Origin: a virus
Reading direction: 5' to 3' (one strand)
IMG/VR virus record: IMGVR_UViG_3300023174_000002
Span: 1 to 64,000 of that record
DNA length: 64,000 nucleotides
Under the pieces are notes generated by a model that did not search any database, was not told the DNA's origin, and was given only the letters and a program-made list of their open reading frames with translations. Made by a program: the position numbers and the translations under genes. Positions 1 to 64,000 of this stretch are shown in pieces. Every line of letters starts with the position of its first letter. The first letter of the stretch is position 1.

Positions 1-68
1 CATTGGCCTTATATACAATGGAATTGAATGGAACGTAACTTAATAGCCTGATAAAAAGGAATAATAAA

Positions 69-473
69 ATGGCTTTTAATTCTCCCTTAGCTTCACCCAC
101 CAGTTATGGTGTGGTTGAAATTGGTACCGGTATTTCCGTAACAAATGGTGTGATTTCGGTTGCGCCAAACGGTCAAGTAAATACCTTTCTTGTAAATAAT
201 GCGGCTAGTCCTTATACCCTAGACAGTGCTGGCACAGTGCCCAACTATTATCTTGGTGTAGTAGGAACTGGTGCTGCAATTACAATCAATCTTACGGCTG
301 GCGTAGACGGTCGTGAAGTTGTAATTAAGTCTGAAGCTACTAATACTAGTGACATTACAATTGTGCCTAACGGTGCAGAAACAATTGAAAATGCTGCTAC
401 ATATCCAATTTTAGCAGTTACTGATGGTGCAGTAACACTAATTTTTCGCGGATCAAACTGGAACGCAGTTTAA
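69..473 (+). CDS. Small fibre/decoration-like beta-rich protein
   Basis: AAGGA SD; N-terminal ASPTSYGVVEIGTGISVTNGVISV resembles the fibre-shaft motif A-T-x-x-x-L-G-x-V-K-V-G-x-G. Confidence 0.45.
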   Translation: MAFNSPLASPTSYGVVEIGTGISVTNGVISVAPNGQVNTFLVNNAASPYTLDSAGTVPNYYLGVVGTGAAITINLTAGVDGREVVIKSEATNTSDITIVPNGAETIENAATYPILAVTDGAVTLIFRGSNWNAV

Positions 474-489
474 TTAACCGGGGGTTAGT

Positions 490-1095
490 ATGAGTTATAC
501 CAGACCCCCAGCATCTACCCTTGCAGGCCAGGCGTTAAAACAAACGCCTGTTCCTAGTACTCAGGCCCTGGTGCCTGTAGTCTTAGATGCTGAAATTGCC
601 ACTACTACACAACTGGGTGTAGTTAAAGTGGGAAGTGGAATTTCCGTAGCCGTAGACGGCACTATTAGTGCTAGTGGTGGTGGAGATTATGAAATCGGCA
701 CTTGGGTGCCACAATTAATAGGTAGTGTTGCTGGGACTATTGTGCTTAACACACAAAATGCCAGGTATATAAAAACTGGACAAGGTGTTATGTGCACTTT
801 TGATATTACTGTTACTAGTATAACTGGTGGCAGTAATACTTCAACACTTACTCTTGCTGGGCTGCCCTATACTAGTATTACAGATACTGGCTATGTTGGT
901 AGCCTATACGTTTCATATTTTCAAAATATGAATACAAATATTGACTACTTAGGCGGAACCGTGGTCAGCAATACTAAAAACGCATTATTGTGGTGTAGTA
1001 CTGAACAAAGTAAAAGTTTAGATAGACTTGTTCAGAATAATATTAAATCCACTGCCCGTTTAGTGGGCACAATTAATTATATTACTCAACCTTAA
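490..1095 (+). CDS. Fibre-like protein
   Basis: ATTTQLGVVKVGSGISVAVDGTISASGGG shaft motif, then YEIGTWVP...ARYIKTG...LAGLPY, typical of fibre C-terminal beta domains. Confidence 0.5.
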   Translation: MSYTRPPASTLAGQALKQTPVPSTQALVPVVLDAEIATTTQLGVVKVGSGISVAVDGTISASGGGDYEIGTWVPQLIGSVAGTIVLNTQNARYIKTGQGVMCTFDITVTSITGGSNTSTLTLAGLPYTSITDTGYVGSLYVSYFQNMNTNIDYLGGTVVSNTKNALLWCSTEQSKSLDRLVQNNIKSTARLVGTINYITQP

Positions 1096-1106
1096 TCTTT
1101 ACCCAA

Positions 1107-1298
1107 ATGTTAACTACAAATCTTTCTACCCTAACTACTGGTCAAATTAGTGCTATTGAAAGCGCTATTAGTTCAATAGACGACTTAGTTGAATCCGCTA
1201 CTAACTTTGTTAAAAATGGTGGCCAAAGCTACAGAAGTTTCTTAGACGATCGTGCACAGCTAATCACAAAAATCTGCGATTTACCAAAATCTAAATAG
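1107..1298 (+). CDS. Hypothetical protein
   Basis: ORF fills the gap between the previous gene and a promoter. Confidence 0.45.
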   Translation: MLTTNLSTLTTGQISAIESAISSIDDLVESATNFVKNGGQSYRSFLDDRAQLITKICDLPKSK

Positions 1299-1313
1299 CC
1301 AAAAATTTTTGTC

Positions 1314-1342
1314 TTGAAATTCTTTTATGATTAGGGTATAAT
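1314..1342 (+). promoter_or_regulatory. Sigma70-type promoter for the tRNA/tmRNA region
   Basis: TTGAAA-17nt-TATAAT with upstream A/T tract. Confidence 0.8.
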
Positions 1343-1376
1343 ACTTATTCTGTGGCGAATTTTACAAAACAAAATT

Positions 1377-1592
1377 ATGCAAAAACCAAACCGCTTTGAT
1401 TTTGAACAACAAATGATGGACTGCTGGGGTGTAGTAGATGATATTAAAACCATCTACTACCTTCCAGATTTGCGTGATACAACCGAAGATGAAATGCAGA
1501 ATTTACTGCTAGGCTTGTTTACCTTATACCAAGTCAAGTTTGAAATCTTGCAAAAAATGTTTGAGGACTTGGTTCACAGCAAGCAGTTCTAA
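1377..1592 (+). CDS. Hypothetical protein
   Basis: ORF directly after promoter, ends 8 nt before tRNA-Thr. Confidence 0.7.
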   Translation: MQKPNRFDFEQQMMDCWGVVDDIKTIYYLPDLRDTTEDEMQNLLLGLFTLYQVKFEILQKMFEDLVHSKQF

Positions 1593-1599
1593 AAGGTAA

Positions 1600-1670
1600 G
1601 CCCTGTTAGTTAAATGGCATAACAGTTGATTTGTAATCATCTATTGGCAGTTCGATTCTGTCACGGGGCA
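1600..1670 (+). tRNA. tRNA-Thr(UGU), CCA not encoded
   Basis: Acceptor GCCCTGT/ACGGGGC, anticodon loop TTTGTAA, T-loop TTCGATT. Confidence 0.9.
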
Positions 1671-1675
1671 CCGCC

Positions 1676-1763
1676 GGGTAGTGAGCATCATTGGCGAATG
1701 CAACAGACTGTAAATCTGTGGTCCCTAAGGGACAACGGGGTTCGACTCCCTGACTACCCACCA
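1676..1763 (+). tRNA. tRNA-Tyr(GUA)
   Basis: Acceptor GGGTAGT/ACTACCC, anticodon loop CTGTAAA, long variable arm, 3' ACCA. Confidence 0.92.
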
Positions 1764-1852
1764 TATAAAAATATTCTGGTCGGTGTGGTGAGACACGCAA
1801 GTAGACAATACTAGGACAAGGTTTGAATCCAAACTAGAGTATTTTTATATGG
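1761..1852 (+). ncRNA. Unclassified long-stem structured RNA with T-loop-like motif
   Basis: 20-bp closing stem CCATATAAAAATATTCTGGT/ACTAGAGTATTTTTATATGG (two G-U pairs) enclosing GTGT/ACAC, AGTA/TACT and GG-TTTGAAT-CC. Confidence 0.55.
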
Positions 1853-2145
1853 TTGTATGAAGCAAGCCGAAAGGCGCATTGGACGTGGGTTCGACTCCCA
1901 CCTGGTCCACCAAAGATATATTGCACCAATCACTGCACGGGGTTACCTAGAGACTGCAGCTCGAAAAGCACATAGTAAGAAGTGCAGGTAACAGCAGTAT
2001 ATCTTTGATGGGCCAGTCATGGTTTCGACAGTGTGATAAGTATGCAAGTGGACAACTCGGTAGGCGATCTCCGCAAAAGAAGCAAAACATATAAATGCCA
2101 ACGATGAGGTATTTGCCCTAGCCGCTTAAGCTAGTGCCGAGGTCT
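1851..2145 (+). ncRNA. ssrA: Circularly permuted (two-piece) tmRNA; tag ANDEVFALAA
   Basis: Acceptor piece (GGAC-GTGGG-TTCGACT-CCCAC-CTGGTCC-ACCA, ends 1912) precedes the 5' piece GGGCCAG...TTCGAC (starts 2010); G3-U70 alanine pair; CAGTGTG pairs with CGCATTG; tag frame 2097-2129 after ATAAAT. Confidence 0.93.
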
Positions 2146-2177
2146 GCCCCCGCCTTGTAACCAAGGGGGGCTTTTTT
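2146..2177 (+). terminator. Rho-independent terminator ending the tmRNA coding piece
   Basis: GCCCCC-G-CCTTG/CAAGG-GGGGC hairpin plus T tract. Confidence 0.75.
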
Positions 2178-2192
2178 ATTACTATATAGCTT

Positions 2193-2810
2193 ATGACTAA
2201 AAACTCAATAGATGATGGTTTTGTCCTCGACAATAGTATTAGTCGTGGGTTTCGTAAGTGCAGTAGCGCACTTTACGAATTTTATTTAAGTGGATTAATT
2301 ACAGGTCCAGAAGATTACATTGAATGGTTTAATACTATTCGTAGTGCTAATGACCAGGATGTAGTAAAAATTTATATTAATAGCAGTGGTGGCGATCTTA
2401 ATACTGCACTACAATTTATGCGTGTGTTAAGTGAAACACAAGCTACTGTAGTATGTAGTGTTGAAGGTAGCTGTATGAGTGCTGCTACAATGATCTTCTT
2501 ATGTGCTGATATATTTGAAGTAACACCACATAGCCTATTTATGTTTCACAATTACAGTGGCGGAATCTTTGGCAAAGGCGGAGAAATTTACGATCAAGCA
2601 GTATTTGAACGTGAATGGTCTAAACAGTTCTTACAATATATTTATAAAGACTTCTTAACTAACAAAGAAATTGATAGTTTGCTGGAAAATAAAGATTTGT
2701 GGTTACATAGCGAAGAAGTAAGTTGCAGGGTAGAAAAACTTTGCGAAGCTAGAAGGGCTGAGAGGCATGATGACACCGTGTGTGATGATTTGCAAAATCA
2801 ATCCGAATAA
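2193..2810 (+). CDS. clpP: ClpP-like serine protease
   Basis: KIYINSSGG, GSCMSAAT (catalytic Ser) and FMFHN (catalytic His) motifs. Confidence 0.88.
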   Translation: MTKNSIDDGFVLDNSISRGFRKCSSALYEFYLSGLITGPEDYIEWFNTIRSANDQDVVKIYINSSGGDLNTALQFMRVLSETQATVVCSVEGSCMSAATMIFLCADIFEVTPHSLFMFHNYSGGIFGKGGEIYDQAVFEREWSKQFLQYIYKDFLTNKEIDSLLENKDLWLHSEEVSCRVEKLCEARRAERHDDTVCDDLQNQSE

Positions 2811-2949
2811 TTATAAGTGTATAGGTTGTCACAGAACTTTAGAAGAAATCACAGACTGGCAGTATTATACTGACGAACAAAGATTAAGAATAATGGATAG
2901 AATAGACAATGAATCCTTTAGTAACTGTAATAACACCAACAACAGGTAA
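2767..2949 (+). CDS. DUF1289-like small Cys-rich protein
   Basis: TPCxxxC...CIGCHRTLEEITDW signature. Confidence 0.8.
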   Translation: MMTPCVMICKINPNNYKCIGCHRTLEEITDWQYYTDEQRLRIMDRIDNESFSNCNNTNNR

Positions 2950-3640
2950 CCCCTTATTAGGGCGAGCAATTGATTCTGTTTTAGAGCAGACGTATAAGCC
3001 TATTGAATATATTATTGTAATTGATGGCTGGAAAAATGAAGCTGCAGCTAGAGAAATTATTGCTAATGCACATAGAATGTGTCATGTAATTGTATTGCCA
3101 TTTCCAACTGGAATTGCTGGATATAACGGACATAGAATTTATGGTGCAATGAACTTTATTGCTCGCGGACAATACATCTGTTATTTAGACGAAGACAACT
3201 ACTATGATAAAAACCATATCGAGTCATTAGTCAATGTACTGAAACCAGAACATAAATGGGCATACTCACTAAGAAAAATTGTAGATGCAGAAAGCAATAT
3301 AATTTGTAATGATGACTGCGAATCATTAGGCCCTTGGACCAATGTACTTAATGATAATCTTGTAGATGTGGGTTGTTATATGTTGGACAAACAAACGGCG
3401 CTTGAAACAGCACCTATTTGGTATAGACGAGCCAGACATCCCGATGATCAACCTGAAGTAGATAGGGCTCTTTATCAAACTTTGTATTCTTTATACGGTG
3501 AAAATGCTGTAATCAGCAATAAGCAATATACATTAAATTATACAGCAGGTAATACTGTAAATAGCGTAAAACCTGAATTTTTTATTGACGGCAATAAAAA
3601 AATGCAAGAACTTGTTCCAGGTTATCCTTGGCGCGATTAG
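2909..3640 (+). CDS. Glycosyltransferase family 2
   Basis: PLVTVITPT...RAIDSVLEQTY...IIVIDG, ARGQYICYLDED (DxD-type motif). Confidence 0.88.
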   Translation: MNPLVTVITPTTGNPLLGRAIDSVLEQTYKPIEYIIVIDGWKNEAAAREIIANAHRMCHVIVLPFPTGIAGYNGHRIYGAMNFIARGQYICYLDEDNYYDKNHIESLVNVLKPEHKWAYSLRKIVDAESNIICNDDCESLGPWTNVLNDNLVDVGCYMLDKQTALETAPIWYRRARHPDDQPEVDRALYQTLYSLYGENAVISNKQYTLNYTAGNTVNSVKPEFFIDGNKKMQELVPGYPWRD

Positions 3641-3705
3641 CTCAGCGGTAGAGCAGTGCCTTTACACGGCAAAGGTCGGCGGTTCGACCCCGTCATCGCG
3701 TACCA
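3631..3705 (+). tRNA. tRNA-Val(UAC), overlaps the GT2 stop codon
   Basis: Acceptor GCGCGAT/ATCGCGT, anticodon loop TTTACAC, 3' ACCA. Confidence 0.92.
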
Positions 3706-3711
3706 CCAAAC

Positions 3712-3788
3712 GGGCCTATAGCTCAGTTGGTTAGAGCAGCGAACTCATAATTCGTTGGTCACAGGTTCAAGTCCTGTTAGGCCCACCA
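3712..3788 (+). tRNA. tRNA with CAU anticodon, probably Ile2 (lysidine) rather than Met
   Basis: GGGCCTA/TAGGCCC acceptor, CTCATAA loop; body resembles the Ile2 type; lacks the initiator GGG/CCC anticodon stem. Confidence 0.8.
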
Positions 3789-3792
3789 AAAT

Positions 3793-3867
3793 TCCCTAGT
3801 AGCTCAGCGGTAGAGCAGCAGACTGTTAATCTGTTGGTCCGTGGTTCGATCCCACGCTGGGGAGCCA
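3793..3867 (+). tRNA. tRNA-Asn(GUU)
   Basis: TCCCTAG/CTGGGGA acceptor, CTGTTAA loop, 3' GCCA. Confidence 0.92.
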
Positions 3868-3873
3868 AACAGT

Positions 3874-3947
3874 TGGGATATAGTGTAATGGTAACACCAC
3901 GGATTTTGATTCCGTTATTCTAGGTTCGAATCCTAGTATCCCTGCCA
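3874..3947 (+). tRNA. tRNA-Gln(UUG)
   Basis: TGGGATA/TATCCCT acceptor, TTTTGAT loop, GGTTCGAATCC, 3' GCCA. Confidence 0.92.
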
Positions 3948-3964
3948 CCACAAAAATTATTTTC

Positions 3965-3993
3965 TTGAAAATAATAGTTAAGTTTGCTATAAT
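3965..3993 (+). promoter_or_regulatory. Sigma70-type promoter
   Basis: TTGAAA-17nt-TATAAT. Confidence 0.8.
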
Positions 3994-4032
3994 ATCTTTT
4001 CTCGCAAATTATTTTTAAAAAGGGCTATACAC

Positions 4033-4344
4033 ATGAAAATTTATTTTGGATCGCAAAACAAAGAAACCGTACTTGATATTGATGGTATGTTTCACACTCC
4101 CACTGAGCCAGACTTTTATTTCTACTATGGTGTAGAGTTTGGTACTAATCCTGGTGGCGATAATGAGGTAATGATCTTTGATGGATGTGATCGTAAAATT
4201 CCAGTAGACATTGAATCAATTCCAGAATTTATTGAAGCACTTCAACGTTGCTATGATATTCATACGCAGATTGAAGAAGCTGACGAGTTGAAGGCTAATC
4301 TAGAAGATGGCAACTACGAAGAATCAATCGTTTTTAATGACTGA
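4033..4344 (+). CDS. Acidic hypothetical protein
   Basis: First ORF after promoter, with SD. Confidence 0.7.
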   Translation: MKIYFGSQNKETVLDIDGMFHTPTEPDFYFYYGVEFGTNPGGDNEVMIFDGCDRKIPVDIESIPEFIEALQRCYDIHTQIEEADELKANLEDGNYEESIVFND

Positions 4345-4582
4345 TAATCCTATCAAAGAATTATTATTTGAGCTAGGTACAAGTAGTCGAGATATAACTC
4401 TTGACTATTTGCACGCAGTCAATAAATTATTGCTAAAATATGGCGTTAATTTAGTGACCTATGGTCAAGTATTTAATTTCTTAGAATATTTAGAAGAAAA
4501 TGGTTGTGTTGAAATTACAAAACACAAAAGTAATCAATATTACATAATAACTGGACTATACGAATATGGCAAAAACGTCTAG
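4337..4582 (+). CDS. Hypothetical protein
   Basis: ATG at 4337 overlaps the upstream stop. Confidence 0.6.
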   Translation: MTDNPIKELLFELGTSSRDITLDYLHAVNKLLLKYGVNLVTYGQVFNFLEYLEENGCVEITKHKSNQYYIITGLYEYGKNV

Positions 4583-4946
4583 TAAAAGCAAACAAGCGCA
4601 GTATGATCTTTACAAGAGTAAACAAACTTGGAAAGCAAATCGTGAGCGTAAATTGTTGCGTGCACTACAGAAAAATCCGGGTAATGCAAAACAAATTGAA
4701 GCAGCAATAAAAAATATTACATATCGTCGCAAAACACCAAAAACCAAAGTTTGGAGTAAAACAAAGATTAAAACTGCTCAACTAATGCGACAAGTGTGTG
4801 GCAGTTGTCCTCATGACATTTTTAGTTCAAATCAAAAAGTTGCTGATCAAGTGTTAGCAAGTTTACGCACAACCTTTAATCCTAAAACTTTAGGCGATTT
4901 AAAAGTTAGCTTTAAGTTAGGAGATCGTTTGCATGGGGGTATTTGA
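4566..4946 (+). CDS. Basic hypothetical protein
   Basis: Lys/Arg-rich ORF in an overlapping gene run. Confidence 0.7.
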   Translation: MAKTSSKSKQAQYDLYKSKQTWKANRERKLLRALQKNPGNAKQIEAAIKNITYRRKTPKTKVWSKTKIKTAQLMRQVCGSCPHDIFSSNQKVADQVLASLRTTFNPKTLGDLKVSFKLGDRLHGGI

Positions 4947-5190
4947 ATACTACACAATATTTTGCCTAGCAACTTCCCTAACACTTATCTATGAGTTGTT
5001 TTGGCCTGTTATTGCGCTGGCTAGGCAAGAAGGTGTAGATAATACTTTTACTCAATCTCCGCTACTAAGCATATTTATTTTCTTTGTAATAAATACTATA
5101 TTGGCCCCACTGGTAGTATGGTTGTTAGTATTTCCACCTCTTTATGCTGCCGCAGTTATAGGCATCACAAAAGCAGTCAGAGAAAAATAA
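4933..5190 (+). CDS. Small membrane protein
   Basis: Two long hydrophobic segments. Confidence 0.7.
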   Translation: MGVFEYYTIFCLATSLTLIYELFWPVIALARQEGVDNTFTQSPLLSIFIFFVINTILAPLVVWLLVFPPLYAAAVIGITKAVREK

Positions 5191-5192
5191 AC

Positions 5193-5221
5193 TTGAATCT
5201 TTAATAGATTATTGCTATAAT
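5193..5221 (+). promoter_or_regulatory. Sigma70-type promoter
   Basis: TTGAAT-17nt-TATAAT. Confidence 0.75.
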
Positions 5222-5247
5222 ATTATTTCTGTTTACAAAAGGAACCA

Positions 5248-5523
5248 ATGATGAAACTTATGCAATTTATGTACACAAAAGCTAATGGTGATCAAAGTGA
5301 GCGTGCTATTGTTGTTACACAAGAGCCTACTCACCTAGTTGCTGGCTTTGATGTTAGTGAGTTGCCTGAAACAGAATTTGAAGTATTTACTCGTGAAATG
5401 CGCGAACTAAAAAATCGTCAACATGAGGAGATGCTAGAACTTGTAGCAAAGCACGATCTAAAGCACAACTATCGTCAGTTTACTCCTAGTAAAATGACTA
5501 ATGTAACTACCGAACTTATTTAA
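5248..5523 (+). CDS. Hypothetical protein
   Basis: AAGGA SD; first gene after promoter. Confidence 0.7.
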   Translation: MMKLMQFMYTKANGDQSERAIVVTQEPTHLVAGFDVSELPETEFEVFTREMRELKNRQHEEMLELVAKHDLKHNYRQFTPSKMTNVTTELI

Positions 5524-5532
5524 GGAAATACT

Positions 5533-5892
5533 ATGACGCAATGGAATGACGAACTCAAATCGCAAGTAATTAAAATGTATCAGGATGCAGAACCAACGCC
5601 TGAGTCTAGCACTGAAATTATTAAAGACATCGCTGAAGAAATCGAAGCCTCACCTAACGGTGTTCGTATGGTTTTGGTTCAAGCAGGTGTTTATGTTAAA
5701 AAAGACGCTGCTGCTAAACCTAGTGGTGATAAAAAAGCTGCTGGTGATGCACCCAAGCGTGTGTCTAAAGAGTCTAGTATTGCTGATCTTAAAGCGGCAA
5801 TTGAGGCTAAAGGTGGTCCAGTAGATGAAGATATTTTGAGCAAACTGACTGGTAAAGCAGCAGTTTACTTTTTGAGTGTGCTTAAAGCATAA
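5533..5892 (+). CDS. T5 D3-like putative DNA-binding protein
   Basis: SxEIIxDIAEE..SPNGVRMVL..AGVYVKK matches recalled T5 D3; T5 synteny. Confidence 0.75.
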   Translation: MTQWNDELKSQVIKMYQDAEPTPESSTEIIKDIAEEIEASPNGVRMVLVQAGVYVKKDAAAKPSGDKKAAGDAPKRVSKESSIADLKAAIEAKGGPVDEDILSKLTGKAAVYFLSVLKA

Positions 5893-5896
5893 AAAC

Positions 5897-5919
5897 AGGC
5901 AGCCTAGTGCTGCCTTTTC
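5897..5919 (+). terminator. Rho-independent terminator
   Basis: AGGCAGC/GCTGCCT hairpin plus T tract. Confidence 0.7.
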
Positions 5920-5936
5920 TTATTTAGGAGTGTATT

Positions 5937-6560
5937 ATGGCTCGTAAACGCACAGAACTTGAACAAGAACGCATGACTGACGCTAATATTGAGCGAGTCA
6001 TTGACCTGCTTGAACCCAAAGAGCAGGGTGTTAAACCTATTACAAAAAAGGATGCTTGTCAAATCCTGGGCATGAGCTATAATACTACCAGGCTTGATCA
6101 GATTATTCAGACCCATAAAGATCGCAAGGAAAAAACTGCTAAACGTAGAGCTGAAAAGCGCGGTAAACCTGTTACCGAAGATGAAGTACAATTTATAATT
6201 CAAAGCTATCTTAGTGGCGAAACTATCAGTGAAATTAGCCAGAATACTTACCGCGGTACGCAACTTATTAAACAAGTGCTAGAGCGATACAATGTTCCTG
6301 TTCGTAAAAGTTCACCGGATTATTTTCGACCTGAATTAATTCCTGAAGGCGCAATGCAAGATAAATTTGCCGTAGGCGAAGTGGTTTATAGTGCCCGCTA
6401 TGATTCTATGTGTAAAATACAGGCGGAACAAACACATCCCGAATATGGTTGGATTTATCGTGTATGGCTTCTTAGTGAGCGTTGGTTGCAAAGCGCATAT
6501 CAACCTGCTTGTGAATTGGCAAGTCTTAAACACTTGCGTGAAATAGGAGTTAAAGTATAG
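5937..6560 (+). CDS. T5-conserved HTH-like protein downstream of D3
   Basis: TKKDACQILG and IIQSYLSGETISEIS HTH-like segments; synteny. Confidence 0.65.
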   Translation: MARKRTELEQERMTDANIERVIDLLEPKEQGVKPITKKDACQILGMSYNTTRLDQIIQTHKDRKEKTAKRRAEKRGKPVTEDEVQFIIQSYLSGETISEISQNTYRGTQLIKQVLERYNVPVRKSSPDYFRPELIPEGAMQDKFAVGEVVYSARYDSMCKIQAEQTHPEYGWIYRVWLLSERWLQSAYQPACELASLKHLREIGVKV

Positions 6561-6847
6561 TGGACTCAAATATACTTTATGAAAAACTAATCGAAGAAAA
6601 CATGGATAAAGGTTTTCAGGTTAGACTAGTAGTTAATGATTTTAAGGATGTTACATATCTACAGCTTAGAAAATACTTTTTAAGTTATGAAGGTGATTGG
6701 ATTCCTAGTCGTGAAGGTGTAAGTATTCCTGCCTCGCTACAAAATATTTATGCACTCCTAGATGGACTGTTGGATATTTGTAGCGAGGCTGAAGGTCATG
6801 AAATTATTGAAACATACGCTCGTCAGTTACTAGAAAAAGATACTTGA
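6560..6847 (+). CDS. PC4/p15-like ssDNA-binding protein
   Basis: VVNDFKDVTYLQLRKYFLSYEGDWIPSREGVSIP. Confidence 0.8.
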   Translation: MDSNILYEKLIEENMDKGFQVRLVVNDFKDVTYLQLRKYFLSYEGDWIPSREGVSIPASLQNIYALLDGLLDICSEAEGHEIIETYARQLLEKDT

Positions 6848-6872
6848 CCCTAAGCCGTTAAAATGGTATAAT
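6844..6872 (+). promoter_or_regulatory. Sigma70-type promoter
   Basis: TTGACC-17nt-TATAAT. Confidence 0.78.
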
Positions 6873-6897
6873 ATTGTATATTTGATGAGGAAACTAT

Positions 6898-7530
6898 ATG
6901 AATCGAACAATTGCTATTTTTGTACACGATCCTGTTTGTGAAGTTGAATGTGCACTGGCTATGGAAGCCGCCTTTCAAGAACATTTTACGGTTAAACTGT
7001 TTGGTATCGAGGATCTTACTGACCATTTCTTGAGTACAGTAGACATTCTTGCATTTCCTGGAGGTATTGGCGATGCTGATGAGTATGATGCTATTTTTAC
7101 AGACGAACATATTGATATTGTTCGTGATTATGTTCAAAACGGTGGCAAATATCTAGGCATATGTATGGGGGCTTACTGGGCTGGTGCAAACTACTTTGAT
7201 TTGTTGTGGGAAGTAGAACCTGTACAGTATATTAATCGCCCAGGTGCTGAAATTACCGATGAAGGCCCAACCACAGCAGAAGTGTTGTGGGGCAATGAGT
7301 ACGAAGATATGTACTTTTATGATGGCTGTGCATTTATTGGTTGGACTCAAGATTGTGATGTAGTTGCCACCTATCAAAACGGCGATGCAATGGCTATCTA
7401 TCAAGGTAATTTGGGTTTGATTGGTTGCCATCCAGAAAGCGAGCAGTGGTGGTATGATCTAGATGAACTTAACCACTGGCATGGTGGTTGGCATAATGAT
7501 CTTCTTTGTGACTTTGCGATTAACCTATGA
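6898..7530 (+). CDS. BPL_N / class I glutamine amidotransferase-like protein
   Basis: AFPGG, GGKYLGICMGAY nucleophile elbow, GCHPE. Confidence 0.82.
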   Translation: MNRTIAIFVHDPVCEVECALAMEAAFQEHFTVKLFGIEDLTDHFLSTVDILAFPGGIGDADEYDAIFTDEHIDIVRDYVQNGGKYLGICMGAYWAGANYFDLLWEVEPVQYINRPGAEITDEGPTTAEVLWGNEYEDMYFYDGCAFIGWTQDCDVVATYQNGDAMAIYQGNLGLIGCHPESEQWWYDLDELNHWHGGWHNDLLCDFAINL

Positions 7531-8480
7531 CTATTAAACAATACCTAGACGCAGCAAGCCAAGCTTATTACGCAGGCTTTCCTATTATTAGTGACGAACA
7601 ATTTGATCGCCTAGCTGATGCTGCTAAGTATTCAACCGTAGGCGCACAAGCTGTGGGTACTAAGTCTAAGCACTACTATCCCATGTACTCACTGCAAAAG
7701 CACTATGAGGATGAAGGTAAGCCTAATCCTCTGGCTGGCATGGGCGACGTTACTATGAGTGTTAAACTAGACGGTGCTGCTATCAGCCTGCTCTATGTAG
7801 ACGGTCAATTGGTACAAGCGCTGACTCGTGGTGATGGGGTTGAGGGTCAGGTAATTACTGACAAGTTGCTTAGCAGCACTAGTCTAGTTCCACATTTTAT
7901 TAGGTATACTGGCGTGCTACAAGTTACTGGTGAGATTGTGGCTCCAAGCCATATCACAAATGCTCGTAACTATGCTGCAGGCGCACTCAATCTTAAAGAT
8001 ACCAGTGAGTTTGCTACCAGAGCAATTAGTTTCTTTGCATATGGTGTTCAGCCGTTTGTGGGTCAAACCTATGATGCAGATATGTTTATGCTTAAACGGT
8101 TTGGCTTTAATACTGTTCAAGAAACTGACTTAGAAAAAATCTACCCTACCGACGGCGTAGTTTTTAGACTTAACAATAATCATCAGTTTGAGGAGTTGGG
8201 CTATACCAGCAAACACCCCCGCGGTGCATATGCTCGCAAAGAGCGAGCTGAACACGTAGAAACTAAATTGCTAGATGTTGAGTGGCAAGTTGGTAAAAGT
8301 GGCAAAGTAACACCAGTAGCAATCCTAGAACCAGTATTAGTAGGCGATGCAATGGTAAGCCGAGCCACACTTAACAATCCAGGATTCATTGAAGCCCTAG
8401 GCCTGGAGATTGGAGACACCGTTGCCATTATCAGGGCAGGAGAAATTATTCCCTGCGTCTTACACAAGGTAGAGGCATAG
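7527..8480 (+). CDS. ligA: NAD-dependent DNA ligase subunit A (adenylation and OB domains)
   Basis: KLDG, ALTRGDG, TDGVV, WQVGKSG, RAGEIIP motifs. Confidence 0.95.
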   Translation: MTIKQYLDAASQAYYAGFPIISDEQFDRLADAAKYSTVGAQAVGTKSKHYYPMYSLQKHYEDEGKPNPLAGMGDVTMSVKLDGAAISLLYVDGQLVQALTRGDGVEGQVITDKLLSSTSLVPHFIRYTGVLQVTGEIVAPSHITNARNYAAGALNLKDTSEFATRAISFFAYGVQPFVGQTYDADMFMLKRFGFNTVQETDLEKIYPTDGVVFRLNNNHQFEELGYTSKHPRGAYARKERAEHVETKLLDVEWQVGKSGKVTPVAILEPVLVGDAMVSRATLNNPGFIEALGLEIGDTVAIIRAGEIIPCVLHKVEA

Positions 8481-8491
8481 AAAATTTAGAC

Positions 8492-8520
8492 TTGAAATGC
8501 ACTGCTTAATACTGTATAAT
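8492..8520 (+). promoter_or_regulatory. Sigma70-type promoter between the two ligase genes
   Basis: TTGAAA-17nt-TATAAT. Confidence 0.8.
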
Positions 8521-8546
8521 ACATTATTGAATTTGAAAAAAGCCAA

Positions 8547-9308
8547 ATGAAAATCAAAATTCCAACTACTTGTCCGTGTTGCGACTATACACTAGAGCTT
8601 GTCAATGACCAACTTTTTTGTCGTAATCAAGCCTGTAGCGCACAGCTAGGCAAAAAGTTGGAGCATTTTTGCAAGACATTGGGCATCAAAGGCATGGGTG
8701 CTAAAACACTAGAGAAACTTCAGCTAACTGATATTACTGAGATTTACTATCTCGAACTCGATCAAATTATTGCATCATTGGGTAGTGAAAAAATCGCAGT
8801 AAAATTGTTAGATGAAATTGATAAGTCTCGTAATAGTGATTTAGCAACCATCCTACCTGCTTTTAGTATTCCACTAGTAGGAAACACTGCTTCACAAAAA
8901 ATTGCTAAAATGGTAGAATCCATTGATGACATTACTCAAGAACAGTGTAAACAAGCAGGTTTAGGAGAAAAAGTTACTAATAATCTAATCTCTTGGCTAG
9001 AGACAGATTTTGTAGAAATGAGGGAGTTTTTGCCATTCTCTTTCAAAACAAGCAATAAGCCAGTAGCCAATGTAAGTGCCGAAAGCGTCTGCATAACTGG
9101 TAAATTAACTTCATTTAAAAACAAGGCGGAAGCCACTAAAGCGCTAGAAGATATGGGATTTAAGGTTACTGAGTCAGTAACTAAACAAACTAATTATCTA
9201 GTTGATGAAGATAATAAAGGCAGCTTAAAACGTACCAAGGCCGATCAACTCGGCATTACAATTATCGAAAACTTATCACAATTTTTAAACGAGAAAAAAT
9301 ATGACTGA
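8547..9308 (+). CDS. NAD-dependent DNA ligase subunit B (Zn finger, HhH, BRCT)
   Basis: CPCC...FCRNQAC, IKGMG HhH, VCITG...SVTKQTNYLV BRCT; split ligase as in T5. Confidence 0.92.
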   Translation: MKIKIPTTCPCCDYTLELVNDQLFCRNQACSAQLGKKLEHFCKTLGIKGMGAKTLEKLQLTDITEIYYLELDQIIASLGSEKIAVKLLDEIDKSRNSDLATILPAFSIPLVGNTASQKIAKMVESIDDITQEQCKQAGLGEKVTNNLISWLETDFVEMREFLPFSFKTSNKPVANVSAESVCITGKLTSFKNKAEATKALEDMGFKVTESVTKQTNYLVDEDNKGSLKRTKADQLGITIIENLSQFLNEKKYD

Positions 9309-10047
9309 AAAAACTAAAAAGTGGTCTGACGAAGCCGTTGCCAACCTTCTTGCAATTGTTGGACGCGAGTCCCCTGTATCGGTTGCTAAAGTTGAAGAGG
9401 CTGCTGAAGCATTGGAAGTATCTACCCGTAGTGTAGCTGCCAAACTGCGTCAGCTTGATCGCGAAGTCGCTAGTATGGCTAAAGAAAAAGTTAGTGCATT
9501 TTCTGACGAAGAAAGTCAGGGACTGTTTAAGTTTGTTACCAGCAATTCTGGTCGGTTTACTTACAAGCAAATTGCCGAGTCTTTTGCTGATGGAAAGTTT
9601 ACTGCTAAACAGATTCAAGGTAAACTGCTTGCACTTGAGTTGACCGGCAATGTTAAACCTGCTGAAAAAGTAGAAGTTGCTCGTAGTTATACCGATGCTG
9701 AAGAAGCAAAATTCATCTCTATGGCTGAGCGCGGTAGCTATATCGAAGATATTGCTAAGGCTCTTGACAAAACCGTTGCCTCGGTTCGTGGTAAGGCTCT
9801 TAGCCTGACTCGCAAAGGGCAAATTGCAAAGATCCCTGCTCAGCGTGAGTCGCACGCTAAAGATCAGGTTGATCCTATTGTAGCACTTGGCGAGCGTATC
9901 GCTAGTATGACCGTTGCAGAAATTGCAGCTGCAGTTGACAAAACTGAGCGCGGTCTACGTACTCTGCTTACCCGTCGCGGCATCAATGTTGCTGACTATA
10001 AGGGCGCTGATAAAAAGGCCAAAGCAGAAGCAAAAGCTGCTGCTTAA
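9301..10047 (+). CDS. T5 D5-like DNA-binding regulator
   Basis: STRSVAAKLR, QIQGKLLALELT, SVRGKALSL repeated HTH units; synteny. Confidence 0.85.
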   Translation: MTEKTKKWSDEAVANLLAIVGRESPVSVAKVEEAAEALEVSTRSVAAKLRQLDREVASMAKEKVSAFSDEESQGLFKFVTSNSGRFTYKQIAESFADGKFTAKQIQGKLLALELTGNVKPAEKVEVARSYTDAEEAKFISMAERGSYIEDIAKALDKTVASVRGKALSLTRKGQIAKIPAQRESHAKDQVDPIVALGERIASMTVAEIAAAVDKTERGLRTLLTRRGINVADYKGADKKAKAEAKAAA

Positions 10048-10062
10048 TAGTCATTAGGCAGT

Positions 10063-10098
10063 AAGGCCGGGAGTTTTTATAGGCTCCCGGCCTTTTTT
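10063..10098 (+). terminator. Rho-independent terminator
   Basis: AAGGCCGGGAG/CTCCCGGCCTT plus T tract. Confidence 0.85.
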
Positions 10099-10115
10099 AC
10101 TTTGGAAACCAGTAA

Positions 10116-10415
10116 ATGAAAGTTACAATTACATACCACGACTCTGAGTCGTTTACTGTCGAAGAAGTAGTAAAACAAGCAGTACATAACTATGGTCGTT
10201 TAGCTCAAGTAGAAGTAATGCCTGAGTCTACAATGGCCTATGATCATATCTATTTTGGATTACAACAACTTGTTACACACGAACAGTTAAGTTTGTTATT
10301 TGATCGTGGTAGTGGGTATCAACAAGATATTAAGCGGTTACGCGATCAAATTATTTATAAGGTAACAGAAATCGTAGACCAAGTAATCATAGATAATGAA
10401 TCTAAGGTAGGTTAA
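10116..10415 (+). CDS. Hypothetical protein
   Basis: ORF abutting the helicase gene. Confidence 0.7.
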   Translation: MKVTITYHDSESFTVEEVVKQAVHNYGRLAQVEVMPESTMAYDHIYFGLQQLVTHEQLSLLFDRGSGYQQDIKRLRDQIIYKVTEIVDQVIIDNESKVG

Positions 10416-10416
10416 T

Positions 10417-11799
10417 ATGGATGTTTCAGCCGTAGTCTTAAATAAGCTGCTTCAAGAGCAGAGCTTGGATATCTGGGCTAAATTGAAGCTAGTGTTTTTA
10501 GACCCGGCTTACTCGTCCTTGTATAGTGTTATCAATAAGCATTATGAAAAATACAATGCTATTCCTAATTTTGATGACCTAGAACTTACACTGCGAGAAG
10601 GTCCGGCAGCAAAAACTCTAGCAACATTAAAGCTAACTGAAGTTCCTGATGTAAGTGCTGAAATAGCCCTTGATGCGCTTATTGATCAGTATACACAAAA
10701 CGAAACAATAAAATTAATAGACAAGTTTATAGATAAACTGCCACTTTACGACTCAAACGAAATAAAAGAAAATTTAGCCACAATTGCACTTACAATTGAA
10801 GAAAAGACACATACCAGTGAAAAAGTCTTTACTATGGCCGATATTATGATGTTTCAGCATCCCGAAGAATTGGAGAAAGAACGTGTTTATCTTGGGCTTA
10901 ATAATACTTTTGATGCTGTACTTGGTGGTGTGGCTAGACAAGAACTCATCCTCATTGGAGGCAAAAGGGGTAGCGGTAAAAGTATTACTAGTAGTAACAT
11001 TTTTGTTAATCAGTATGAGTCTGGAAATAGTAGTCTTTACTTTTCTATTGAAATGACCGCGTATGAGACTATGCAAAGAAACCTGGCAATTTTAGCCAAT
11101 GTAAATTTGCAAAATCTTAAACAAAATAAATTAACTGACCAAGAACTATTAAGAGTAGTAAATGCTAGATCTGGGATGTTTGAAGGCGCGGAATCACTAG
11201 TAGATGAATTCTTACGACACCGTGATAGATTTAAATTCGAAGAAACACTAATCAGAAACTTTAAGCTAAAGCCAGATAATCAAATGATTATTGTAGATGA
11301 CAGAGACTTGACCCTAGGGGCTATTGACCTACACATTGGTAAAACTAAAGCTAAGTTTGGTGATAAACTAGGCGTTGTAGTAGTAGACTATGTTAATCAA
11401 ATTGTCCTAGAAGGTAATAGTCAATACGATTGGCAACCACAAATTGAAGTCTCAAAGAAATTAAAGAACTTGGCTAGAAAGTACGAAGTGGTAATAGTAA
11501 GTCCTTATCAAATCGACGCTACTGGTGAAGCCAGATTTGCCAAGGGTATCTTAGATGCAGCAGATATAGCACTAGTAATGGAGGCACATGAAAAAGACGC
11601 ACAAGCAATTAGTTTTGAAACAACAAAGATCAGGGGCGGAAAAGAGATGGCTTTTACATGCCCTATTGATTGGGACACACTCAGAATATCCCCCCAAAGT
11701 ATTGATCGCCCATCTAAAAAAGAACCTGTCAAAAAAGCAGGTAAAAAAACAGATAATCAAACACAAGAACTCGCAACTGATTTACCTTGGGACGCATAG
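10417..11799 (+). CDS. DnaB-like replicative helicase (T5 D6)
   Basis: Walker A GKRGSGKS, FSIEM, VVVDY. Confidence 0.92.
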   Translation: MDVSAVVLNKLLQEQSLDIWAKLKLVFLDPAYSSLYSVINKHYEKYNAIPNFDDLELTLREGPAAKTLATLKLTEVPDVSAEIALDALIDQYTQNETIKLIDKFIDKLPLYDSNEIKENLATIALTIEEKTHTSEKVFTMADIMMFQHPEELEKERVYLGLNNTFDAVLGGVARQELILIGGKRGSGKSITSSNIFVNQYESGNSSLYFSIEMTAYETMQRNLAILANVNLQNLKQNKLTDQELLRVVNARSGMFEGAESLVDEFLRHRDRFKFEETLIRNFKLKPDNQMIIVDDRDLTLGAIDLHIGKTKAKFGDKLGVVVVDYVNQIVLEGNSQYDWQPQIEVSKKLKNLARKYEVVIVSPYQIDATGEARFAKGILDAADIALVMEAHEKDAQAISFETTKIRGGKEMAFTCPIDWDTLRISPQSIDRPSKKEPVKKAGKKTDNQTQELATDLPWDA

Positions 11800-11801
11800 A
11801 G

Positions 11802-12653
11802 ATGGATCCTGTTTTAGACTTGATTCAAAAAAACGGATTGCAGTATCAGGTGTCCGGTCGAGACTACTTGATCAAATGTTTAAACCCAGAACACCCAGAT
11901 ACAAATCCGAGTTTTCGCATAGATCGTATCAGTGGCCTAGCTCATTGCTTTAGTTGTGGATTTAAAACTAATATATTCAAATATTATGGGGTTTTTACTA
12001 ATCCTATACCTATAAAGATTGCTAAACTAAAAGAAAAACTGCAGGAGTTAAAAACTTGGGCAGTAGGGCTAGAGCTTCCAACAGGAGCTACACCCTATAC
12101 TAAAACTTTTCGGGGAATTAGTCAACAAACACTAAAATACTTTGAGGCTTTTTATACTCACAGTGTAGAAAAACTTGCGGATAGAATTATATTTCCTATT
12201 AAAGATATAACTGGAAAAACAGTTGCTTATGTAGGCAGACACACTTTGTCAAACGGTAATCCTAGATATTTAAATTATCCTAGTAAAGTACAGCTTCCAC
12301 TATTTCCACCACAAGTACCTGCAGGCTATAAAAGTCTGGTACTTGTGGAAGGAATATTTGATATGCTTAATCTTTATGACAAAGGATTAAGAAATGTTAG
12401 TTGTACGTTTGGTACAAATACATTGCAAGCAGATACAAAGCTAAAATTACTGCCTTTTAAAGCACAGGGTGTTAGTCATATATACATATTATTTGACGGC
12501 GATGACGCAGGCAGAAAAGCTGCACAGATTATAAAACCAATTATTGAAGAATCGGAATTTATCGTAGAAATAATTAAACTACCAGATGATACAGATCCTG
12601 GCGAACTAGACCAGATTGATGTACAAAGCATTAGTGAATATATTAAAAAATAA
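11802..12653 (+). CDS. DNA primase
   Basis: CLNPEH...HCFSCG Zn domain; TOPRIM LVEGIFD and FDGDDAG. Confidence 0.93.
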   Translation: MDPVLDLIQKNGLQYQVSGRDYLIKCLNPEHPDTNPSFRIDRISGLAHCFSCGFKTNIFKYYGVFTNPIPIKIAKLKEKLQELKTWAVGLELPTGATPYTKTFRGISQQTLKYFEAFYTHSVEKLADRIIFPIKDITGKTVAYVGRHTLSNGNPRYLNYPSKVQLPLFPPQVPAGYKSLVLVEGIFDMLNLYDKGLRNVSCTFGTNTLQADTKLKLLPFKAQGVSHIYILFDGDDAGRKAAQIIKPIIEESEFIVEIIKLPDDTDPGELDQIDVQSISEYIKK

Positions 12654-12654
12654 C

Positions 12655-12683
12655 TTGATTTTACTAGTCGAATACGCTATAAT
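12655..12683 (+). promoter_or_regulatory. Sigma70-type promoter
   Basis: TTGATT-17nt-TATAAT. Confidence 0.72.
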
Positions 12684-12700
12684 AAAGTATTGGAGAATTT

Positions 12701-14983
12701 ATGAAAAAAGTTGCACTTATTGATAAAGCACCTAATCGTACCAGATATGCTGATCATTTTCCATTTGAATTTGATCACTTTCATATGAGTCAGGTTCCTA
12801 TTACAAAATTACTGAAAAAAGACGTTACACTTGAGTTCGACCCTAAACCGTATGATCTTATTATTCTAGTAGGCGCTGAAGCAGCTAAAGAATATGCTAA
12901 AGTTACTAGTGTAACTAATTATGCTGGTCAGCTAGTAAATGAAAAATTTGTGTGTATTACAAATCCAGCTATGCTGGCATTTAAACCCGAAGGTAAACCT
13001 GACTTTCAACGAGCTGTAGATAAGATTCTTAAGTATTATAATGATAGTGTTGCTGCACCTACTACTGGTGATTTTGCTGGTATTGATGACACAGACCAAG
13101 CCAAAGCCTACTTGCAAGAAATCTTGGCAAATGCCCAAGGTTATGTAGCTTGGGATACGGAAACAACTGCACTATATCCGCGTGATGGATACGTGCTTGG
13201 AGTTTCGCTAACCTACAAGGCCAAGCAAGGCCGATACATTCTTACAGATTGCATGGATGAAGAATGTATCCAGCTACTGCAACAAATTGCTAATGAGTTT
13301 GAGACTATCTTTCATAACATGAAGTTTGACTACAAGATGATTAAATATCATCTTGGCATTGACTTTAATAGGGCTAAAGTACATGATACTATGGTTATGC
13401 ATTATGCTCTAGACGAGACCGATAGTCATGGATTAAAACAACTAGCACTAAAATACACTGATTATGGTGACTATGATAGCGCACTGGATGAGTTTAAGCG
13501 GGACTATTGTAGTCAACACGGAATTTTTCAAGAAAACTTTAGCTATGACCTAATTCCGTTTAATATTATTAGCGAATACGCCAGTATTGACACAGCAGTA
13601 ACTTACGAACTATTTCACAAGTTTTTGCCAATCTTACAGGCTAATCAAAAACTATGGTGGGTTTATAAAAATTTGCTGGTAGACGGCACACTGTTCCTTA
13701 TGGATATGGAAGAAGTGGGTATTCCAATCTGTAAAGATCGTATGCAAAGGGCTAACTTGTATCTTGAGGACGAGATTCAACGTGCTAAAGAAGTGGTATT
13801 TAGTTTTGATGCAGTAAAACAGTTTGAACAAGCTAGTGGCAAAATCTTTAATCCTAATAGTGTAATGCAATTGCGAGAGGTATTATTTGACTATTTGGGG
13901 TTAGAACCAACTGGCAAGAAAACTGGCACCGGTGCTATTAGTACTGATGCAGAAGTTTTAGCACAACTTGCAGAAGAACATGAATTGCCAGGCGCAATCT
14001 TAAAAGTGCGTCAATTAAGTAAAATTCAAAATACCTATATTCAAAAAATCTTACCGGAACTAAACAAAGATGGGCGAATTCGTACAAATTTTAATCTTAT
14101 TTTTACCACTAGTGGCCGGTTGTCTAGTAGTGGCAAATTTAACGCTCAGCAGATTCCACGCGACAATCCAATCATCAAAGGCTGTATCCGTGCACCAGCT
14201 GGATACAAAATAGTCTCACAAGACTTGGCTACTGCAGAAATGTATTACGCTGCCGTGCTCAGTGCAGACAAAAATCTACAACAAGTATTTTCCAGCGGCG
14301 GCGACTTTCACAGCACAATTGCTAAAATGGTTTTTAACTTGCCGTGTCCTGTGGAAGAGGTTAAGAAACGTTATCCTAGTATGCGGCAAAGTGCTAAAGC
14401 AATCAGTTTTGGTATTCTTTATGGTAGTGGCCCAAGTAAAGTTTCGCAAACTGTATCAAAAGCTACCGGCGAAGTATATCCAGTTGAACAGGCTAAAGAA
14501 GATATTAAGGCTTACTTTACCAAATTCAACAAACTAAAACGTTGGCTTGATGAGCGTAAAGACTTTATTGAACAAAATGGATTTACTTATTCATTTTTTG
14601 GTCGTAAGCGTAGGCTTCCTAATGTATTTAGTAGCGATAAGGGTATTGCAGCACACGAAGTACGCAGCGGTATTAATGCTGAAGTACAGTCATTAGCCAG
14701 TGACGTTAATTTGCTTGCGGCTATGCGAACTGCTAGACATATTGTGCAAGAGGGCCTTGATGCAAAGATTTTTATGCTTGTACATGATTCTATTGTAGCC
14801 ATAGTTAGAGAAGATCATGTAGATGATTATTGTCAAATACTTAAACTAAATACTCAACACGATCATGGTTGCAGCATTGCTGGTACGCCTATTGGTGTAG
14901 ACCAAGATATTGGCGACGATTATAGTTTTGGAGATTTTAAGGCTACTTATGAATTTACTGGAGATAAGCTGGCCCGTATTTAG
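12701..14983 (+). CDS. polA: Family A DNA polymerase with 3'-5' exonuclease
   Basis: DTET, FHNMKFD, TSGRLSS, motif B RQSAKAISFGILYG, motif C VHDS. Confidence 0.96.
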   Translation: MKKVALIDKAPNRTRYADHFPFEFDHFHMSQVPITKLLKKDVTLEFDPKPYDLIILVGAEAAKEYAKVTSVTNYAGQLVNEKFVCITNPAMLAFKPEGKPDFQRAVDKILKYYNDSVAAPTTGDFAGIDDTDQAKAYLQEILANAQGYVAWDTETTALYPRDGYVLGVSLTYKAKQGRYILTDCMDEECIQLLQQIANEFETIFHNMKFDYKMIKYHLGIDFNRAKVHDTMVMHYALDETDSHGLKQLALKYTDYGDYDSALDEFKRDYCSQHGIFQENFSYDLIPFNIISEYASIDTAVTYELFHKFLPILQANQKLWWVYKNLLVDGTLFLMDMEEVGIPICKDRMQRANLYLEDEIQRAKEVVFSFDAVKQFEQASGKIFNPNSVMQLREVLFDYLGLEPTGKKTGTGAISTDAEVLAQLAEEHELPGAILKVRQLSKIQNTYIQKILPELNKDGRIRTNFNLIFTTSGRLSSSGKFNAQQIPRDNPIIKGCIRAPAGYKIVSQDLATAEMYYAAVLSADKNLQQVFSSGGDFHSTIAKMVFNLPCPVEEVKKRYPSMRQSAKAISFGILYGSGPSKVSQTVSKATGEVYPVEQAKEDIKAYFTKFNKLKRWLDERKDFIEQNGFTYSFFGRKRRLPNVFSSDKGIAAHEVRSGINAEVQSLASDVNLLAAMRTARHIVQEGLDAKIFMLVHDSIVAIVREDHVDDYCQILKLNTQHDHGCSIAGTPIGVDQDIGDDYSFGDFKATYEFTGDKLARI

Positions 14984-15476
14984 ACTAGGTGAACATAAAC
15001 CAATTCAAGAAGATGACCTTATTTACTACTCTAAGGAGTATGTAGATAAGGTCACGTTAGAGACTAAAGTAGGTTTACGTATTGTAGATGATAAATCTGT
15101 GCAAGGAGCTACCCTAGGATTGCGTAGATTGAGTATAGTAGACGCAAAACTATTTCCTATACGTCAAGCAGTATACTTTTTAGGTGATTTGATTAAAATA
15201 GCCAAACAAACAACTTGGTTTATTGATAACAGCGGAAAAATATTCCAGTACAGAAAATCTAGCCGCGCCAAGCTGACTGCGCACAAGATTAAAAAAGTTT
15301 TGCCGCTTGATGGTATGGGTGCTATAGTAGAAGTGGATGGTCTACCTCAGCGATTTAAGTGTATGTATGCTCCTAAACCAGAGCAATACTATGCAGGCAT
15401 ACTTCGCTGGGGCCTAGGCTATATATTATATGGATTTTATAATGAAGCATTTAAAGCAACACACAGGTTAGTATAA
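14949..15476 (+). CDS. T5-conserved hypothetical protein between pol and D10
   Basis: Synteny; ATG 14949 preferred over the upstream TTG. Confidence 0.7.
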   Translation: MNLLEISWPVFRLGEHKPIQEDDLIYYSKEYVDKVTLETKVGLRIVDDKSVQGATLGLRRLSIVDAKLFPIRQAVYFLGDLIKIAKQTTWFIDNSGKIFQYRKSSRAKLTAHKIKKVLPLDGMGAIVEVDGLPQRFKCMYAPKPEQYYAGILRWGLGYILYGFYNEAFKATHRLV

Positions 15477-16771
15477 TGGCAAAAGCAATTATTTCTAACA
15501 GAATTTACCTAGACAATCCAGGTGTAGAAGAGTCTAAACGTATAATAAAAACACTTACCTATAAAATCCATAAAGACACTGGCAGTAAGCAATTTAGTAC
15601 AGTAGAAACTATCAGAAACTATAAATTGCTGCCTAAAGGCATTTTAAGTATACCGCAAGGTAGATTAGATTTAATACCTAGTAATTATGAGATTGTAGAC
15701 AAACGCATAATTTTACCGGCTCCATTTCCAGAGCCAAAATTTCCTCTACGCGATTCACAGTTGGCAGTATATGAAGAAATTACAGATACTTGTTTTATCA
15801 ATGCTCTTGTGGGCTGGGGCAAAACTTTTACAGCCCTACACGTGGCTAGGAAACTGGGGCAGAAAACACTGGTTGTTACGCACACCACAGCATTACGAGA
15901 CCAGTGGATTGAAGAAGTAGAAACATTATTTGATATGCAAGTAGGTGTCATTGGTGGCGGCAAACTAGATTGGGAAGACCATGCTATTACAGTAGCCAAT
16001 GTTCAGACTTTGGTAAAACACAGCGCTAAACTAGCCAAAGAATTTGGTACTATAATCTTAGATGAAGCGCATCACTGTCCTGCTAATACTTTTTCACAAT
16101 TAATAGATGATTTTCATGCCCGTTACAGAATAGCACTTAGTGGTACTATGAACAGAAAAGACGGAAAACATATAATGTTTCCGGACTTTTTTGGCAGTAA
16201 AGTATACAGGCCACCACAATCGCATACCCTAAATCCAGAAGTTAAACTAATACAAACTGGTATTGCTCTTAAACCTGGTGCAACTTGGGTAGAAAAAATC
16301 AACGCACTCACTGAGGATCAAGACTATCAAGCATTTATCTCACAACTAGCAAAAATTCAAGTAGCACTTGGTCATCAAGTTTTAGTTATTGCAGACAGAG
16401 TTGGATTTTTACAAAAGGTAAAAGAATATGTTGGAGAAACGTGTGTGCTGGTTACTGGCGAAACCAATTTTGAACAACGTCAACAAATCAAGCAGCAACT
16501 ACTCACAAAAGAAAAAATGTGCATTGCTGGTAGCCGCCAAATCTTTAGCGAAGGTATCTCCATAAATTCGCTTAGTTGTGTTATCTTAGCAGTACCAATT
16601 GCAAATGATAGTTTGCTAGAACAGATTGTAGGCAGAATTCAGCGACAACACGATGATAAACTGCAACCAGTAGTCTTAGATATGCAATTTGCGGGTTATC
16701 AAGACAAAAAACAAAATAGGGATAGGCTAGGATTTTATATGCGTAAAGGTTGGGACATTGAACTGGTATAA
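15476..16771 (+). CDS. SF2 helicase (T5 D10)
   Basis: GWGKT, DEAH, LSGT, QIVGRIQR motifs. Confidence 0.93.
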   Translation: MAKAIISNRIYLDNPGVEESKRIIKTLTYKIHKDTGSKQFSTVETIRNYKLLPKGILSIPQGRLDLIPSNYEIVDKRIILPAPFPEPKFPLRDSQLAVYEEITDTCFINALVGWGKTFTALHVARKLGQKTLVVTHTTALRDQWIEEVETLFDMQVGVIGGGKLDWEDHAITVANVQTLVKHSAKLAKEFGTIILDEAHHCPANTFSQLIDDFHARYRIALSGTMNRKDGKHIMFPDFFGSKVYRPPQSHTLNPEVKLIQTGIALKPGATWVEKINALTEDQDYQAFISQLAKIQVALGHQVLVIADRVGFLQKVKEYVGETCVLVTGETNFEQRQQIKQQLLTKEKMCIAGSRQIFSEGISINSLSCVILAVPIANDSLLEQIVGRIQRQHDDKLQPVVLDMQFAGYQDKKQNRDRLGFYMRKGWDIELV

Positions 16772-16781
16772 AAATTTACAC

Positions 16782-16810
16782 TTGTAAATCCAACTTTACT
16801 GTGATATAAT
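16782..16810 (+). promoter_or_regulatory. Sigma70-type promoter
   Basis: TTGTAA-17nt-TATAAT. Confidence 0.68.
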
Positions 16811-16829
16811 ATATTCTTAGATCAGAGAA

Positions 16830-17216
16830 ATGACTTTATTTTTTAACCTTAAAATCCTAGAACGAGATACACAATGCAATGCCGAATACATGGTAGAAGC
16901 ATTGCACAAGTTTTATCTAGGTGTGACTATACCAAAAAATGTTCACGAAAAATACAAGCCATTACCCAGACTACGAGCAGGAAGTAGTTTTTTACTAAAG
17001 CCTGAGCAATTTTTCAATAACACGGGCATAGACTCAGCATATAGAGCACAATATATTAGATTAGCCGGATTACGCAATTATGGTTTATATAAAACTTACG
17101 GCATTAAATCACTAGATTTAACACTATATCCTGACATTGACTTAAACAAAATAAAGTCAAACCCGCTTTTAATAATCGCAAACAAACAAATTAAATTTAT
17201 ACACGAGGAAACTTAA
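16830..17216 (+). CDS. T5-like hypothetical protein preceding D11
   Basis: Synteny, full-length ORF. Confidence 0.65.
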   Translation: MTLFFNLKILERDTQCNAEYMVEALHKFYLGVTIPKNVHEKYKPLPRLRAGSSFLLKPEQFFNNTGIDSAYRAQYIRLAGLRNYGLYKTYGIKSLDLTLYPDIDLNKIKSNPLLIIANKQIKFIHEET

Positions 17217-17218
17217 AA

Positions 17219-17854
17219 ATGGCACTTAGCTTTAAGCAAACAAAAGGTCGCGCACAAAAATCTTCAGTTGAAAGCTACGAATACAAAGACGGCGAGAATG
17301 TTGTCCGATTGATTGGCGGTGTACTACCCCGTTATGTATATTGGGTTCGTGGTACTAACAACAAAGATATTCCTGTAGAGTGTCTTGCGTTTAGCCGTGA
17401 CAAAGAGAAATTTGACAACTTGGAAAAAGATTGGGTTCCTGAATTTCACCCTGATCTCAAGTGCTCGTGGAGCTATGCAGTTAACTGTATTGACCCTAAG
17501 GACGGAAAAGTCAAAGTTCTTAACCTAAAAAAGAAACTTTTTGAACAAATTATTACAGCAGCAGAAGATCTTGGTGATCCTACCGATCCTGAGACTGGTT
17601 GGGATGTAGTATTTAAACGAGTAAAAACTGGGCCTCTTACCTATAACGTGGAATACACACTGCAAGTTTTGCGTTGTAAGCCCCGTAAGCTAACTGCTCA
17701 GGAACTTGAATTGGCCGCAAAAGCACTGCCTATTGATGAAAAATATCCTCGTGCAAACCCTGATGAAGTAAAAGCATTGCTGGAAAAACTTCAAGCTGGT
17801 GTAGAAGAAGAAAATTCTCAAAGCGAACAAGAAGCCGTAAAAGAGCTAGGTTAA
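17219..17854 (+). CDS. Single-stranded DNA-binding protein (T5 D11)
   Basis: VRLIGGVLPRYVYW, LGDPTDPETGWD, acidic C-terminus. Confidence 0.85.
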   Translation: MALSFKQTKGRAQKSSVESYEYKDGENVVRLIGGVLPRYVYWVRGTNNKDIPVECLAFSRDKEKFDNLEKDWVPEFHPDLKCSWSYAVNCIDPKDGKVKVLNLKKKLFEQIITAAEDLGDPTDPETGWDVVFKRVKTGPLTYNVEYTLQVLRCKPRKLTAQELELAAKALPIDEKYPRANPDEVKALLEKLQAGVEEENSQSEQEAVKELG

Positions 17855-17860
17855 ACAACA

Positions 17861-17895
17861 AGCCCGCTAAGGTATTTGCTTTAGCGGGCTATTTT
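17861..17895 (+). terminator. Rho-independent terminator
   Basis: AGCCCGCTAA/TTAGCGGGCT plus ATTTT. Confidence 0.8.
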
Positions 17896-17907
17896 GTCTG
17901 GTATAAC

Positions 17908-18861
17908 ATGAACATATTATTTACAGCAGATATACACATAAAACTGGGTCAAAAAAACGTCCCGGTTGATTGGGCTAAAAACAGATTTCAGTTATTTATT
18001 GAACAGTTTCAAAAAATGCAACGGCACGCTAACTTAGTAGTTTTAGGCGGGGATATATTTGACAGACTTCCAACTATGGATGAGGTTGAGCTATACTTTG
18101 ACCTAATTGCTAGTATTGATATAGAGTGTATTGTCTACCCAGGCAATCACGAAATGCTTAAAAAAGACACTACATTCTTAAGCTATTTAAAACGTGCTAC
18201 TACTAGGATCAATCCACTAGTAACTATTGTAGATGATTTCTATACCAGACACGGTATTGATTTTATACCCTACAATAAGCTAAAAGAACTGGAAACTACC
18301 AAGTACACCTTTAATGAAAAGATTTTGTGTACTCATGTTCGTGGCGAAATTCCACCACACGTTAAACCAGAAATTGATCTAGCACTATTTGATCGCTGGC
18401 AAAAAGTACTAGCAGGAGATTTACACAGTTATGAAAACTCACAAAGAAATATTATATATCCAGGCAGCCCTTATACTACTAGCTTTCATCGTAACAGGGT
18501 TGATACGGGCGCTGTTTTATTAGAAACAAAAAATTTAACACACGTTTGGATGCCATTTCAACTTCCGCAGCTTATTAAGCAAACTATAGGTGTGCACGAC
18601 CCTAAACCGCAAACGCTGTTCGATCACACAATCTATGAAATTGAGGGTGATTTACACGAACTAGGGCAGTTGGAAGATAGCGATCTTATTGATAAAAAGG
18701 TAGTTAAACGCGCACAGGAAACTCAGCTAATTCTAGATCCAGAACTTAGCCTAGGCGAAGAAGTCAAAGAATATTTAACCTATATTCTACAACTTAATGA
18801 GGACGCAGTTTCAGAAACACTAAAAGAATTTTACAATTACTCGGACAAGCTAGAACTATGA
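17908..18861 (+). CDS. SbcD/Mre11-like nuclease (T5 D12)
   Basis: ADIH, GGDIFD, GNHE, GDLH, YPGS phosphoesterase motifs. Confidence 0.93.
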   Translation: MNILFTADIHIKLGQKNVPVDWAKNRFQLFIEQFQKMQRHANLVVLGGDIFDRLPTMDEVELYFDLIASIDIECIVYPGNHEMLKKDTTFLSYLKRATTRINPLVTIVDDFYTRHGIDFIPYNKLKELETTKYTFNEKILCTHVRGEIPPHVKPEIDLALFDRWQKVLAGDLHSYENSQRNIIYPGSPYTTSFHRNRVDTGAVLLETKNLTHVWMPFQLPQLIKQTIGVHDPKPQTLFDHTIYEIEGDLHELGQLEDSDLIDKKVVKRAQETQLILDPELSLGEEVKEYLTYILQLNEDAVSETLKEFYNYSDKLEL

Positions 18862-20654
18862 TAACACTAAAAGAACTACGCTGGTCTAATGCTTTTAGTT
18901 ATGGTGAGAACAATAGGATTGATTTTACACAAAGTCCACTTACTCAGCTTGTGGGTAAAAATGGACATGGTAAAAGCAGTGTTGCATTAATACTAGAAGA
19001 AGTCCTATTCAACAAGAATAGTAAAGGCATTAAAAAAGGCGATATTTTAAATCGTTATATTAAAGACAAACACTATCAAATTGAACTTGTATTTGATAAA
19101 GACGGCTGCGAATATAGGATTGAAACAAAGCGCGGCACACAACAACAAGTAAAACTTTATAAAGGCCTAGAAGATATTAGTGGACATACAGCCACTACTA
19201 CCTATAAACTTGTAGAACAGTTAATTGGTATTGATCACAAAACCTTTTCACAAATTGTTTATCAAAGCCATGCAGGTAGTCTAGAGTTTTTAACTAGTGC
19301 TGATACTGCTAGAAAGAAGTTTTTAATTGAACTACTTAATTTAGGCAAATATACTCAGGCTGGAGAAGTATTTAAGCAAGCAGCAGCGGAAGTAGGTAAA
19401 GACCTTGCACAAGCACAAGCTAAGTTAGATACTATTCAGCAGTGGATTAATAAGTATAGTAAAACAAGTTTTGAAGCAAAAGGCTATACTCCAGTATCCA
19501 TTTTAGACGATAGTCTAGTTGCAGAAGCTAGTAGACTATCGACTACTATTCAGGATATTGAAAAAACTAATAAAAAAATTACGCAAAATAATACTTATAA
19601 ACAGTTAAAAGATAAAATCAATTTATTGCCATTGCCACATAAACCTGATGGCGATATAAGCGTGTCAATAACTAAAAAAGCTGAGTACGATAAAACTATA
19701 CAAGATGCAACCATGTTTAAAAAGAAAATGGAAACATTGCATGGTAATTGTCCAACGTGTTTACAAACTATTGATGAAACAAAAACTAAAAATTTAATCA
19801 CAGAGCAAGATGGGATTGTTTTAGTTGCTAAAGCGCAAGGCGAACGAGAAACTAAACGTATTAAAGAATACAATGACCAACTTAACAGTTGGAATATTGC
19901 AAAACGCAATCAAGAAGAGTGGGAAAAGTACCATCAATTAATAGATACAGAATTGCCAGATAGTCTATTAGATGAAGCAATATTACAAAAACAATTAAAA
20001 GATTTGCAGCAACAAATAGCAAAAACAAAACAAGATATTGCCAATGCAGAAAAATATAATCAAGAAGTAACAGTCCATAATAATCGACTAGAATTGATTA
20101 AATCACAAATAGTTGAAATGGAAGTAGAACTTGATGAGTGGACTGCAAAAGCAAAACAATTAACTGCAAAATTAAATACTGTTAATACTTTAGTGAAAAC
20201 ATTTAGTACAACAGGATTAGTAGCGTATAAAATTGAAAATCTTGTTAAAGACCTAGAAGGCATCAGTAATGAGTATCTAGGCGAACTTAGTGGTGGCAGA
20301 TTCCAAATCAGTTTTCAAATTAGTGGTAGTGATAAATTAAATGTTATTATTACTGATAATGGAATAGATATTGATATACTTGCGCTTAGTGGCGGTGAAC
20401 GAGCCAGAGTTAATGTGGCAACATTATTAGCAATTCGTAAACTAATGCAAAGTTTAAGTCAAAGCAGGATAAATCTATTAGTTTTGGATGAAACTATAGA
20501 AGCCTTAGATGTAGATGGTAAGGAGAAATTAATTGAAGTCTTACTTAAAGAAGAATCTCTCAATACTATCCTCGTTAGTCACGGATTCAGCCACCCCTTA
20601 TTGGAAAAGGTACACGTTGTTAAACGAAACAACATTTCTAAAATCGAGGGATAA
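18858..20654 (+). CDS. SbcC/Rad50-like ATPase (T5 D13)
   Basis: GKNGHGKS, CPTC zinc hook, LSGGE, LDE, SH motifs. Confidence 0.94.
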   Translation: MITLKELRWSNAFSYGENNRIDFTQSPLTQLVGKNGHGKSSVALILEEVLFNKNSKGIKKGDILNRYIKDKHYQIELVFDKDGCEYRIETKRGTQQQVKLYKGLEDISGHTATTTYKLVEQLIGIDHKTFSQIVYQSHAGSLEFLTSADTARKKFLIELLNLGKYTQAGEVFKQAAAEVGKDLAQAQAKLDTIQQWINKYSKTSFEAKGYTPVSILDDSLVAEASRLSTTIQDIEKTNKKITQNNTYKQLKDKINLLPLPHKPDGDISVSITKKAEYDKTIQDATMFKKKMETLHGNCPTCLQTIDETKTKNLITEQDGIVLVAKAQGERETKRIKEYNDQLNSWNIAKRNQEEWEKYHQLIDTELPDSLLDEAILQKQLKDLQQQIAKTKQDIANAEKYNQEVTVHNNRLELIKSQIVEMEVELDEWTAKAKQLTAKLNTVNTLVKTFSTTGLVAYKIENLVKDLEGISNEYLGELSGGRFQISFQISGSDKLNVIITDNGIDIDILALSGGERARVNVATLLAIRKLMQSLSQSRINLLVLDETIEALDVDGKEKLIEVLLKEESLNTILVSHGFSHPLLEKVHVVKRNNISKIEG

Positions 20655-20658
20655 TAAT

Positions 20659-20937
20659 ATGTATAAAATCGAACACGTAATCAATGCTAAAGCTACTGCT
20701 GTTGTAGCTGGCAGAGAAACTGAACTTTTTGTTGGTGATACAATTACTGAAGATCAGCTTGCTACATTAAAAGTATATGGCGATAAGCTAATTTATAGGA
20801 TTGATCAAAACTGTACTGGAGAAGTATGTGGGGTTGATATTGAGGCATTTTTGCCACAACCTTCCACAGTTTATGCAGAACCAGAAGAGTCGCCACCAAT
20901 TCCGCCAACTATTACAGATGCACTACTTAAGAAGTAA
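20659..20937 (+). CDS. Hypothetical protein
   Basis: GAGG SD before ATG 20659; lies between D13 and D14. Confidence 0.6.
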   Translation: MYKIEHVINAKATAVVAGRETELFVGDTITEDQLATLKVYGDKLIYRIDQNCTGEVCGVDIEAFLPQPSTVYAEPEESPPIPPTITDALLKK

Positions 20938-21395
20938 TGGTAGACTCTAGGGCTAAAGGCGCTAGAACTGAATTAGTAATCAGGGATCTTCTCAGAAAAT
21001 ATACCCGTTTGGGATGGGAGAGGGTTCCTGGTTCGGGTGCACTAGATGAAAAACATGGATTAAAAGGTGATCTTTACATCCCTAACTGTAACAACATATT
21101 TTGTGTTGAGGCCAAGGGATACGCAGATGATCATTTAACTAGCGCTGTATTAACATCTAAGTCACCACAACTACTAGAATTTTGGCAACAAACTTTACGT
21201 CAAGCAAAACAAGTAAATAAACTACCATTACTGATCTTTAAGCATGATCGTAGTAAAATATTTGTAGCGTTTAGCAGTGATTATTGCATACCAGAAACTT
21301 ATAATCACTTCTATATATCAAGAGATCCTTATAGTTTTTATGTTTCGCTACTTGAAGATTGGTTGACATATGAGCGACCAGAATTTGTCACTTGA
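20937..21395 (+). CDS. T5 D14-like PD-(D/E)xK nuclease / Holliday junction resolvase
   Basis: SRAKGARTE, RVPGSGA, KGDL, VEAK motifs. Confidence 0.87.
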   Translation: MVDSRAKGARTELVIRDLLRKYTRLGWERVPGSGALDEKHGLKGDLYIPNCNNIFCVEAKGYADDHLTSAVLTSKSPQLLEFWQQTLRQAKQVNKLPLLIFKHDRSKIFVAFSSDYCIPETYNHFYISRDPYSFYVSLLEDWLTYERPEFVT

Positions 21396-21420
21396 CTAAT
21401 CACTAAAATTTTAGTATAAT
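21392..21420 (+). promoter_or_regulatory. Sigma70-type promoter
   Basis: TTGACT-17nt-TATAAT. Confidence 0.8.
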
Positions 21421-21425
21421 ACTAG

Positions 21426-21722
21426 ATGAAAAATATTTTAATAAAGCCAACCTTAGACTGGATATATCATGATTTTAAATCCAATCGTTATCGGTTTATT
21501 ATGGAGCTGGTTGCTTGGACTCTTAGTATTGGGTGTGCTGCTATCATGGCTGGAACAGTACCAAACCCTCCACTTATGGCTCTTTATCCCGCTTGGATTA
21601 CTGGTTGTACTATTTATGCCTGGTGTGCTTGGTCTAGGCGCTCATTTGGTATGCTGGCTAACTACCTCCTGCTTGTCTCCATTGACGCATTTGGCTTTAT
21701 AAGGTTAATAACTACAGGATAA
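21426..21722 (+). CDS. Small three-helix membrane protein
   Basis: Three hydrophobic segments; ATG only 5 nt after the -10 box. Confidence 0.7.
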   Translation: MKNILIKPTLDWIYHDFKSNRYRFIMELVAWTLSIGCAAIMAGTVPNPPLMALYPAWITGCTIYAWCAWSRRSFGMLANYLLLVSIDAFGFIRLITTG

Positions 21723-21723
21723 T

Positions 21724-22572
21724 ATGAGTAAAACATTTCAACAAGTCTCAGAACAAGAAAACTGCTTGATGGTAGTAGATGCACTTAATTTAGCATTTCG
21801 CTGGAAACATAGTGGTGCTACAGATTTTGCAGAAGATTATAAACGCACAATAGAAAGTCTTAAAAAAAGTTATAAAGCTCGCTGGGTTGTTATTGCGGCA
21901 GATCAAGGCTCCAGTAGTTATCGCAAAGAAATTTATCCTGAATACAAGCAAAATCGCAAAGATAAATTTGCTGAACAAACTGAAGCAGAAAAAGCAGCTT
22001 TTGAATTGTTCTTTGAAGATTATCAGGCTAGTTTAGATCACATTCGTGAAACTACAGATTACCCTGTAATTCAATTTAAACAAACTGAGGCAGATGATAT
22101 TGCTGCATATATTACTAGTATTCGTAATCTGTTACCTGTTGTTGATCATATCTGGCTGATTTCAAGCGATAAAGACTGGGATTTGCTTATTGACAATAAT
22201 ACTAGTAGATTTAGTTATGTAACTCGCAAAGAAGTTACCGCTAATAATTGGCACACACACTATACTTTTTCACAGGAAGATTATATTAGTATAAAATGTT
22301 TAATGGGTGATGCTGGTGATAACGTGCTAGGTGTAGAAGGTATTGGCCCTAAACGCGCACAACAATTAGTTGAGGAATACGGCACCGCAATAGACATAGT
22401 GGCAGAACTACCTATTGAAAGTAAACTAAAGTATATTAAAACACTAAATCAAAGTGGGGATAGAATTTTACTCAACTACCAACTTATGGATTTAGTCACC
22501 TTTTGCAGGGATGCACTTGGTGATAATACTAAACAAATTGACACAATCTTAAACAAATATATAAAATTATGA
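21724..22572 (+). CDS. Flap endonuclease / 5'-3' exonuclease (T5 D15)
   Basis: VDALN, YKQNR, EADD, SSDKD, GDAGDNVLGVEGIGPK motifs. Confidence 0.95.
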   Translation: MSKTFQQVSEQENCLMVVDALNLAFRWKHSGATDFAEDYKRTIESLKKSYKARWVVIAADQGSSSYRKEIYPEYKQNRKDKFAEQTEAEKAAFELFFEDYQASLDHIRETTDYPVIQFKQTEADDIAAYITSIRNLLPVVDHIWLISSDKDWDLLIDNNTSRFSYVTRKEVTANNWHTHYTFSQEDYISIKCLMGDAGDNVLGVEGIGPKRAQQLVEEYGTAIDIVAELPIESKLKYIKTLNQSGDRILLNYQLMDLVTFCRDALGDNTKQIDTILNKYIKL

Positions 22573-23060
22573 TACCTACTGTTAATGGCGGCACATTTTA
22601 TACACATACAGGTAACGGAAACGGTTTTGTTACTCATACTGTTAAAATTCCTAGTCTAGTCAACGACCATAAATTTTTACCAAAACGTCAACATCGCACA
22701 GATGCCGGAGCAGATTTATTTAGTACAATTACTACTAGTATTTCTCCTGGCGAACAAACACTAATAGATTGTGGCGTGGCTGTTAAAATTCCAGAAGGTT
22801 ATGCTGGATTTGTTTTTAATCGTAGCTCACAAGGTAAATTGGGAATTACTATTCCGCATAGTGTTGGAGTAATTGACAGCGATTATCGTGGAAATATTAT
22901 GGTTATCCTAAAAAATATAGGAACTGAACCATACAGGATTGAGGCGGGAGTAACCCGAGTTGCACAACTAGTAATTATGCCTGTGGTATTGGCAGAATTT
23001 GTAGATGTGTGGAATGATACACAACGTGGTACTGGCGGATTTGGCAGTACAGGAGCATAA
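22569..23060 (+). CDS. dut: Trimeric dUTPase
   Basis: DAGADL, RSS, GVIDSDYRG, AQL, RGTGGFGSTG motifs. Confidence 0.96.
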   Translation: MIPTVNGGTFYTHTGNGNGFVTHTVKIPSLVNDHKFLPKRQHRTDAGADLFSTITTSISPGEQTLIDCGVAVKIPEGYAGFVFNRSSQGKLGITIPHSVGVIDSDYRGNIMVILKNIGTEPYRIEAGVTRVAQLVIMPVVLAEFVDVWNDTQRGTGGFGSTGA

Positions 23061-23068
23061 GGAATAAT

Positions 23069-25033
23069 ATGACAGTTTCAACAAGAGCACAAGTAATTAC
23101 ACGTCGTACCTATAATAGACCAACTTCAGACGACGGAAAACAATTTGAAACTTGGCAAGAAACAGTTGCTAGAGTAATTGATCATCAAGCATGGTTGTGG
23201 GAACGTGCTCTTGGCCGTGAACTCAATGACCATGAATATGCAGAACTCTATGATTTAGAACAGTTAATGCTTGATCGTAAAGTTTTAATGAGCGGCCGTA
23301 CACTTTGGCTAGGCGGTACTCAAGTAGCTAAAACACGTGAAGCTAGTCAATTTAATTGCAGTTTTACTCATGTAGAAACTGTTTATGATGTAGTTGATGT
23401 ACTCTGGCTGCTTTTACAAGGTTGTGGTGTAGGCTTTAAACCTATTGTAGGTACTCTTAATGGATTCTCCAAACCAATTAAGAATATCAAAACAATTCGC
23501 AGTATACGCACAAGCAAAGGCGGACTAGAGTACAATACGGAAACTTGGGATGCAGAAACTAAAACTTGGACATTACAAATCGGTGACAGTGCGGAAGCTT
23601 GGGCTAAATCTATTGGCAAACTTATGGCTGGTAAGTATCCCGCTGATACTCTAGTTCTGGATTTTAGCCAGCTACGTCCCGCAGGTGAAAGGTTAAAAGG
23701 TTATGGGTGGATTTCTTCAGGTGATACTGCTATTAGTACTGCATATACTGCTATTGCCAATATCCTTAATGGTAGGGCTGATAGTCTACTTACTAGGATG
23801 GATATTCTGGACATTGTTAATCATCTCGGGACTATCCTTAGTAGTCGTAGAAGTGCTGAAATTGCTCTTTTTGACTATGGTCAACCCGAATGGGAAGAGT
23901 TTGCGGTAGCTAAAAAAGATTGGTGGTTGCATAATAACGAACACCGTACGCAAAGCAATAATTCATTAGTGTTTAAAGAAAAGCCGCTGCGCGAAGATCT
24001 AGAAAAGATTTTTCATCTTATGCAGGAAGCAGGCGGTTCGGAGCCAGGTTTTATTAATGAAGTAGAAGCACTGCGCAGAGCACCTTGGTTTAAAGGTGCA
24101 AATCCTTGTGTAGAAATTCTCTTAGGCAACAAGAGTTTTTGTAACCTAACAGAAACTGACTTGGCTAAGTTTAAGGGTGATAATGCAGGACTTCACGCTG
24201 CTATTCGCCTAGCTGCTCGTGCCAATTATCGTCAAACTTGTGTTGACTTGCAAGACGGTATCTTACAAGAATCTTGGCACCTAAACAACTATTTTATGCG
24301 TCTTTGTGGTGTAGGTTTAACTGGTATTGCAATGCGTCCAGATATGGGTAGTTATGACTACGAATATCTAAAACGCACAGCAACTAGTGCTGCGGTTGGA
24401 ATGGCTCAAGAACTTGGACTGCCCAGCCCTAAAAACGTAACTTGCATTAAGCCTAGTGGTACAGTTAGTAAAATTATGGATACGACCGAGGGTGTTCATA
24501 AACCACTTGGTAAATACATTTTTAATAATGTACAGTTTTCTAAGCACGATCCGGTTGTAGAAAAACTACGGGATGCAAACTACAATGTTATTAATCATCC
24601 AGTAGATGATAGTGGTGTGTTGGTAACTTTTCCAGTATGCTGGGATGGTGTAGTATTTGATAAAGTCGATGGCAAAGAAGTTAACTTGGAAAGCGCAGTT
24701 ATACAACTAGACAGGTATAAATTGTTACAAACTTCGTGGAATCAACAAAATACTAGCGTAACTATTAGCTATGATCCTAGCGAAATTAATAGTATTATTG
24801 ATTGGCTAATGGATAACTGGGATTGTTATGTAGGTGTTAGTTTTATTTATCGCACAGATCCTACAAAAACAGCTAAAGATCTAGGTTACCTCTACTTGCC
24901 ACAAGAAGTTGTAGACGAGCGCACTTACCGAGACTATGCAGCTCAATTACGACCAGTTGTACTAGACGATGCTAATAGTTTTGATGAAATTATTGGTGAA
25001 GACTGCTCTACTGGCGCTTGCCCAATTAGGTAA
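23069..25033 (+). CDS. nrdJ: Class II (adenosylcobalamin-dependent) ribonucleotide reductase
   Basis: FNC, GCGVGF, RRSAEI, ANPCVEI, FCNLTE, KPSGT, C-terminal CSTGACPIR; no small-subunit gene adjacent. Confidence 0.92.
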   Translation: MTVSTRAQVITRRTYNRPTSDDGKQFETWQETVARVIDHQAWLWERALGRELNDHEYAELYDLEQLMLDRKVLMSGRTLWLGGTQVAKTREASQFNCSFTHVETVYDVVDVLWLLLQGCGVGFKPIVGTLNGFSKPIKNIKTIRSIRTSKGGLEYNTETWDAETKTWTLQIGDSAEAWAKSIGKLMAGKYPADTLVLDFSQLRPAGERLKGYGWISSGDTAISTAYTAIANILNGRADSLLTRMDILDIVNHLGTILSSRRSAEIALFDYGQPEWEEFAVAKKDWWLHNNEHRTQSNNSLVFKEKPLREDLEKIFHLMQEAGGSEPGFINEVEALRRAPWFKGANPCVEILLGNKSFCNLTETDLAKFKGDNAGLHAAIRLAARANYRQTCVDLQDGILQESWHLNNYFMRLCGVGLTGIAMRPDMGSYDYEYLKRTATSAAVGMAQELGLPSPKNVTCIKPSGTVSKIMDTTEGVHKPLGKYIFNNVQFSKHDPVVEKLRDANYNVINHPVDDSGVLVTFPVCWDGVVFDKVDGKEVNLESAVIQLDRYKLLQTSWNQQNTSVTISYDPSEINSIIDWLMDNWDCYVGVSFIYRTDPTKTAKDLGYLYLPQEVVDERTYRDYAAQLRPVVLDDANSFDEIIGEDCSTGACPIR

Positions 25034-25037
25034 TAAT

Positions 25038-25238
25038 ATGTCACAAGAATTTACTTTTACAATTACTAAAGAGGAAGCTAATGTAATCCTAGTAGCATTA
25101 CAAGAACTTCCAGGAAAAATTTGTAATCCACTTAGCGAAAAATTGCGAAAGCAAGCGCTATCACAACTAGAAGGCCGTGTGATTCATCACAATATTGAGG
25201 AAGGCATTGCTGTTGAAGAGCGCATGAGTGGTGGGTAA
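25038..25238 (+). CDS. Small hypothetical protein
   Basis: AGG SD, ATG at 25038. Confidence 0.6.
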   Translation: MSQEFTFTITKEEANVILVALQELPGKICNPLSEKLRKQALSQLEGRVIHHNIEEGIAVEERMSGG

Positions 25239-25804
25239 TGCAAAAAACAATTTTATCGTTGTTTGACTACAGCGGTAATTGGCCCAAATACTACAAAGAA
25301 GCTGGTTACAATGTACTACAAGTAGATATTAAATATGGTATTGATATACTAAAAATATCTGCTAGAGATTTGCCTAATCAAATACACGGTATTTTAGCTG
25401 CTCCGCCCTGCACAGATTTTGCAGGTAGCGGAGCACAATACTGGAAACAAAAAGACCAAGACGGAAGAACTGATGCTAGCCTAAAACTAGTAGACAAAGT
25501 TTTGCAAATGGTAGATTACTACAATCCAGAATTCTGGGCACTGGAAAATCCAGTAGGCAGATTGCAAAAACTTAGGCCTCAATTGGGTGATCCTTGGTAT
25601 TTTCAACCGCACTGGTTTGGTGATCCTTATACCAAGAAAACTGGATTGTGGGGCAAATTTAACCGTGACTTGCCTAAAACTCCGGTTGAGCCCGACCCTA
25701 ATTCATGGATAATGAAACTGGGTGGCAAGTCGGAACGAACTAAAGAATTACGATCAATGACACCGCTAGGGTTTGCTTTTGCATTTTTCCTAGCTAATCC
25801 ATAG
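25238..25804 (+). CDS. Short DNA cytosine-C5 methyltransferase-like protein
   Basis: ILSLFDYSG (variant motif I), APPCTDF (catalytic PC), LENP (motif VI). Confidence 0.78.
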   Translation: MQKTILSLFDYSGNWPKYYKEAGYNVLQVDIKYGIDILKISARDLPNQIHGILAAPPCTDFAGSGAQYWKQKDQDGRTDASLKLVDKVLQMVDYYNPEFWALENPVGRLQKLRPQLGDPWYFQPHWFGDPYTKKTGLWGKFNRDLPKTPVEPDPNSWIMKLGGKSERTKELRSMTPLGFAFAFFLANP

Positions 25805-25812
25805 GAGATTAT

Positions 25813-26394
25813 ATGGCAGAAACTTATACACCTACAAGCGGCATGGCAAGCGCAGCTAAACGTGCGCTTGCGTGGCATGAAGATGGTAAACCTGGTGGTA
25901 CACTAGTAGGTTTAGCTCGTGCTAATCAACTTAAAAATCGTGAGCCATTAAGTGCTAGTGTAGTACTTAGAATGTTTAGCTTTTTTAGCCGACACGAAGT
26001 AGATAAACGTGCAACTGGTTTTAATAGTGGCGAAGAAGGCTTTCCAAGTAAAGGTAGGGTAGCTTGGGATTTGTGGGGTGGTGATGGTGGTTATACTTGG
26101 TCTGAGCAAAAACGCAATCAAATTATGCGAGATCGCGAAGGCAAAGCTATTAAACTAGTCAAAATTACTACAAAATCTGAAATGCCTGATTATATGCTTA
26201 ATGCAATGGCTCAATACCTAGAAGATTACGCTAATCAAAATATTAGTGAAAGTTTAGAAACATTTGGTCAGTTTATGTATCACGCTCAGCTATTACGCAA
26301 CTGTCACCTAGATACTTACTTACTAGATTTGCATATGGTTGAACAACCATACAGAGATATTCTAGTAGATGTATTTATGGAATTAGATGAATAA
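25813..26394 (+). CDS. Conserved phage hypothetical protein
   Basis: GGTxVGxARAxQL...RMxSFFxRH...VAWxLWGGD motif, recalled from other phage proteins. Confidence 0.6.
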   Translation: MAETYTPTSGMASAAKRALAWHEDGKPGGTLVGLARANQLKNREPLSASVVLRMFSFFSRHEVDKRATGFNSGEEGFPSKGRVAWDLWGGDGGYTWSEQKRNQIMRDREGKAIKLVKITTKSEMPDYMLNAMAQYLEDYANQNISESLETFGQFMYHAQLLRNCHLDTYLLDLHMVEQPYRDILVDVFMELDE

Positions 26395-26395
26395 T

Positions 26396-26434
26396 AAAAA
26401 AGCCCCTTAGTAGCAATACTAAGGGGCTTTTTTT
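26396..26434. terminator. Bidirectional terminator where the two transcription units converge
   Basis: AAAAAAGCCCCTTAGTA-GCAA-TACTAAGGGGCTTTTTT perfect hairpin. Confidence 0.92.
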
Positions 26435-27122
26435 AATTATTATAGGCTAAAATAATTTGTTTGCACATTTGACTGCGTACAATATCTTCGTCTAAAAATC
26501 TAACTACTTCAATATTTTTTAAACCTTCTAGTCGGTTGACTGCATCTTCTAATCCGCTGTCTATAATATCTACTTGTTTAGGGTCACCGCTTAGGATAAC
26601 TTTGCAGTTTTTACCTATACGGCTTAGCAGCATTTTTAACTCTATTTTAGTCAAATTTTGCGCTTCGTCTACTAAAATTACAGTATCGTCAAAGCTACTA
26701 CCACGCATAAAACCTATTGGTTTAGGCTCGATATTTTTATTTTTTAGTGCATATTGATAAAAACCGTGACCTAGTGTGCGGTTAAATACACTGTCAAAAG
26801 GCGCTAAATACGGAGCATATTTTTCATCAATAGCACCAGGTAAAAATCCCATACCGCGGCCGGTTTCTACGTTGGGTCTAGTAAGAACAATTTTATCAAT
26901 GCGTTTATAGAATAATTCGCAAGCAGCATAACTAGCGGCAACGTATGTTTTTCCTGTTCCTGCACTGCCAATTCCAAAAACTACGTCGCTGTTGTGTATT
27001 GCTTCAAGATAAATACCTTGAATATAATTAAGTGGTTTAACCTCAGTAAAAGTAGTTTTACTGGGCTTTTCAGATTTTTCGGATTTATCTTCGCGTGAAG
27101 CTTTACCAGAAGAAGGTTTCAT
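26433..27122 (-). CDS. phoH: PhoH-family ATPase
   Basis: GSAGTGKT, LTRP, GFLPG, FMRGSS, DEAQN, GDPKQ, DIVRS motifs. Confidence 0.95.
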   Translation of the reverse strand: MKPSSGKASREDKSEKSEKPSKTTFTEVKPLNYIQGIYLEAIHNSDVVFGIGSAGTGKTYVAASYAACELFYKRIDKIVLTRPNVETGRGMGFLPGAIDEKYAPYLAPFDSVFNRTLGHGFYQYALKNKNIEPKPIGFMRGSSFDDTVILVDEAQNLTKIELKMLLSRIGKNCKVILSGDPKQVDIIDSGLEDAVNRLEGLKNIEVVRFLDEDIVRSQMCKQIILAYNN

Positions 27123-27142
27123 AGAAATCCCTGTGTGTTGTT

Positions 27143-28098
27143 TCAATTTAAATACTTTTCGTATTTTGTACTTCGTGTATTTAATACATCCTCCACATGA
27201 TGTCTGTTAATATCACAGGCACTACGATTTCCATATAGTGCAACTTTTGATTTTAAACAAAGTTTTTCTACGTTATCAAACCAACGGTTTGGATCACACC
27301 AGCTAGTTAATTTACAAGCTCTACGTTCATGATCCACACCACCCGCACCGCCATTATAGGCAGCATCAGCAAAAGCATATGCTTCACGTTTATCTACCAC
27401 ATGTTTATTAAAGTATTGGTAATTATCGCGCATCATTAGTGCTAGTGCACGAATCTGTAAGTCTGGCCTGTCATAAACTACCTGCCAGTTTAATTCACTT
27501 AATTCCCTAGGATATTTATACTTTAAGTCTGAAAGAGCATCAAACCTAATTGAGCCATCTGCTTTAAAAGCCCTGGTAATTTGTCCAAGTCCTGCTCCTT
27601 CTTCTCTAGCACTTTTTAGTCTACTACGACTATTCCAGCATTTGCTGTGAGTTAGTGATATACAGGACTCGTGCTCAATTAAGCTACCAAGGTATGCGGC
27701 TTTGGGTGTTGAGCCCAGATCTTATTTTTTTCTTGTTGTACTGTGCTTAGGTGCTCATATGCCTGCTTGGGAATATAAGTTTCTGCTGATTGTGCGTACA
27801 CCTGCGAGCCGAATAGTGAGAGCAAGCCGTAGATAATTAGGCAAAGTCCTAAAAAAGTTAAGCCTGCGCCAGTGGCGGTTTCGCGTGCTTTTTTCATTAA
27901 GGCTTCCATATCTGCATAGTCAAATAGGGCACGGCGTGCAAGGTGTGCAAACCATACAGCTACAATAGGAGTGGCTAGTTTGGCTAAGAATGGAATTGTC
28001 ATATTACCACCATTGGGGTCGCTGATAAAAAGGTACAGCATAACAATAATGGTGCCGCCAATCATAAAGATGTTGCGGAAACGAAAATGTTCTTTCAT
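27143..28098 (-). CDS. Three-helix holin-like protein (139 aa) with a -1 frame extension encoding a lytic transglycosylase (318-aa fusion)
   Basis: Frame 0 ends HPKPHTLVA*; the -1 frame from CCCAAAG (27706-27700) reads PKAAYLGSLIEHESC...GAGLGQIT...AAYNGG and is open to 27143. Confidence 0.85.
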
Positions 28099-28385
28099 GG
28101 TTTATCCAGGTTAGATAGTTTGCGTATAGTAGCAATACTATCTAGTTGTTTAAGGGCGCATTGACCGTATAGGTTAATGATGGTTAAATAGTGATCTGCA
28201 ACTTGTTCGTATGTCGCACCTACTAGTGGTGGCAGTGGCTCGCAAGCTTGCAGCAGTTTAGGGTCTACTACTATCCTATTGACAGTGGTTGCCGGAGGTG
28301 GAATTTCCGGAATTTTTTTCTTGAAAATTCCACATCCGTTTAGCAATAAGAGTAATAAACTAAGGCTTATTACTAGTTTTTTCAT
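28095..28385 (-). CDS. o-spanin (Rz1-like lipoprotein)
   Basis: Signal peptide with lipobox LNGC, Pro-rich linker, conserved Cys residues. Confidence 0.8.
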   Translation of the reverse strand: MKKLVISLSLLLLLLNGCGIFKKKIPEIPPPATTVNRIVVDPKLLQACEPLPPLVGATYEQVADHYLTIINLYGQCALKQLDSIATIRKLSNLDKP

Positions 28386-28744
28386 TTTGAATTGGCTTTA
28401 GAAATTGCTTCGTTAATGCTATCTAAAAAAATTACAGTTGGGATACACTTACCGTTTTCAATTATAGTAATCGGCTGCTGATTAAGCTTAGATTTAATTT
28501 CCTTGATAGTTTTACCTAGTTGTTGCTTTTTGCGTTCACCTTGTTCGGCAGTTTCTTGTAATGCTATTTCTAAGTCTTGAATTTTTTGTTTTACTTCCAA
28601 CTCATATTTTTGTTTTTCTTCCAAACACTCAAGCCGTGCTTGTTGTTTACCGCGTTCTAGTACAACATTATAGGTATGATAGCCTAATAAGAATAGCACA
28701 GCAATAATTACAATACCAACAATTACTTTTACATCATTAATCAT
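28382..28744 (-). CDS. i-spanin (Rz-like)
   Basis: N-terminal TM helix, coiled coil, C-terminal Cys; 4-nt overlap with the o-spanin gene. Confidence 0.8.
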   Translation of the reverse strand: MINDVKVIVGIVIIAVLFLLGYHTYNVVLERGKQQARLECLEEKQKYELEVKQKIQDLEIALQETAEQGERKKQQLGKTIKEIKSKLNQQPITIIENGKCIPTVIFLDSINEAISKANSK

Positions 28745-28752
28745 TATTAATC

Positions 28753-31700
28753 CTATTCAAAAAAACTTAAAAAATTACCCTTTGCACCAGTAGTAGGATC
28801 TGTTATAGTAACATTAATAGATCCGCTTGCTGGACTACCTAGCGTTAGAGTAAAAGTTTCTGTTCCTTCTGGTACATTGTCTATAGTAGTAGTAAAACTT
28901 TGAGTACCACTATTATTTGTAATAGTAATACTACCAGATAAGCTAGCATTATTAATATCACTACTACTTACACCAGTTATAGTATAAGGTACTCCGGTAC
29001 CATTAAATACATTTGTAGTTGCTAAAGTAATAACAAATGTGTCGCCTTCAGTAACGGCGGTTGCACTAGTGCTTAAAGAATACGTGCGAGTTTTAGTATA
29101 ATCAATAATTAATACACTTATAGTTGTACCTATTGTATCTAAAGTAATAACAAAAGTTTCATCGCCTTCAGTTAAATAGTCAGCAACTACAAAAAATGTT
29201 GCAGTAGCAGTATTACTAACAACTGTAAAATTACCAGTTAAACTAATACCATTAAGATCTGCACTTGTTATACCTGTTCCAGTAATAGTATACGGTACTG
29301 TAGTATTATCTGGCACATCTGTAGTAGTTAATGTAATAATAAAATTACCGGCACCTTCATTAATACTAGTAGGGTTTGCTGATAATGCATAAGTAGGGTG
29401 TAATAAATTATTAATTGCTACACTAATTGCACTGCCTGTACCATAAGTCGGGTTTAGGGTAAGTGTAAAAATTTCCTGACCTTCAGTTACATAATCCCAA
29501 GTAGTATTAACTACTAAACTAGCACTACTACCACTAATAGTAAAATTACCAGTTAAACTAGCATTATTAATATCACTACTACTTACACCAGTTATTGTAT
29601 AGGGTACAAGACTTCCATTAGGTAAATTAGTAGTTGTTAGTGTAATAGTAAAACTTTGACCTTCTGTTACACTGACGGCACTACGTTCTAAACTATAAGT
29701 AGGTAATAGCGAAGTATCATTAATAATTACCGAAATACTTGCGGCACCGTTATTTAAACTAAATGTAAGTGTTTCATTACCCTCAGTGTTATAATCATTA
29801 GCTATATTAAGTGTAACAGCAGCAGTACCACCACTAACTGTAAAACTACCTGTTAAGCTAGCACCACTAATATCCGCACTTGTTATGCCAGTAATAGTAT
29901 AGGGCACTACACTACCATTTGGTGCATTAGTAGTTAGGGTAATTGTAACACTAGTGCCTTCATCTGCTACGCTAGTACTACGACTTAGGCTAAAAGTTGA
30001 AGGGTTGTAAAAATACCAACCAGTACTACCAGTATTACCACCACGATCAATACTATTAGGCCCAGCATACCAACCACCACCGCCAGCAGGAAAACAATTT
30101 GTTAAATCAAGATAATCAGCGTCTATTACACTGCTAGCTTCAACATTATATAATCCTTTATTACCCCAATTGCCACCTATTGAGTTAAGATATTTAGTAG
30201 CGCTTTTACCTAAATTAAAAGTAGAACCTTTAATAGGAAATCCAAGACCGCCCGGAGGCTTATCTGACCTAAAAGTTATGGCAGCTGTATTATAAGAAAA
30301 ATCAATTTGACTAGCTATGGCTATAGAATTATCAACATAATAACCAGCTTCAAGAGTTAAAATGCCATCAGTAGTACCACTATTATACCCAATAGCATTG
30401 ACTATTTTACCACCAAAACCATAAGCAAATCCAGCATATTGGTTACCTGCGTTAGTACCATTAAGTCCCTCAAATCTAAAAGTACTTGCTGAATCGCTGG
30501 TAATTTTAAGTCTAACACTATTATAACTATAATTAATAACAGTTCCTATGCCTCTAAATACCCAAGTACTAGTATTAGTTACATTTAATATTCCACTACC
30601 ATTACCTGAAGCACCTAACATTCCAGTAATTTCAACAAATTTACCTGATGAAGTAGTAGTGCCGGCATCTATATTAATATTTTTAATTTTCCAATTGCTT
30701 GTGGCTATTTCAGCGTCTGTGCTAATATTAATTTGTGGCCAAGTAAACGAGTTGTTATCACAAGACATTTGAGTAGTAGTTTTACTATTTCCGCCATCAA
30801 CTATATTTACTGTAAAATCGGCTGGTGCTGACAAACCACCTGTATACACAGTAAATTCAGGGCCGCCAATATACCATATACTACCAGTTGGTACAGTATA
30901 GTTATTAATTTTTAAACTACCTGTTCTAAAATTGGTAGTAGGACTAATTACATAAGCAGCAACACGTTCTGTTAAGTCAAAACTAGGTTGTCTACTACTG
31001 GATGAAAAACCGGTAGTACCATGACCTACTGTTCCGCCTCTAAGCCATACCCATACCCGCCAATCACTCCAAAATACATCTGCATACGGCACATTCCAAG
31101 GAGTACCCGTACTAGCACTAATATAAATACCTGGAATAGTATAACCAGTAGCAGTAGTAATTACTGTTTTAAGATTAGTAATATCTGTTGTGCCGGTACC
31201 ATAACTAGTTAATATTTGTAACTGTTTACCATTTAGGTCTAAAATACCACAATTATGTACAAACGTAGTACACCATGCGTTAGTATCAATTATTCTTAGT
31301 GTACCACTAGTAAAAGTAGTTGGTAAAGTAAGAGCACCTAACCTAATTGCATTTGTACCTATACTAGGATTTGTACAAATTGTTTGAACAGCATTACTAC
31401 CAGTATTTGCAAAAGTAATGTTTGTAAATCCCCAACCAGCCTGACTAGCTACTCCAGCGCTACCACTTACTAATACATTTCCTAAACAAAATATGTTAAA
31501 AGCTCCGCCATTTGTAGGATATCCAGTACCAACAGTAGTTGTATTTGGTTGATTAGTAAAATCTCTAACATAAGCATTAGTAGTAATTCCGCAATTACGT
31601 AGTATTTTTAAATTATATGCAGTATTTGATGCAGCTAAATTAGCTGGTGCTGTACTAATTGTAACTGCACCAGTACTATCATGTAATAGTCCAGAATTGC

Positions 31701-34700
31701 TATACTGGCAACTAACTGCAGTATTAGGATTATTAGTAATACTTAATGTACCGGTATTGATAGTTTTAATATAGCTATCATCTTCAAAAGTAATACTTCT
31801 ATTTTGTCTACTAGTGTCAGTTTGAACAAATGCCCAAGTTATTAATCTATAACCACTTTTTATAGTTAAATTTCCACTAGCCATGGTAAATGTACCCGCT
31901 GTTGGATTGGTTTGATCATATGCTGTAGGATTACCGCTATTATAGTAGTTATGATCAAAATTATAACAATTAACTGTAAATGTAATTGCACCAGTAGCTT
32001 GTACGGTAGTATTATAAGATCTTACCCTAAAAAGGTTATAAACAGAATCTGCACCACTTAGTGTTAGTGTCCCAGTAGTAGCAATTCTAACAAATTTATT
32101 AACATCACTAAGGCTGCCTAAATTATAAGTGGTGCGTTGACCACTTAGTGTAATATTAGTTGCAGGTAGATTAGTAATATTTGCCGTAACATCATTAACA
32201 TTATGTGTATAAGTAGCTATAAACGGACCAGTATAAGTAATAGTTCCAGAACCTACAATTTGTGTTATATTTAAATTAGTATGCGCTAAACTAGTAGTAC
32301 CAGTCCAGTTTTTTGTATAAGATATTGTAGCGCTGCTATTTACCTGACAACCGTCAGTAAAATTTAAATTTCTACAAGTAAAACCTGCTAATCCCGTACT
32401 TACCTTATTTATAGTAAGATTAGCAGCACCATCAACAGTAGTTGGAGTACCTCCTGAAGTAGTCAATGCACCTGTAGAATTGTATATAAATCCAGATGTA
32501 TCAGTAGTGCAAGTATGTGCGCAGTATTGATAGTTATTTCTTAGTGGACCTGTGCCATTAGTTCGGATATAGCCATTATCTTCAAAGATAAGGGTTAAAT
32601 TTTGCCTACCAATTTGACTATTATCCCAACCCCAAGTATCTAGTGTATAGCCGTTTTTAATAGTTACTTGACCGTTGTTTTGCGTAAAAGTACCAGCAGC
32701 TACACCAGTATAAGTTCCGCCACTACCGCCCTGAAGATTATGTTGATAATCGTAGACATTAACATACATTAAATCACTAGTAGCAGCAGTTTGCATAGTA
32801 GTATTATAACTTCTAACACAATTTAGGTTATAGGTAGCGTCTTTACCGCCAAAAGTCATTGTACCTGTGGTAGTAACTTTTGCAGCAAAATATGCACTAC
32901 CATCATTTACACCTAAGTTATAGGTAGATCCTTGTCCGTTTAAGGTCCAAGTACTTGCAATAAATCTTTGAAAAGTTTGAGTTTGACTAGCAATACTATG
33001 TGTATAACTTAGCACAAACATAGGGTCAGCATCCATTGTGGCTGTACCACTATTAAGTACTTGTGTTACGTTTAATCCACTAAGTGAAGTAGCTCCTGTT
33101 GTAACTGAAAAATTACCTGTAAGAAACAATGTACTGTTAGTAGTACAACTTGAATAATTCATTGCTGAAAAATTGTTTGTATACCAACCATTAAAAGTTC
33201 CAGTACCGGTAAACCAAGTATTCCACCGCATGTTAGGTACACTGGCTGTCCAAGCTATTCCATTAGCAGTTCCACTACTACCATGCTCAAAACCACCCAT
33301 ATAAGCAGTATCATTATTAAAACAAGAAACAGTTAGTCCAGTTATATTATTTACTGTAATTACACCAGCACCGCTACTTACTATTCTAGCAGGTGTTGTA
33401 CCGCCAACTAAACCAAAATACAGTGTTCTAGTGCTGCCACTAGCACTGTTAAATGCAACTGTATTAAGATTTGTGTTAAGATTTAGTGTACCTATATTAA
33501 AAGCAGTATTAGTAGTAACAGTAAAATTAGTATTATTAATATTATGTATATTACCTGCAACACCAGATAAACTTAATGTTCCAACTGTTCCTCCAGTGTA
33601 GTTATAGGTACTTGTACCACTAGTAGTACCATTGTTAGCATTAAGAGTTCCTACAGTTCCACCACTAAAATTATAAGTACAAGTATTACCACTTAAATTA
33701 AGTATAGTGGCTATAGCATTAGTTATATTCCAAGTTAAACCATTTGTGTTAAAGGTAAGGTTAGTAATAGTACGATCATAGCTAAAACCATAACCAGTAG
33801 TACTGTCAATCATAACTATAGTTATATTTGCCCCTACAAGTGATCCAGGACTATTACCTACTCTGTAAACACCACCAGCATTAAGATTAATAGTTTGAAC
33901 AGCAACAGCAAGACCACCACCATCTTCAAGACCTAAAAATCCAAATGTACTAGTAGTAAATGTTGCAGCAGCATTAACTAGTCTAACATGACACACTTGA
34001 ACAGTATTATTAAAAATAATAGTATTACTACCGCTACCTGCTATTTTAAACCCACTGCCACCACCTGTTGTACCACCAATTATGCTAATAGTATTGCTAC
34101 TAATGCTAGCACTTATAAATCCTGTTGTAGGAGCACTTGGTTGATTGCTTTTACTAACAATCCAAGTAGCTGCACTAGTTGAACTACCAAAATATAGGGA
34201 CTTACCAGCACTACCACTCATTGTAAAACTAGTAGTTAAAAAATTATTGCCAGTATTATAACCAATATATAAATTACCGCTGTTCCAAGTTACAGCACCT
34301 GGCATATCCCAATCATCAGCGTACATATTCCAACTACTACTAGATATGCCAGTACCAAGAGCTATAGTACTTGTAGTAATACCACTAATTGGTCTAACTT
34401 TAGTAAACTTAATAGTAGAAGTACCAGTATTTGTAGTATTAAAGGTATGAGTACCAGAACCCAATTCTATGCTAGTAAAATTCCAAGTACAACTATTAGC
34501 TGATGCAACAACTATATTATTTGCGCGACAAAAAGTAATGTTCATAGTAGCTGGACCGGTATAAGTAGTACCAGTAGTCCAGCTACCATAAAAGTTTACA
34601 GTACCATATTGATAATTACTATTAAAAGTACTAGTGCTATTAGCTGCTGAGCCTGCAATGTTTAAGGTTAAACCAGTATAAGATCTAGGACTTGCATTTA

Positions 34701-35541
34701 AGTCACTAACATTACCAAATACTGTTAAAGTATTTGAAGCTGTTTGTGTACCATTAACATAAAGATCCCACACCAAACCAGTAAGTCTATAGGTAATGTC
34801 TTGATCTAGATATAAGTTAGGACACTGACTTGGTATTGCAGTACTACCAAAATTAAATAGTGCATTATCACCAAGACCTGAAGTTCTAATTTTACCTGTT
34901 CTACTAGTAAAAGTACAAGCTCCACCACCACTACATACTGTTGAGGTAGCAACACCACAAGTAATGTACACATCTCCACTCATACTCCAGTTTCTGGCAG
35001 TAGCACCATTATTAATAAGAACACGAGTATAAATATCAAAGCCGTTTTGATTTAGGGTACCGCTATTAAAAGTAAGCGTGTTGGCAACAATGTTTTGATT
35101 TTCAACACGTAAAGTACCTTGACAAGTAACTGTATTACCAATAGCAGTTTTTGTAATATCTAGTCTAGTAAAACTGTTAGTTCCCCAATAAGCGTCACAA
35201 TTAGTTGCACCACTTAAACTAAAACTAGTACCAGTATTAGTTTGGTTAAGTGTACCATTATTTTGTAGTAGAGTACCACTAAAATTAATAGTGCCAGCAG
35301 TATTAGTAAAGTTTAAAGTGCAACCAGTATTAATAGTAAGTCTACTAGTAATGGTTATGGCAGCAGCACCAGTAAGAGTAACGTTACCACCAATAGTTAA
35401 TGTAGCACAAGTTTGACCGCCTAAGGTAACTGTTCCAGCATTAATAATTACATCATCAGCAGCGGCTGGAACACCACTAGGGCTCCAACTGGCCGCGGTA
35501 GCCCAAGTACCGGTCGTACCATTCCAAGTTTTAGTTGCCAT
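28753..35541 (-). CDS. Giant (2262 aa) adhesin/fibre-associated protein with four C-terminal Calx-beta/Ig-like repeats
   Basis: W-x-x-x-x-x-x-W-x-x-x-x-x-W...VP-x-x-x-DD start, T/G/N/S-rich beta-solenoid composition, four ~100-aa VPYTITG repeats. Confidence 0.7.
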   Translation of the reverse strand: MATKTWNGTTGTWATAASWSPSGVPAAADDVIINAGTVTLGGQTCATLTIGGNVTLTGAAAITITSRLTINTGCTLNFTNTAGTINFSGTLLQNNGTLNQTNTGTSFSLSGATNCDAYWGTNSFTRLDITKTAIGNTVTCQGTLRVENQNIVANTLTFNSGTLNQNGFDIYTRVLINNGATARNWSMSGDVYITCGVATSTVCSGGGACTFTSRTGKIRTSGLGDNALFNFGSTAIPSQCPNLYLDQDITYRLTGLVWDLYVNGTQTASNTLTVFGNVSDLNASPRSYTGLTLNIAGSAANSTSTFNSNYQYGTVNFYGSWTTGTTYTGPATMNITFCRANNIVVASANSCTWNFTSIELGSGTHTFNTTNTGTSTIKFTKVRPISGITTSTIALGTGISSSSWNMYADDWDMPGAVTWNSGNLYIGYNTGNNFLTTSFTMSGSAGKSLYFGSSTSAATWIVSKSNQPSAPTTGFISASISSNTISIIGGTTGGGSGFKIAGSGSNTIIFNNTVQVCHVRLVNAAATFTTSTFGFLGLEDGGGLAVAVQTINLNAGGVYRVGNSPGSLVGANITIVMIDSTTGYGFSYDRTITNLTFNTNGLTWNITNAIATILNLSGNTCTYNFSGGTVGTLNANNGTTSGTSTYNYTGGTVGTLSLSGVAGNIHNINNTNFTVTTNTAFNIGTLNLNTNLNTVAFNSASGSTRTLYFGLVGGTTPARIVSSGAGVITVNNITGLTVSCFNNDTAYMGGFEHGSSGTANGIAWTASVPNMRWNTWFTGTGTFNGWYTNNFSAMNYSSCTTNSTLFLTGNFSVTTGATSLSGLNVTQVLNSGTATMDADPMFVLSYTHSIASQTQTFQRFIASTWTLNGQGSTYNLGVNDGSAYFAAKVTTTGTMTFGGKDATYNLNCVRSYNTTMQTAATSDLMYVNVYDYQHNLQGGSGGTYTGVAAGTFTQNNGQVTIKNGYTLDTWGWDNSQIGRQNLTLIFEDNGYIRTNGTGPLRNNYQYCAHTCTTDTSGFIYNSTGALTTSGGTPTTVDGAANLTINKVSTGLAGFTCRNLNFTDGCQVNSSATISYTKNWTGTTSLAHTNLNITQIVGSGTITYTGPFIATYTHNVNDVTANITNLPATNITLSGQRTTYNLGSLSDVNKFVRIATTGTLTLSGADSVYNLFRVRSYNTTVQATGAITFTVNCYNFDHNYYNSGNPTAYDQTNPTAGTFTMASGNLTIKSGYRLITWAFVQTDTSRQNRSITFEDDSYIKTINTGTLSITNNPNTAVSCQYSNSGLLHDSTGAVTISTAPANLAASNTAYNLKILRNCGITTNAYVRDFTNQPNTTTVGTGYPTNGGAFNIFCLGNVLVSGSAGVASQAGWGFTNITFANTGSNAVQTICTNPSIGTNAIRLGALTLPTTFTSGTLRIIDTNAWCTTFVHNCGILDLNGKQLQILTSYGTGTTDITNLKTVITTATGYTIPGIYISASTGTPWNVPYADVFWSDWRVWVWLRGGTVGHGTTGFSSSSRQPSFDLTERVAAYVISPTTNFRTGSLKINNYTVPTGSIWYIGGPEFTVYTGGLSAPADFTVNIVDGGNSKTTTQMSCDNNSFTWPQINISTDAEIATSNWKIKNINIDAGTTTSSGKFVEITGMLGASGNGSGILNVTNTSTWVFRGIGTVINYSYNSVRLKITSDSASTFRFEGLNGTNAGNQYAGFAYGFGGKIVNAIGYNSGTTDGILTLEAGYYVDNSIAIASQIDFSYNTAAITFRSDKPPGGLGFPIKGSTFNLGKSATKYLNSIGGNWGNKGLYNVEASSVIDADYLDLTNCFPAGGGGWYAGPNSIDRGGNTGSTGWYFYNPSTFSLSRSTSVADEGTSVTITLTTNAPNGSVVPYTITGITSADISGASLTGSFTVSGGTAAVTLNIANDYNTEGNETLTFSLNNGAASISVIINDTSLLPTYSLERSAVSVTEGQSFTITLTTTNLPNGSLVPYTITGVSSSDINNASLTGNFTISGSSASLVVNTTWDYVTEGQEIFTLTLNPTYGTGSAISVAINNLLHPTYALSANPTSINEGAGNFIITLTTTDVPDNTTVPYTITGTGITSADLNGISLTGNFTVVSNTATATFFVVADYLTEGDETFVITLDTIGTTISVLIIDYTKTRTYSLSTSATAVTEGDTFVITLATTNVFNGTGVPYTITGVSSSDINNASLSGSITITNNSGTQSFTTTIDNVPEGTETFTLTLGSPASGSINVTITDPTTGAKGNFLSFFE

Positions 35542-35553
35542 TGTTGATGCCTA

Positions 35554-37155
35554 TTAAAATCCAGCTACTTTTGCTACTAGTTGCCACTTTGCTGGTGTTG
35601 AATTGTAGATAAAACCATAAAAATCCCACTTACTATTACCACTACTAGTGCCTGGTAAACTTAAATCAGTAGAACCTTGAAAAATACTAGCCCAGTTTAA
35701 AGTTTGCGCAAAGGTACATTGAAGCTTATAAATTAATTTTTGGCCGTTTACGGGTGTTCCAGTTGGTGCACTTATCAATAATGTACCAGCAGCACCAGTC
35801 ATAACCATTTCAGTTACATCACAATTGTCAGCATTAATAGCATAGGTAGTTGCACTAGCAGCTACGTTTACTCTAGACTGTAATCGTTTATTTGTTAATG
35901 TTTGAGTACCACTATCACTATATACCTTATTAACTACATCAGTGTTATTTGTAGGCGTTCCAGTAACTGTGGCATTTGCCATAGATGCAGTACCAGTAAA
36001 AGTAGGGCTACTAAACATTGTAGTTTTACTTTCATTAGTAACATTGCCTAAATCAACGTCTGTAGCAGTATAAGTAGGTTTAGTAGCAGCTTTTGCCCAA
36101 GCATACACATCACTAGCAGGGGCGCTGCCTACAGTAACTGTACCTAAAGTAGTAATACTAGTGCTGCCTGTCCAAGTACTTAATGCAGTATTTTCAACGT
36201 TAGCTAGGCCAACCATTGCCTTAGTAATACCACTAACTGTACCAGTAAAATTAGGATTAGCTAATGGCGCATAAGGAGAGGTAGTATTTTTCCACTTACT
36301 AGTACCACTATCATATTGTAAAATTTGATTATTAGCAGCACTAGTAATTACAACATCGCTTAAGTATCCAGTATTAATATTTGCAAAACTAACATCATAG
36401 TCAGTACTGCTGTTTTTTACTAATACTTGATTTACAGTTCCGCCAACTGGCACTCCAGCTCCAGAAGCACCTGTAGCACCTGTAGCACCTGTAGGACCTC
36501 TTGGACCTTGAGCGCCTTGCACAGAATTTTCTAATGCAATATAATCTACTCTAGTTTCATGAGCTGCATTACCTTGATTGCTATGATATAATCTAAGTTG
36601 TGTGACTCCGCCGCTAATATAAGGAGTAGAGGAGAGTACTTCTAGTGCAAATTGATAATAACCATTTAAACCAGTATAACTACCAATAGAATCCCATGCA
36701 CTAGACGTGTAATTATATAAATCTACATAAATTGTATGACCTGAATTAAGGCTGTAGTTAATGTTTAATACAGCTCTATTAAATTTTACTATATTGCTAA
36801 ATCCAACGGTTAGAATCCAAGCAGGACCAGTGCCTGTACCATCAGTAAAATTATAGTAATTACCTGCGGCATAGTCACCATAAGTCTGAATACTACTTAC
36901 AGTACCGCTTATGTAAACACCATTAGTTAAGCTAACACTACTAGCCAAATAAGTAGTAGTGGTAGGAAAAGGAATAGTTGACCAGCTAGCTGCACTACCG
37001 TTTGTGGTTAAAAATAATCCTGAATTACTAGTTTGGCTAGGCAGTACATTAGCAATAGCACTATTAAGATTAATAAAATTATTATCTACTTCTGAGTTGG
37101 TTAAGGGACGACCAACGTTACTCGCCCCAACTTCTCTTGTGACAATAGTTGCCAT
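35554..37155 (-). CDS. Tail fibre-like protein with short collagen-like segment
   Basis: PLTNSEVDNNFINLN N-terminal anchor; GAQGPRGPTGATGATGASGAG; YAPLANPNFTG and VGLANVEN shaft repeats. Confidence 0.75.
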   Translation of the reverse strand: MATIVTREVGASNVGRPLTNSEVDNNFINLNSAIANVLPSQTSNSGLFLTTNGSAASWSTIPFPTTTTYLASSVSLTNGVYISGTVSSIQTYGDYAAGNYYNFTDGTGTGPAWILTVGFSNIVKFNRAVLNINYSLNSGHTIYVDLYNYTSSAWDSIGSYTGLNGYYQFALEVLSSTPYISGGVTQLRLYHSNQGNAAHETRVDYIALENSVQGAQGPRGPTGATGATGASGAGVPVGGTVNQVLVKNSSTDYDVSFANINTGYLSDVVITSAANNQILQYDSGTSKWKNTTSPYAPLANPNFTGTVSGITKAMVGLANVENTALSTWTGSTSITTLGTVTVGSAPASDVYAWAKAATKPTYTATDVDLGNVTNESKTTMFSSPTFTGTASMANATVTGTPTNNTDVVNKVYSDSGTQTLTNKRLQSRVNVAASATTYAINADNCDVTEMVMTGAAGTLLISAPTGTPVNGQKLIYKLQCTFAQTLNWASIFQGSTDLSLPGTSSGNSKWDFYGFIYNSTPAKWQLVAKVAGF

Positions 37156-37173
37156 GATCGTCCCTTATTTAAA

Positions 37174-37635
37174 TTAAGCTACTGTAACTTTCCAAGTAAT
37201 AACTAAGGTATCCAGTGCACCCTTGTTAATAACAGCAAACACTGTGCGGCAAAGCATTGTGCCACTAGTACCTGCGTTAAAAATACCAGCTTCAGTAACT
37301 GCACCTGTACCTGTACCTGCAGCAAATGTAGCAACATACTGAATGCTATCATTTGTAACAGTTGTAGTTACTAGTGTTGGCGAACCAGCATCTAGTGCAA
37401 CACGTGCAAGTTGACTACCTAATGCAGTATCTGCAACTGCAGCTGCAGTACTACCACTACCAATTCCCATATGAGACATAGCAGTAGCTGAGGCGTCTTT
37501 CATACGACTAGCAATATATGCTAGTCCTGTACCAACAACAGTATTAACGTGTTGATATTCTTCTTTAACGTTGCCAGCAGCATCCAAGAGTTTTACTTGC
37601 AAGACGCCATTGGCTTTTAGTGAATCATTTAACAT
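37174..37635 (-). CDS. Collar/fibre-attachment-like structural protein
   Basis: NTVVGTG...MGIGSG...TEAGIFN...MLCRTVF pattern; SD before ATG 37635. Confidence 0.6.
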   Translation of the reverse strand: MLNDSLKANGVLQVKLLDAAGNVKEEYQHVNTVVGTGLAYIASRMKDASATAMSHMGIGSGSTAAAVADTALGSQLARVALDAGSPTLVTTTVTNDSIQYVATFAAGTGTGAVTEAGIFNAGTSGTMLCRTVFAVINKGALDTLVITWKVTVA

Positions 37636-37657
37636 GACAATTTTCCTTTGAAAAAAA

Positions 37658-40600
37658 TTAACTACCAATAGTTCTATTTGTGCCTACATATCCTGGCGCA
37701 ACATAAGTACTGGCAAAGTAATTCTGGTTATTAATAGTTCCAGAATCGGATTTAAGAATTTGGTCTGAGAATAGTGTAACTGCAAACTTATCGTATGTAA
37801 AAGTTTCCATAAAATGTAGTGTTTCTACTACATTTTTTCCAACATTAAACTTATTTTCTTCAGATAGTGTAAATGCTTGTAGTTGCTGTATAAAAGCTGT
37901 ATATTTAAAAGTATCAGTAGTAGTATTAGTATCGCTAAGAGTTTTATTAAAAGTAGCATATTGATCATCATCAATATTAGCAGCACCATAATAATCATCA
38001 GTTGCCGTAACTGTATCGTATAATCCAAATGAAGAAGTTAGTCTAGTAGTAAAATCCTCAAATACAAAATTTTGATCAGTTAAACCTTTATTGGGTTTTA
38101 AGTATTGAGTATCGTTATTTTGTAAATAAACATAATTATTTGTATTATCTAAATCTTTATTAACCTGTATGTACCTTCTTTCAAGACCGCTATTTATACT
38201 TAATATTTCTGGTATAATTCGCCGATAGTACATTTCTTTAATAAGATACTCTGCTAATACTAAAGTATCGGCCTGTACTTTTCTAGTTTCTAAACTATAC
38301 TCATAATCGTCGCTGCCAATAATCTCTACTAAAAAGTCTATATAAACAACATTTGTAAATACTATATCTTCACTAGTAGTAATGCTATCATCATCGTTTA
38401 CGTGTCTAATAAATGATTTAGGTTGACTATAATTGTATATAGTATCTGTAGGAATGTACTTGTTAATATCAATAATTCTTTCTTCAAACTTACTAATTGT
38501 TTCAGTATTTGGATAAATACTAATAAACATACTGTTTGTATCGCTATTTGCAAATAGTGCTTCTTGTGGACTGTATATTGTAAAAGTTATTGGCAATACA
38601 TCAACGGCTTCGCCAATAGTTACATTATCCGCTACGCTTTTAATAAAATCAGCATACTGATCATCATCAATATTAGCTTGAGCATAGTAATCATCAGTAG
38701 CATCTATAAAATCTTGAAAATTACGAACAAAATCAGTAACAGTAAAACTTTCGTCAGTTTGTGTAACTAGGTCATTATCTGGATATTTATTAACTCGTTT
38801 TGCGTTGGTATCATCAATACTAAGCGGCTCACTTCTGTAATACTTTGAAAAGTATAATACAGTTTGATCTGTAAATGTTTTTAATTCATCAACTTGACGA
38901 TAAAAATTAGCAACACCAGAATAATAATCTTGTGCTGTTACTGCATCTGATTTTATAATACTAGTAGCAATACTATCTATATATTCTGTAATATTTGCTC
39001 TATCAACAAAAACTCTATTAAATCCTGAAATTGAAAAGTACGGATCAGTTGCAGCTAAAGCATCATTAACTACAGTATTTACATTAGCATATTGAATTTC
39101 TGATAAAGTTGCTGAATCCAGCAACACTTTAAAAACGTCGGCATAATTAAATCTACTAGTTTGAAGTAAATCAGACAATGGTTTAGTTGTATTTAAACTA
39201 ATAGGATTTAATGTTGTTGCAGCACTGGTTTCTGTAATGTACAGATTTTTAAGTATAAATAAATCTAAGTCATTTATATCTACTGGATCAACAAGCCGTT
39301 TTTTAACTGTAGCAATTTGATCATCATCAATATTAGCTGCACCGTAATAGTCATCAGTAGTAGTAATTAAGTCTTGAATATTTCGTACATAGCTAACTAC
39401 TTTTCTAAAAGTTTCGCTATGTTGTAGTTGAGAATCGCCTGTTTGTCTAATAAATCTTCGATCAAAAGCATCTTGAATACTTAATTGATTTATTTTAACT
39501 AGTTGCGACCTACTAGTAAACAATTCACTAGTTGTTTTATTTTCGTCTATATTTCGTATATAATTAACTATGCGACTAAAGTTACTTGTTTGAGTTACAG
39601 CATCAATTTCAGGAATACTTATTAAAATACTATTACTGCTGCTATTAACTATTTGATCAGTAAAACTTCTGTTAAATAGTGATTGAGAAATTAGCGGATC
39701 TGATATACTCAATAGTTCTTCAAATATTTTACTAATATCAATAACTATAGGGTTATTGATACTTAAACTATCTGCGCTAACTTTAAAATACTCTGCAGAT
39801 TCTAGATCCGATACTTTTTTAAGTTCATAGTAATTATTTACTAGTTCTAGCAGTGGTGTATTAGTACTGTATATAGCACTTTGTTTTACTGTAGTAAAAT
39901 ATTTTTGAAATCTTTGTTGTATAAGTAAATCATCATTGATTCTTTTATCAAAGTTTGCGTACTGATCATCATCAATATTAGCTGTACCATAGTAATCATC
40001 TGTAGTAGTAATAAAATCACTAATTGCACGTTTATAGTCTACTTGTCGATTAAAATCATCTGTATTACTTACACTATCCTCAAAACCTGTAGATTTTAAA
40101 ATACTGGTTTGTGACTGTGTATATATAGGACTTACAAGATATTTTGCAACATCTAAGATATAATTACTATCATTTTGTAAACTAATACTTTGTAATAACC
40201 TTCTAAAGGTCATTTCTGGTATTAATATATCAGTTGTAGAAACTGCATTTAATACTAAAGATTGTAAAGTAATTTCTGGCGCGTCTGCAGGTCTAGCAAA
40301 GCTATATAATACTCTGCCAAGTGATGTAATAAGATCTTCTAGAGTAACTACGGGACTAAGTTTTTCTAAATTATTAGTAAAGTTAACAAGTTCACTAATA
40401 GTTTTAAGTTCTTGTACATTTTTACCAATATTAAGCTCAACTAATTCATTATTAGCAGAATTTATATTGCTGTTTAATATTTTATTAGTTAAAATACTGG
40501 TACTATCAACGCCACTGTAAAAATCTTCTGGATTAATATATACTGCAAAATATGGTAGTACATCAACAAGTTCGTTAATATTTAACAGATCTACAACGCC

Positions 40601-41581
40601 TTTGTTAAAATCAGCATATTGATCATCATCAATATTGGAAGCACCGTAGTAATCATCTGTAGAGATTACTAGATCAGAAAATTCTCTGAAAATACTCCAG
40701 ACTCGTTTACTGGTTTCCTGTACGGTTAAAATTTCAGTAAACAGTTTATAGGGAGTTATTGGTGTTTCTGTAGCAACTTGCAAATAGTCTTGTAAAAATC
40801 TTAGCAAACTATAAGCATAATCAGCATCATTACTATAAGCAAAATCTGCTGATATTTCAGCACTAAATAACTTTGCTAAAATATCTGTTGTAGTAGTATT
40901 ATCTGCTTGAATACTACTAACGCTGTTGCTTATTTCTAAATCTACTATACTAGTAGTTTCTACGCCACTAATATCTTTGATGTATTGTAAGGCTATATCA
41001 AGTAATTCAGTAATAGTAAGCGTATCATTATAATTTGCGCTAAGATTATACTCAATTCCTAAATCTGCAAAATTAATTACTTCTGCTAACTCTCTACCAT
41101 ACCCTATTTGTGTAGTTAGTGTATCTGTAGTAGTATAGAAATCTCTAAGACCTTTATTAGCAGTAAATATAATATATTCGCTGTTAAAAAATACTGGATC
41201 TGCAATATCTCGCACATAGGCAACTAAACTACTAAAAGTATCTGTAATTTTATTAAAATCTTGAAATACTTTTTGTGGTTGTTTAGATATGGGATCTTTT
41301 ACTTTTAACTTGTCTAGTCCTCTAGCAAACTTACCTGGAGTTGCAGTAGTAGGTGTATCATCTTGTGTAGTAGTTAATCCTGGAACATTAACAGAAGTAG
41401 TAAGATCTGGAACAACAGGAGAACTTATAATACTAGGATTAGTAGTAGTTTGTGTTACTAAACTTGATTGACTGTTAGGCACAACGCCGGGCGCTACTAC
41501 ACCACTAGTTGCATCAGGAATTACTGTTTGAGTAGCAATAGGATTTGGTACAGTATTTGTAGTAGTAATTCCTCGTGGCAT
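37658..41581 (-). CDS. Large acidic repeat protein, probably virion-associated
   Basis: Five TDDYYxxxNIDDDQ repeats about 220 aa apart. Confidence 0.7.
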   Translation of the reverse strand: MPRGITTTNTVPNPIATQTVIPDATSGVVAPGVVPNSQSSLVTQTTTNPSIISSPVVPDLTTSVNVPGLTTTQDDTPTTATPGKFARGLDKLKVKDPISKQPQKVFQDFNKITDTFSSLVAYVRDIADPVFFNSEYIIFTANKGLRDFYTTTDTLTTQIGYGRELAEVINFADLGIEYNLSANYNDTLTITELLDIALQYIKDISGVETTSIVDLEISNSVSSIQADNTTTTDILAKLFSAEISADFAYSNDADYAYSLLRFLQDYLQVATETPITPYKLFTEILTVQETSKRVWSIFREFSDLVISTDDYYGASNIDDDQYADFNKGVVDLLNINELVDVLPYFAVYINPEDFYSGVDSTSILTNKILNSNINSANNELVELNIGKNVQELKTISELVNFTNNLEKLSPVVTLEDLITSLGRVLYSFARPADAPEITLQSLVLNAVSTTDILIPEMTFRRLLQSISLQNDSNYILDVAKYLVSPIYTQSQTSILKSTGFEDSVSNTDDFNRQVDYKRAISDFITTTDDYYGTANIDDDQYANFDKRINDDLLIQQRFQKYFTTVKQSAIYSTNTPLLELVNNYYELKKVSDLESAEYFKVSADSLSINNPIVIDISKIFEELLSISDPLISQSLFNRSFTDQIVNSSSNSILISIPEIDAVTQTSNFSRIVNYIRNIDENKTTSELFTSRSQLVKINQLSIQDAFDRRFIRQTGDSQLQHSETFRKVVSYVRNIQDLITTTDDYYGAANIDDDQIATVKKRLVDPVDINDLDLFILKNLYITETSAATTLNPISLNTTKPLSDLLQTSRFNYADVFKVLLDSATLSEIQYANVNTVVNDALAATDPYFSISGFNRVFVDRANITEYIDSIATSIIKSDAVTAQDYYSGVANFYRQVDELKTFTDQTVLYFSKYYRSEPLSIDDTNAKRVNKYPDNDLVTQTDESFTVTDFVRNFQDFIDATDDYYAQANIDDDQYADFIKSVADNVTIGEAVDVLPITFTIYSPQEALFANSDTNSMFISIYPNTETISKFEERIIDINKYIPTDTIYNYSQPKSFIRHVNDDDSITTSEDIVFTNVVYIDFLVEIIGSDDYEYSLETRKVQADTLVLAEYLIKEMYYRRIIPEILSINSGLERRYIQVNKDLDNTNNYVYLQNNDTQYLKPNKGLTDQNFVFEDFTTRLTSSFGLYDTVTATDDYYGAANIDDDQYATFNKTLSDTNTTTDTFKYTAFIQQLQAFTLSEENKFNVGKNVVETLHFMETFTYDKFAVTLFSDQILKSDSGTINNQNYFASTYVAPGYVGTNRTIGS

Positions 41582-41593
41582 TTTTAAATCCTT

Positions 41594-42214
41594 TTATACA
41601 GTTTGATTTGGCACATCGGCAGTATCATTTGTTGGACTAAATAATAGCTCTACCATACCACGAACAGGTTTAAATGTACGAGTAAAAACTGGATCTGTAG
41701 GCTCAGTTACACGTAACTCAAAAAAGCCATAACTAGCACTGTCTGGTAGTGGTTTTACATTCCAAGTACTACCTAAACTACTAGGAAATTGTACATATAT
41801 TTTATTAAGTTGAGTTATTTCCCAATTTGAATCTAAGTTGGGAGTTATTGAACTACTATAATTAATACCAGATAATAGTTTATAATACCTGTCTTTGTAT
41901 AGAATTACTTCTTCTTTATTATAAGACTGACCACTACTCCAAGTACCTAAAAATACTGGTAACCTAACAAATAATCTAGTAGTAGATGCACTAGGGTCAA
42001 CAACAGTGGGTTTTTCAGTTTGTCCACTTATATTTTTTGCTTCAATTACAACTGCCTCATAGTTATAATTACCACTAGGCTTAACGCTTGCGTCTATAAT
42101 AAAGTTTAGGGTAATAGGAAATTCTAGCTGTTCGCCATAGACCATAGACCAAAGTACTGCTCCAGCATCTGTAATTAAATCTAGACTTGTATCAGTTAAT
42201 CTTGATCGTGCCAT
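41594..42214 (-). CDS. Putative virion protein with CBM5/12-like insert
   Basis: TWSSGQSYNKEEVILYKDRYY...P...W segment; located in the late region. Confidence 0.55.
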   Translation of the reverse strand: MARSRLTDTSLDLITDAGAVLWSMVYGEQLEFPITLNFIIDASVKPSGNYNYEAVVIEAKNISGQTEKPTVVDPSASTTRLFVRLPVFLGTWSSGQSYNKEEVILYKDRYYKLLSGINYSSSITPNLDSNWEITQLNKIYVQFPSSLGSTWNVKPLPDSASYGFFELRVTEPTDPVFTRTFKPVRGMVELLFSPTNDTADVPNQTV

Positions 42215-42558
42215 GATGTTTCCCTATGTTTAATAATGGAGAGATCTTTTAACTTACTAATTTCACTAGTAAGTGCAGCAATTTCTTGATGCAATCGTTG
42301 ATTTTCAGTAGTTAAGTTTCTAATTTGTTGGTTTAGTTCAATAACTTCTTCTTGTAGTTTACCTAATTCTGTACTTAATTTTGTATTTTGCTGACTCATA
42401 CGTTCCAGTTCTTGGTGCATCATATTAAGTATAGAATTTTCTGTTTTATCTACTTTGAATCCGTTGAAGAATTTTTGTAATAGAAAACTAATAGTTAATA
42501 AACTGGCAAAACCAACACCTATAACCTGTAGTAATGAGTAACTTTCTTCTGGATTCAT
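42196..42558 (-). CDS. Membrane-anchored coiled-coil protein
   Basis: One N-terminal TM helix followed by heptad repeats. Confidence 0.7.
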   Translation of the reverse strand: MNPEESYSLLQVIGVGFASLLTISFLLQKFFNGFKVDKTENSILNMMHQELERMSQQNTKLSTELGKLQEEVIELNQQIRNLTTENQRLHQEIAALTSEISKLKDLSIIKHRETSWHDQD

Positions 42559-42619
42559 TGGTAAAAGCTCCTTGAGTTACAAACACCAAAAAATTATGAT
42601 AACATAGTAATTTTGTTAT

Positions 42620-42648
42620 ATTATAACACGGTAGGTTTAAAGTGTCAA
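42620..42648 (-). promoter_or_regulatory. Consensus sigma70 late promoter
   Basis: TTGACA-17nt-TATAAT with extended -10 TG. Confidence 0.88.
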
Positions 42649-42651
42649 TAT

Positions 42652-42695
42652 AAAAAAATACCCACCCCTGTTGTTAGGGTGGGTATTTTTTTTTT
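42652..42695 (-). terminator. Rho-independent terminator (bidirectional shape)
   Basis: AAAAAAATACCCACCC/GGGTGGGTATTTTTTT. Confidence 0.85.
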
Positions 42696-42697
42696 AT

Positions 42698-44272
42698 TTA
42701 ACGAACTGAAATTAATTTAGATTGTAAAGTCATAGTGTTTGTATACTGAGTTAAAGTACTTGTATCAGTTAGTCCATCATAAACGGTTGTAGCATTTTGA
42801 CTTACATCACCCCCAATGTATTCATTAACAACTCCACTTGGTAAAGTTACCTCTGGATGAAAGCTGCCTACATCAATATTTAAATAACTAATACCAGTAT
42901 CTATTGTATATCCAATAGCAGATATTGCAGTACCGTCTATAGGTAATTTAGCAAATAAATAGTTTCCATAGCCATTGACAGTTGTAGTTTCAAAATAAGT
43001 TGTACCTACAAGATATAAAAAATTTCCTAAACAAGTTAGTCCAGTAGGAACAGTTTGTATTGAACCAGTGTTAATATAAATAGCACGAATCCATAACACA
43101 GCACCATTTGCTGCTGCAAATTTGTAGAGTAGTATACAGTCTGCAGTTGTATTAGATCTGCCATTTGTGGCAACGTAAATATTACCACTACTATCTGCAG
43201 CAATACCCATTAAATTATTAGGACCAGAAGTTATGGGAGTGCCTGGTCCAGTATCAGTAGTTAGAGGAAACTGTGTAGTACTAGCTCTATTTCTATCTAC
43301 AACTCTTGTCCAGATTAATCCGCCACCAGAATTATACATACCAACTACCATAATATATTTAGTTGGAGTTACTGAAGCTATACTGCCAGCTATTGCCATT
43401 GCTACATTACCAGCACTAGTTGTAACAGTTCTGTATGGTACCATTTGTGCTGCTGAAGCATTATTTATTCTTAGTCTATATGCCCAACGAATACCGCCAC
43501 TACTATTTAATGCAAGTAGTGTATTTCCTGTGTTATTAATTATACTATATACACTTATATAAATATTACCACTGGTATCTATGCTAATTCCTTTACCATA
43601 AAAGGCATTAGTACTAGATATTGGAGAATACCAATATTTCCAAGCTAAAGTACCGTCGGTATAAAATTTAGCTACAAAACACTGATTAGCTATTAAACTT
43701 GAGCCAACATAACGTGAACCTTTACCTGTAATCACAACAGTATTGTCTGATGCAGAATACGCAATGCCTTCACCAAATTCAATACCACCGCTACCAAAAG
43801 TACTGTTCATTCGTTTTGCAAATGCTAAAGTACCGGTTTTAGTGTACTTGCCAAAAAGCACATCTTGTGTGCCACCGCCTGCATACCCAGTAGGTTGATT
43901 AGCAGTTCCATAACTTGTACCAACCCAGTAGAGATCTCCAGCACTGTCAACACAACAATCTTGTGCATGGCAAAAACCTGCAAATGCTCCTACTATTTTT
44001 TGCCATTCAACACTGCCAGTACTTCTAATTTTCATTATAGCATGGCCGCCGTTACTAACAACTCCATTGTCTTTTCCAACTATATAAAAATCACCAGTAG
44101 TAGGATCTACTGCTACCTGAGTACTAATATTTGTAGTATTAAAACCAGTATTACCAAAATTACCAATTCTGCCAAGCCAGGCAGTATTAATGCCTGGATT
44201 GCCAGTAGATTCGTGACCTAAACCACCAAATCCAAGAACACTCATACTTGCTGTAGTTGCAATCATTGGCAT
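42698..44272 (-). CDS. Beta-propeller (SBBP-like) fibre-tip / receptor-binding candidate
   Basis: Repeated (V/I)DxxG(N/D)xY and K(Y/F)xxxGxxxW blades; directly follows the tail fibre gene. Confidence 0.7.
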   Translation of the reverse strand: MPMIATTASMSVLGFGGLGHESTGNPGINTAWLGRIGNFGNTGFNTTNISTQVAVDPTTGDFYIVGKDNGVVSNGGHAIMKIRSTGSVEWQKIVGAFAGFCHAQDCCVDSAGDLYWVGTSYGTANQPTGYAGGGTQDVLFGKYTKTGTLAFAKRMNSTFGSGGIEFGEGIAYSASDNTVVITGKGSRYVGSSLIANQCFVAKFYTDGTLAWKYWYSPISSTNAFYGKGISIDTSGNIYISVYSIINNTGNTLLALNSSGGIRWAYRLRINNASAAQMVPYRTVTTSAGNVAMAIAGSIASVTPTKYIMVVGMYNSGGGLIWTRVVDRNRASTTQFPLTTDTGPGTPITSGPNNLMGIAADSSGNIYVATNGRSNTTADCILLYKFAAANGAVLWIRAIYINTGSIQTVPTGLTCLGNFLYLVGTTYFETTTVNGYGNYLFAKLPIDGTAISAIGYTIDTGISYLNIDVGSFHPEVTLPSGVVNEYIGGDVSQNATTVYDGLTDTSTLTQYTNTMTLQSKLISVR

Positions 44273-47200
44273 TATGCATACCTCGCTACAGAAGCTATAA
44301 TAGTATAAACTCCGCCACTGTCTTTAAGTATTGTAAAAGTATAAACGTCTACGCTGCTTGCACCACCACTGCTGGGTACAATACCGCCTAGCCATTTTAT
44401 AGAGCTAGCAGACTGTGCCACACTATCAATACTTAATGCAGCTTGATAGTATGCTGGAGTTCCATTTGATACTAAGTGAACAATAGATAAAGATCTATTA
44501 TTCGTAGCTAATAAAGTAGAGACGCCTGTAATGTTTAGGGTCCAATTTGCTGTTGGATTTGCTGTAGTCCACATAATTGGTGCAATAATAGCATTTAGTG
44601 TACAATTAGTGCCATTAGGAGAAGTGGTATTAATAGCAATAATTTCTGTAGGTGCAACAAATAATGATTTATTAAAGGTTTGTAGAGCTGTCCAAGTATA
44701 CGAAAAACTAGGGTCTAAGGCGGTAGAACTTAATACTCCGCCAGTATAACTAAGTGGACCACCAAGTGCTACTGCAGTAAAACCACCAGCACCATTACCT
44801 GCAATAATATTACTGCCACTAGTAGGACCGGCAAAATCTGTACCAGCTACAGCTGTAGCAAAAGCAGTACCACTATATTTTACTATTCCTGTACCCCAGC
44901 TACTCTTACCAGTACCGCCATTAGCTATATTTAATATACCAGTAACACCAGTACCGCCTAGTGGTAATCCTGTTGCATTAGTTAATGTAATAGATGTCGG
45001 TGTTCCAAGAGCAGGACTAACTAGTGTAGCATTACTTGATAAAACTACATTGCCTGTACCTGTAGAACCACTACTTGTGCCTGTACCGCCTTGAGTAGCT
45101 GGAAGCTGCCCAGTAGTCATAGTAGCTAAGTTTACTTTGCCCCATATTGGTGAAGTATTTGCCCCCTGCGTTAATAATACATTACCTGCAGCAGCTGCAG
45201 CTAATTTACTTAATGCAATATTACTACTTGCATATAACATATCGCCAATTGTATATGCGCTTGTACCACCTTGACCAGTACCGCCTTGAGTAGCAGGTAC
45301 TATATAAGTACTTACTAAACTACCGGCACTTCCTGTAGTACTTTGATTTAGTAATGGTACGTCTGCTGCCTGAATTCCTGACATAGTAATATTAGTACCA
45401 TCTCCACGCGCATATGTGCCACTAGTAACTACATTATTAAATAACCCATTAATAGCGTTTTGTCTTGTAACCTGACCGGTACCCCCTAAACCAATACCTA
45501 CAGTACTAGTTACACTACCAGCACTACCTGTGACGTTTGCACTCAGTGTAAGGCCAGTAAGCATAGCACTAGTAATTGCCGACATAACAGCATTACCTTG
45601 AGCATTAATTTGTAATACAGTTCCAGCAGTAAGAATATTATTAGTTAACTCATTAATTGCTTTTTGTCTATCACTTTGGCCTGTGCCACCATTAGCAATT
45701 GCAACTATACCACTAATACTTCCTGCAGTATTTGCAGTATTTGCAGTAGTTGCATTACCAATAATATTAGCAGTAATAGTAAGACCGTTTAAATCACTAG
45801 CTGCAATATTAGACATAACTATATTAGCGCCGTCACCTCGTAAATATCTACCTATTGAAGTATTACCAGCTAGGGCATTAATAGCGGCTTGTCTAGTAGT
45901 TTGTCCAGTTCCACCTTGAGTAATTTGTACTGTTTGCAGCACAGTATTAGCCTGTTCTGCAAAAGCTACATTAGCAGTGCCTGAAATAGTACTAACATTA
46001 CCGGGGCGCCAAACATTAGCAGCAGCATTGTAGATTAAAATTTGGCCTGTGGTAGCACCAGCAGTATTAGCATCTGTTAAATTACTAAGTTTTGTAGGAA
46101 CATTGGGTTTATTAAGTATAACTGCTAAACCTGTAGTAGCGTTCCAGTCACTATTAACTTGTGCTGTTGGAATATTGGGTTTATCTGCTAAATCTGCGTA
46201 ACTACCAGTAATTGCCACATTGGCTAAAAGTGGTTTACCTAGTAAATCTGTATAACTACCACTAATTGCAACGTTTGAAAAATAACCTGCAGTATTATAA
46301 TTAACACTAGTAATAAGTTTAGCCCAAGGACTCCAACTATTACTTACATCCCTGCGGCTACGTATATAGCCGTCTGCACTTACAGCAACGTTTGCTCCAG
46401 TACCTCCAGTACTAGGCCAAGCAAGGTAAATTTGTCCGTCACCTTCACCACCTAGGGTAAGCATATTTCCAAAAGCAGTTGGATAGTTATTATTGTTGTA
46501 GTTACTTCTTAAACTTAGAATATTTGACGGTTGCGCTGTTCCATTAGCTTCAGCATTAGATCTGCCTAAATTACCAGTACCAGTAACATAACCGCCTATT
46601 AAATTAGGCATAGGCACATCTACCCAGTCAACATCTGTTTCGCCAGCATTAACTCGTAAAAACTTTGTGCCTTTAGTAACATAATTAGGTAACAGATTAA
46701 TTCTAGCATTTGATGCTGTATTAGCACCAGTACCACCATTTGCTACATTTACAATGCCTGTTAGTGCAATGTTTACCTGACTGCTAGTACCACCACTTAC
46801 TAAATTTTTTTGTGCAGTAAGTGGTGCAGACGTATTAATTGTAGTTATTACATTTTTAGCATCTATTGGAGCTTCCCAGTAAGAATCAGTTCCAGTATTA
46901 TCTAAAGTTAATACCCATCCTGCCATTCCTGCACCAAGTGCAAGTGGCATAATATTTCGTCTAGCATTATCTCTAGTATTAGCATTTGTGCCACCATTAG
47001 CTATATTTAGTATACCAGTAGTTCCAGTATTTAAAGGTAGTCCGGTTGCATTAGTTAATATTGCAAAACTAGGTACTCCAATATTAGGTGTAGTATACCT
47101 AGGTATATTGCTAGCAGTATTACTACTAGCATTATTAGAAGTATTAGGAACAGAAATAGATGGTGGCGCAGTTAAAACTGGATTAGCAATAATTAAATCA

Positions 47201-48129
47201 TAAAGGATATTATTAGCAGCAGTAAGGTCTGCTCTAATTACACCGTTAGCAAAAACAATATTATCACCAATACTAACATTTTTTATACCGCCATTAGCGT
47301 TACCCATCAGCAAGTCTGCACCGCTAGTAGGGCCTACATAGTCTACGCCTGCAGTTCCTGTAATAATTGCACCAGTACTATTGCCTTTTAATAATCCAGT
47401 ACCTAGATTTGCTCTACCAGTACCACCTGAAGTAACTGGTAGAGCATTGCCTGGTGAATAGCTTAAACCTATGTTACCATCAGCTGTAAGCGGGCTGCCT
47501 GATACACTTAAGAAAAAGTTATTAGGAGTACCCAAACCAACACTGGTCAGGGCACCCACTCCACCAAGACTAATAACAACTGTATTGTTAGGACCATTAT
47601 CTCTGATAATAATGCCAGTACCTTGTGTTAATACTCGTTCATTAGTTAACTGACCACTACTGCTCATAACTACAAAACTTTCTGTAGTTTTTGCAAGTCC
47701 TGTAGTTTTTAATGTATTATTATCAAGTATTAGTCCGGTATCTAATGTAACATTTTGAAAACCGCCTGCACCATCGCCTGCCAATAAATATTCGCCATCC
47801 GTAGGATTTTCATACACAAACTGACTTAGTTCGTCAGAAACAGTATATCCTAGTGGACTAGGGTCAATATTAGATACTAGTGCATATTTAACATAATATC
47901 TGCTATTAGGTACTAAATTAGGTATATGAACTTGTAAACTTAAACCATCATATACTAGGTTACCAATTGGAGGGCTCTGAGTAGTTAAATCTTCTCCAGA
48001 AGTTAAATAACACCAAACTTTAACTGTATTTAAATCATTTCTAAATCTACCACTATAGGTATCTGTAGGAGAACTTATGCTTAAATTTAAGGATTTAATT
48101 CCAGGATTTAAATATGCTCTTACTGTCAT
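44272..48129 (-). CDS. Long tail fibre protein
   Basis: Many IANGGTG/QGGTG shaft repeats, GSYxDLxxKP repeats, knob-like YIRSRRD..SWSPWAKL segment. Confidence 0.85.
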   Translation of the reverse strand: MTVRAYLNPGIKSLNLSISSPTDTYSGRFRNDLNTVKVWCYLTSGEDLTTQSPPIGNLVYDGLSLQVHIPNLVPNSRYYVKYALVSNIDPSPLGYTVSDELSQFVYENPTDGEYLLAGDGAGGFQNVTLDTGLILDNNTLKTTGLAKTTESFVVMSSSGQLTNERVLTQGTGIIIRDNGPNNTVVISLGGVGALTSVGLGTPNNFFLSVSGSPLTADGNIGLSYSPGNALPVTSGGTGRANLGTGLLKGNSTGAIITGTAGVDYVGPTSGADLLMGNANGGIKNVSIGDNIVFANGVIRADLTAANNILYDLIIANPVLTAPPSISVPNTSNNASSNTASNIPRYTTPNIGVPSFAILTNATGLPLNTGTTGILNIANGGTNANTRDNARRNIMPLALGAGMAGWVLTLDNTGTDSYWEAPIDAKNVITTINTSAPLTAQKNLVSGGTSSQVNIALTGIVNVANGGTGANTASNARINLLPNYVTKGTKFLRVNAGETDVDWVDVPMPNLIGGYVTGTGNLGRSNAEANGTAQPSNILSLRSNYNNNNYPTAFGNMLTLGGEGDGQIYLAWPSTGGTGANVAVSADGYIRSRRDVSNSWSPWAKLITSVNYNTAGYFSNVAISGSYTDLLGKPLLANVAITGSYADLADKPNIPTAQVNSDWNATTGLAVILNKPNVPTKLSNLTDANTAGATTGQILIYNAAANVWRPGNVSTISGTANVAFAEQANTVLQTVQITQGGTGQTTRQAAINALAGNTSIGRYLRGDGANIVMSNIAASDLNGLTITANIIGNATTANTANTAGSISGIVAIANGGTGQSDRQKAINELTNNILTAGTVLQINAQGNAVMSAITSAMLTGLTLSANVTGSAGSVTSTVGIGLGGTGQVTRQNAINGLFNNVVTSGTYARGDGTNITMSGIQAADVPLLNQSTTGSAGSLVSTYIVPATQGGTGQGGTSAYTIGDMLYASSNIALSKLAAAAAGNVLLTQGANTSPIWGKVNLATMTTGQLPATQGGTGTSSGSTGTGNVVLSSNATLVSPALGTPTSITLTNATGLPLGGTGVTGILNIANGGTGKSSWGTGIVKYSGTAFATAVAGTDFAGPTSGSNIIAGNGAGGFTAVALGGPLSYTGGVLSSTALDPSFSYTWTALQTFNKSLFVAPTEIIAINTTSPNGTNCTLNAIIAPIMWTTANPTANWTLNITGVSTLLATNNRSLSIVHLVSNGTPAYYQAALSIDSVAQSASSIKWLGGIVPSSGGASSVDVYTFTILKDSGGVYTIIASVARYA

Positions 48130-48138
48130 AATAATCCT

Positions 48139-51100
48139 TTATTTTATATGAGTCACAGTTACTACTCCTAGTGAACTAGTACGACTATAATTGTTGTTTG
48201 TGTCTACGGTTCTGCAAGCAACTCTGTACTGAACTCCAGTATAAGTAAGCCTGGGCGTAGGGTTTATGCCAGTACCTAAACTAAATTCAATAAGATTAAT
48301 TCTGCCGGGACCGCGGCTTTGAACTGTTTTTATATCATCTAATCCAGAACCTAATTCCCAAAAATCTCCAGTTCCTGGGTTTCTATACACTCTGTATTCA
48401 AAAGTTTTAAAATCACTGTTTTCTAGTAAGTCAAAATTTTGTGGAGTAACGTAAATATAGTGATCGTCTAATAAAACATCTACTATAGGAGGTTCTAGAT
48501 AATTTCCACCAGTTTTTCCAGTAATAGAAACTGTAACAGGTGGATATGACCAAGGTCCGACAATGCTACCAGTTGCATTAGAGTACCTTGTTTTAAGCTT
48601 ATACCCTGTACTAGAAATCAGTCCTGGTACAGTAAAAGCGCTTTGTGATTTATCAACTGTCATGACTCCGGTTAGGGTGTCGTCATTAAATTGAGCGTCT
48701 GCTTCAACAATAGCAAGTTGGATTTTAGTTGCTAATGCTGGAAGCCCTGTAGGATGGCCAATGGCTACAATTAGTGTATTTTGATAAACACCAGGAGATA
48801 TTTGTACTGCATATAGTGGATCACTACTTGTATCAATAATAATTGGTGTTTGAACAATGCGCTGTATTAATACATCAGTATGCGATCCAGTAATATTTGG
48901 TAAAAATACATCGTTAGCAAAATTATCATCATACAGTGTTGGCGAATAATCTGTAAGCGTAAGTTTAGCAGTATTATTATTTTGTGTTTCAACACTTAGC
49001 ACAACTAATTCTTGAGAATCTGTATATGTAGTAGGTACTAGCGTAGTAGTAATTCCTAACATATATAAATTATCTACTGTTGGTGGAGTAGATAATGTTA
49101 ATAGTTGTTCACCAATAGTTATTTCATTTGTATACTGTGGAGCACCAATAGTTACTGGAGTACTAAAGGTTTTTACTATTGCACCTTGTATAGTTCTGAT
49201 TCTAATAATGTAAATTTTACTAGGCTCTATATAGAACTCTTCGCTTAAGGTTAGTTTAGTAGTGTTAGCAGTAGGATTTTCAATTTTTATAATTCTACCG
49301 GTTCCAATACCCCACTCAGGAATATCGTGTGAAACTCGTACTAAATCGCCTCTGGTACATACCAAGTGCTCAAAATCTACATTAATACTGTATGTTTCTG
49401 GTCGTAGCTTTGCTTGTGCTAAATGAAATTTAGCTAAATATATTGCTTGAGCTTTATTAGTTACACCGGGAAAATTTATTTGTTCATAAATTTTTGCAGT
49501 TGATTCTGTAAAACCTTCTCTATATACAAAAAACTCATCTGGTTGATAGGCTTTAGACTCATCTTGAATAGTAACTCTTAACGCATCAGGAAGTCTAGGT
49601 ATTGCTTTTGTGGATTCAAATCCCCAACTATTATGAGGTGTAAAATGTTGTGTTACATATTGTCTAGGTCTATCAATAACAACTGTCCACTTACCATTTA
49701 CAATTGCTGGACTAGCAAGACCTGCAGCACAAATATCTCTAAGAGTGTCCATTACGCTTTGAGTATTTGTAATTACATTATTAAAAGCTAGTTTTTTAAC
49801 AAAGCAAAATGTATGCCATTCCTGTAGTTTTAATAAATCAATTTCTGCACTTACCCTTGTTACAGGTATTGCATAAGCATTAGCACAATGTGTAAGCACA
49901 TAAATAAATAAACTAGCGGGATTATTTGTTGCTTGATTCGGTATCCAGTTAGTACCGTTTGATAAGGTATTAACAGGAATATTAGGATTAGTATTATTCC
50001 AACCAGTGCCATTCCAATCATAAGTTTTAGTAGTTACTAGTGCATTAATTCCATCTACAGTACCATTAATTTTTCCTGTGCTTTCAAGTCTAATTGCACT
50101 TTTTGCTAAGTAACATCCAGGTGGATTAGTAGTAGGACCATTATTGCTAAATCCGGTTAAGGAATTAACTTGTACAGTATTGAATAATCTAAGATCACCC
50201 TCTTCGTCTTTATCAGTATTTGCTCTACGCACTCTAATATCATACTGTGCTTTTGGAAGATTATAAAACCAATAAGTATAGTTAAATGGATCTTTTCGCT
50301 TTTCATAAGTACCAGCAATACCTATTGAAATTGTATTAGTAGTTTGTGGATTAGGATTTAAATCCCCTCCTGCAATATAGGTAATTTTTAGTGCAACTCG
50401 CCCAGCATAAGAATTACCGCCTGCACTAAAACTAGCGTCACCTCTACTAATCAATCTTAAGTTTCTAACGCCTTGTGTAACATTTAGCGAAGTTGTAAAT
50501 CTGGTTCCAAAAAAATTATTTTCAATATTAAGTACAGGAGTAATATCTTCTGGATTTAAAGGTAATTTTGATGTTCCTGCCGTATATTCTGGAAGTATAG
50601 ATCCTATTCCTGGAGTTCCAGACCCTACTGGTGTGGCCACAAGACTAAGATCATCATTACTATTGCCAGGACTACTGTAATCACTACCAGCAACATATAA
50701 AGTTGCAGAACCTACTACAGCCATTTCAATATTATAATATCCAGTAGTAGGAAATGTTACGGCTGCATTTAAATCTATAACGTTGTTTCCGCTTGTTGCC
50801 CAGACCCCACTACTAATTAGCAAAGGAGACCAAGTTGAAAGAGTATTGGTACTACTACTATAGGCATTAACATTACTAAAACTAGTGGAGTTAAATATTA
50901 AGTTTTCCGCACCAGTTTGATAATTTGTGGTTAAACCTAATAATTTTCCACCATTAAGAGTTACAGCTACAGCAGTAGGTGTTGATTGTACCCAGTCAAG
51001 TCCACTAGTGCTGTTGTTAACAATAGTAAGATTTAAACCACTATAGTTAACGTCTACTGTACCACGATAATCTACTGGAGTACCAAAAAGTCCTGTACCA

Positions 51101-53013
51101 GTTTTTAAACAAAAATCATAAATCTTTATATCGCCTTGAGGTATTTGCGGTTTAACAACGTATAAGTAAGTACTTGAAGGCCCTGGGTATGACCAGTACA
51201 CATTAAAATTAGTACCATTGGGTTGGTGATTAGTATTTTGATTTTGTAAACTAGCGTATACTACTCCGCCATATTTAACTAAATCACCAATAGCATATGT
51301 GCCAGTACTTGACCAAGGTTGAGCAACTAGTGATAAACTTGCAAAGTTTTTCTGATAATAATACGTTTTTATATTATAAGGTATAACAGTATCAGTAGGA
51401 TTAAGAGTAGGGGTTCCTGCTGATAGTGTAAGTCTACCTCCTTGTCCAATACTAATAGTATGCCATTGGTATAGTGTTGGGTAGTCTGGATTAGTACTGG
51501 TTTCGGGAAAATCAATAGGTGTTGGAACAGACACTATCCAATTTTTAACCTGACTATTTAATAAATTTGAGCTAACTGCTGTAGCATACGCACCTTGAGT
51601 AACCCATGTATTATTTATACTTACGCCGTCTGCTTGATAATGAGGCTTATATTGAACTTCTATATCTGTTCGTGCAGTATGAATTGAACCATCTTTTACA
51701 TTAACTGCTCTACAACCCTGTGGAAATGTAAAACTGAGTGCCATGCTGGTAACTTGATCAGTTAAATTAATTTCAGTCCAAGGGTTTCCAAGCGTATCAT
51801 TATTTACTAACTCTACTGGACCACCTGCACTTGCATATACTTGTTGAATTTCTTGACCATAAATACTGTTAAAACTATCTTGATCTTCTGTTGGATAACC
51901 GTATAGATGTGCTGGAGCTAATTGGCTTAGTGTACCAGTAGTTAAGTCGTTGTAAAAACTAGTCAGTGGTATAGTACCAATTTGCAAATCTTCAATTGCT
52001 AATGGGCCAAATCCCCAAATTAATAGTGTGGTAATATTATTACTATTTTCTAGACTATGAATATATGGTTGTGCACCAAGTATACCTGTCATGCGTACTT
52101 TGCCTAATACAACAGGAATTGCTCCAAATCTATTCATCTGGTTACTTGTACCATTGAATAAATTTAAGGTGCCTGGTGTACCAGGATCATTTACACTAGG
52201 ATTTCTAACCGGTGCAATTGCATTGATTAATCTGCCACCAATATAACTAATTGCAAAAGCTGTAGCTACATACGCTGCAGTATATGCAAGTGTACCTTGA
52301 GCCCCTGCCATTAACGCAACTTGTGGAGCAAAATATGCTACGGCTACAACTAATGCAATTGTTGCTAAAGCTCTTACGGCACGTTTACCTGCTAGTACCC
52401 TATATGCAATAGTTTCGCCCGGCAATAATGTTTTAGTATGCCAGTGTGTTTTATCTACTGGTACGCCATCAACAAGTATAATAATTCTTTCAAATAATCT
52501 ATCACCAATTTGATATTTTTGTTTAATATAAACACTTAATTCTTCTAGAGTTTTTCCAGCTATTACCCAATCTGTAACTACTTCTTGAGTTCGTAGTGGA
52601 TGTGGCGCTCCAGTTAGCTGAACTGTTTTAGAAGAGTATCTATAAATACCTTCTAGTCGTTTTGACCAATTAGAATTATTTAATGATTCAACTATACTGG
52701 TTTGACCCTCATTGATATGTAAAAAATTATTGTTACCAATGTAAATACCAATATGAGTAGGCTGACCTAAAATTTTAAATACGCATAAATCTGGTATTTC
52801 TGGCGTAGTAACCAATTGCCAAGACTCTTTTTGAATATTTACTAGTTCACGAATATTTTTGCCACTGTCACCATCATAGTCTTCGATTAAACTTGGTAAA
52901 TCAATGCCAAATTGTTCCGAATATATTAGACGTGCTAATCCCCAGCAATCCGTACCAGAATGCTCTCTGCCATTATGTTTATAAGGTAATCCTATGTACT
53001 TATTATGCCACAT
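48139..53013 (-). CDS. Tail tip fusion: NlpC/P60 (gpK-like) + gpI-like + gpJ-like central fibre/hub
   Basis: DCWGL...THIGIY...FLH NlpC/P60; hydrophobic gpI-like segment; IPVVLG, NNPA, HNSWGF tip motifs. Confidence 0.88.
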   Translation of the reverse strand: MWHNKYIGLPYKHNGREHSGTDCWGLARLIYSEQFGIDLPSLIEDYDGDSGKNIRELVNIQKESWQLVTTPEIPDLCVFKILGQPTHIGIYIGNNNFLHINEGQTSIVESLNNSNWSKRLEGIYRYSSKTVQLTGAPHPLRTQEVVTDWVIAGKTLEELSVYIKQKYQIGDRLFERIIILVDGVPVDKTHWHTKTLLPGETIAYRVLAGKRAVRALATIALVVAVAYFAPQVALMAGAQGTLAYTAAYVATAFAISYIGGRLINAIAPVRNPSVNDPGTPGTLNLFNGTSNQMNRFGAIPVVLGKVRMTGILGAQPYIHSLENSNNITTLLIWGFGPLAIEDLQIGTIPLTSFYNDLTTGTLSQLAPAHLYGYPTEDQDSFNSIYGQEIQQVYASAGGPVELVNNDTLGNPWTEINLTDQVTSMALSFTFPQGCRAVNVKDGSIHTARTDIEVQYKPHYQADGVSINNTWVTQGAYATAVSSNLLNSQVKNWIVSVPTPIDFPETSTNPDYPTLYQWHTISIGQGGRLTLSAGTPTLNPTDTVIPYNIKTYYYQKNFASLSLVAQPWSSTGTYAIGDLVKYGGVVYASLQNQNTNHQPNGTNFNVYWSYPGPSSTYLYVVKPQIPQGDIKIYDFCLKTGTGLFGTPVDYRGTVDVNYSGLNLTIVNNSTSGLDWVQSTPTAVAVTLNGGKLLGLTTNYQTGAENLIFNSTSFSNVNAYSSSTNTLSTWSPLLISSGVWATSGNNVIDLNAAVTFPTTGYYNIEMAVVGSATLYVAGSDYSSPGNSNDDLSLVATPVGSGTPGIGSILPEYTAGTSKLPLNPEDITPVLNIENNFFGTRFTTSLNVTQGVRNLRLISRGDASFSAGGNSYAGRVALKITYIAGGDLNPNPQTTNTISIGIAGTYEKRKDPFNYTYWFYNLPKAQYDIRVRRANTDKDEEGDLRLFNTVQVNSLTGFSNNGPTTNPPGCYLAKSAIRLESTGKINGTVDGINALVTTKTYDWNGTGWNNTNPNIPVNTLSNGTNWIPNQATNNPASLFIYVLTHCANAYAIPVTRVSAEIDLLKLQEWHTFCFVKKLAFNNVITNTQSVMDTLRDICAAGLASPAIVNGKWTVVIDRPRQYVTQHFTPHNSWGFESTKAIPRLPDALRVTIQDESKAYQPDEFFVYREGFTESTAKIYEQINFPGVTNKAQAIYLAKFHLAQAKLRPETYSINVDFEHLVCTRGDLVRVSHDIPEWGIGTGRIIKIENPTANTTKLTLSEEFYIEPSKIYIIRIRTIQGAIVKTFSTPVTIGAPQYTNEITIGEQLLTLSTPPTVDNLYMLGITTTLVPTTYTDSQELVVLSVETQNNNTAKLTLTDYSPTLYDDNFANDVFLPNITGSHTDVLIQRIVQTPIIIDTSSDPLYAVQISPGVYQNTLIVAIGHPTGLPALATKIQLAIVEADAQFNDDTLTGVMTVDKSQSAFTVPGLISSTGYKLKTRYSNATGSIVGPWSYPPVTVSITGKTGGNYLEPPIVDVLLDDHYIYVTPQNFDLLENSDFKTFEYRVYRNPGTGDFWELGSGLDDIKTVQSRGPGRINLIEFSLGTGINPTPRLTYTGVQYRVACRTVDTNNNYSRTSSLGVVTVTHIK

Positions 53014-54023
53014 TAGAACAATCCTGGAAAATATTTTGGGGAAAAATTATAGGCAGGAAAAGGTTCTGTACTATAATTAATCATGCTAAGCTGAAGGTTA
53101 ACGCCTTGAGCACTGTAAGTTACGCCGGTTATATAAAAATTTGAAAAAGATGCTTCTACATAACTGGGATTATCAGATAGTACAAGTTGTAGTAGGATTT
53201 TAGCAGGCGAATTTAAGTTAGTTCTAATAAATTCAATTAATTCTTTATTAGCATAATTAATACTAATATTACAACTAGAACTGCCATCATCGCTTTCACC
53301 TGGCAGCGTAATTTCCATTGGAAAATAAATAAAAGTACTATTAGTAATAAAATTACCACCAGTATTATAAGCACTATTTAAGGTATACTGTGCAAGAAAT
53401 CCAGCACTACCACTAGTAATTATTTCTCTAGGTGTAACATAGGCCCCGCCTTTTATACCAATTACTGTATGCGTAACCCTGCTTGGACCCCAAGTACTAG
53501 TTGCTGTAGTTTTAAACTGTTGGTTAATATAGTCTCTGGTTGACTGATCTAGCGATGTGGCATCCCAACTACCAATAGATACCAACTTTCCAGTTGGTAT
53601 GTTTTGAAGAGCACTTTTAAGTTGTTGAGAATTACCGGCACCATAAGTATCATAGGTATTAGTACTTTCAACGGCAAAAGTAGTTGGATTTATTACCATA
53701 ACACTGTGGCCGCGACCAAAAGTATAATTAACTGTTGTGCCGTTAATTTTAAAATAACTATATAATGGGCTTGTAGTACCATCAAAGTCGCTGCTTTGAA
53801 CGTCTACAGTACCTAAACTATTAGCTCCACCTACCATACTAACACCGTATACCACATCCGTATCAGTAGTATATTCGTTTAGTCTTTGTGTAAAATTATC
53901 GGCTAAATGTAAAACTTCAGTTGTATTATCTTTAGGGTCGTATACAGTTAATAATAATATTACTGCCTCTTCAGTTTCTGAAGAGTACATAGCCTGTATA
54001 GCTGATTGGCTTAATCCTCTCAT
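53013..54023 (-). CDS. DUF1833/gpL-like tail tip protein with inserted ILEI-like domain
   Basis: AMYSSETEEAVILLLT...FPMEITLP...EPFP...FSPKYFPGLF core. Confidence 0.8.
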   Translation of the reverse strand: MRGLSQSAIQAMYSSETEEAVILLLTVYDPKDNTTEVLHLADNFTQRLNEYTTDTDVVYGVSMVGGANSLGTVDVQSSDFDGTTSPLYSYFKINGTTVNYTFGRGHSVMVINPTTFAVESTNTYDTYGAGNSQQLKSALQNIPTGKLVSIGSWDATSLDQSTRDYINQQFKTTATSTWGPSRVTHTVIGIKGGAYVTPREIITSGSAGFLAQYTLNSAYNTGGNFITNSTFIYFPMEITLPGESDDGSSSCNISINYANKELIEFIRTNLNSPAKILLQLVLSDNPSYVEASFSNFYITGVTYSAQGVNLQLSMINYSTEPFPAYNFSPKYFPGLF

Positions 54024-54391
54024 GGCAATATTTCAAAAGTTAAACTAGCACTCCAGTATCCGGGTGCTAGGTATGTTAGTGTGTAAAATTCACCTTCGCC
54101 TTGAGGTATAATTCTGGCTTCTACTGTAGTTCCCAACAATCGTGGATGTGGAAAGTTAAACCTTGCCACACCACGAATGTCGCTTTTTATAAAAGTTTCC
54201 AAAGTTTGCGTTTGCGCTGTAGTTAGGATAAAGCTAAGATTCATAGTGCTAGTTCTAGCATTACGCCTGCGAACCTTAGCAGGACCCATATCCATAGGAC
54301 TTCTAATAACACCTACTTGTACTGTTTCCTGAAAGCCCTTTTGTGGTACTTGTGGAAAACCATTTGCAGTAGGCCAATTAATAACAGCCAT
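54020..54391 (-). CDS. Distal tail protein (gpM/Dit-like)
   Basis: IRSPMDMGPAKVRRR...FNFPHP; immediately follows the tape measure gene. Confidence 0.8.
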   Translation of the reverse strand: MAVINWPTANGFPQVPQKGFQETVQVGVIRSPMDMGPAKVRRRNARTSTMNLSFILTTAQTQTLETFIKSDIRGVARFNFPHPRLLGTTVEARIIPQGEGEFYTLTYLAPGYWSASLTFEILP

Positions 54392-54394
54392 AGA

Positions 54395-57300
54395 TTATCT
54401 CCTTGCTAGCGCAGGTCTATTACCATATACTGCACCCATAGTTTGTTGTAGTGTACTATTTTTACTAGCAACTTGTCTTGCTACTATATCACCAATAGTT
54501 ATTTCAATACTGCGATTACCACGACCATCTGTAGCTTCATTAGTCTGTACTTCTGCACTAGTATTATTATTAATAACAATATTTACATGAGATCCAGCGT
54601 TGCCGCCATCAGTTCTAACTCCAAGATTGCCGCTACTATCTCGCATTAGTGGCATAATGGCTTCGGGACCGGCTTCACCCATTAAACCAGTGCCTTGAGC
54701 AAATTTAAACATAGTAGGTTCATTTACTACGCTGTTAGTAAAACTACCGCCTCTAGCAAATGGGTGTACAGTATAACCTTCTTCAAATGCTCCGCCTTTG
54801 GCAAACTTATTACTACGCTCATCAAAAGCAGCACCTTTAGCAGCAAAACTAAAAGCATCCATTGCATATGTGCCGCTAGAGCCAGTAACACTACCTGCAT
54901 TACCACCAAAAAAGCTACCAAAAATATTTGATAAACTAAATCCACCACCGCCACTAGCAGCACCTTGACCAGGTATAGCAGGACCGCCAAGACCTAAACC
55001 AGGACGAATATGTTGTTGATATTGTTGAAATAAGAACAGTCGTAATTCATACCTAGCTAAATCTTTGATAAAACTATCAATTAAGTCGCTAAAATTGCCT
55101 TTACCGGTATTAACAAAATCAATAATAGAATCTGCCATGCCATCAAACATTTTAATAAATGCATCATTATAAGCTTTTTGGCGTTCATTCATAGAATATT
55201 GCAAATCCATTGCAGCTTTTCTACCTGCCATAGTTTGTGCAATATTTTTCATCTCATTTTGATGAGATTGCTCAATAAATTTAGCTTTATCATTTAATAG
55301 GGTTAAATCAGCATTTGCATCGGCTGCTAAAGTTCTTTTAATTGCGGCAGCATTTTCTAATTTTGCCTGTGTATAGCGATCATCTTCGGCTCGTTTAGCA
55401 GCAGTTGTATCTGCTTCTAGTTTACCATAATCAATAATTTTTTGTTGGTCTTGAATTTGTTGTGGTGTTAACATATTAAGACTTTGTTGTGCTGATAACA
55501 TTTGGCTCTTATTATCTAAAGCAATTTGAGTTGCTTTATTTCCTTGTTCAGCCAAAGTATTTTCCATCTGTAGTCGCTGTAAATCCCCAGCAAGTTTATT
55601 ATTAATTACAGCTTGTGCTTGTTTTACTTCAAAACTTTTTTGATCTAATCCTAAAGACTTTCGTAAATTATCTATTCTGACCTGCTCATTATTATATGCA
55701 GTAGGGTCAAAATCTATACCAGCAATAGCAGACTTTATTTTTAACTCTACCATTAGTCTTTGATTAATTAGATCTATATCATCAAGTTCTTGTTGGCGAC
55801 GTCTAAAGCCTTCGTCTGCAATTTCTTTTTCTAGAGCTAAACGGTTTTCTAAAACTTTATCGGTTAGATAGGGCATATTGCTATCACTTAAACTATTAAG
55901 TTCTTGCTGTGATTTTAATCTAGCCATTGCAGCATCAGCTAATTTATTTTCGTATTCTCTAACTTGTTTTAGTAGATTAATTTCTGCATTTCGTGCATCT
56001 AGAAATTTTTGTTGTATATTATTTTTAGCATTAGCGGCGCTAGCACTCTCAAACTCTAGTTTTAATCTACCTTGAGCACGTTCGTATTCTGTAACCTCAG
56101 ATGTTTTATTAGCTGCTTTAGCTTGAGCAATTTTTGTTTGAAAATCAAGATACTGTTTAACGTAATTATCTTGCAATGAATTTTGTTGTTGCTGATAATC
56201 TAACTCAGTTCTACGTTCTTGAGTTAATTTTTGTGCAGCTGCTAACTCTGTTCCAGTTAATAAACCAGCATTATTATATAACTCTGTAACACTAGTTAGA
56301 TAGGCAAGATCTTGCCGTTGCTGTTGTATGGCAATATCGCGCATCTTATTTTGATGTTCAATTTCACGAGTAATAGCTGCATAAGCCCTACTAATTTCTT
56401 CTTGAGCTTTTTTAATTTGTGCAAGCTGATCTTGTTGTTTTTGTTGATTTTCTAGAGTATTTTTTTGACTTACTAAATCAGTTCTGCTTTTTTGAACAGC
56501 AGCCAACAACTCTTTATCAGCACCATTTTTCTTTAATTGTTGAATTCTTAAGTCATCTTGAGCAATTTTATCAGTAATTGCTTTCATAGCAATTTCATTG
56601 TCTTTTAGCCTAACTGCATCTTCTAGTTGATCTCTACGTAACTTACCGCCTTCGCTTAAAAAGTCTAGTGATATACCTTCGCGATTAAAGGACTCTAACT
56701 CAAATTGTGCTTGTGTACGTTCCGCGGCTAATATACGTCCTCGTACTGCTTGTTGTTCTTGCAAAACACCTAATTGTTTTTTAAGTGATATTTCACTAGC
56801 TTTTCCATTTAATGCAGCATTTTGTGCATTAATACCTTGATTAATTTGCCTAGATTCCATTGCATAACGTAATGCTGCTGGAGATAAGTTTTTATCTTCT
56901 GGTCCAACGTCTTTGCCTTTTTGAACTGATTCTAGTACTTTACTTAAATCTTCTTGAGCTTTTTTATTTGCTCCTCTAGATTCTGTTGTAGCACCACCTG
57001 CTAATTCTTGTTTAATAGCTTCCAACTGTAAAAGTTGTTGCTCTTGAATAATTTTTGCTTCAAGTCCTTGTCTAACAATATTAGCTGTTAAATTTAACTG
57101 TTCTTTTTGAATAGCAAGATCTTTTGAATCTAATCTTGCTTGAGCCTCTGCCGTACCTGGGCCGCTCATACCACTTATAATTGCTCGTTCAATTCCTACT
57201 TGAGCTTGTCGCCTAGCCAATTCAGTTTTTTTATCTAATATGTCAAATGCTCGGGTAAGTATAACATCTACTATATTATTTAGTTGACCTTGAATTTTAC

Positions 57301-59977
57301 CAATACTTTGTTCTTTGATATTAATACTAAAATCTATTGCTCCAAGAGTTTTTTCTAGTTTATTTTTGTTATCTTGTAACTCTTTCTTATCAGTACCAGT
57401 TGCAGTTTTTAATTTTTCGGCATTATCAATAAGATCTTGTTGTATTCTTACCCTATCTTGTTGCAATACATTTAATGTTTTTGAATTATCAATTGTGTCC
57501 TTAGTTTGTTTTGCTAACTCTTGAAATTCTACACCTAATAACTGTAGTGCTACTGGATCTTTAAATACGTCTTGTAAAGCCATAGCAGCTGTTTGCGCAT
57601 CTTCGAAAGTTTTACTTAACTTTAGCCCCAAATCAATAGCATCAAAAGCAAATTTACTAATAGGATCACTTTGTAATAAACTATTTTGTAAATTTTTTGA
57701 ACTAGTACCTACTGCTGTAAGGCTTTCTTTTACTGCTTTAAGTGCTGAATTATATTCTTGCAACTTACCTACTGCGGGGCCTAATGCTTCATTAGCATCT
57801 TTTACAGTTCTGGCTAATTTATTTTCATCATATATATTATCTAAACTATTTTTAATAGCGTCAGAATCAAGAGCCGTAGTACCTAAAATATTTTGTAGTT
57901 TTACTTTAAGTGCTTCTTTTCCTGGGCCTTCAGGAATTGTTTTTAGTGTATTAACAATTGATTCTGCTGCAGTTTTTTGAAACTGAGGAATTTTTCCAAG
58001 ACCAAAAAAATCACCAACACTATCAAGAATAGTTTCTACTGGGCCGCGTTTCTTTAAATATGCTTGAAAATCATCAACTGAACTTTTTAAGCCTTCAAAT
58101 AATTCATTAGCATTTGTTGCTACTGCATTAAAATTTGTAGAATTAACGTTTTCAGCAAAACGCTTCATTATCTTATCAGTTAAGCTTGAGGTTTCACCTA
58201 GAGCGTCAAGACTACTACTTAACTTACTTGCTTCTGTTTCTGCACGACTAAAATAACTAGTAATAATAGCTATTGTAGTTATTACTACTTGAATAACAAA
58301 AAATATTCTATTTAAAGCTGCGGCTAAAAGTTCAGCAGTAGTGGCAGCAATAACCATAACACCACGAACTCTTGTCAAACCTTTTTCAAAAAAATTTAAA
58401 CCAACAGTATTTGTATCAATAGTTTGCTTTAAATTTCTGTAAGCATCCCTAACGCCTAAAACTTGAGTGTCATCTCCCGCTGCGGCAACAGTTTGTGCCA
58501 TAAATGCTTTTTGTCTAGCTTGTAAACTGACTCGTTCACGTAAGCTAGCTTCAATATTTGGGGCTTCTGCTGCTGCATCATATTTACTGTTTGCGTCGGC
58601 AAGGGCTTTACGAGCTGCTATTAATCTTTCGTAAATTAACAGTTGTTTTTCTAACCTATCTGCAGTATCTTGCAAAACTTTTCTGTCTGCTTCGCTAACA
58701 TTTAAGCCTTGTTTTCTAAGATCAACAATTTTTTGTTGTATTGCAGTAGTAGTGTCTTTGCCAAGTTCTTCCGAACCTTTTAACCCTTTACTAAGTGCAC
58801 CATAAATTCTTTGATCTTGCGCGTCTTTAGCACTAGCATAGGCTTTATCTTTGGCTAAAAAATCTTGTCTGGATTTTTCATAAGCTTTTAAAGCCTCGTC
58901 AAGATTTTCTTTTAGCTTTGGTATATTATATTTTGCCTCAATTTTTTGTGCAAAAGCATCACCAAAACTTACGTTAATTTCTGTAGCACGACGTTTTGCT
59001 ACTTCTGCTGCATCGTTTACAGCCTGTCGCCATTGACCTAATGCAGGCAAAGCCATGCCTATAATTTTTGTGCCAATTAAAGCAAGCGCTGCTACTAATG
59101 CGGTTGTATTATTTGTAAAAAATTCTACTACTGGTACTAAAAATGTATTGAGTAGTTTAGTGCCTTGCAAAGCAATATTACTTAATGCTGCTGCTAGTTT
59201 TTCATAAGGATTAGCAGGAATGTTAACATCATTAAATTTGTCTTTTGCTTCCTTTAACACAGCGTTAGCAAAAGCTTGACGACGTTCAAAATCTGTTAAA
59301 CTACCAACGCTTTTGCCAACACTACGAGCATAGTCTGTAACTGCTTTGTCTAGTTTAGTAAATAAACCTAGTTCGTCCAGCAATTCAGGTTCTATTTTTG
59401 TAATACCACGAGTTAAACGGCTAATAGCTTCAGCCGTATCAATACCAATAGTTTGGCCAGCCTTTTTAGCTGCATCAGCTAATTGTAGCATTTGTTTACT
59501 ACTTAGACCACTAGTAACACCTTTAGCAGCGGCACCCATTGCTTCTTTAAAATTAAGCGCACCATCTGTAGCAGCAACTAAGTTTTTAGCCAATGCATTA
59601 ATAGCAACACCACTAGTAATACTTAGTTGTGTTAGTGCATTTTCTTGTATAGCTGCATTATATCCATCGCGTAAAAAATTAAAAGCAGTGGCAGCAGCAT
59701 AAGTATTAGCAGCAAGTGTTGCGTATAGGCGAACTAATCCACCAAGACCTTGCTGTTCATTAGCAAAGTCTCTGGCACTAGCACCAGTTAAGCCGCTGGC
59801 GCCACGAGCACGACCATACTGCATACTGTCAGCACTAGCACCTACTTTACTGTATTCTTGTGCTTGCCTTACAGCTTTGCCTAACTCTTTGTTAAGTTCT
59901 TTGGTATCATTAATACTTGCTTCTAAACTACCGTCAGACTTGACTTGTAGTTTAATATTTACGGTATTACCTGCCAT
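54395..59977 (-). CDS. Tape measure protein
   Basis: 1860 aa helical A/Q/K-rich; T5-like RLTRGxxKxEPELLDELG N-terminus; FAKGG and GEAGPEAIMPL C-terminus. Confidence 0.93.
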   Translation of the reverse strand: MAGNTVNIKLQVKSDGSLEASINDTKELNKELGKAVRQAQEYSKVGASADSMQYGRARGASGLTGASARDFANEQQGLGGLVRLYATLAANTYAAATAFNFLRDGYNAAIQENALTQLSITSGVAINALAKNLVAATDGALNFKEAMGAAAKGVTSGLSSKQMLQLADAAKKAGQTIGIDTAEAISRLTRGITKIEPELLDELGLFTKLDKAVTDYARSVGKSVGSLTDFERRQAFANAVLKEAKDKFNDVNIPANPYEKLAAALSNIALQGTKLLNTFLVPVVEFFTNNTTALVAALALIGTKIIGMALPALGQWRQAVNDAAEVAKRRATEINVSFGDAFAQKIEAKYNIPKLKENLDEALKAYEKSRQDFLAKDKAYASAKDAQDQRIYGALSKGLKGSEELGKDTTTAIQQKIVDLRKQGLNVSEADRKVLQDTADRLEKQLLIYERLIAARKALADANSKYDAAAEAPNIEASLRERVSLQARQKAFMAQTVAAAGDDTQVLGVRDAYRNLKQTIDTNTVGLNFFEKGLTRVRGVMVIAATTAELLAAALNRIFFVIQVVITTIAIITSYFSRAETEASKLSSSLDALGETSSLTDKIMKRFAENVNSTNFNAVATNANELFEGLKSSVDDFQAYLKKRGPVETILDSVGDFFGLGKIPQFQKTAAESIVNTLKTIPEGPGKEALKVKLQNILGTTALDSDAIKNSLDNIYDENKLARTVKDANEALGPAVGKLQEYNSALKAVKESLTAVGTSSKNLQNSLLQSDPISKFAFDAIDLGLKLSKTFEDAQTAAMALQDVFKDPVALQLLGVEFQELAKQTKDTIDNSKTLNVLQQDRVRIQQDLIDNAEKLKTATGTDKKELQDNKNKLEKTLGAIDFSINIKEQSIGKIQGQLNNIVDVILTRAFDILDKKTELARRQAQVGIERAIISGMSGPGTAEAQARLDSKDLAIQKEQLNLTANIVRQGLEAKIIQEQQLLQLEAIKQELAGGATTESRGANKKAQEDLSKVLESVQKGKDVGPEDKNLSPAALRYAMESRQINQGINAQNAALNGKASEISLKKQLGVLQEQQAVRGRILAAERTQAQFELESFNREGISLDFLSEGGKLRRDQLEDAVRLKDNEIAMKAITDKIAQDDLRIQQLKKNGADKELLAAVQKSRTDLVSQKNTLENQQKQQDQLAQIKKAQEEISRAYAAITREIEHQNKMRDIAIQQQRQDLAYLTSVTELYNNAGLLTGTELAAAQKLTQERRTELDYQQQQNSLQDNYVKQYLDFQTKIAQAKAANKTSEVTEYERAQGRLKLEFESASAANAKNNIQQKFLDARNAEINLLKQVREYENKLADAAMARLKSQQELNSLSDSNMPYLTDKVLENRLALEKEIADEGFRRRQQELDDIDLINQRLMVELKIKSAIAGIDFDPTAYNNEQVRIDNLRKSLGLDQKSFEVKQAQAVINNKLAGDLQRLQMENTLAEQGNKATQIALDNKSQMLSAQQSLNMLTPQQIQDQQKIIDYGKLEADTTAAKRAEDDRYTQAKLENAAAIKRTLAADANADLTLLNDKAKFIEQSHQNEMKNIAQTMAGRKAAMDLQYSMNERQKAYNDAFIKMFDGMADSIIDFVNTGKGNFSDLIDSFIKDLARYELRLFLFQQYQQHIRPGLGLGGPAIPGQGAASGGGGFSLSNIFGSFFGGNAGSVTGSSGTYAMDAFSFAAKGAAFDERSNKFAKGGAFEEGYTVHPFARGGSFTNSVVNEPTMFKFAQGTGLMGEAGPEAIMPLMRDSSGNLGVRTDGGNAGSHVNIVINNNTSAEVQTNEATDGRGNRSIEITIGDIVARQVASKNSTLQQTMGAVYGNRPALARR

Positions 59978-60037
59978 AGCATCTCCAGGTTATCTTATGT
60001 AGAATTTTAAATATTCCACACATTTTTATGTAGCTTC

Positions 60038-60066
60038 ATTATAACATATGGGCTACTTTATGTCAA
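60038..60066 (-). promoter_or_regulatory. Consensus sigma70 late promoter for the tape measure operon
   Basis: TTGACA-17nt-TATAAT with extended -10 TG. Confidence 0.88.
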
Positions 60067-60086
60067 TACCGAAATTTTTAAACAAT

Positions 60087-60124
60087 AAAAAAGCTCGTCC
60101 AGTTTGTTAACTGGACGAGCTTTT
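60087..60124 (-). terminator. Rho-independent terminator
   Basis: AAAAGCTCGTCCAGTT/AACTGGACGAGCTTTT; spans the chaperone stop codon. Confidence 0.85.
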
Positions 60125-60879
60125 CTTTTTGCTGTTTATATCTTCTTGACGTATATTATCAATTATCTTAATTAGTTGAAATACAATATTTCTATCGCTA
60201 GGATCAATGTCGCAGAAATTAAAAATTTCAGTAATGCCTGTTAGGGATTTTCCTAAATATACGCCATTCATGCCGTCCCAATCGTCTCGCATAAATTTGT
60301 AGACGTTAAGTGCTTGTTGTACATCTAGTGGAAAGTCATCAAATTCTACAGGTATTTCAGATTCTACAGGTTCGCTACCTAGCTGTTCACACATTTCAAA
60401 ATATGCTTCCTTAGTCATAGCCAAAGAACTATTTTGTATGTAGTTTTTTAGCAACTCAGTTACTTCGTAGAGCTGCCTGTAGAAAAGTTTCCCAGATCGC
60501 TTACCTGTTCGCTAATAAATGCGTCAAAGTTACTGGAATTTTTCATTAAGTACAATGCATTTTCTGCAGTGAACTCTAGGAAATCGTCTGGATCTTGACC
60601 GGTTAAATCAACTGGAGCCAACTGCTCCAAATAACTTAGTTTAAGGCCTTTCCAACCTTTAATTGCTTGTTCGCAGTATAACTGCAAAAATACATCTTCG
60701 TTAAAATCTTCTTGTGGTTGACGATTTTTAAATGAAGTTTTAGTAGACTTCTTACGAATGTTTAGCAACAGTTCACGAGATAAGAAACTCAACTGCAGCA
60801 CAAACCCAGGCATGCCTGGATATTCGGTCTCTACTGATTTTGATGGTACTAGTAGATTTTTAAGAGAAAGTGTAGACAT
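60107..60879 (-). CDS. Tail assembly chaperones G (60460-60879) and G-T (-1 frameshift product)
   Basis: Between tail tube and tape measure genes; slippery G-GGA-AAC at 60493-60487; -1 frame continues into ORF 60107..60454. Confidence 0.9.
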
Positions 60880-60939
60880 GTTTACCTTTTGTTATTGGGA
60901 GTGGGGCTAGCCTAAGCTAGCCCTACGTATTTTAAGCTA

Positions 60940-62871
60940 TTAAAGTACTGTGTAATAACGAATTTCAACTTCGTTAGACTGAGAAATATCAAATGCGTTA
61001 GCATTTGTATAACCTTGACCAGTAAAGTTAATGGCTGTACTAATAACCTGTTCCGTAGCAATACTAGGAATAGTTAGCACAGCAGCGCTAACATCTAGTT
61101 CAACACGAATTGGGTTTGAAGAACCGCCGATTGCAACAATCATTTCATAAGCAGGGTTAACATCCGTTAAACTTTGTGTTAACATATCGCTTAGCAATGT
61201 TGCTGTGCTATTGGGTACTGCAACTGTGCCGGTACGTAGATATGCATTTAGAGTACCTGTAATACTACGCGTACCTGTAAAGTAGGTAATAGGCTGGTTA
61301 ACAATACCTAAGTTAGCTGGTGTCAAGTATGTGATATTATTACTAATAACCATTTGGCCGCCGGTTAAGGCTACGGTATAAACTGTACCAGTACCATTAA
61401 TGCCACCCTTAACACTCATTGTACTCAACTTATTAGCAATGTAAGGTGCTAGATAGTTTTTACCTTTAGCTGTACCACTTAATCCACTACCAAAAGTAAC
61501 CGATGTACCAGCAGTAGCTGTTAAACCAGGCAATTGACGTAGTTTTGTACCTTTTCCAGCCCAAGCAATTGTTGCAATTGCATCTAAACCGAAGTCAATT
61601 GTAGCACTGTCCAACGCACAATTGTCGATAATAAAGCTGCTAGAGTCTAGTACGATAATTACGCCAAACTTTTGTAGTTGGTGAGCCTGCGAATAATCAG
61701 CAACTAGCTTAGAGTACTGATAGCCATCTGTCCAACCTGCTGTTGGGTTACCAATACTATCTGTGCTCATTAGTGCATTCCACAGTACGGCTTCTTCAGC
61801 AGTAACAAGGTTAACACCAGTATTAAGTACAACACCAGCACTAGGTGTATAAGTTACTTTAAATGTACTAGCAGTTTGAGCAAGAGTACCAACACCGTCA
61901 AAAGTTAGTTTAACAGCACCTTCATAAATACTAATACCAGCACTACCAGTAGTAAGATCAACGTCTGTAAATAGCGCACCACCTGCAGATTTTAAAATTT
62001 TATTTAAACTACTTGTAGCAACAACAATTGCACCAGCACCACTAGCAACAGTTTGTACAACTGGAACTGTAATTTCATCAACAAGTGTACTTGCTGCTAC
62101 ACCATTGACTACACCAGTTACAGTACAGCGATAAGTATTTGTTGCAGCACCAGTAGCAACACCAGCCGTATATTCTGTAGCAGCACTATTAATTACGTAA
62201 CTACTACTTGTAGCACCAGTAATATTTGTAAAGCTACCTGTACTGCCGGCTTGAATAGCCCACTGATACGTAGGAGTAGTAATATTTTGTACACCAATAG
62301 CAAGTGTTGGAAATGTTCCTGGAAGTGTACCAGTTGTAGCTGCTTTTACAATTACTGTAGGACCATTTGTAATTGCTACATAGCTAGCAACATTTGACGA
62401 TCCACTTGTAATAACATTAGCATTTGCAGTAGCACCACGACTTAGTGTATAGTTAAGTACTTTTGTTGCAGGTGTACTAACATTAGCTGCGCTATCTTTT
62501 ACACTAAAGGCTACTGTAAGGTTTGCAACGTTTGCTGAAATAGAGCTAGGTGCTGGAACTGTAAGAATTCCACTATTAAAGCCGCCGGCAGTAGTAGTGC
62601 TAGAATCAGCAGGGCGAATATAAGTACTAAATGTAAAATCTACTGGATCAAGTGCCGTGTTAAAACTACGTTGACCACGAACAGGTGTTGCACCAGCTTC
62701 ATTTAGAGTAACCACATCAGCCGTCGTATTTTGACTAAAGCTGAAGCCATCTAGAACTTGGATTTCATATGTATTGTTTGCTGTGAAACCACTGGTGGCT
62801 ACTACACCACTCGATGCATCCACATTAGTCGTGAAGAACATCCGACTATTACGAATTAAATTAAATGACAT
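60940..62871 (-). CDS. Major tail tube protein (T5 pb6-like) with large internal insertion
   Basis: NEAGATPVRG..FN..L....FSTYIRP, LWNAL, YIANKL, NNITYLTP motifs match recalled pb6. Confidence 0.9.
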   Translation of the reverse strand: MSFNLIRNSRMFFTTNVDASSGVVATSGFTANNTYEIQVLDGFSFSQNTTADVVTLNEAGATPVRGQRSFNTALDPVDFTFSTYIRPADSSTTTAGGFNSGILTVPAPSSISANVANLTVAFSVKDSAANVSTPATKVLNYTLSRGATANANVITSGSSNVASYVAITNGPTVIVKAATTGTLPGTFPTLAIGVQNITTPTYQWAIQAGSTGSFTNITGATSSSYVINSAATEYTAGVATGAATNTYRCTVTGVVNGVAASTLVDEITVPVVQTVASGAGAIVVATSSLNKILKSAGGALFTDVDLTTGSAGISIYEGAVKLTFDGVGTLAQTASTFKVTYTPSAGVVLNTGVNLVTAEEAVLWNALMSTDSIGNPTAGWTDGYQYSKLVADYSQAHQLQKFGVIIVLDSSSFIIDNCALDSATIDFGLDAIATIAWAGKGTKLRQLPGLTATAGTSVTFGSGLSGTAKGKNYLAPYIANKLSTMSVKGGINGTGTVYTVALTGGQMVISNNITYLTPANLGIVNQPITYFTGTRSITGTLNAYLRTGTVAVPNSTATLLSDMLTQSLTDVNPAYEMIVAIGGSSNPIRVELDVSAAVLTIPSIATEQVISTAINFTGQGYTNANAFDISQSNEVEIRYYTVL

Positions 62872-62947
62872 CTTTCATTCCTTTTTATTTAATGCCTTGT
62901 TGCATTAACTAGACTTTTATCTGTTGCTAGCATTAGGGCATGGTTGC

Positions 62948-63385
62948 TTACATAATCTCGTAACGGACTTGTAAGATAATTTCTCCAACTGCATAAGGAG
63001 CTAAGAGCCCCTCATCCGTTGTAATTGACTGTATCAAGATATCAGTCGTGTAATGTCCGGTTGCAGTATTGTATACTAATCTGTTATTAGCGTCAATACA
63101 GGTTTCAACATCTTCCAACAATTTTTCTAGTTGCTCACTGCTGTTTTCACCATGACAGTAAACTCGGATACATAATGTTAAAAATCCCCACTTAAAATCC
63201 CCTGGAAGATACTCACGAATTTCATTGGTGGGTGTAACAAACATACTTGGAAAGTCTTTTACCTCATCCCAAAACTTTAGTTTAGCATAACAATTTTTAA
63301 ATAAATTAACGCGATAAGGTTGTTGACCATTAATCAAGTTAAGTTTTTGAACAAGGGCTTTTACAATACTAGTTCGTTTACTCAT
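62948..63385 (-). CDS. Tail terminator protein
   Basis: T5-like KFxDEVxDFP...ITTDEGLLAPY; directly upstream of the tube gene. Confidence 0.82.
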   Translation of the reverse strand: MSKRTSIVKALVQKLNLINGQQPYRVNLFKNCYAKLKFWDEVKDFPSMFVTPTNEIREYLPGDFKWGFLTLCIRVYCHGENSSEQLEKLLEDVETCIDANNRLVYNTATGHYTTDILIQSITTDEGLLAPYAVGEIILQVRYEIM

Positions 63386-64000
63386 ACATTCACCGATCTC
63401 AACCTATTCTTTATATTTTCTGCTGCAATATCCCTGATTGACTTAGCTATCAACAATTTAGGGTCTCTGCTCTTAGGATTTTCCTGAGCACCACCTGCAC
63501 TAAAAGTTCCGTATGGATTACGCATATAACTATAAAAAGCGGTAATCATACCTTGTCTGCTCTCAGTTAGTCGTTCAATTTTTGCACTATTTGCAAATCT
63601 ACCTGTTCTGTAATTTAATACTGTAGTACTTGTACCAGTACCCATATTTTTAACAATAGCTTCACGTAGCTTACCGTTAAACAGTGCCAATAACGAAGTT
63701 AAATCCGTAGCTGCTTGCATTGGTGCAGCTTGAATAACTGTAGGTTTATTAGGTGCCTGCTTTAATTCTTGAACAACTTTTTTAAGTTTTGAAATTGTAT
63801 CTTTATTATTACTTTTAACCACCTTAGTAGATTTTCTAGCTACTTCTGATTTTTGGCCTACATAAGTTTTTTTCTTGCTTTTACCAGTTTGAATAACTTC
63901 AGTTAAATTATCTGCAAGCATCTGAATAAAACTAGGAGAGCCTTGTGAAGTTAATAGGGCTTGACCAAGAGTGGGGGAATTCTTTAATAATGCCTCAGCG
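63382..64000 (-). CDS. Tail completion protein, 5'-truncated by the window edge
   Basis: LNYRTGRFANS...YSYMRNPY...RDPKLLI; frame remains open upstream of ATG 63921 to position 64000. Confidence 0.8.
   Translation of the reverse strand, partial: AEALLKNSPTLGQALLTSQGSPSFIQMLADNLTEVIQTGKSKKKTYVGQKSEVARKSTKVVKSNNKDTISKLKKVVQELKQAPNKPTVIQAAPMQAATDLTSLLALFNGKLREAIVKNMGTGTSTTVLNYRTGRFANSAKIERLTESRQGMITAFYSYMRNPYGTFSAGGAQENPKSRDPKLLIAKSIRDIAAENIKNRLRSVNV

What the first reader, a model, noticed from the sequence alone, without database searches (positions are those of the whole stretch)
1851..2177. Phage-encoded circularly permuted (two-piece) tmRNA
Seen: the T-arm/acceptor/CCA half (ends 1912) comes before the 5' half (starts 2010), separated by a 97-nt intervening sequence. 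The G3-U70 pair, CAGTGTG/CGCATTG and CTCGG/CCGAG pairings, the tag ANDEVFALAA* and a terminator are all present. Established: permuted tmRNAs occur in Alphaproteobacteria, some Betaproteobacteria and marine cyanobacteria, and standard annotation often misses them. Inference: this is either captured from a permuted host lineage or an independent permutation. The tag resembles the betaproteobacterial ANDERFALAA type, which hints at the host. No smpB is present in the window.
Basis: partly seen in the sequence, partly recalled or inferred. Interest (0 to 1): 0.78.

Follow-up and report, generated by a model that had tools for sequence, protein, structure and literature searches.

The report
Phage two-piece tmRNA gene, beta type
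An uncultured T5-like phage carries a genuine "back-to-front" (two-piece) gene for tmRNA, the RNA that frees stalled ribosomes; phage genes of this kind are already published, so it is a new member of a known kind, with added detail on how the RNA is probably cut out of a tRNA transcript.

Summary
ARAGORN calls a permuted tmRNA with tag ANDEVFALAA, and Rfam scores it 133 bits (tmRNA_permuted) and 130 bits (beta_tmRNA). The alpha model gives 53 bits and the cyano model 32 bits, below its cut-off.

The host genome is a complete 99-kb T5-like phage with no SmpB gene.

The gene is not a one-off. Of 81 related phage loci anchored on the neighbouring ClpP-like gene, 62 carry it. In 40 it lies within 200 nt upstream of that gene. 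Helices covary and G3-U70 is kept.

- **Intervening sequence.** It is a covarying stem that extends the acceptor stem. Its length ranges from 7 to 194 nt among relatives.
- **Second helix.** A 21-bp helix joins the ACCA end of the upstream tRNA-Tyr to the first bases of the tmRNA. The RNA is therefore probably excised from a tRNA-tmRNA precursor.

The phage sequences group with the sole tmRNA of Advenella and Brackiella, apart from the Rhodocyclaceae type. The host is unresolved.

Phage two-piece tmRNAs are already published (PMC9004378), and cultured phages carry beta-type ones. This scan has also noted the same kind, often beside ClpP, in at least 72 other genomes. It is a new member of a known kind.

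The parts
1314..1342 (+). Near-consensus sigma-70-type promoter (TTGAAA, 17 nt, TATAAT). It is the likely start of the transcript that carries the small ORF, the two tRNAs and the tmRNA.
   Evidence: 11 of 12 matches. It is the only + strand promoter-like site between 1000 and 1900. Its role for the tmRNA is inferred.
1600..1763 (+). tRNA-Thr (1600-1672) and tRNA-Tyr (1676-1763), directly upstream and probably co-transcribed.
   Evidence: ARAGORN and Rfam tRNA.
1760..1853 (+). Bridge helix. The 5' arm (1760-1780) starts at the ACCA end of tRNA-Tyr. The 3' arm (1833-1853) ends in the first three bases of the tmRNA acceptor piece. It has 21 uninterrupted pairs around a small branched insert.
   Evidence: Fold z-score -5.1. 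An equivalent helix of 15-23 bp, with different sequences, occurs in 19 of 39 distinct related loci; 16 of these start at the discriminator base of a called tRNA.
1851..1912 (+). Acceptor piece: helix-2 3' strands, T-arm, acceptor 3' strand, discriminator A and encoded CCA.
   Evidence: Rfam alignment, ARAGORN 3' tRNA domain 1874-1912 and covariation in the T-stem, acceptor stem and helix 2.
1913..2009 (+). Intervening sequence of 97 nt. Its flanks (1911-1924 with 1994-2007) form a 14-bp stem that continues the acceptor stem across a conserved C-A mismatch.
   Evidence: Fold z-score -5.7. Anchor-based covariation in 40 distinct flank pairs. Length is 7-194 nt in relatives, even where the mature parts are 92-97% identical.
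2010..2177 (+). Coding piece: acceptor 5' strand (G1 at 2010), helix-2 5' strands, a short AGGCGA-loop hairpin, the tag frame, helix 5 and a terminator hairpin with U-run.
2097..2129 (+). Tag reading frame ANDEVFALAA plus stop. The stop codon lies in the loop of helix 5 (CTAGC 2118-2122 with GCTAG 2130-2134).
   Evidence: ARAGORN. Helix 5 shows a compensatory change in L012. The tag family AN[DE]xx[FY]AL[AV]A is conserved across the phage clade.
2193..2810 (+). ClpP-like serine protease gene starting 16 nt after the terminator U-run. It is a conserved neighbour; a functional link is not shown.
   Evidence: Pfam CLP_protease E 5e-10 and phrog_1827. Ser-His-Asp aligns with solved ClpP. T5 itself has a homologue.

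Best explanation
This is a functional, phage-borne, beta-type two-piece tmRNA gene.

**Shown**
- The gene has every sequence and structure feature of a permuted tmRNA.
- It is conserved, with compensatory base changes, across a large clade of uncultured T5-like phages.
- The phage has no SmpB gene.

**Inferred mechanism**
1. The RNA is transcribed from the promoter at 1314-1342, at the end of a unit made of a small ORF, tRNA-Thr, tRNA-Tyr and the tmRNA. Transcription stops at the hairpin and U-run at 2148-2177.
2. Two long helices sequester each ACCA 3' end against the leader of the next RNA. One is tRNA-Tyr ACCA with UGGU at 1850-1853. The other is tmRNA ACCA with UGAU before G1.
3. Host enzymes then cut the precursor. 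RNase P would cut at G2010. An endonuclease such as RNase III or RNase E would cut in the helices, and 3' exonucleases would trim back to the encoded CCA. This would give a 62-nt acceptor piece and a roughly 168-nt coding piece, held together by the acceptor stem and helix 2.
4. Host alanyl-tRNA synthetase charges the RNA through the G3-U70 identity pair. Host SmpB and EF-Tu deliver it to stalled ribosomes.
5. Translation resumes at GCC (2097) and adds ANDEVFALAA, a ClpXP-type degron.

The benefit to the phage is probably to keep ribosomes free while host mRNA is being degraded.
For: **Detection**
- ARAGORN calls tmRNA*.
- RF04321 gives 133 bits and RF01850 gives 130 bits, above its cut-off of 84. 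Alpha gives 53 and cyano 32.

**Covariation in 43 distinct phage sequences**
- The acceptor stem has 2-3 pair types at three positions, with U-G at the G3-U70 site in 42 of 42.
- The T-stem has four pair types at one position.
- Helix 2a has up to five pair types.
- The distal helix 2, GGUUGU with ACAACU, shows compensatory variants.

**Conservation and context**
- Tags are conserved as AN[DE]xx[FY]AL[AV]A.
- 62 of 81 related loci carry the gene.
- In the window's sub-clade the mature parts are 92-97% identical while the intervening sequence varies from 7 to 153 nt.
- Both processing helices are supported: (offsets 6-15 paired in 30-39 of 40 distinct flanks, with 2-6 pair types each), and z-scores of -5.7 and -5.1.
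- No sigma-70-like site lies between tRNA-Tyr and the tmRNA.
- The genome is a complete 99,208-bp phage with terminal repeats. Its DNA polymerase is about 50% identical to those of T5-like Vibrio phages.
Against: - There are no expression, processing, charging or tagging data.
- SmpB is absent from the phage, so function depends on compatibility with an unknown host's SmpB and AlaRS.
- The mRNA-like domain is reduced. I could not verify any pseudoknot, and the proposed CUCGG/CCGAG pairing has mixed comparative support.
- 19 of 81 related loci have no tmRNA within 4 kb of the ClpP-like gene, so the gene is dispensable for the lineage.
- The nucleases named are inferred from general bacterial RNA processing (my own knowledge). 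They were not tested.
Confidence: 0.85

Rival explanations
1. Tag-and-degrade module. The phage tmRNA and the adjacent phage ClpP-like protease work together. The phage tags nascent host or aberrant proteins and degrades them with its own peptidase, docked on host ClpX or ClpA, to recycle amino acids or remove defence proteins. This is a specialised version of the best explanation, not an alternative to the RNA being a tmRNA.
For: - The ClpP-like gene starts 16 nt after the tmRNA terminator.
- In 40 of 61 loci with a coding piece, the tmRNA ends within 200 nt upstream of the ClpP-like gene, on the same strand.
- The catalytic Ser, His and Asp are kept.
- The tags end in ALAA, the class recognised by ClpX (my own knowledge).
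- Earlier notes of this scan report tmRNA beside ClpP in other phage groups. I did not check those notes.
Against: - T5 and most T5-like phages have the ClpP-like gene without any tmRNA. The neighbourhood may therefore only reflect insertion into the tRNA region followed by vertical descent.
- In 20 loci the gap is 0.4-2.4 kb, and in one the tmRNA lies downstream.
- A terminator separates the two genes.
- Cultured phages with beta-type tmRNA (JGB6, Menderavirus, BUCT-ZZ01) show no ClpP gene within 2.5 kb.
- No ClpX-type ATPase was looked for or seen.
Confidence: 0.2
2. Decoy or inhibitor. The RNA mainly titrates host SmpB, or blocks host trans-translation, rather than tagging. This was proposed for the tRNA-like-domain-only RNA of mycobacteriophage DS6A (PMC4131195).
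For: - The phage brings no SmpB.
- The mRNA-like domain is reduced compared with standard tmRNA.
Against: - The tag frame, resume context, stop codon in the helix-5 loop and C-terminal ALAA are conserved across sequences that are only 62-69% identical overall.
- A decoy would not need any of these.
Confidence: 0.08
3. Relic. The gene is a decaying copy picked up from a host, or an attachment-site fragment of ssrA, with no present function.
For: - ssrA is a common integration site, and fragments of it occur in prophages (PMC9004378, PMC4131195).
- 19 of 81 relatives lack the gene near ClpP.
Against: - The gene is full length.
- All helices keep pairing through compensatory changes.
- Mature parts are conserved while the spacer diverges freely.
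- The phage is T5-like, and I saw no integrase among the ten ORFs I scanned.
Confidence: 0.03

Closest known systems
Betaproteobacterial two-piece tmRNA (Rfam RF01850 beta_tmRNA; Sharkady and Williams 2004, as cited in PMC9004378 and PMC11915505)
   Same: - Same permuted gene order, tRNA-like domain and helix 2.
- Same short hairpin with an AGGCGA loop before the tag.
- Same AND-type tag, and the stop codon lies in the helix-5 loop.
- Same 3' hairpin with a CCUUGUAACCAAG loop.
- It scores 129.8 bits against a cut-off of 84.
   Different: - It scores far below Rhodocyclaceae genes. Azonexus scores 299 bits.
- The second 3' hairpin of the model is missing, and the first doubles as a terminator.
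- The intervening sequence is 97 nt, against a median of 29 nt in my bacterial sample. That sample was limited by the search pattern to about 40 nt.
- CCA is encoded. The Rhodocyclaceae genes I read have ACC followed by C.
- There is no promoter of its own. The bacterial genes have a -10 box 7-10 nt upstream.
- It resides in a phage that has no SmpB.
Two-piece ssrA of aquatic T4-like phages: Methylophilales phage Melnitz and pelagimyophages (Buchholz et al. 2022, PMC9004378)
   Same: It is a phage-encoded, complete, permuted tmRNA with a tag and no phage SmpB is reported. That paper counted 53 two-piece calls among 133 unique phage tmRNAs, mostly from aquatic phages.
   Different: - Melnitz's gene is of the alphaproteobacterial type and is described as controlled by a glutamine riboswitch.
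- This one is the beta type, sits in a T5-like siphovirus-type genome and follows tRNA genes.
- No riboswitch was found at Rfam gathering thresholds in the window.
Beta-type permuted tmRNA genes in cultured phages: Stenotrophomonas Menderavirus phages (annotated ssrA in Bhz51, Marzo, Yut2 and Yut3), Xanthomonas phage JGB6 and Synechococcus phage BUCT-ZZ01
   Same: They pass RF01850 (92-95 bits) and RF04321 (112-119 bits) and lie among tRNA genes.
   Different: - The only DNA similarity to the window found by blastn is about 80% over a 66-70 nt stretch of the acceptor piece (T-arm to CCA).
- They belong to unrelated phage groups, and no ClpP-like gene lies within 2.5 kb.
- In JGB6 and BUCT-ZZ01 the gene is not annotated, and a hypothetical protein is called over it.
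Sole two-piece tmRNA of Advenella and Brackiella (Alcaligenaceae)
   Same: - These are the closest bacterial relatives in my tree. Phage and Alcaligenaceae sequences are split from the Rhodocyclaceae type by a branch with support 97/87.
- They share the GGUAGGCGAUGACCGUAAAUCAAGCAAA element and an encoded CCA.
   Different: - They are chromosomal, and they are the only tmRNA found in those genomes.
- Their intervening sequence is short, 32-36 nt.
- They are still only about 60-65% identical to the window's gene.
One-piece tmRNAs of mycobacteriophages (Bxz1 group) and Bacillus phage G (PMC4131195)
   Same: They are phage-borne ssrA genes without a phage SmpB.
   Different: They have the standard, unpermuted gene form.

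Membership tests
Permuted (two-piece) tmRNA, RF04321 | The gene order is permuted. The segment ending in the acceptor 3' strand and CCA lies upstream of the segment starting with the acceptor 5' strand. | tested here: met
   CCA ends at 1912 and G1 is at 2010. RF04321 matches full length, 1-213, at 133.1 bits against a cut-off of 47.
Permuted (two-piece) tmRNA, RF04321 | A tRNA-Ala-like acceptor stem with G3-U70, discriminator A and a T-arm. | tested here: met
   G2012-U1906, A1909 and the T-arm at 1885-1901. U-G is kept in 42 of 42 distinct relatives while neighbouring pairs covary.
Permuted (two-piece) tmRNA, RF04321 | Helix 2 joins the two pieces. | tested here: met
   1875-1881 pairs with 2029-2035, with up to five pair types per position. 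1851-1856 pairs with 2051-2056, with compensatory variants in relatives.
Permuted (two-piece) tmRNA, RF04321 | A tag reading frame that resumes at an Ala codon, ends in a hydrophobic degron, and has its stop codon in helix 5. | tested here: met
   2097-2129 reads ANDEVFALAA and a stop. Helix 5 is 2118-2122 with 2130-2134.
Permuted (two-piece) tmRNA, RF04321 | The RNA is actually processed into two RNAs, charged with alanine, bound by SmpB and active in trans-translation. | not testable with these tools
   A free CCA end is logically required for charging. Covarying processing helices argue that the precursor is under selection. There are no RNA or protein data.
Permuted (two-piece) tmRNA, RF04321 | The partner protein SmpB is present in the same genome. 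| tested here: not met
   PF01668 finds nothing in the 99,208-bp genome at E up to 10. This is usual for phage tmRNAs. The host's SmpB is assumed.
Beta-type subfamily, RF01850 | A score above the curated cut-off that exceeds the scores of the alpha and cyano models. | tested here: met
   Beta 129.8 (cut-off 84), alpha 52.7 (cut-off 50) and cyano 32.3 (cut-off 70).
Beta-type subfamily, RF01850 | The lineage-specific 3' region has two hairpins after the tag. | tested here: inconclusive
   The first hairpin is present with the conserved loop. The second is absent and is replaced by a U-run.
Beta-type subfamily, RF01850 | Descent from the Rhodocyclaceae-type bacterial lineage. | tested here: inconclusive
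   The phage clade and the Advenella group sit on the other side of a starred branch from the Rhodocyclaceae. The tree is unrooted, uses about 236 columns, and the bacterial sample was chosen by a sequence pattern.

The most novel reading that the evidence does not exclude
The beta-type two-piece tmRNA may be a phage-carried cassette that has moved between phages and bacteria.

- The phage clade's nearest bacterial relatives are Advenella and Brackiella. Their only tmRNA is this permuted form, although only 5 of 61 sampled genomes of their GTDB family passed the beta_tmRNA model.
- Cupriavidus and Stenotrophomonas genomes carry a permuted copy in addition to their standard tmRNA.

On this reading a phage gene replaced an essential host RNA gene at least once. 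The two ACCA-sequestering helices would then act as a portable 'cut-out' module, letting the gene be expressed from any tRNA transcript.
Probability: 0.15. Interest if true: 0.6.

Novelty: new member of a known kind. Interest (0 to 1): 0.35.

Why it matters
On its own it matters little. Phage two-piece tmRNAs are published, beta-type examples already sit in GenBank phage records, and this scan has met the same thing many times.

Three points are useful:
- **Annotation.** ARAGORN missed at least 13 of 61 related genes that profile searches found. In two cultured phages the gene is annotated as a protein.
- **Processing.** There is comparative evidence for two covarying helices that tie each ACCA end to the next RNA's leader. 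This gives a concrete, testable model for how a permuted tmRNA is released from a tRNA operon.
- **Evolution.** The phage genes group with the sole tmRNA of Advenella and Brackiella. This raises the question of whether phages spread the permuted form among bacteria.

The conserved ClpP-like neighbour is a cheap hypothesis to test in any cultured relative.

Tried and rejected
- **Alternative distal helix 2.** The minimum-energy cofold pairs 1853-1859 with 2041-2047 instead of GGUUGU with ACAACU. I rejected this because relatives change the 3' partner without compensation, while the Rfam pairing shows compensatory changes.
- **The TAGTGTGCTAAAAT-type motif just upstream in relatives.** I first read it as an extended -10 promoter. 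I rejected that because it is the 3' arm of the bridge helix, whose 5' arm covaries.
- **The match of 1793-1850 to the 5' leader of the beta model.** This part of the model is unpaired and aligned with low confidence, and the region differs among close relatives. I do not treat it as homology.
- **Alcaligenaceae nested inside the phage clade.** The quick tree suggested this. The careful tree and the AU test do not reject phage monophyly, p 0.71, so I claim only that the two group together.
- **Placement of Cupriavidus.** In the quick tree it sat in the phage clade on a long branch that the tool flagged. It scores 281 bits on RF01850. I left it out of the careful tree.
- **Covariation of the bacterial intervening-sequence stem.** The anchor register is unreliable where CCA is not encoded, so I make no claim.
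- **Host identification.** The nearest bacterial tmRNA is only about 65% identical, and no cultured phage shares more than 60% protein identity. The host is unresolved.
- **Near-identity DNA search of the first 12 kb against cultured phages.** It matched only tRNA genes.

Full report
**1. What is there**

The sequence between 1851 and 2177 contains, in this order:
- a segment with helix-2 3' strands, a T-arm (1885-1901), the acceptor 3' strand (1902-1908), discriminator A1909 and CCA (1910-1912);
- 97 nt of spacer (1913-2009);
- a segment that starts with the acceptor 5' strand GGGCCAG (2010-2016). It continues through helix-2 5' strands, a short hairpin, a tag frame (2097-2129, ANDEVFALAA and a stop) and a GC-rich hairpin with a U-run (2148-2177).

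Detection is strong.
- ARAGORN calls a permuted tmRNA with this tag.
- Rfam gives 133.1 bits (E 7e-26) for tmRNA_permuted and 129.8 bits (E 3e-39, cut-off 84) for beta_tmRNA.
- The alpha model reaches 52.7 bits, just over its cut-off of 50. The cyano model reaches 32.3 bits, under its cut-off of 70.
- No ORF of 80 aa or more overlaps the region.

**2. Where it sits**

- The window is the first 64 kb of a complete 99,208-bp virus record with direct terminal repeats.
- The window encodes a DnaB-like helicase, DNA polymerase, SbcC-like nuclease, ribonucleotide reductase and a major tail protein.
- The polymerase is about 50% identical to those of the Vibrio phages pVp-1, VPT02 and Thalassa, which by my own knowledge are T5-like.
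- The gene after the tmRNA has a homologue in T5 itself, annotated there as a putative Clp protease at 29.8% identity.
- No cultured phage is close. All protein identities are under 60%, and DNA matches are limited to tRNAs.
- SmpB (PF01668) is absent from the whole genome.

**3. It is a family feature**

Using the ClpP-like protein (2193-2810) as an anchor, 502 viral contigs encode a relative, and I fetched 80.
- ARAGORN finds a permuted tmRNA in 48 of 81 loci, counting the window.
- Rfam and my own nhmmer profiles add more. In all, 54 loci have both pieces, 7 have the coding piece only, 1 has the acceptor piece only and 19 have nothing within the DNA fetched. Some of the single-piece loci are cut by a contig end.
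- In 40 of the 61 loci with a coding piece, it ends within 200 nt upstream of the ClpP-like gene on the same strand. In 20 the gap is 0.4-2.4 kb, and in one the tmRNA lies downstream.
- The tags are ANDEVFALAA, ANDNTYALAA, ANDSQFALAA, ANDQVYALAA, ANDLQFALAA, ANDTQFALAA, ANDTLYALAA, ANDEKFALAA, ANEERFALAA, ANESVYALAA and similar.
- A few long ARAGORN tags (L033, L035, L072, L083) are start-site miscalls. The usual ANDxQFALAA frame lies inside them.

**4. Evidence of selection on the RNA**

In 43 distinct phage sequences:
- the acceptor stem keeps pairing with 2-3 pair types at three positions;
- the third pair is U-G in 42 of 42, which is the alanine identity element;
- the T-stem has four pair types at one position;
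- helix 2a (1875-1881 with 2029-2035) has up to five.

The distal helix 2 (GGUUGU at 1851-1856 with ACAACU at 2051-2056) changes in step in relatives, for example GCUGU with ACAGC, GAUUGU with ACAAUC, and GAUCGU with ACGAUU.

Helix 5, which holds the stop codon in its loop, shows a compensatory change in L012.

The hairpin before the tag has an invariant AGGCGAU loop and a covarying stem (CGGU/ACCG, CAGU/ACUG, CGAU/AUCG). It is shared with bacterial beta tmRNAs.

It overlaps this hairpin. Among bacterial and phage relatives it is sometimes kept and sometimes broken. I leave it open.

**5. The intervening sequence is a processing stem**

Within the window's own sub-clade the mature parts are 92-97% identical. 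The spacer, by contrast, is 7, 55, 66, 72, 86, 97 or 153 nt long. Over all loci it ranges from 7 to 194 nt with a median of 85.

Only its two ends are constrained. I counted outwards from the acceptor stem in 40 distinct flank pairs:
- A73 faces U(-1) in 37 of 40.
- C74 faces A(-2), a conserved mismatch, in 37 of 40.
- C75 pairs with G(-3) in 35, and A76 pairs with U(-4) in 38.
- Offsets 6 to 15 are paired in 30-39 of 40, with 2-6 different pair types per position.
- Beyond offset 15, pairing falls to 12-19 of 40.

In the window this gives an almost continuous 22-bp helix: 1902-1909 with 2009-2016, and 1911-1924 with 1994-2007. The fold z-score is -5.7.

Two relatives, L008 and L022, have only a 7-nt loop and no encoded CCA.

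**6. A second helix at the 5' end**

Following a lead from another note on this window, I found that 1760-1780 pairs without interruption with 1833-1853. The 5' arm begins at the discriminator base and CCA of tRNA-Tyr. The 3' arm ends in the first three bases of the acceptor piece. There are 21 pairs and the z-score is -5.1.

- An equivalent helix of 15-23 uninterrupted pairs, with quite different sequences, is present in 19 of 39 distinct loci. In 16 of these it starts exactly at the discriminator base of a called tRNA-Thr or tRNA-Tyr. Others have it with one mismatch.
- The loci without it instead have a TATAAT box 6-8 nt before the acceptor piece, as the bacterial genes do.
- In the window no promoter-like site lies between tRNA-Tyr and the tmRNA. 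The nearest is a near-consensus one at 1314-1342 (11 of 12), followed by a small ORF (about 1377-1592) and the two tRNAs.

I therefore infer one transcript, running from promoter through ORF, tRNA-Thr, tRNA-Tyr and tmRNA to the terminator, from which the pieces are cut. Cleavage by RNase P at G2010, endonuclease cuts in the helices and exonucleolytic trimming to CCA are inferences from general bacterial RNA processing. They are not results.

**7. Origin**

A pattern scan of one genome per species found the same permuted arrangement mainly in Rhodocyclaceae-type bacteria (Azonexus, Dechloromonas, Thauera, Propionivibrio, Accumulibacter). It also found it in Advenella and Brackiella, in Gallionellaceae, and in scattered other genomes.

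The form is patchy.
- Only 4 of 151 evenly drawn genomes of Azonexus' GTDB order pass RF01850.
- Only 5 of 61 genomes of Advenella's GTDB family pass it.

The nearest bacterial sequence to the window's gene is about 65% identical, no closer than other phage sub-clades at 62-69%.

In a maximum-likelihood tree of the mature parts, the phage sequences plus six Alcaligenaceae sequences are separated from the Rhodocyclaceae type by a supported branch (97/87). Phage monophyly is not rejected (AU p 0.71).

Genome content differs among the bacteria.
- Advenella and Brackiella have no standard tmRNA above the cut-off, so the permuted gene is their only one.
- Cupriavidus and Stenotrophomonas have a standard tmRNA plus an extra permuted copy.

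This fits a single old capture of a beta-type gene by this phage lineage, and some traffic between phages and bacteria. The direction cannot be read from an unrooted tree of about 236 columns with a pattern-selected bacterial sample. Independent permutation is unlikely, given the shared lineage-specific elements. The present host is not identified. No claim here rests on the unpublished genome G031.

**8. The ClpP-like neighbour**

- The protein matches Pfam CLP_protease (E 5e-10).
- It aligns with solved ClpP structures with Ser, His and Asp in place.
- Because T5 and most T5-like phages have this gene without a tmRNA, the neighbourhood may be historical.
- A functional tag-and-degrade pairing is possible but not shown. 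I give it about 0.2.

**9. Comparison with what is known**

- Buchholz et al. 2022 (PMC9004378) described the two-piece ssrA of phage Melnitz. They counted 53 two-piece calls among 133 unique phage tmRNAs.
- The 2025 tmRNA database lists 79 phage sequences and introduced RF04321 (PMC11915505).
- Earlier lists held only one-piece phage genes (PMC4131195).
- Beta-type permuted genes are present in cultured Stenotrophomonas (annotated ssrA), Xanthomonas and Synechococcus phages.
- Earlier notes of this scan describe the same kind in at least 72 other genomes, several beside ClpP. One on a T5-like phage also mentions excision from a tRNA transcript.

My results agree with those notes and were obtained independently on this window.

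**10. Verdict**

This is a real, conserved and probably functional phage tmRNA gene of the beta two-piece type. It is a new member of a known kind. The processing helices and the link to the Advenella group are modest additions.

Noticed in passing
window 1781-1832: The insert enclosed by the bridge helix folds into three small hairpins, one with a GG-UUUGAAU-CC T-loop-like motif. It recurs in L011, L014, L021, L031 and L040, and may be a decayed tRNA. ARAGORN and Rfam do not call it.
   Followed up: partly
window 1314-1592: A near-consensus promoter (1314-1342) is followed by an unannotated small ORF of about 71 codons (1377-1592). The ORF ends 8 nt before tRNA-Thr. This is the likely head of the tRNA-tmRNA transcript.
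   Followed up: partly
L008:1-220 and L022:1205-1450: Two close relatives (same tag, ClpP-like protein 82-87% identical) have an intervening sequence of only 7 nt and no encoded CCA. Their tmRNA would need cleavage within a hairpin loop and CCA addition by the host.
   Followed up: partly
L245 (Xanthomonas phage JGB6, OQ436456 about 52.7 kb) and L247 (Synechococcus phage BUCT-ZZ01, ON615601 about 117.2 kb): In both cultured phage records a beta-type permuted tmRNA (RF01850 94-95 bits) is not annotated, and a 'hypothetical protein' is called over it.
   Followed up: yes
L166 (contig CAZVFG010000104 of a MAG labelled Methanoregula): A 4.5-kb, 39% GC contig binned into an archaeal MAG carries a beta-type permuted tmRNA (165.8 bits), several tRNAs and an abiF RNA match. 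It looks like a bacterial or phage contig. This may bear on the 'archaeal tmRNAs' reported in PMC11915505.
   Followed up: no
G156 and G158 (Cupriavidus), G005 (Stenotrophomonas): These genomes hold a standard one-piece tmRNA (191-217 bits) and a second, permuted tmRNA. The Stenotrophomonas copies have unusual tags such as ANNDDYHQVLKAA. Whether the extra copies lie in prophages was not checked.
   Followed up: partly
L023, L026, L042 and similar loci, between helix 2 and the tag: Many relatives have a 40-60 nt insertion in place of the short AGGCGAU-loop hairpin. It is probably a true pseudoknot 1. L023 and L083 have a further palindromic insert (TATACTCATAGTATA type).
   Followed up: no
window 3629-3640: As another note on this window says, the stop codon of the glycosyltransferase gene (2909-3640) overlaps the start of tRNA-Val (3631). 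I saw the coordinates but did not study it.
   Followed up: no

Follow-up and report, generated by a model that had tools for sequence, protein, structure and literature searches.

Sequence analysis suggested that the only recognisable endolysin of this phage depends on recoding. A programmed -1 ribosomal frameshift, to which we assign a probability of about 85%, would produce from one gene a 139-aa membrane protein and a 318-aa endolysin that is either membrane-anchored or released by signal peptidase. The phage is uncultured and its genome consists of 99 kb; the analysed window (64,000 nucleotides, positions 1 to 64,000 of IMG/VR record IMGVR_UViG_3300023174_000002) was obtained from a metagenome assembly. 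No DNA match of the cassette to cultured phages could be found by blastn.

Organization of the lysis cassette

The following features were located in the cassette.

28382..28744, minus strand: i-spanin (Rz-like), 120 aa, upstream in the cassette (phrog_8821, E 1.7e-5)
28095..28385, minus strand: o-spanin (Rz1/LysC-like lipoprotein), 96 aa (PF23793, E 4e-7)
27679..28098, minus strand: frame-0 ORF, 139 aa, proposed short product (found as a 139-aa ORF in 20/20 clade members)
27796..28098, minus strand: putative holin-family membrane module, residues 1-101, ending SQVYA/Q, which is signal-peptidase-like (hhalign, hydropathy, AF2, dN/dS)
27700..27795, minus strand: predicted enzyme N-terminal segment and first helix, residues 102-133, in frame 0, QSAETYIPKQAYEHL...IWAQHPK (alignments, AF2, dN/dS)
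27722..27724, minus strand: TAA closing the -1 frame, six codons 5' of CCC (translation)
27700..27706, minus strand: slippery heptamer C CCA AAG, proposed -1 shift site (phase and conservation)
27679..27681, minus strand: frame-0 stop TAA, seven codons past CCA AAG (translation)
27143..27700, minus strand: -1 frame, 185 codons and TGA, predicted to encode the rest of the lytic transglycosylase (phrog_669, dN/dS, fold of the P0007 model)

The ATG of the holin-family ORF overlaps the o-spanin stop (ATGA), and the 3' end of this ORF reads ...CAC CCA AAG CCG CAT ACC TTG GTA GCT TAA. Re-examination of the locus confirmed the layout described in the first-pass annotation, namely a 139-aa three-helix ORF stopping seven codons past CAC CCA AAG (28098..27679), a heptamer at 27706-27700 in X-XXY-YYZ phase, and a -1-frame TAA six codons 5' of its CCC (27724..27722). 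The -1 frame is open from this TAA to the TGA at 27145..27143; as had been stated, it contains no ATG before 27436, and GTG and TTG are also absent before that position. Conceptual joining of residues 1-133 (frame 0) with the -1-frame part reproduced the claimed 318-aa fusion. The -1 frame carries the motifs AAYLGSLIEHES..GLGQ..AAYNGG, with the catalytic Glu in IEHES. CCCAAAG as such is not rare in the window (three copies observed against 5.6 expected), and the heptamer therefore owes its significance to phase and conservation. Gene callers report the 139-aa ORF as a 'hypothetical protein', while the endolysin is missed or called as a shortened ORF.

Membrane module

Hydropathy analysis revealed hydrophobic segments at residues 10-26, 35-51 and 80-96, with mean Kyte-Doolittle values of 2.36, 1.71 and 2.36, and an N-in/C-out topology was predicted from hydropathy and charge counts. 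Direct Pfam and PHROG HMM scans gave no match for the window's membrane module. Comparison of the clade module (alignment A3) with the stand-alone holins upstream of unfused endolysins (A4) using hhalign gave 97.8% with an E-value of 1.2e-12 over 83 columns. These stand-alone holins of unfused IMG/VR relatives belong to the family phrog_8226 (YuA gp61 type), which the module of one uninterrupted fusion (L048) matched at E 1.1e-4. The BLASTP match of the window's module to YuA gp61 was weak (E 0.001). The three-helix layout of phrog_8226, about 100-115 residues adjoining an endolysin, was also found here. Based on family annotation, gene position and topology, the module can be named a putative holin. 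AF2 helices in the module of P0007, an uninterrupted homologue, were placed at residues 2-26, 34-61 and 75-101. A small-x-small site after helix 3 was conserved, being VYA/Q here and VNA/Q, AQA/A and AGA/S in other fused lineages. The only cultured-phage match to the membrane module was a stand-alone gene of 'Bacillus' phage AgentSmith.

Enzyme domain and the position of the break

The transglycosylase that had been recognised in the -1 frame was confirmed by tblastn, with 43-54% identity to annotated phage endolysins, and the -1-frame product matched the phrog_669 endolysin profile (E 2.3e-14). Neither piece matched a Pfam family at E <= 0.01; the SLT model PF01464 also gave no match, and the enzyme is therefore not assigned to that Pfam family. 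A sequence-profile search of the PDB gave no match. The AF2 model, that of the uninterrupted homologue P0007, had a pLDDT of 86, and of 96 in helix 111-127. Although the Foldseek E-values were weak (2e-3), all top matches were lytic transglycosylases. Structural alignment of the P0007 model gave Z 18.3 against MltF (rmsd 3.4 A over 174 residues, model range 103-319), Z 15 against MltE (MltE 28-207 on model residues 107-317) and Z 16.8 against Slt70. An E-S (catalytic Glu-Ser) motif was present as IEHES in the -1 frame and as E.E[ST] in all aligned homologues. The modelled fold thus agrees with that of family-1 lytic transglycosylases (GH23; MltF/MltE/Slt70 type).

The structural alignments to MltF and MltE begin at P0007 model residue 103-107, and residues 102-133 of the window's product can be aligned both to unfused endolysins, at their mature N-termini, and to uninterrupted fusions. 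According to the model, these residues form the first helix of the enzyme; the shift would fall inside the enzyme fold, and the enzyme would need its frame-0 part. The earlier proposal that holin and endolysin arise from one gene gained comparative support, but the break interrupts the enzyme domain itself instead of separating two domains. A search of the 99-kb genome for five common endolysin Pfam families found none of them.

Conservation of the break and of the heptamer

The same break with the same heptamer was found in 19 close IMG/VR relatives (78-91% nucleotide identity) and in seven further lineages; frame break and heptamer were both kept over deep divergence when relatives were aligned. 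All 19 close relatives carried the same 139-aa frame-0 ORF and the same 318-aa conceptual fusion, and none had an in-frame fusion, the result that would have spoken against the first-pass proposal if shared by all close relatives. CACCCAAAGC was invariant in 18/18 distinct gene sequences of the 20-member clade, the window's own included, while about 85% of third positions were variable there. Among the further broken lineages, whose GC content ranged from 35 to 47%, C CCA AAG was present in L051, L052/53, L077/78 and L081, and C CCA AAA in L076, L079/80/82 and L085. C CCA AAC appears to be forced in the HPN variants by overlapping protein calls (P0138/P0139/P0068 and P0140). The -1 frame was intact over 184-187 codons in lineages down to about 50% identity in the membrane module. 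All but one of the lineages with readable DNA would need the slip for their only recognisable cell-wall-cutting enzyme. These comparisons support the conservation of a recoding site joining a holin-family module to a lytic transglycosylase.

At the protein level, the short form (about 139 aa) was represented by 177 clusters at 90% identity, and only four longer clusters were found; DNA confirming the break was available from only about 30 contigs. Among the best 120 short-form clusters, 114 end in HPK followed by 0-7 variable residues and five end in HPN. Based on these sequences, the frameshifted arrangement appears widespread.

The ancestry of the locus can be read from its homologues. Other phages carry the unfused type, with a separate holin and a signal-peptide endolysin (YuA gp61/gp62 type), and in some phages uninterrupted holin-endolysin fusions of 300-330 aa could be found. 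The latter comprised about 11 representatives at the 50% level, including P0007 (319 aa, reading HPKASYLAGQIEKES), P0008-10, L048 and L083. The window's two pieces abut at HPK/A in alignment A2, and a single base separates the uninterrupted form (L050) from the broken form in the window. The few in-frame forms look secondarily derived; the tree leaves the order of events unsettled, since L048 has a very long branch. DNA of P0007 and of the HPN, P0274 and P0151 types was not found in IMG/VR. The motif TACCTTG, located 5 nt 3' of the heptamer, was invariant in the window's clade and absent in L051.

Selection on the two frames and alternative explanations

The heptamer marks the exact point at which codon-position variation changes from the frame-0 to the -1-frame pattern, the variable columns by phase being [44,17,111] upstream and [44,139,69] downstream. 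The dN/dS values were 0.057 for the holin module, 0.10 for the enzyme N-terminal segment (frame 0) and 0.115 for the catalytic part (-1 frame). Wrong-frame controls gave pN/pS values of 1.2-9, with 1.2 for the catalytic part read in frame 0. Frame 0 upstream and frame -1 downstream are under purifying selection.

These values bear on the suggestion that the break is an inactivating frameshift mutation or a sequencing or assembly error, with the -1 frame a decaying remnant. One base separates the broken from the uninterrupted form (L050 compared with the window), and the window derives from a metagenome assembly. However, dozens of independent assemblies, drawn from different samples and sources, carried the identical break, the -1 frame had a dN/dS of 0.115, and it kept 184-187 intact codons in diverged lineages. 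The loss of one A by sequencing error, raised in the first-pass annotation, is excluded, since the break recurs unchanged in 19 independent contigs of IMG/VR and in several from metagenomes, and the pseudogene reading was rejected by dN/dS. The comparative sequence data effectively refute mutation or error as the cause. Slippage of RNA polymerase on the A run, which would add or remove a base in some transcripts so that an edited mRNA encodes the fusion, was judged very improbable. Some genes of bacteria and phages do yield fusions in this way (review PMC5009743), and a short A run is present at the site. This run is only A3 or A4, and the C CCA AAC variant breaks it further. Transcriptional slippage usually needs runs of about seven or more, far longer than the 3-4 A found here, and the conserved feature is a phased heptamer that includes the CCC part.

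An arrangement of two ordinary overlapping genes was considered unlikely. A canonical holin would be followed by a leaderless cytoplasmic endolysin started independently in the -1 frame, either at an NTG five codons 5' of the AAA or, through reinitiation, close to the frame-0 stop, and the enzyme would exit through holin lesions. Canonical holin-endolysin pairs often overlap, one gene caller took the ORF from an ATG (P0140, 192 aa), and the NTG position is occupied by TTG, GTG or ATG in 13/20 clade members. In the other 7/20, the window among them, this codon is CTG and the -1 frame has no ATG, GTG or TTG before the catalytic Glu. The -1-frame NTG is present because a conserved Trp codon in frame 0 forces it, and its first base is the wobble base of the frame-0 codon preceding that Trp. 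Furthermore, in L051 and L052 a stop closes the -1 frame three codons 5' of the junction, and the catalytic Glu is not preceded by any canonical start. An independent start in the -1 frame was rejected, since the NTG is not conserved as a start and stops close the frame in these two lineages. The product would also lack the first helix of the fold, which frame 0 keeps under purifying selection, and the retention of C CCA AAR/C while the last base and the flanks change would be left unexplained. An ATT/ATA start near the frame-0 stop was discarded as well; it is not conserved and would remove two helices. An internal start at Met64 or Met68 for a signal-peptide endolysin was likewise rejected; Met68 is Leu in most relatives, no SD was visible for either start, and the frameshift would be needed even so.

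Proposed frameshift mechanism

Under programmed -1 frameshifting, ribosomes would start at the ATG at 28098 and translate three membrane helices, followed by the initial helix of a lytic transglycosylase destined for the periplasm. Most would stay in frame and stop at the TAA at 27681; their product would be a membrane protein of 139 aa whose periplasmic tail has 38 residues. A minority would slip back one base on C CCA AAG (27706-27700), with tRNA-Pro re-pairing from CCA to CCC and tRNA-Lys from AAG to AAA, and would read 185 more codons. In the resulting 318-aa protein, the complete enzyme would be attached to helix 3 on the periplasmic side. It could then remain tethered or be cut free by signal peptidase I, at the small-x-small site that follows helix 3. 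We infer a slip of the ribosome, a predominance of the short form and, from the N-in/C-out orientation, a periplasmic location of the enzyme. Frameshifting may thereby fix the ratio of membrane module to enzyme. The likely benefit is that the numbers of module and enzyme are uncoupled, while an uninterrupted fusion locks them at 1:1.

It is conceivable, though doubtful, that the locus works as a tunable lysis device. Helix 3 would serve as a cleavable export signal and the polyprotein would dose a soluble periplasmic transglycosylase, while the abundant short product, a holin with the orphaned first enzyme helix attached, would time lysis, possibly in an antiholin-like manner via the enzyme or long form. 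If so, toggling between broken and restored forms (P0007/L050 against their cluster-mates) and AAG/AAA/AAC swaps would set the enzyme-to-holin ratio and the lysis time.

The view of the first-pass annotation that heptamers of the A-AAG type are strong bacterial slip sites agrees with published E. coli data (PMC4066793, PMC5009743). V_VV.A_AA.R is the most shift-prone heptamer class in E. coli (PMC4066793), and C_CC.A_AA.G ranks in the top three for efficiency in that host, with shifting of up to 54% when a pseudoknot is present (PMC4066793, PMC5009743). In one E. coli reporter context, shifting on the heptamer alone was only about 0.3% (PMC4066793), so that very little enzyme might be made, or its yield might hinge on a stimulator that escaped recognition. 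A search for hairpins and SD-like elements found neither a conserved hairpin downstream nor an SD-like stimulator upstream; the RNAalifold energy was -3.8 kcal/mol with no compensatory pairs, and a z-score of -0.85 was obtained for the single-sequence window MFE at the site.

Comparison with known systems

The tail-chaperone frameshift site noted earlier in the same phage is real, with the heptamer G GGA AAC at 60493..60487. Textbook examples of programmed frameshifting in tailed phages are the tail chaperones and some capsid proteins; to our knowledge, lysis genes are not among them, and no description of it in such a role was found in the literature on phage lysis genes. The lambda-like G/GT chaperones use the same X XXA AAN heptamer type (G GGA AAG), and their short and long products share an N-terminus. 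They act as a tail-assembly factor, whereas here a lysis membrane module would be joined to a muralytic enzyme, with the shift inside the enzyme fold, and unlike in G/GT the long product would be the only source of the enzyme. In lambda, the long form amounts to about 4% and no strong RNA stimulator is needed; by analogy, a minority share is expected for the long form here also. The same V_VV.A_AA.R slippery class is found in dnaX (tau/gamma), in the IS3/IS911 transposases and in E. coli copA/CopA(Z), but stimulators have been defined at these sites (an SD-like element, a hairpin or a pseudoknot), of which none was detected here, and the shifted product is shorter in dnaX and copA and longer here. 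Frameshifting in E. coli copA could be confirmed, and the heptamer used there is probably also CCCAAAG.

Pseudomonas phage YuA (gp61/gp62) and Morganella phage Mecenats66 (ORF89/ORF90) have a homologous module and a transglycosylase of 43-48% identity, in the same gene order beside the spanins. Both phages encode module and enzyme separately and provide the enzyme with a signal peptide of 20-23 residues; here the signal peptide is gone, and the mature enzyme directly follows holin helix 3, with the frame break between. In the uninterrupted fusions (P0007, P0008-10, L048, L083), module and enzyme follow each other in one frame, at a ratio of 1:1 and with no recoding. A natural holin-endolysin fusion of the TpeE family is known from Clostridium sporogenes, but it has an unrelated one-helix holin, a Gram-positive host and no recoding (PMC9527704). 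Separate genes, uninterrupted fusion and frameshifted fusion could provide a natural series for holin/endolysin stoichiometry and export coupling.

The lambda S105/S107 pair likewise derives two membrane products in a set ratio from one lysis gene, though they differ at the N-terminus by alternative starts, and the products proposed here differ at the C-terminus by recoding. SAR endolysins are Sec-exported and held at the membrane before lysis, and by analogy the long product may work in a SAR-like way in these two respects. Their anchor is a single weakly hydrophobic N-terminal helix, whereas here it is a strongly hydrophobic three-helix holin-family module. Frameshifting would add a translational layer of lysis control, acting on the module-to-enzyme ratio, beside dual starts, antiholins and SAR domains. 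Phages of this kind look endolysin-less in annotation, and the locus offers a clean, well-replicated test case for frameshift-prediction tools. The predicted C-terminal tryptic peptide of the frame-0 product is IWAQHPKPHTLVA, with its K-P bond uncut, and the shifted product is predicted to yield IWAQHPK and AAYLGSLIEHESCISLTHSK.

Lysis cassette and position of the frame break

The window covers the first 64 kb of its source record (99,208 bp with direct terminal repeats, rated complete in IMG/VR). The lysis cassette is encoded on the minus strand and follows a tail fibre gene of 2262 aa. The relevant features were as follows.

28744..28382, minus strand: Rz-like i-spanin
28385..28095, minus strand: Rz1/LysC-like o-spanin
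28098..27679, minus strand: frame-0 ORF of 139 aa, its ATG overlapping the o-spanin stop
27724..27722, minus strand: TAA in the -1 frame, 5' of the heptamer
27706..27700, minus strand: heptamer C CCA AAG in X-XXY-YYZ phase
27145..27143, minus strand: TGA closing the -1 frame, which is open from after the TAA at 27724..27722
60110-60879, minus strand: tail chaperone pair, with a 139-aa ORF at 60879..60460 (phrog_313)

The frame-0 ORF ends in ...CAC CCA AAG CCG CAT ACC TTG GTA GCT TAA, and no ATG, GTG or TTG occurs in the -1 frame before 27436, well past the catalytic motif. The first-pass annotation had described this ORF, the phased heptamer, the upstream TAA, the lack of an early ATG and the open -1 frame, all of which were found to be right when the sequence was re-read. 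Judged from sequence comparison, the break is a real, conserved recoding site, at which a programmed -1 ribosomal frameshift most probably yields a holin-family membrane protein and a lytic transglycosylase that is either holin-anchored or released by signal peptidase. Both products would come from the same start, the -1 shift joining the membrane module to the enzyme. The PhoH-like gene downstream is likelier to start at ATG 27122, which has AGGGA before it, than at TTG 27146 (minus strand; window 27122-27146), so the TGA of the enzyme would not overlap it.

Identity and fold of the two modules

Annotated endolysins from Pseudomonas phage YuA (gp62), Morganella phage Mecenats66, Bordetella phages and other phages share 43-54% identity with the -1 frame, which matched phrog_669 'endolysin' (E 2.3e-14); the Pfam SLT model gave no match to it. 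In these phages the endolysin has its own gene, lying after one for a 107-111-aa three-helix 'holin'. It begins with a signal peptide of 20-23 residues, after which come a segment of the form 'TYIP.QA..YLP.L......WP' and then an E.ES motif. Residues 1-101 of the frame-0 ORF are the counterpart of this entire stand-alone holin, and residues 102-133 in frame 0 (QSAETYIPKQAYEHL...IWAQHPK) that of the N-terminal segment of the mature endolysin. The membrane-module profile of the clade (the window and 19 close IMG/VR relatives) aligned with stand-alone holins lying 5' of unfused endolysins (hhalign 97.8%, E 1.2e-12, 83 columns); 'holin' is a family name given from position and topology, and the function is putative. 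Unlike in the split YuA-type cassettes, the endolysin encoded in the window has thus lost its signal peptide; it directly follows holin helix 3, and a -1 frame break falls within its fold.

Among cultured phages, 'Bacillus' phage AgentSmith (L001, MW749006.1 126145-128226) has the nearest homologue of the enzyme (54%); its gene 121 is a full enzyme copy with a signal peptide and gene 119 a 111-aa N-terminal fragment. Endonuclease gene 120 separates the two, a layout that looks like homing-endonuclease insertion or duplication. AgentSmith gene 151 (L055, 155340-155657) is a stand-alone holin-family gene annotated as a transglycosylase. The lysis genes of this phage are Gram-negative in style, so the 'Bacillus' label for its host may need checking.

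When longer proteins related to the 139-aa ORF were sought, the homologue P0007 (319 aa, 65% identical to the ORF) was found, which reads ...FWADHPKASYLAGQIEKES... without a break, as were P0008-10 (302 aa), which are also uninterrupted. Further fusions in one frame were found at loci L048 (308 aa) and L083 (317 aa, GC 67%), and a profile search of 1.84 billion representatives returned about 11 more, together with 92 short stand-alone modules, among its top 150 matches. When aligned against uninterrupted fusions, the window pieces meet exactly at HPK|A. The AlphaFold model of P0007 (pLDDT 86, pTM 0.72) shows three long helices (2-26, 34-61 and 75-101), and a globular domain, modelled with confidence, begins near residue 103. 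This domain aligns with the family-1 lytic transglycosylases MltF (Z 18.3; 174 residues at rmsd 3.4 A, model range 103-319), MltE (its residues 28-207 against model 107-317) and Slt70 (Z 16.8). At L048 (1915-4001), ORFs for two small membrane proteins, of 86 and 133 aa, precede the fusion gene and an i-spanin with an embedded o-spanin follows it; an additional separate holin is therefore possible there.

No other endolysin had been visible in the window, and in the whole 99-kb genome the five Pfam families searched for, Phage_lysozyme, SLT, Amidase_2, Peptidase_M15_4 and Glyco_hydro_19, were without a match, the last being a weak negative as its control gave no match at all.

Conservation of the break and selection on both frames

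Close relatives, with 81-96% protein identity on the enzyme, were present on 19 IMG/VR contigs from many different samples, and 19/19 carried the same 139-aa frame-0 ORF, the same 318-aa conceptual fusion and identical CACCCAAAGC. In distant lineages with available DNA, the break was kept with C CCA AAG at L051, L052/53, L077/78 and L081 and with C CCA AAA at L076, L079/80/82 and L085; the -1 frames there had 184-187 codons, and GC ranged from 35 to 47%. The cluster members P0138/P0139/P0068 (...HPNPFTSQG[RK]*) and P0140 (MGRPPKPFYLAGQIEKES...) represent two frames of one stretch, the joint decoding of which gives CAC CCA AAC CCT TTT ACC..., i.e. C CCA AAC. As read from these loci, the last heptamer position can be G, A or C and the flanks differ, while the slippery pattern and the break persist. 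The alignment of related phages that the first-pass annotation had proposed as a check thus showed frame break and heptamer both kept.

At the protein level, the form of about 139 aa comprised 177 clusters at 90% identity, and only 4 clusters of uninterrupted length were obtained by the same method; among the best 120 of the 177, the ending was HPK with 0-7 variable residues in 114 and HPN with a short tail in 5. The rarity of uninterrupted forms argues that the break is maintained by selection. Several 50%-level module representatives (P0151, P0167, P0174, P0191, P0272 and P0274) end at nearly this position, to within a few residues, with differing local sequences, e.g. ...WPTTPFLGSSQA* and ...WSTHPDPKCLLG*. 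They are candidates for additional recoding sites built on other heptamers, for instance C CCT TTY, or C CCA AAR moved two codons.

The nucleotide comparison covered the window and 17/18 complete-gene relatives (78-91% identical to the window), giving 18 distinct gene sequences. Variable columns by codon phase were [44,17,111] 5' of the heptamer and [44,139,69] 3' of it, so third-position variation switches at precisely the heptamer from frame 0 to frame -1. By the Nei-Gojobori method, dN/dS was 0.057 in the holin module, 0.10 in the enzyme segment read in frame 0 and 0.115 in the catalytic part read in frame -1, with pN/pS of 1.2 to 9 in the wrong frames as controls.

Alternatives to frameshifting

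Loss of one A from a run by sequencing error or mutation, raised earlier as the alternative, is excluded by the identical break in independent contigs and by dN/dS; a sequencing error or pseudogene is likewise excluded by the conserved break, the selection on both frames and the evolutionary pattern. The only serious rival is independent initiation of the enzyme in the -1 frame, where an NTG codon five codons upstream is TTG, GTG or ATG in 13/20 clade members. However, in the window and six other members it is CTG, and the base it starts with is simply the wobble position of the codon preceding a conserved frame-0 Trp. Both L051 and L052 have a stop in the -1 frame three codons ahead of the junction, with no canonical start between there and the catalytic Glu. 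The P0007 model helix 111-127 (pLDDT 96) corresponds to the stretch encoded 5' of the break in the window, and an enzyme begun in the -1 frame would be without its equivalent. Reinitiation at ATT/ATA by the frame-0 stop was rejected, as two helices would be lost and the codon is not conserved. Transcriptional slippage is implausible with A runs of only 3-4.

Proposed frameshift site and possible stimulators

By efficiency, C_CC.A_AA.G belongs to the top three -1 heptamers in E. coli; shifting was 54% when the IS3 pseudoknot was present and about 0.3% without a stimulator in that reporter context (PMC4066793); V_VV.A_AA.R is the most efficient class (PMC4066793; PMC5009743). Downstream of the heptamer no conserved hairpin could be detected (RNAalifold -3.8 kcal/mol, no compensatory pairs; MFE z-score -0.85), nor was there a consistent SD-like element upstream. 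The sequence TACCTTG (27688-27694, minus strand), 5 nt downstream of the heptamer, was invariant in the 18 distinct clade sequences, even at -1-frame synonymous positions. No conserved hairpin includes it, and L051 lacks it (L052: TACCTCC); a dual-coding constraint could account for its invariance, as could a frameshift stimulator of an unrecognised kind.

A similar site in the tail chaperones, mentioned in the first-pass annotation, was located at CTG GGA AAC (G GGA AAC at 60493..60487) in a canonical arrangement, and the -1 extension of 126 codons gave a match to phrog_3914, tail assembly chaperone (E 8e-15). Its homology to the canonical G/GT system suggests that host ribosomes may slip at heptamers of this kind.

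In full-text searches, the only natural holin-endolysin fusion found was that of a TpeE-family holin of Clostridium sporogenes (PMC9527704), and a Streptomyces phage announcement mentions GeneMark-predicted frameshifts 'near' holins and endolysins, without detail (PMC9671017). Neither a frameshift joining holin to endolysin nor an experimental test of any member of this holin family was found there. The locus would represent a new use of a known mechanism, -1 frameshifting, and a new lysis-cassette layout.

Direction of evolution

In the maximum-likelihood tree, the uninterrupted P0007/L050 lineage grouped with the broken L051 and L052/53 (support 90/86; root insecure). The 90% cluster of P0007 contains both uninterrupted members of 319/328 aa, which come from several contigs and sources, and broken members of 139/140 aa; the uninterrupted form reads HPK-AS-YLAGQ and the broken mate P0134 reads HPK-AS-TLQD*. 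As the broken form has 'AS' in its frame-0 tail and L050 has CCCAAAAGCCTCTTAT, an insertion two codons beyond the heptamer most likely restored the frame. This one case, with the root of the tree insecure, suggests that in-frame forms arise occasionally from broken ones.

Predicted topology and possible release of the enzyme

The K/R counts (three at the N-terminus, zero in loop 1, five in loop 2) predict an N-in/C-out holin module, which would place the enzyme in the periplasm; this charge distribution supplies the topology prediction suggested for the fusion. A small-x-small motif directly follows helix 3 in all fused lineages (VYA|Q, VNA|Q, AQA|A, AGA|S), making enzyme release by signal peptidase I a real possibility.
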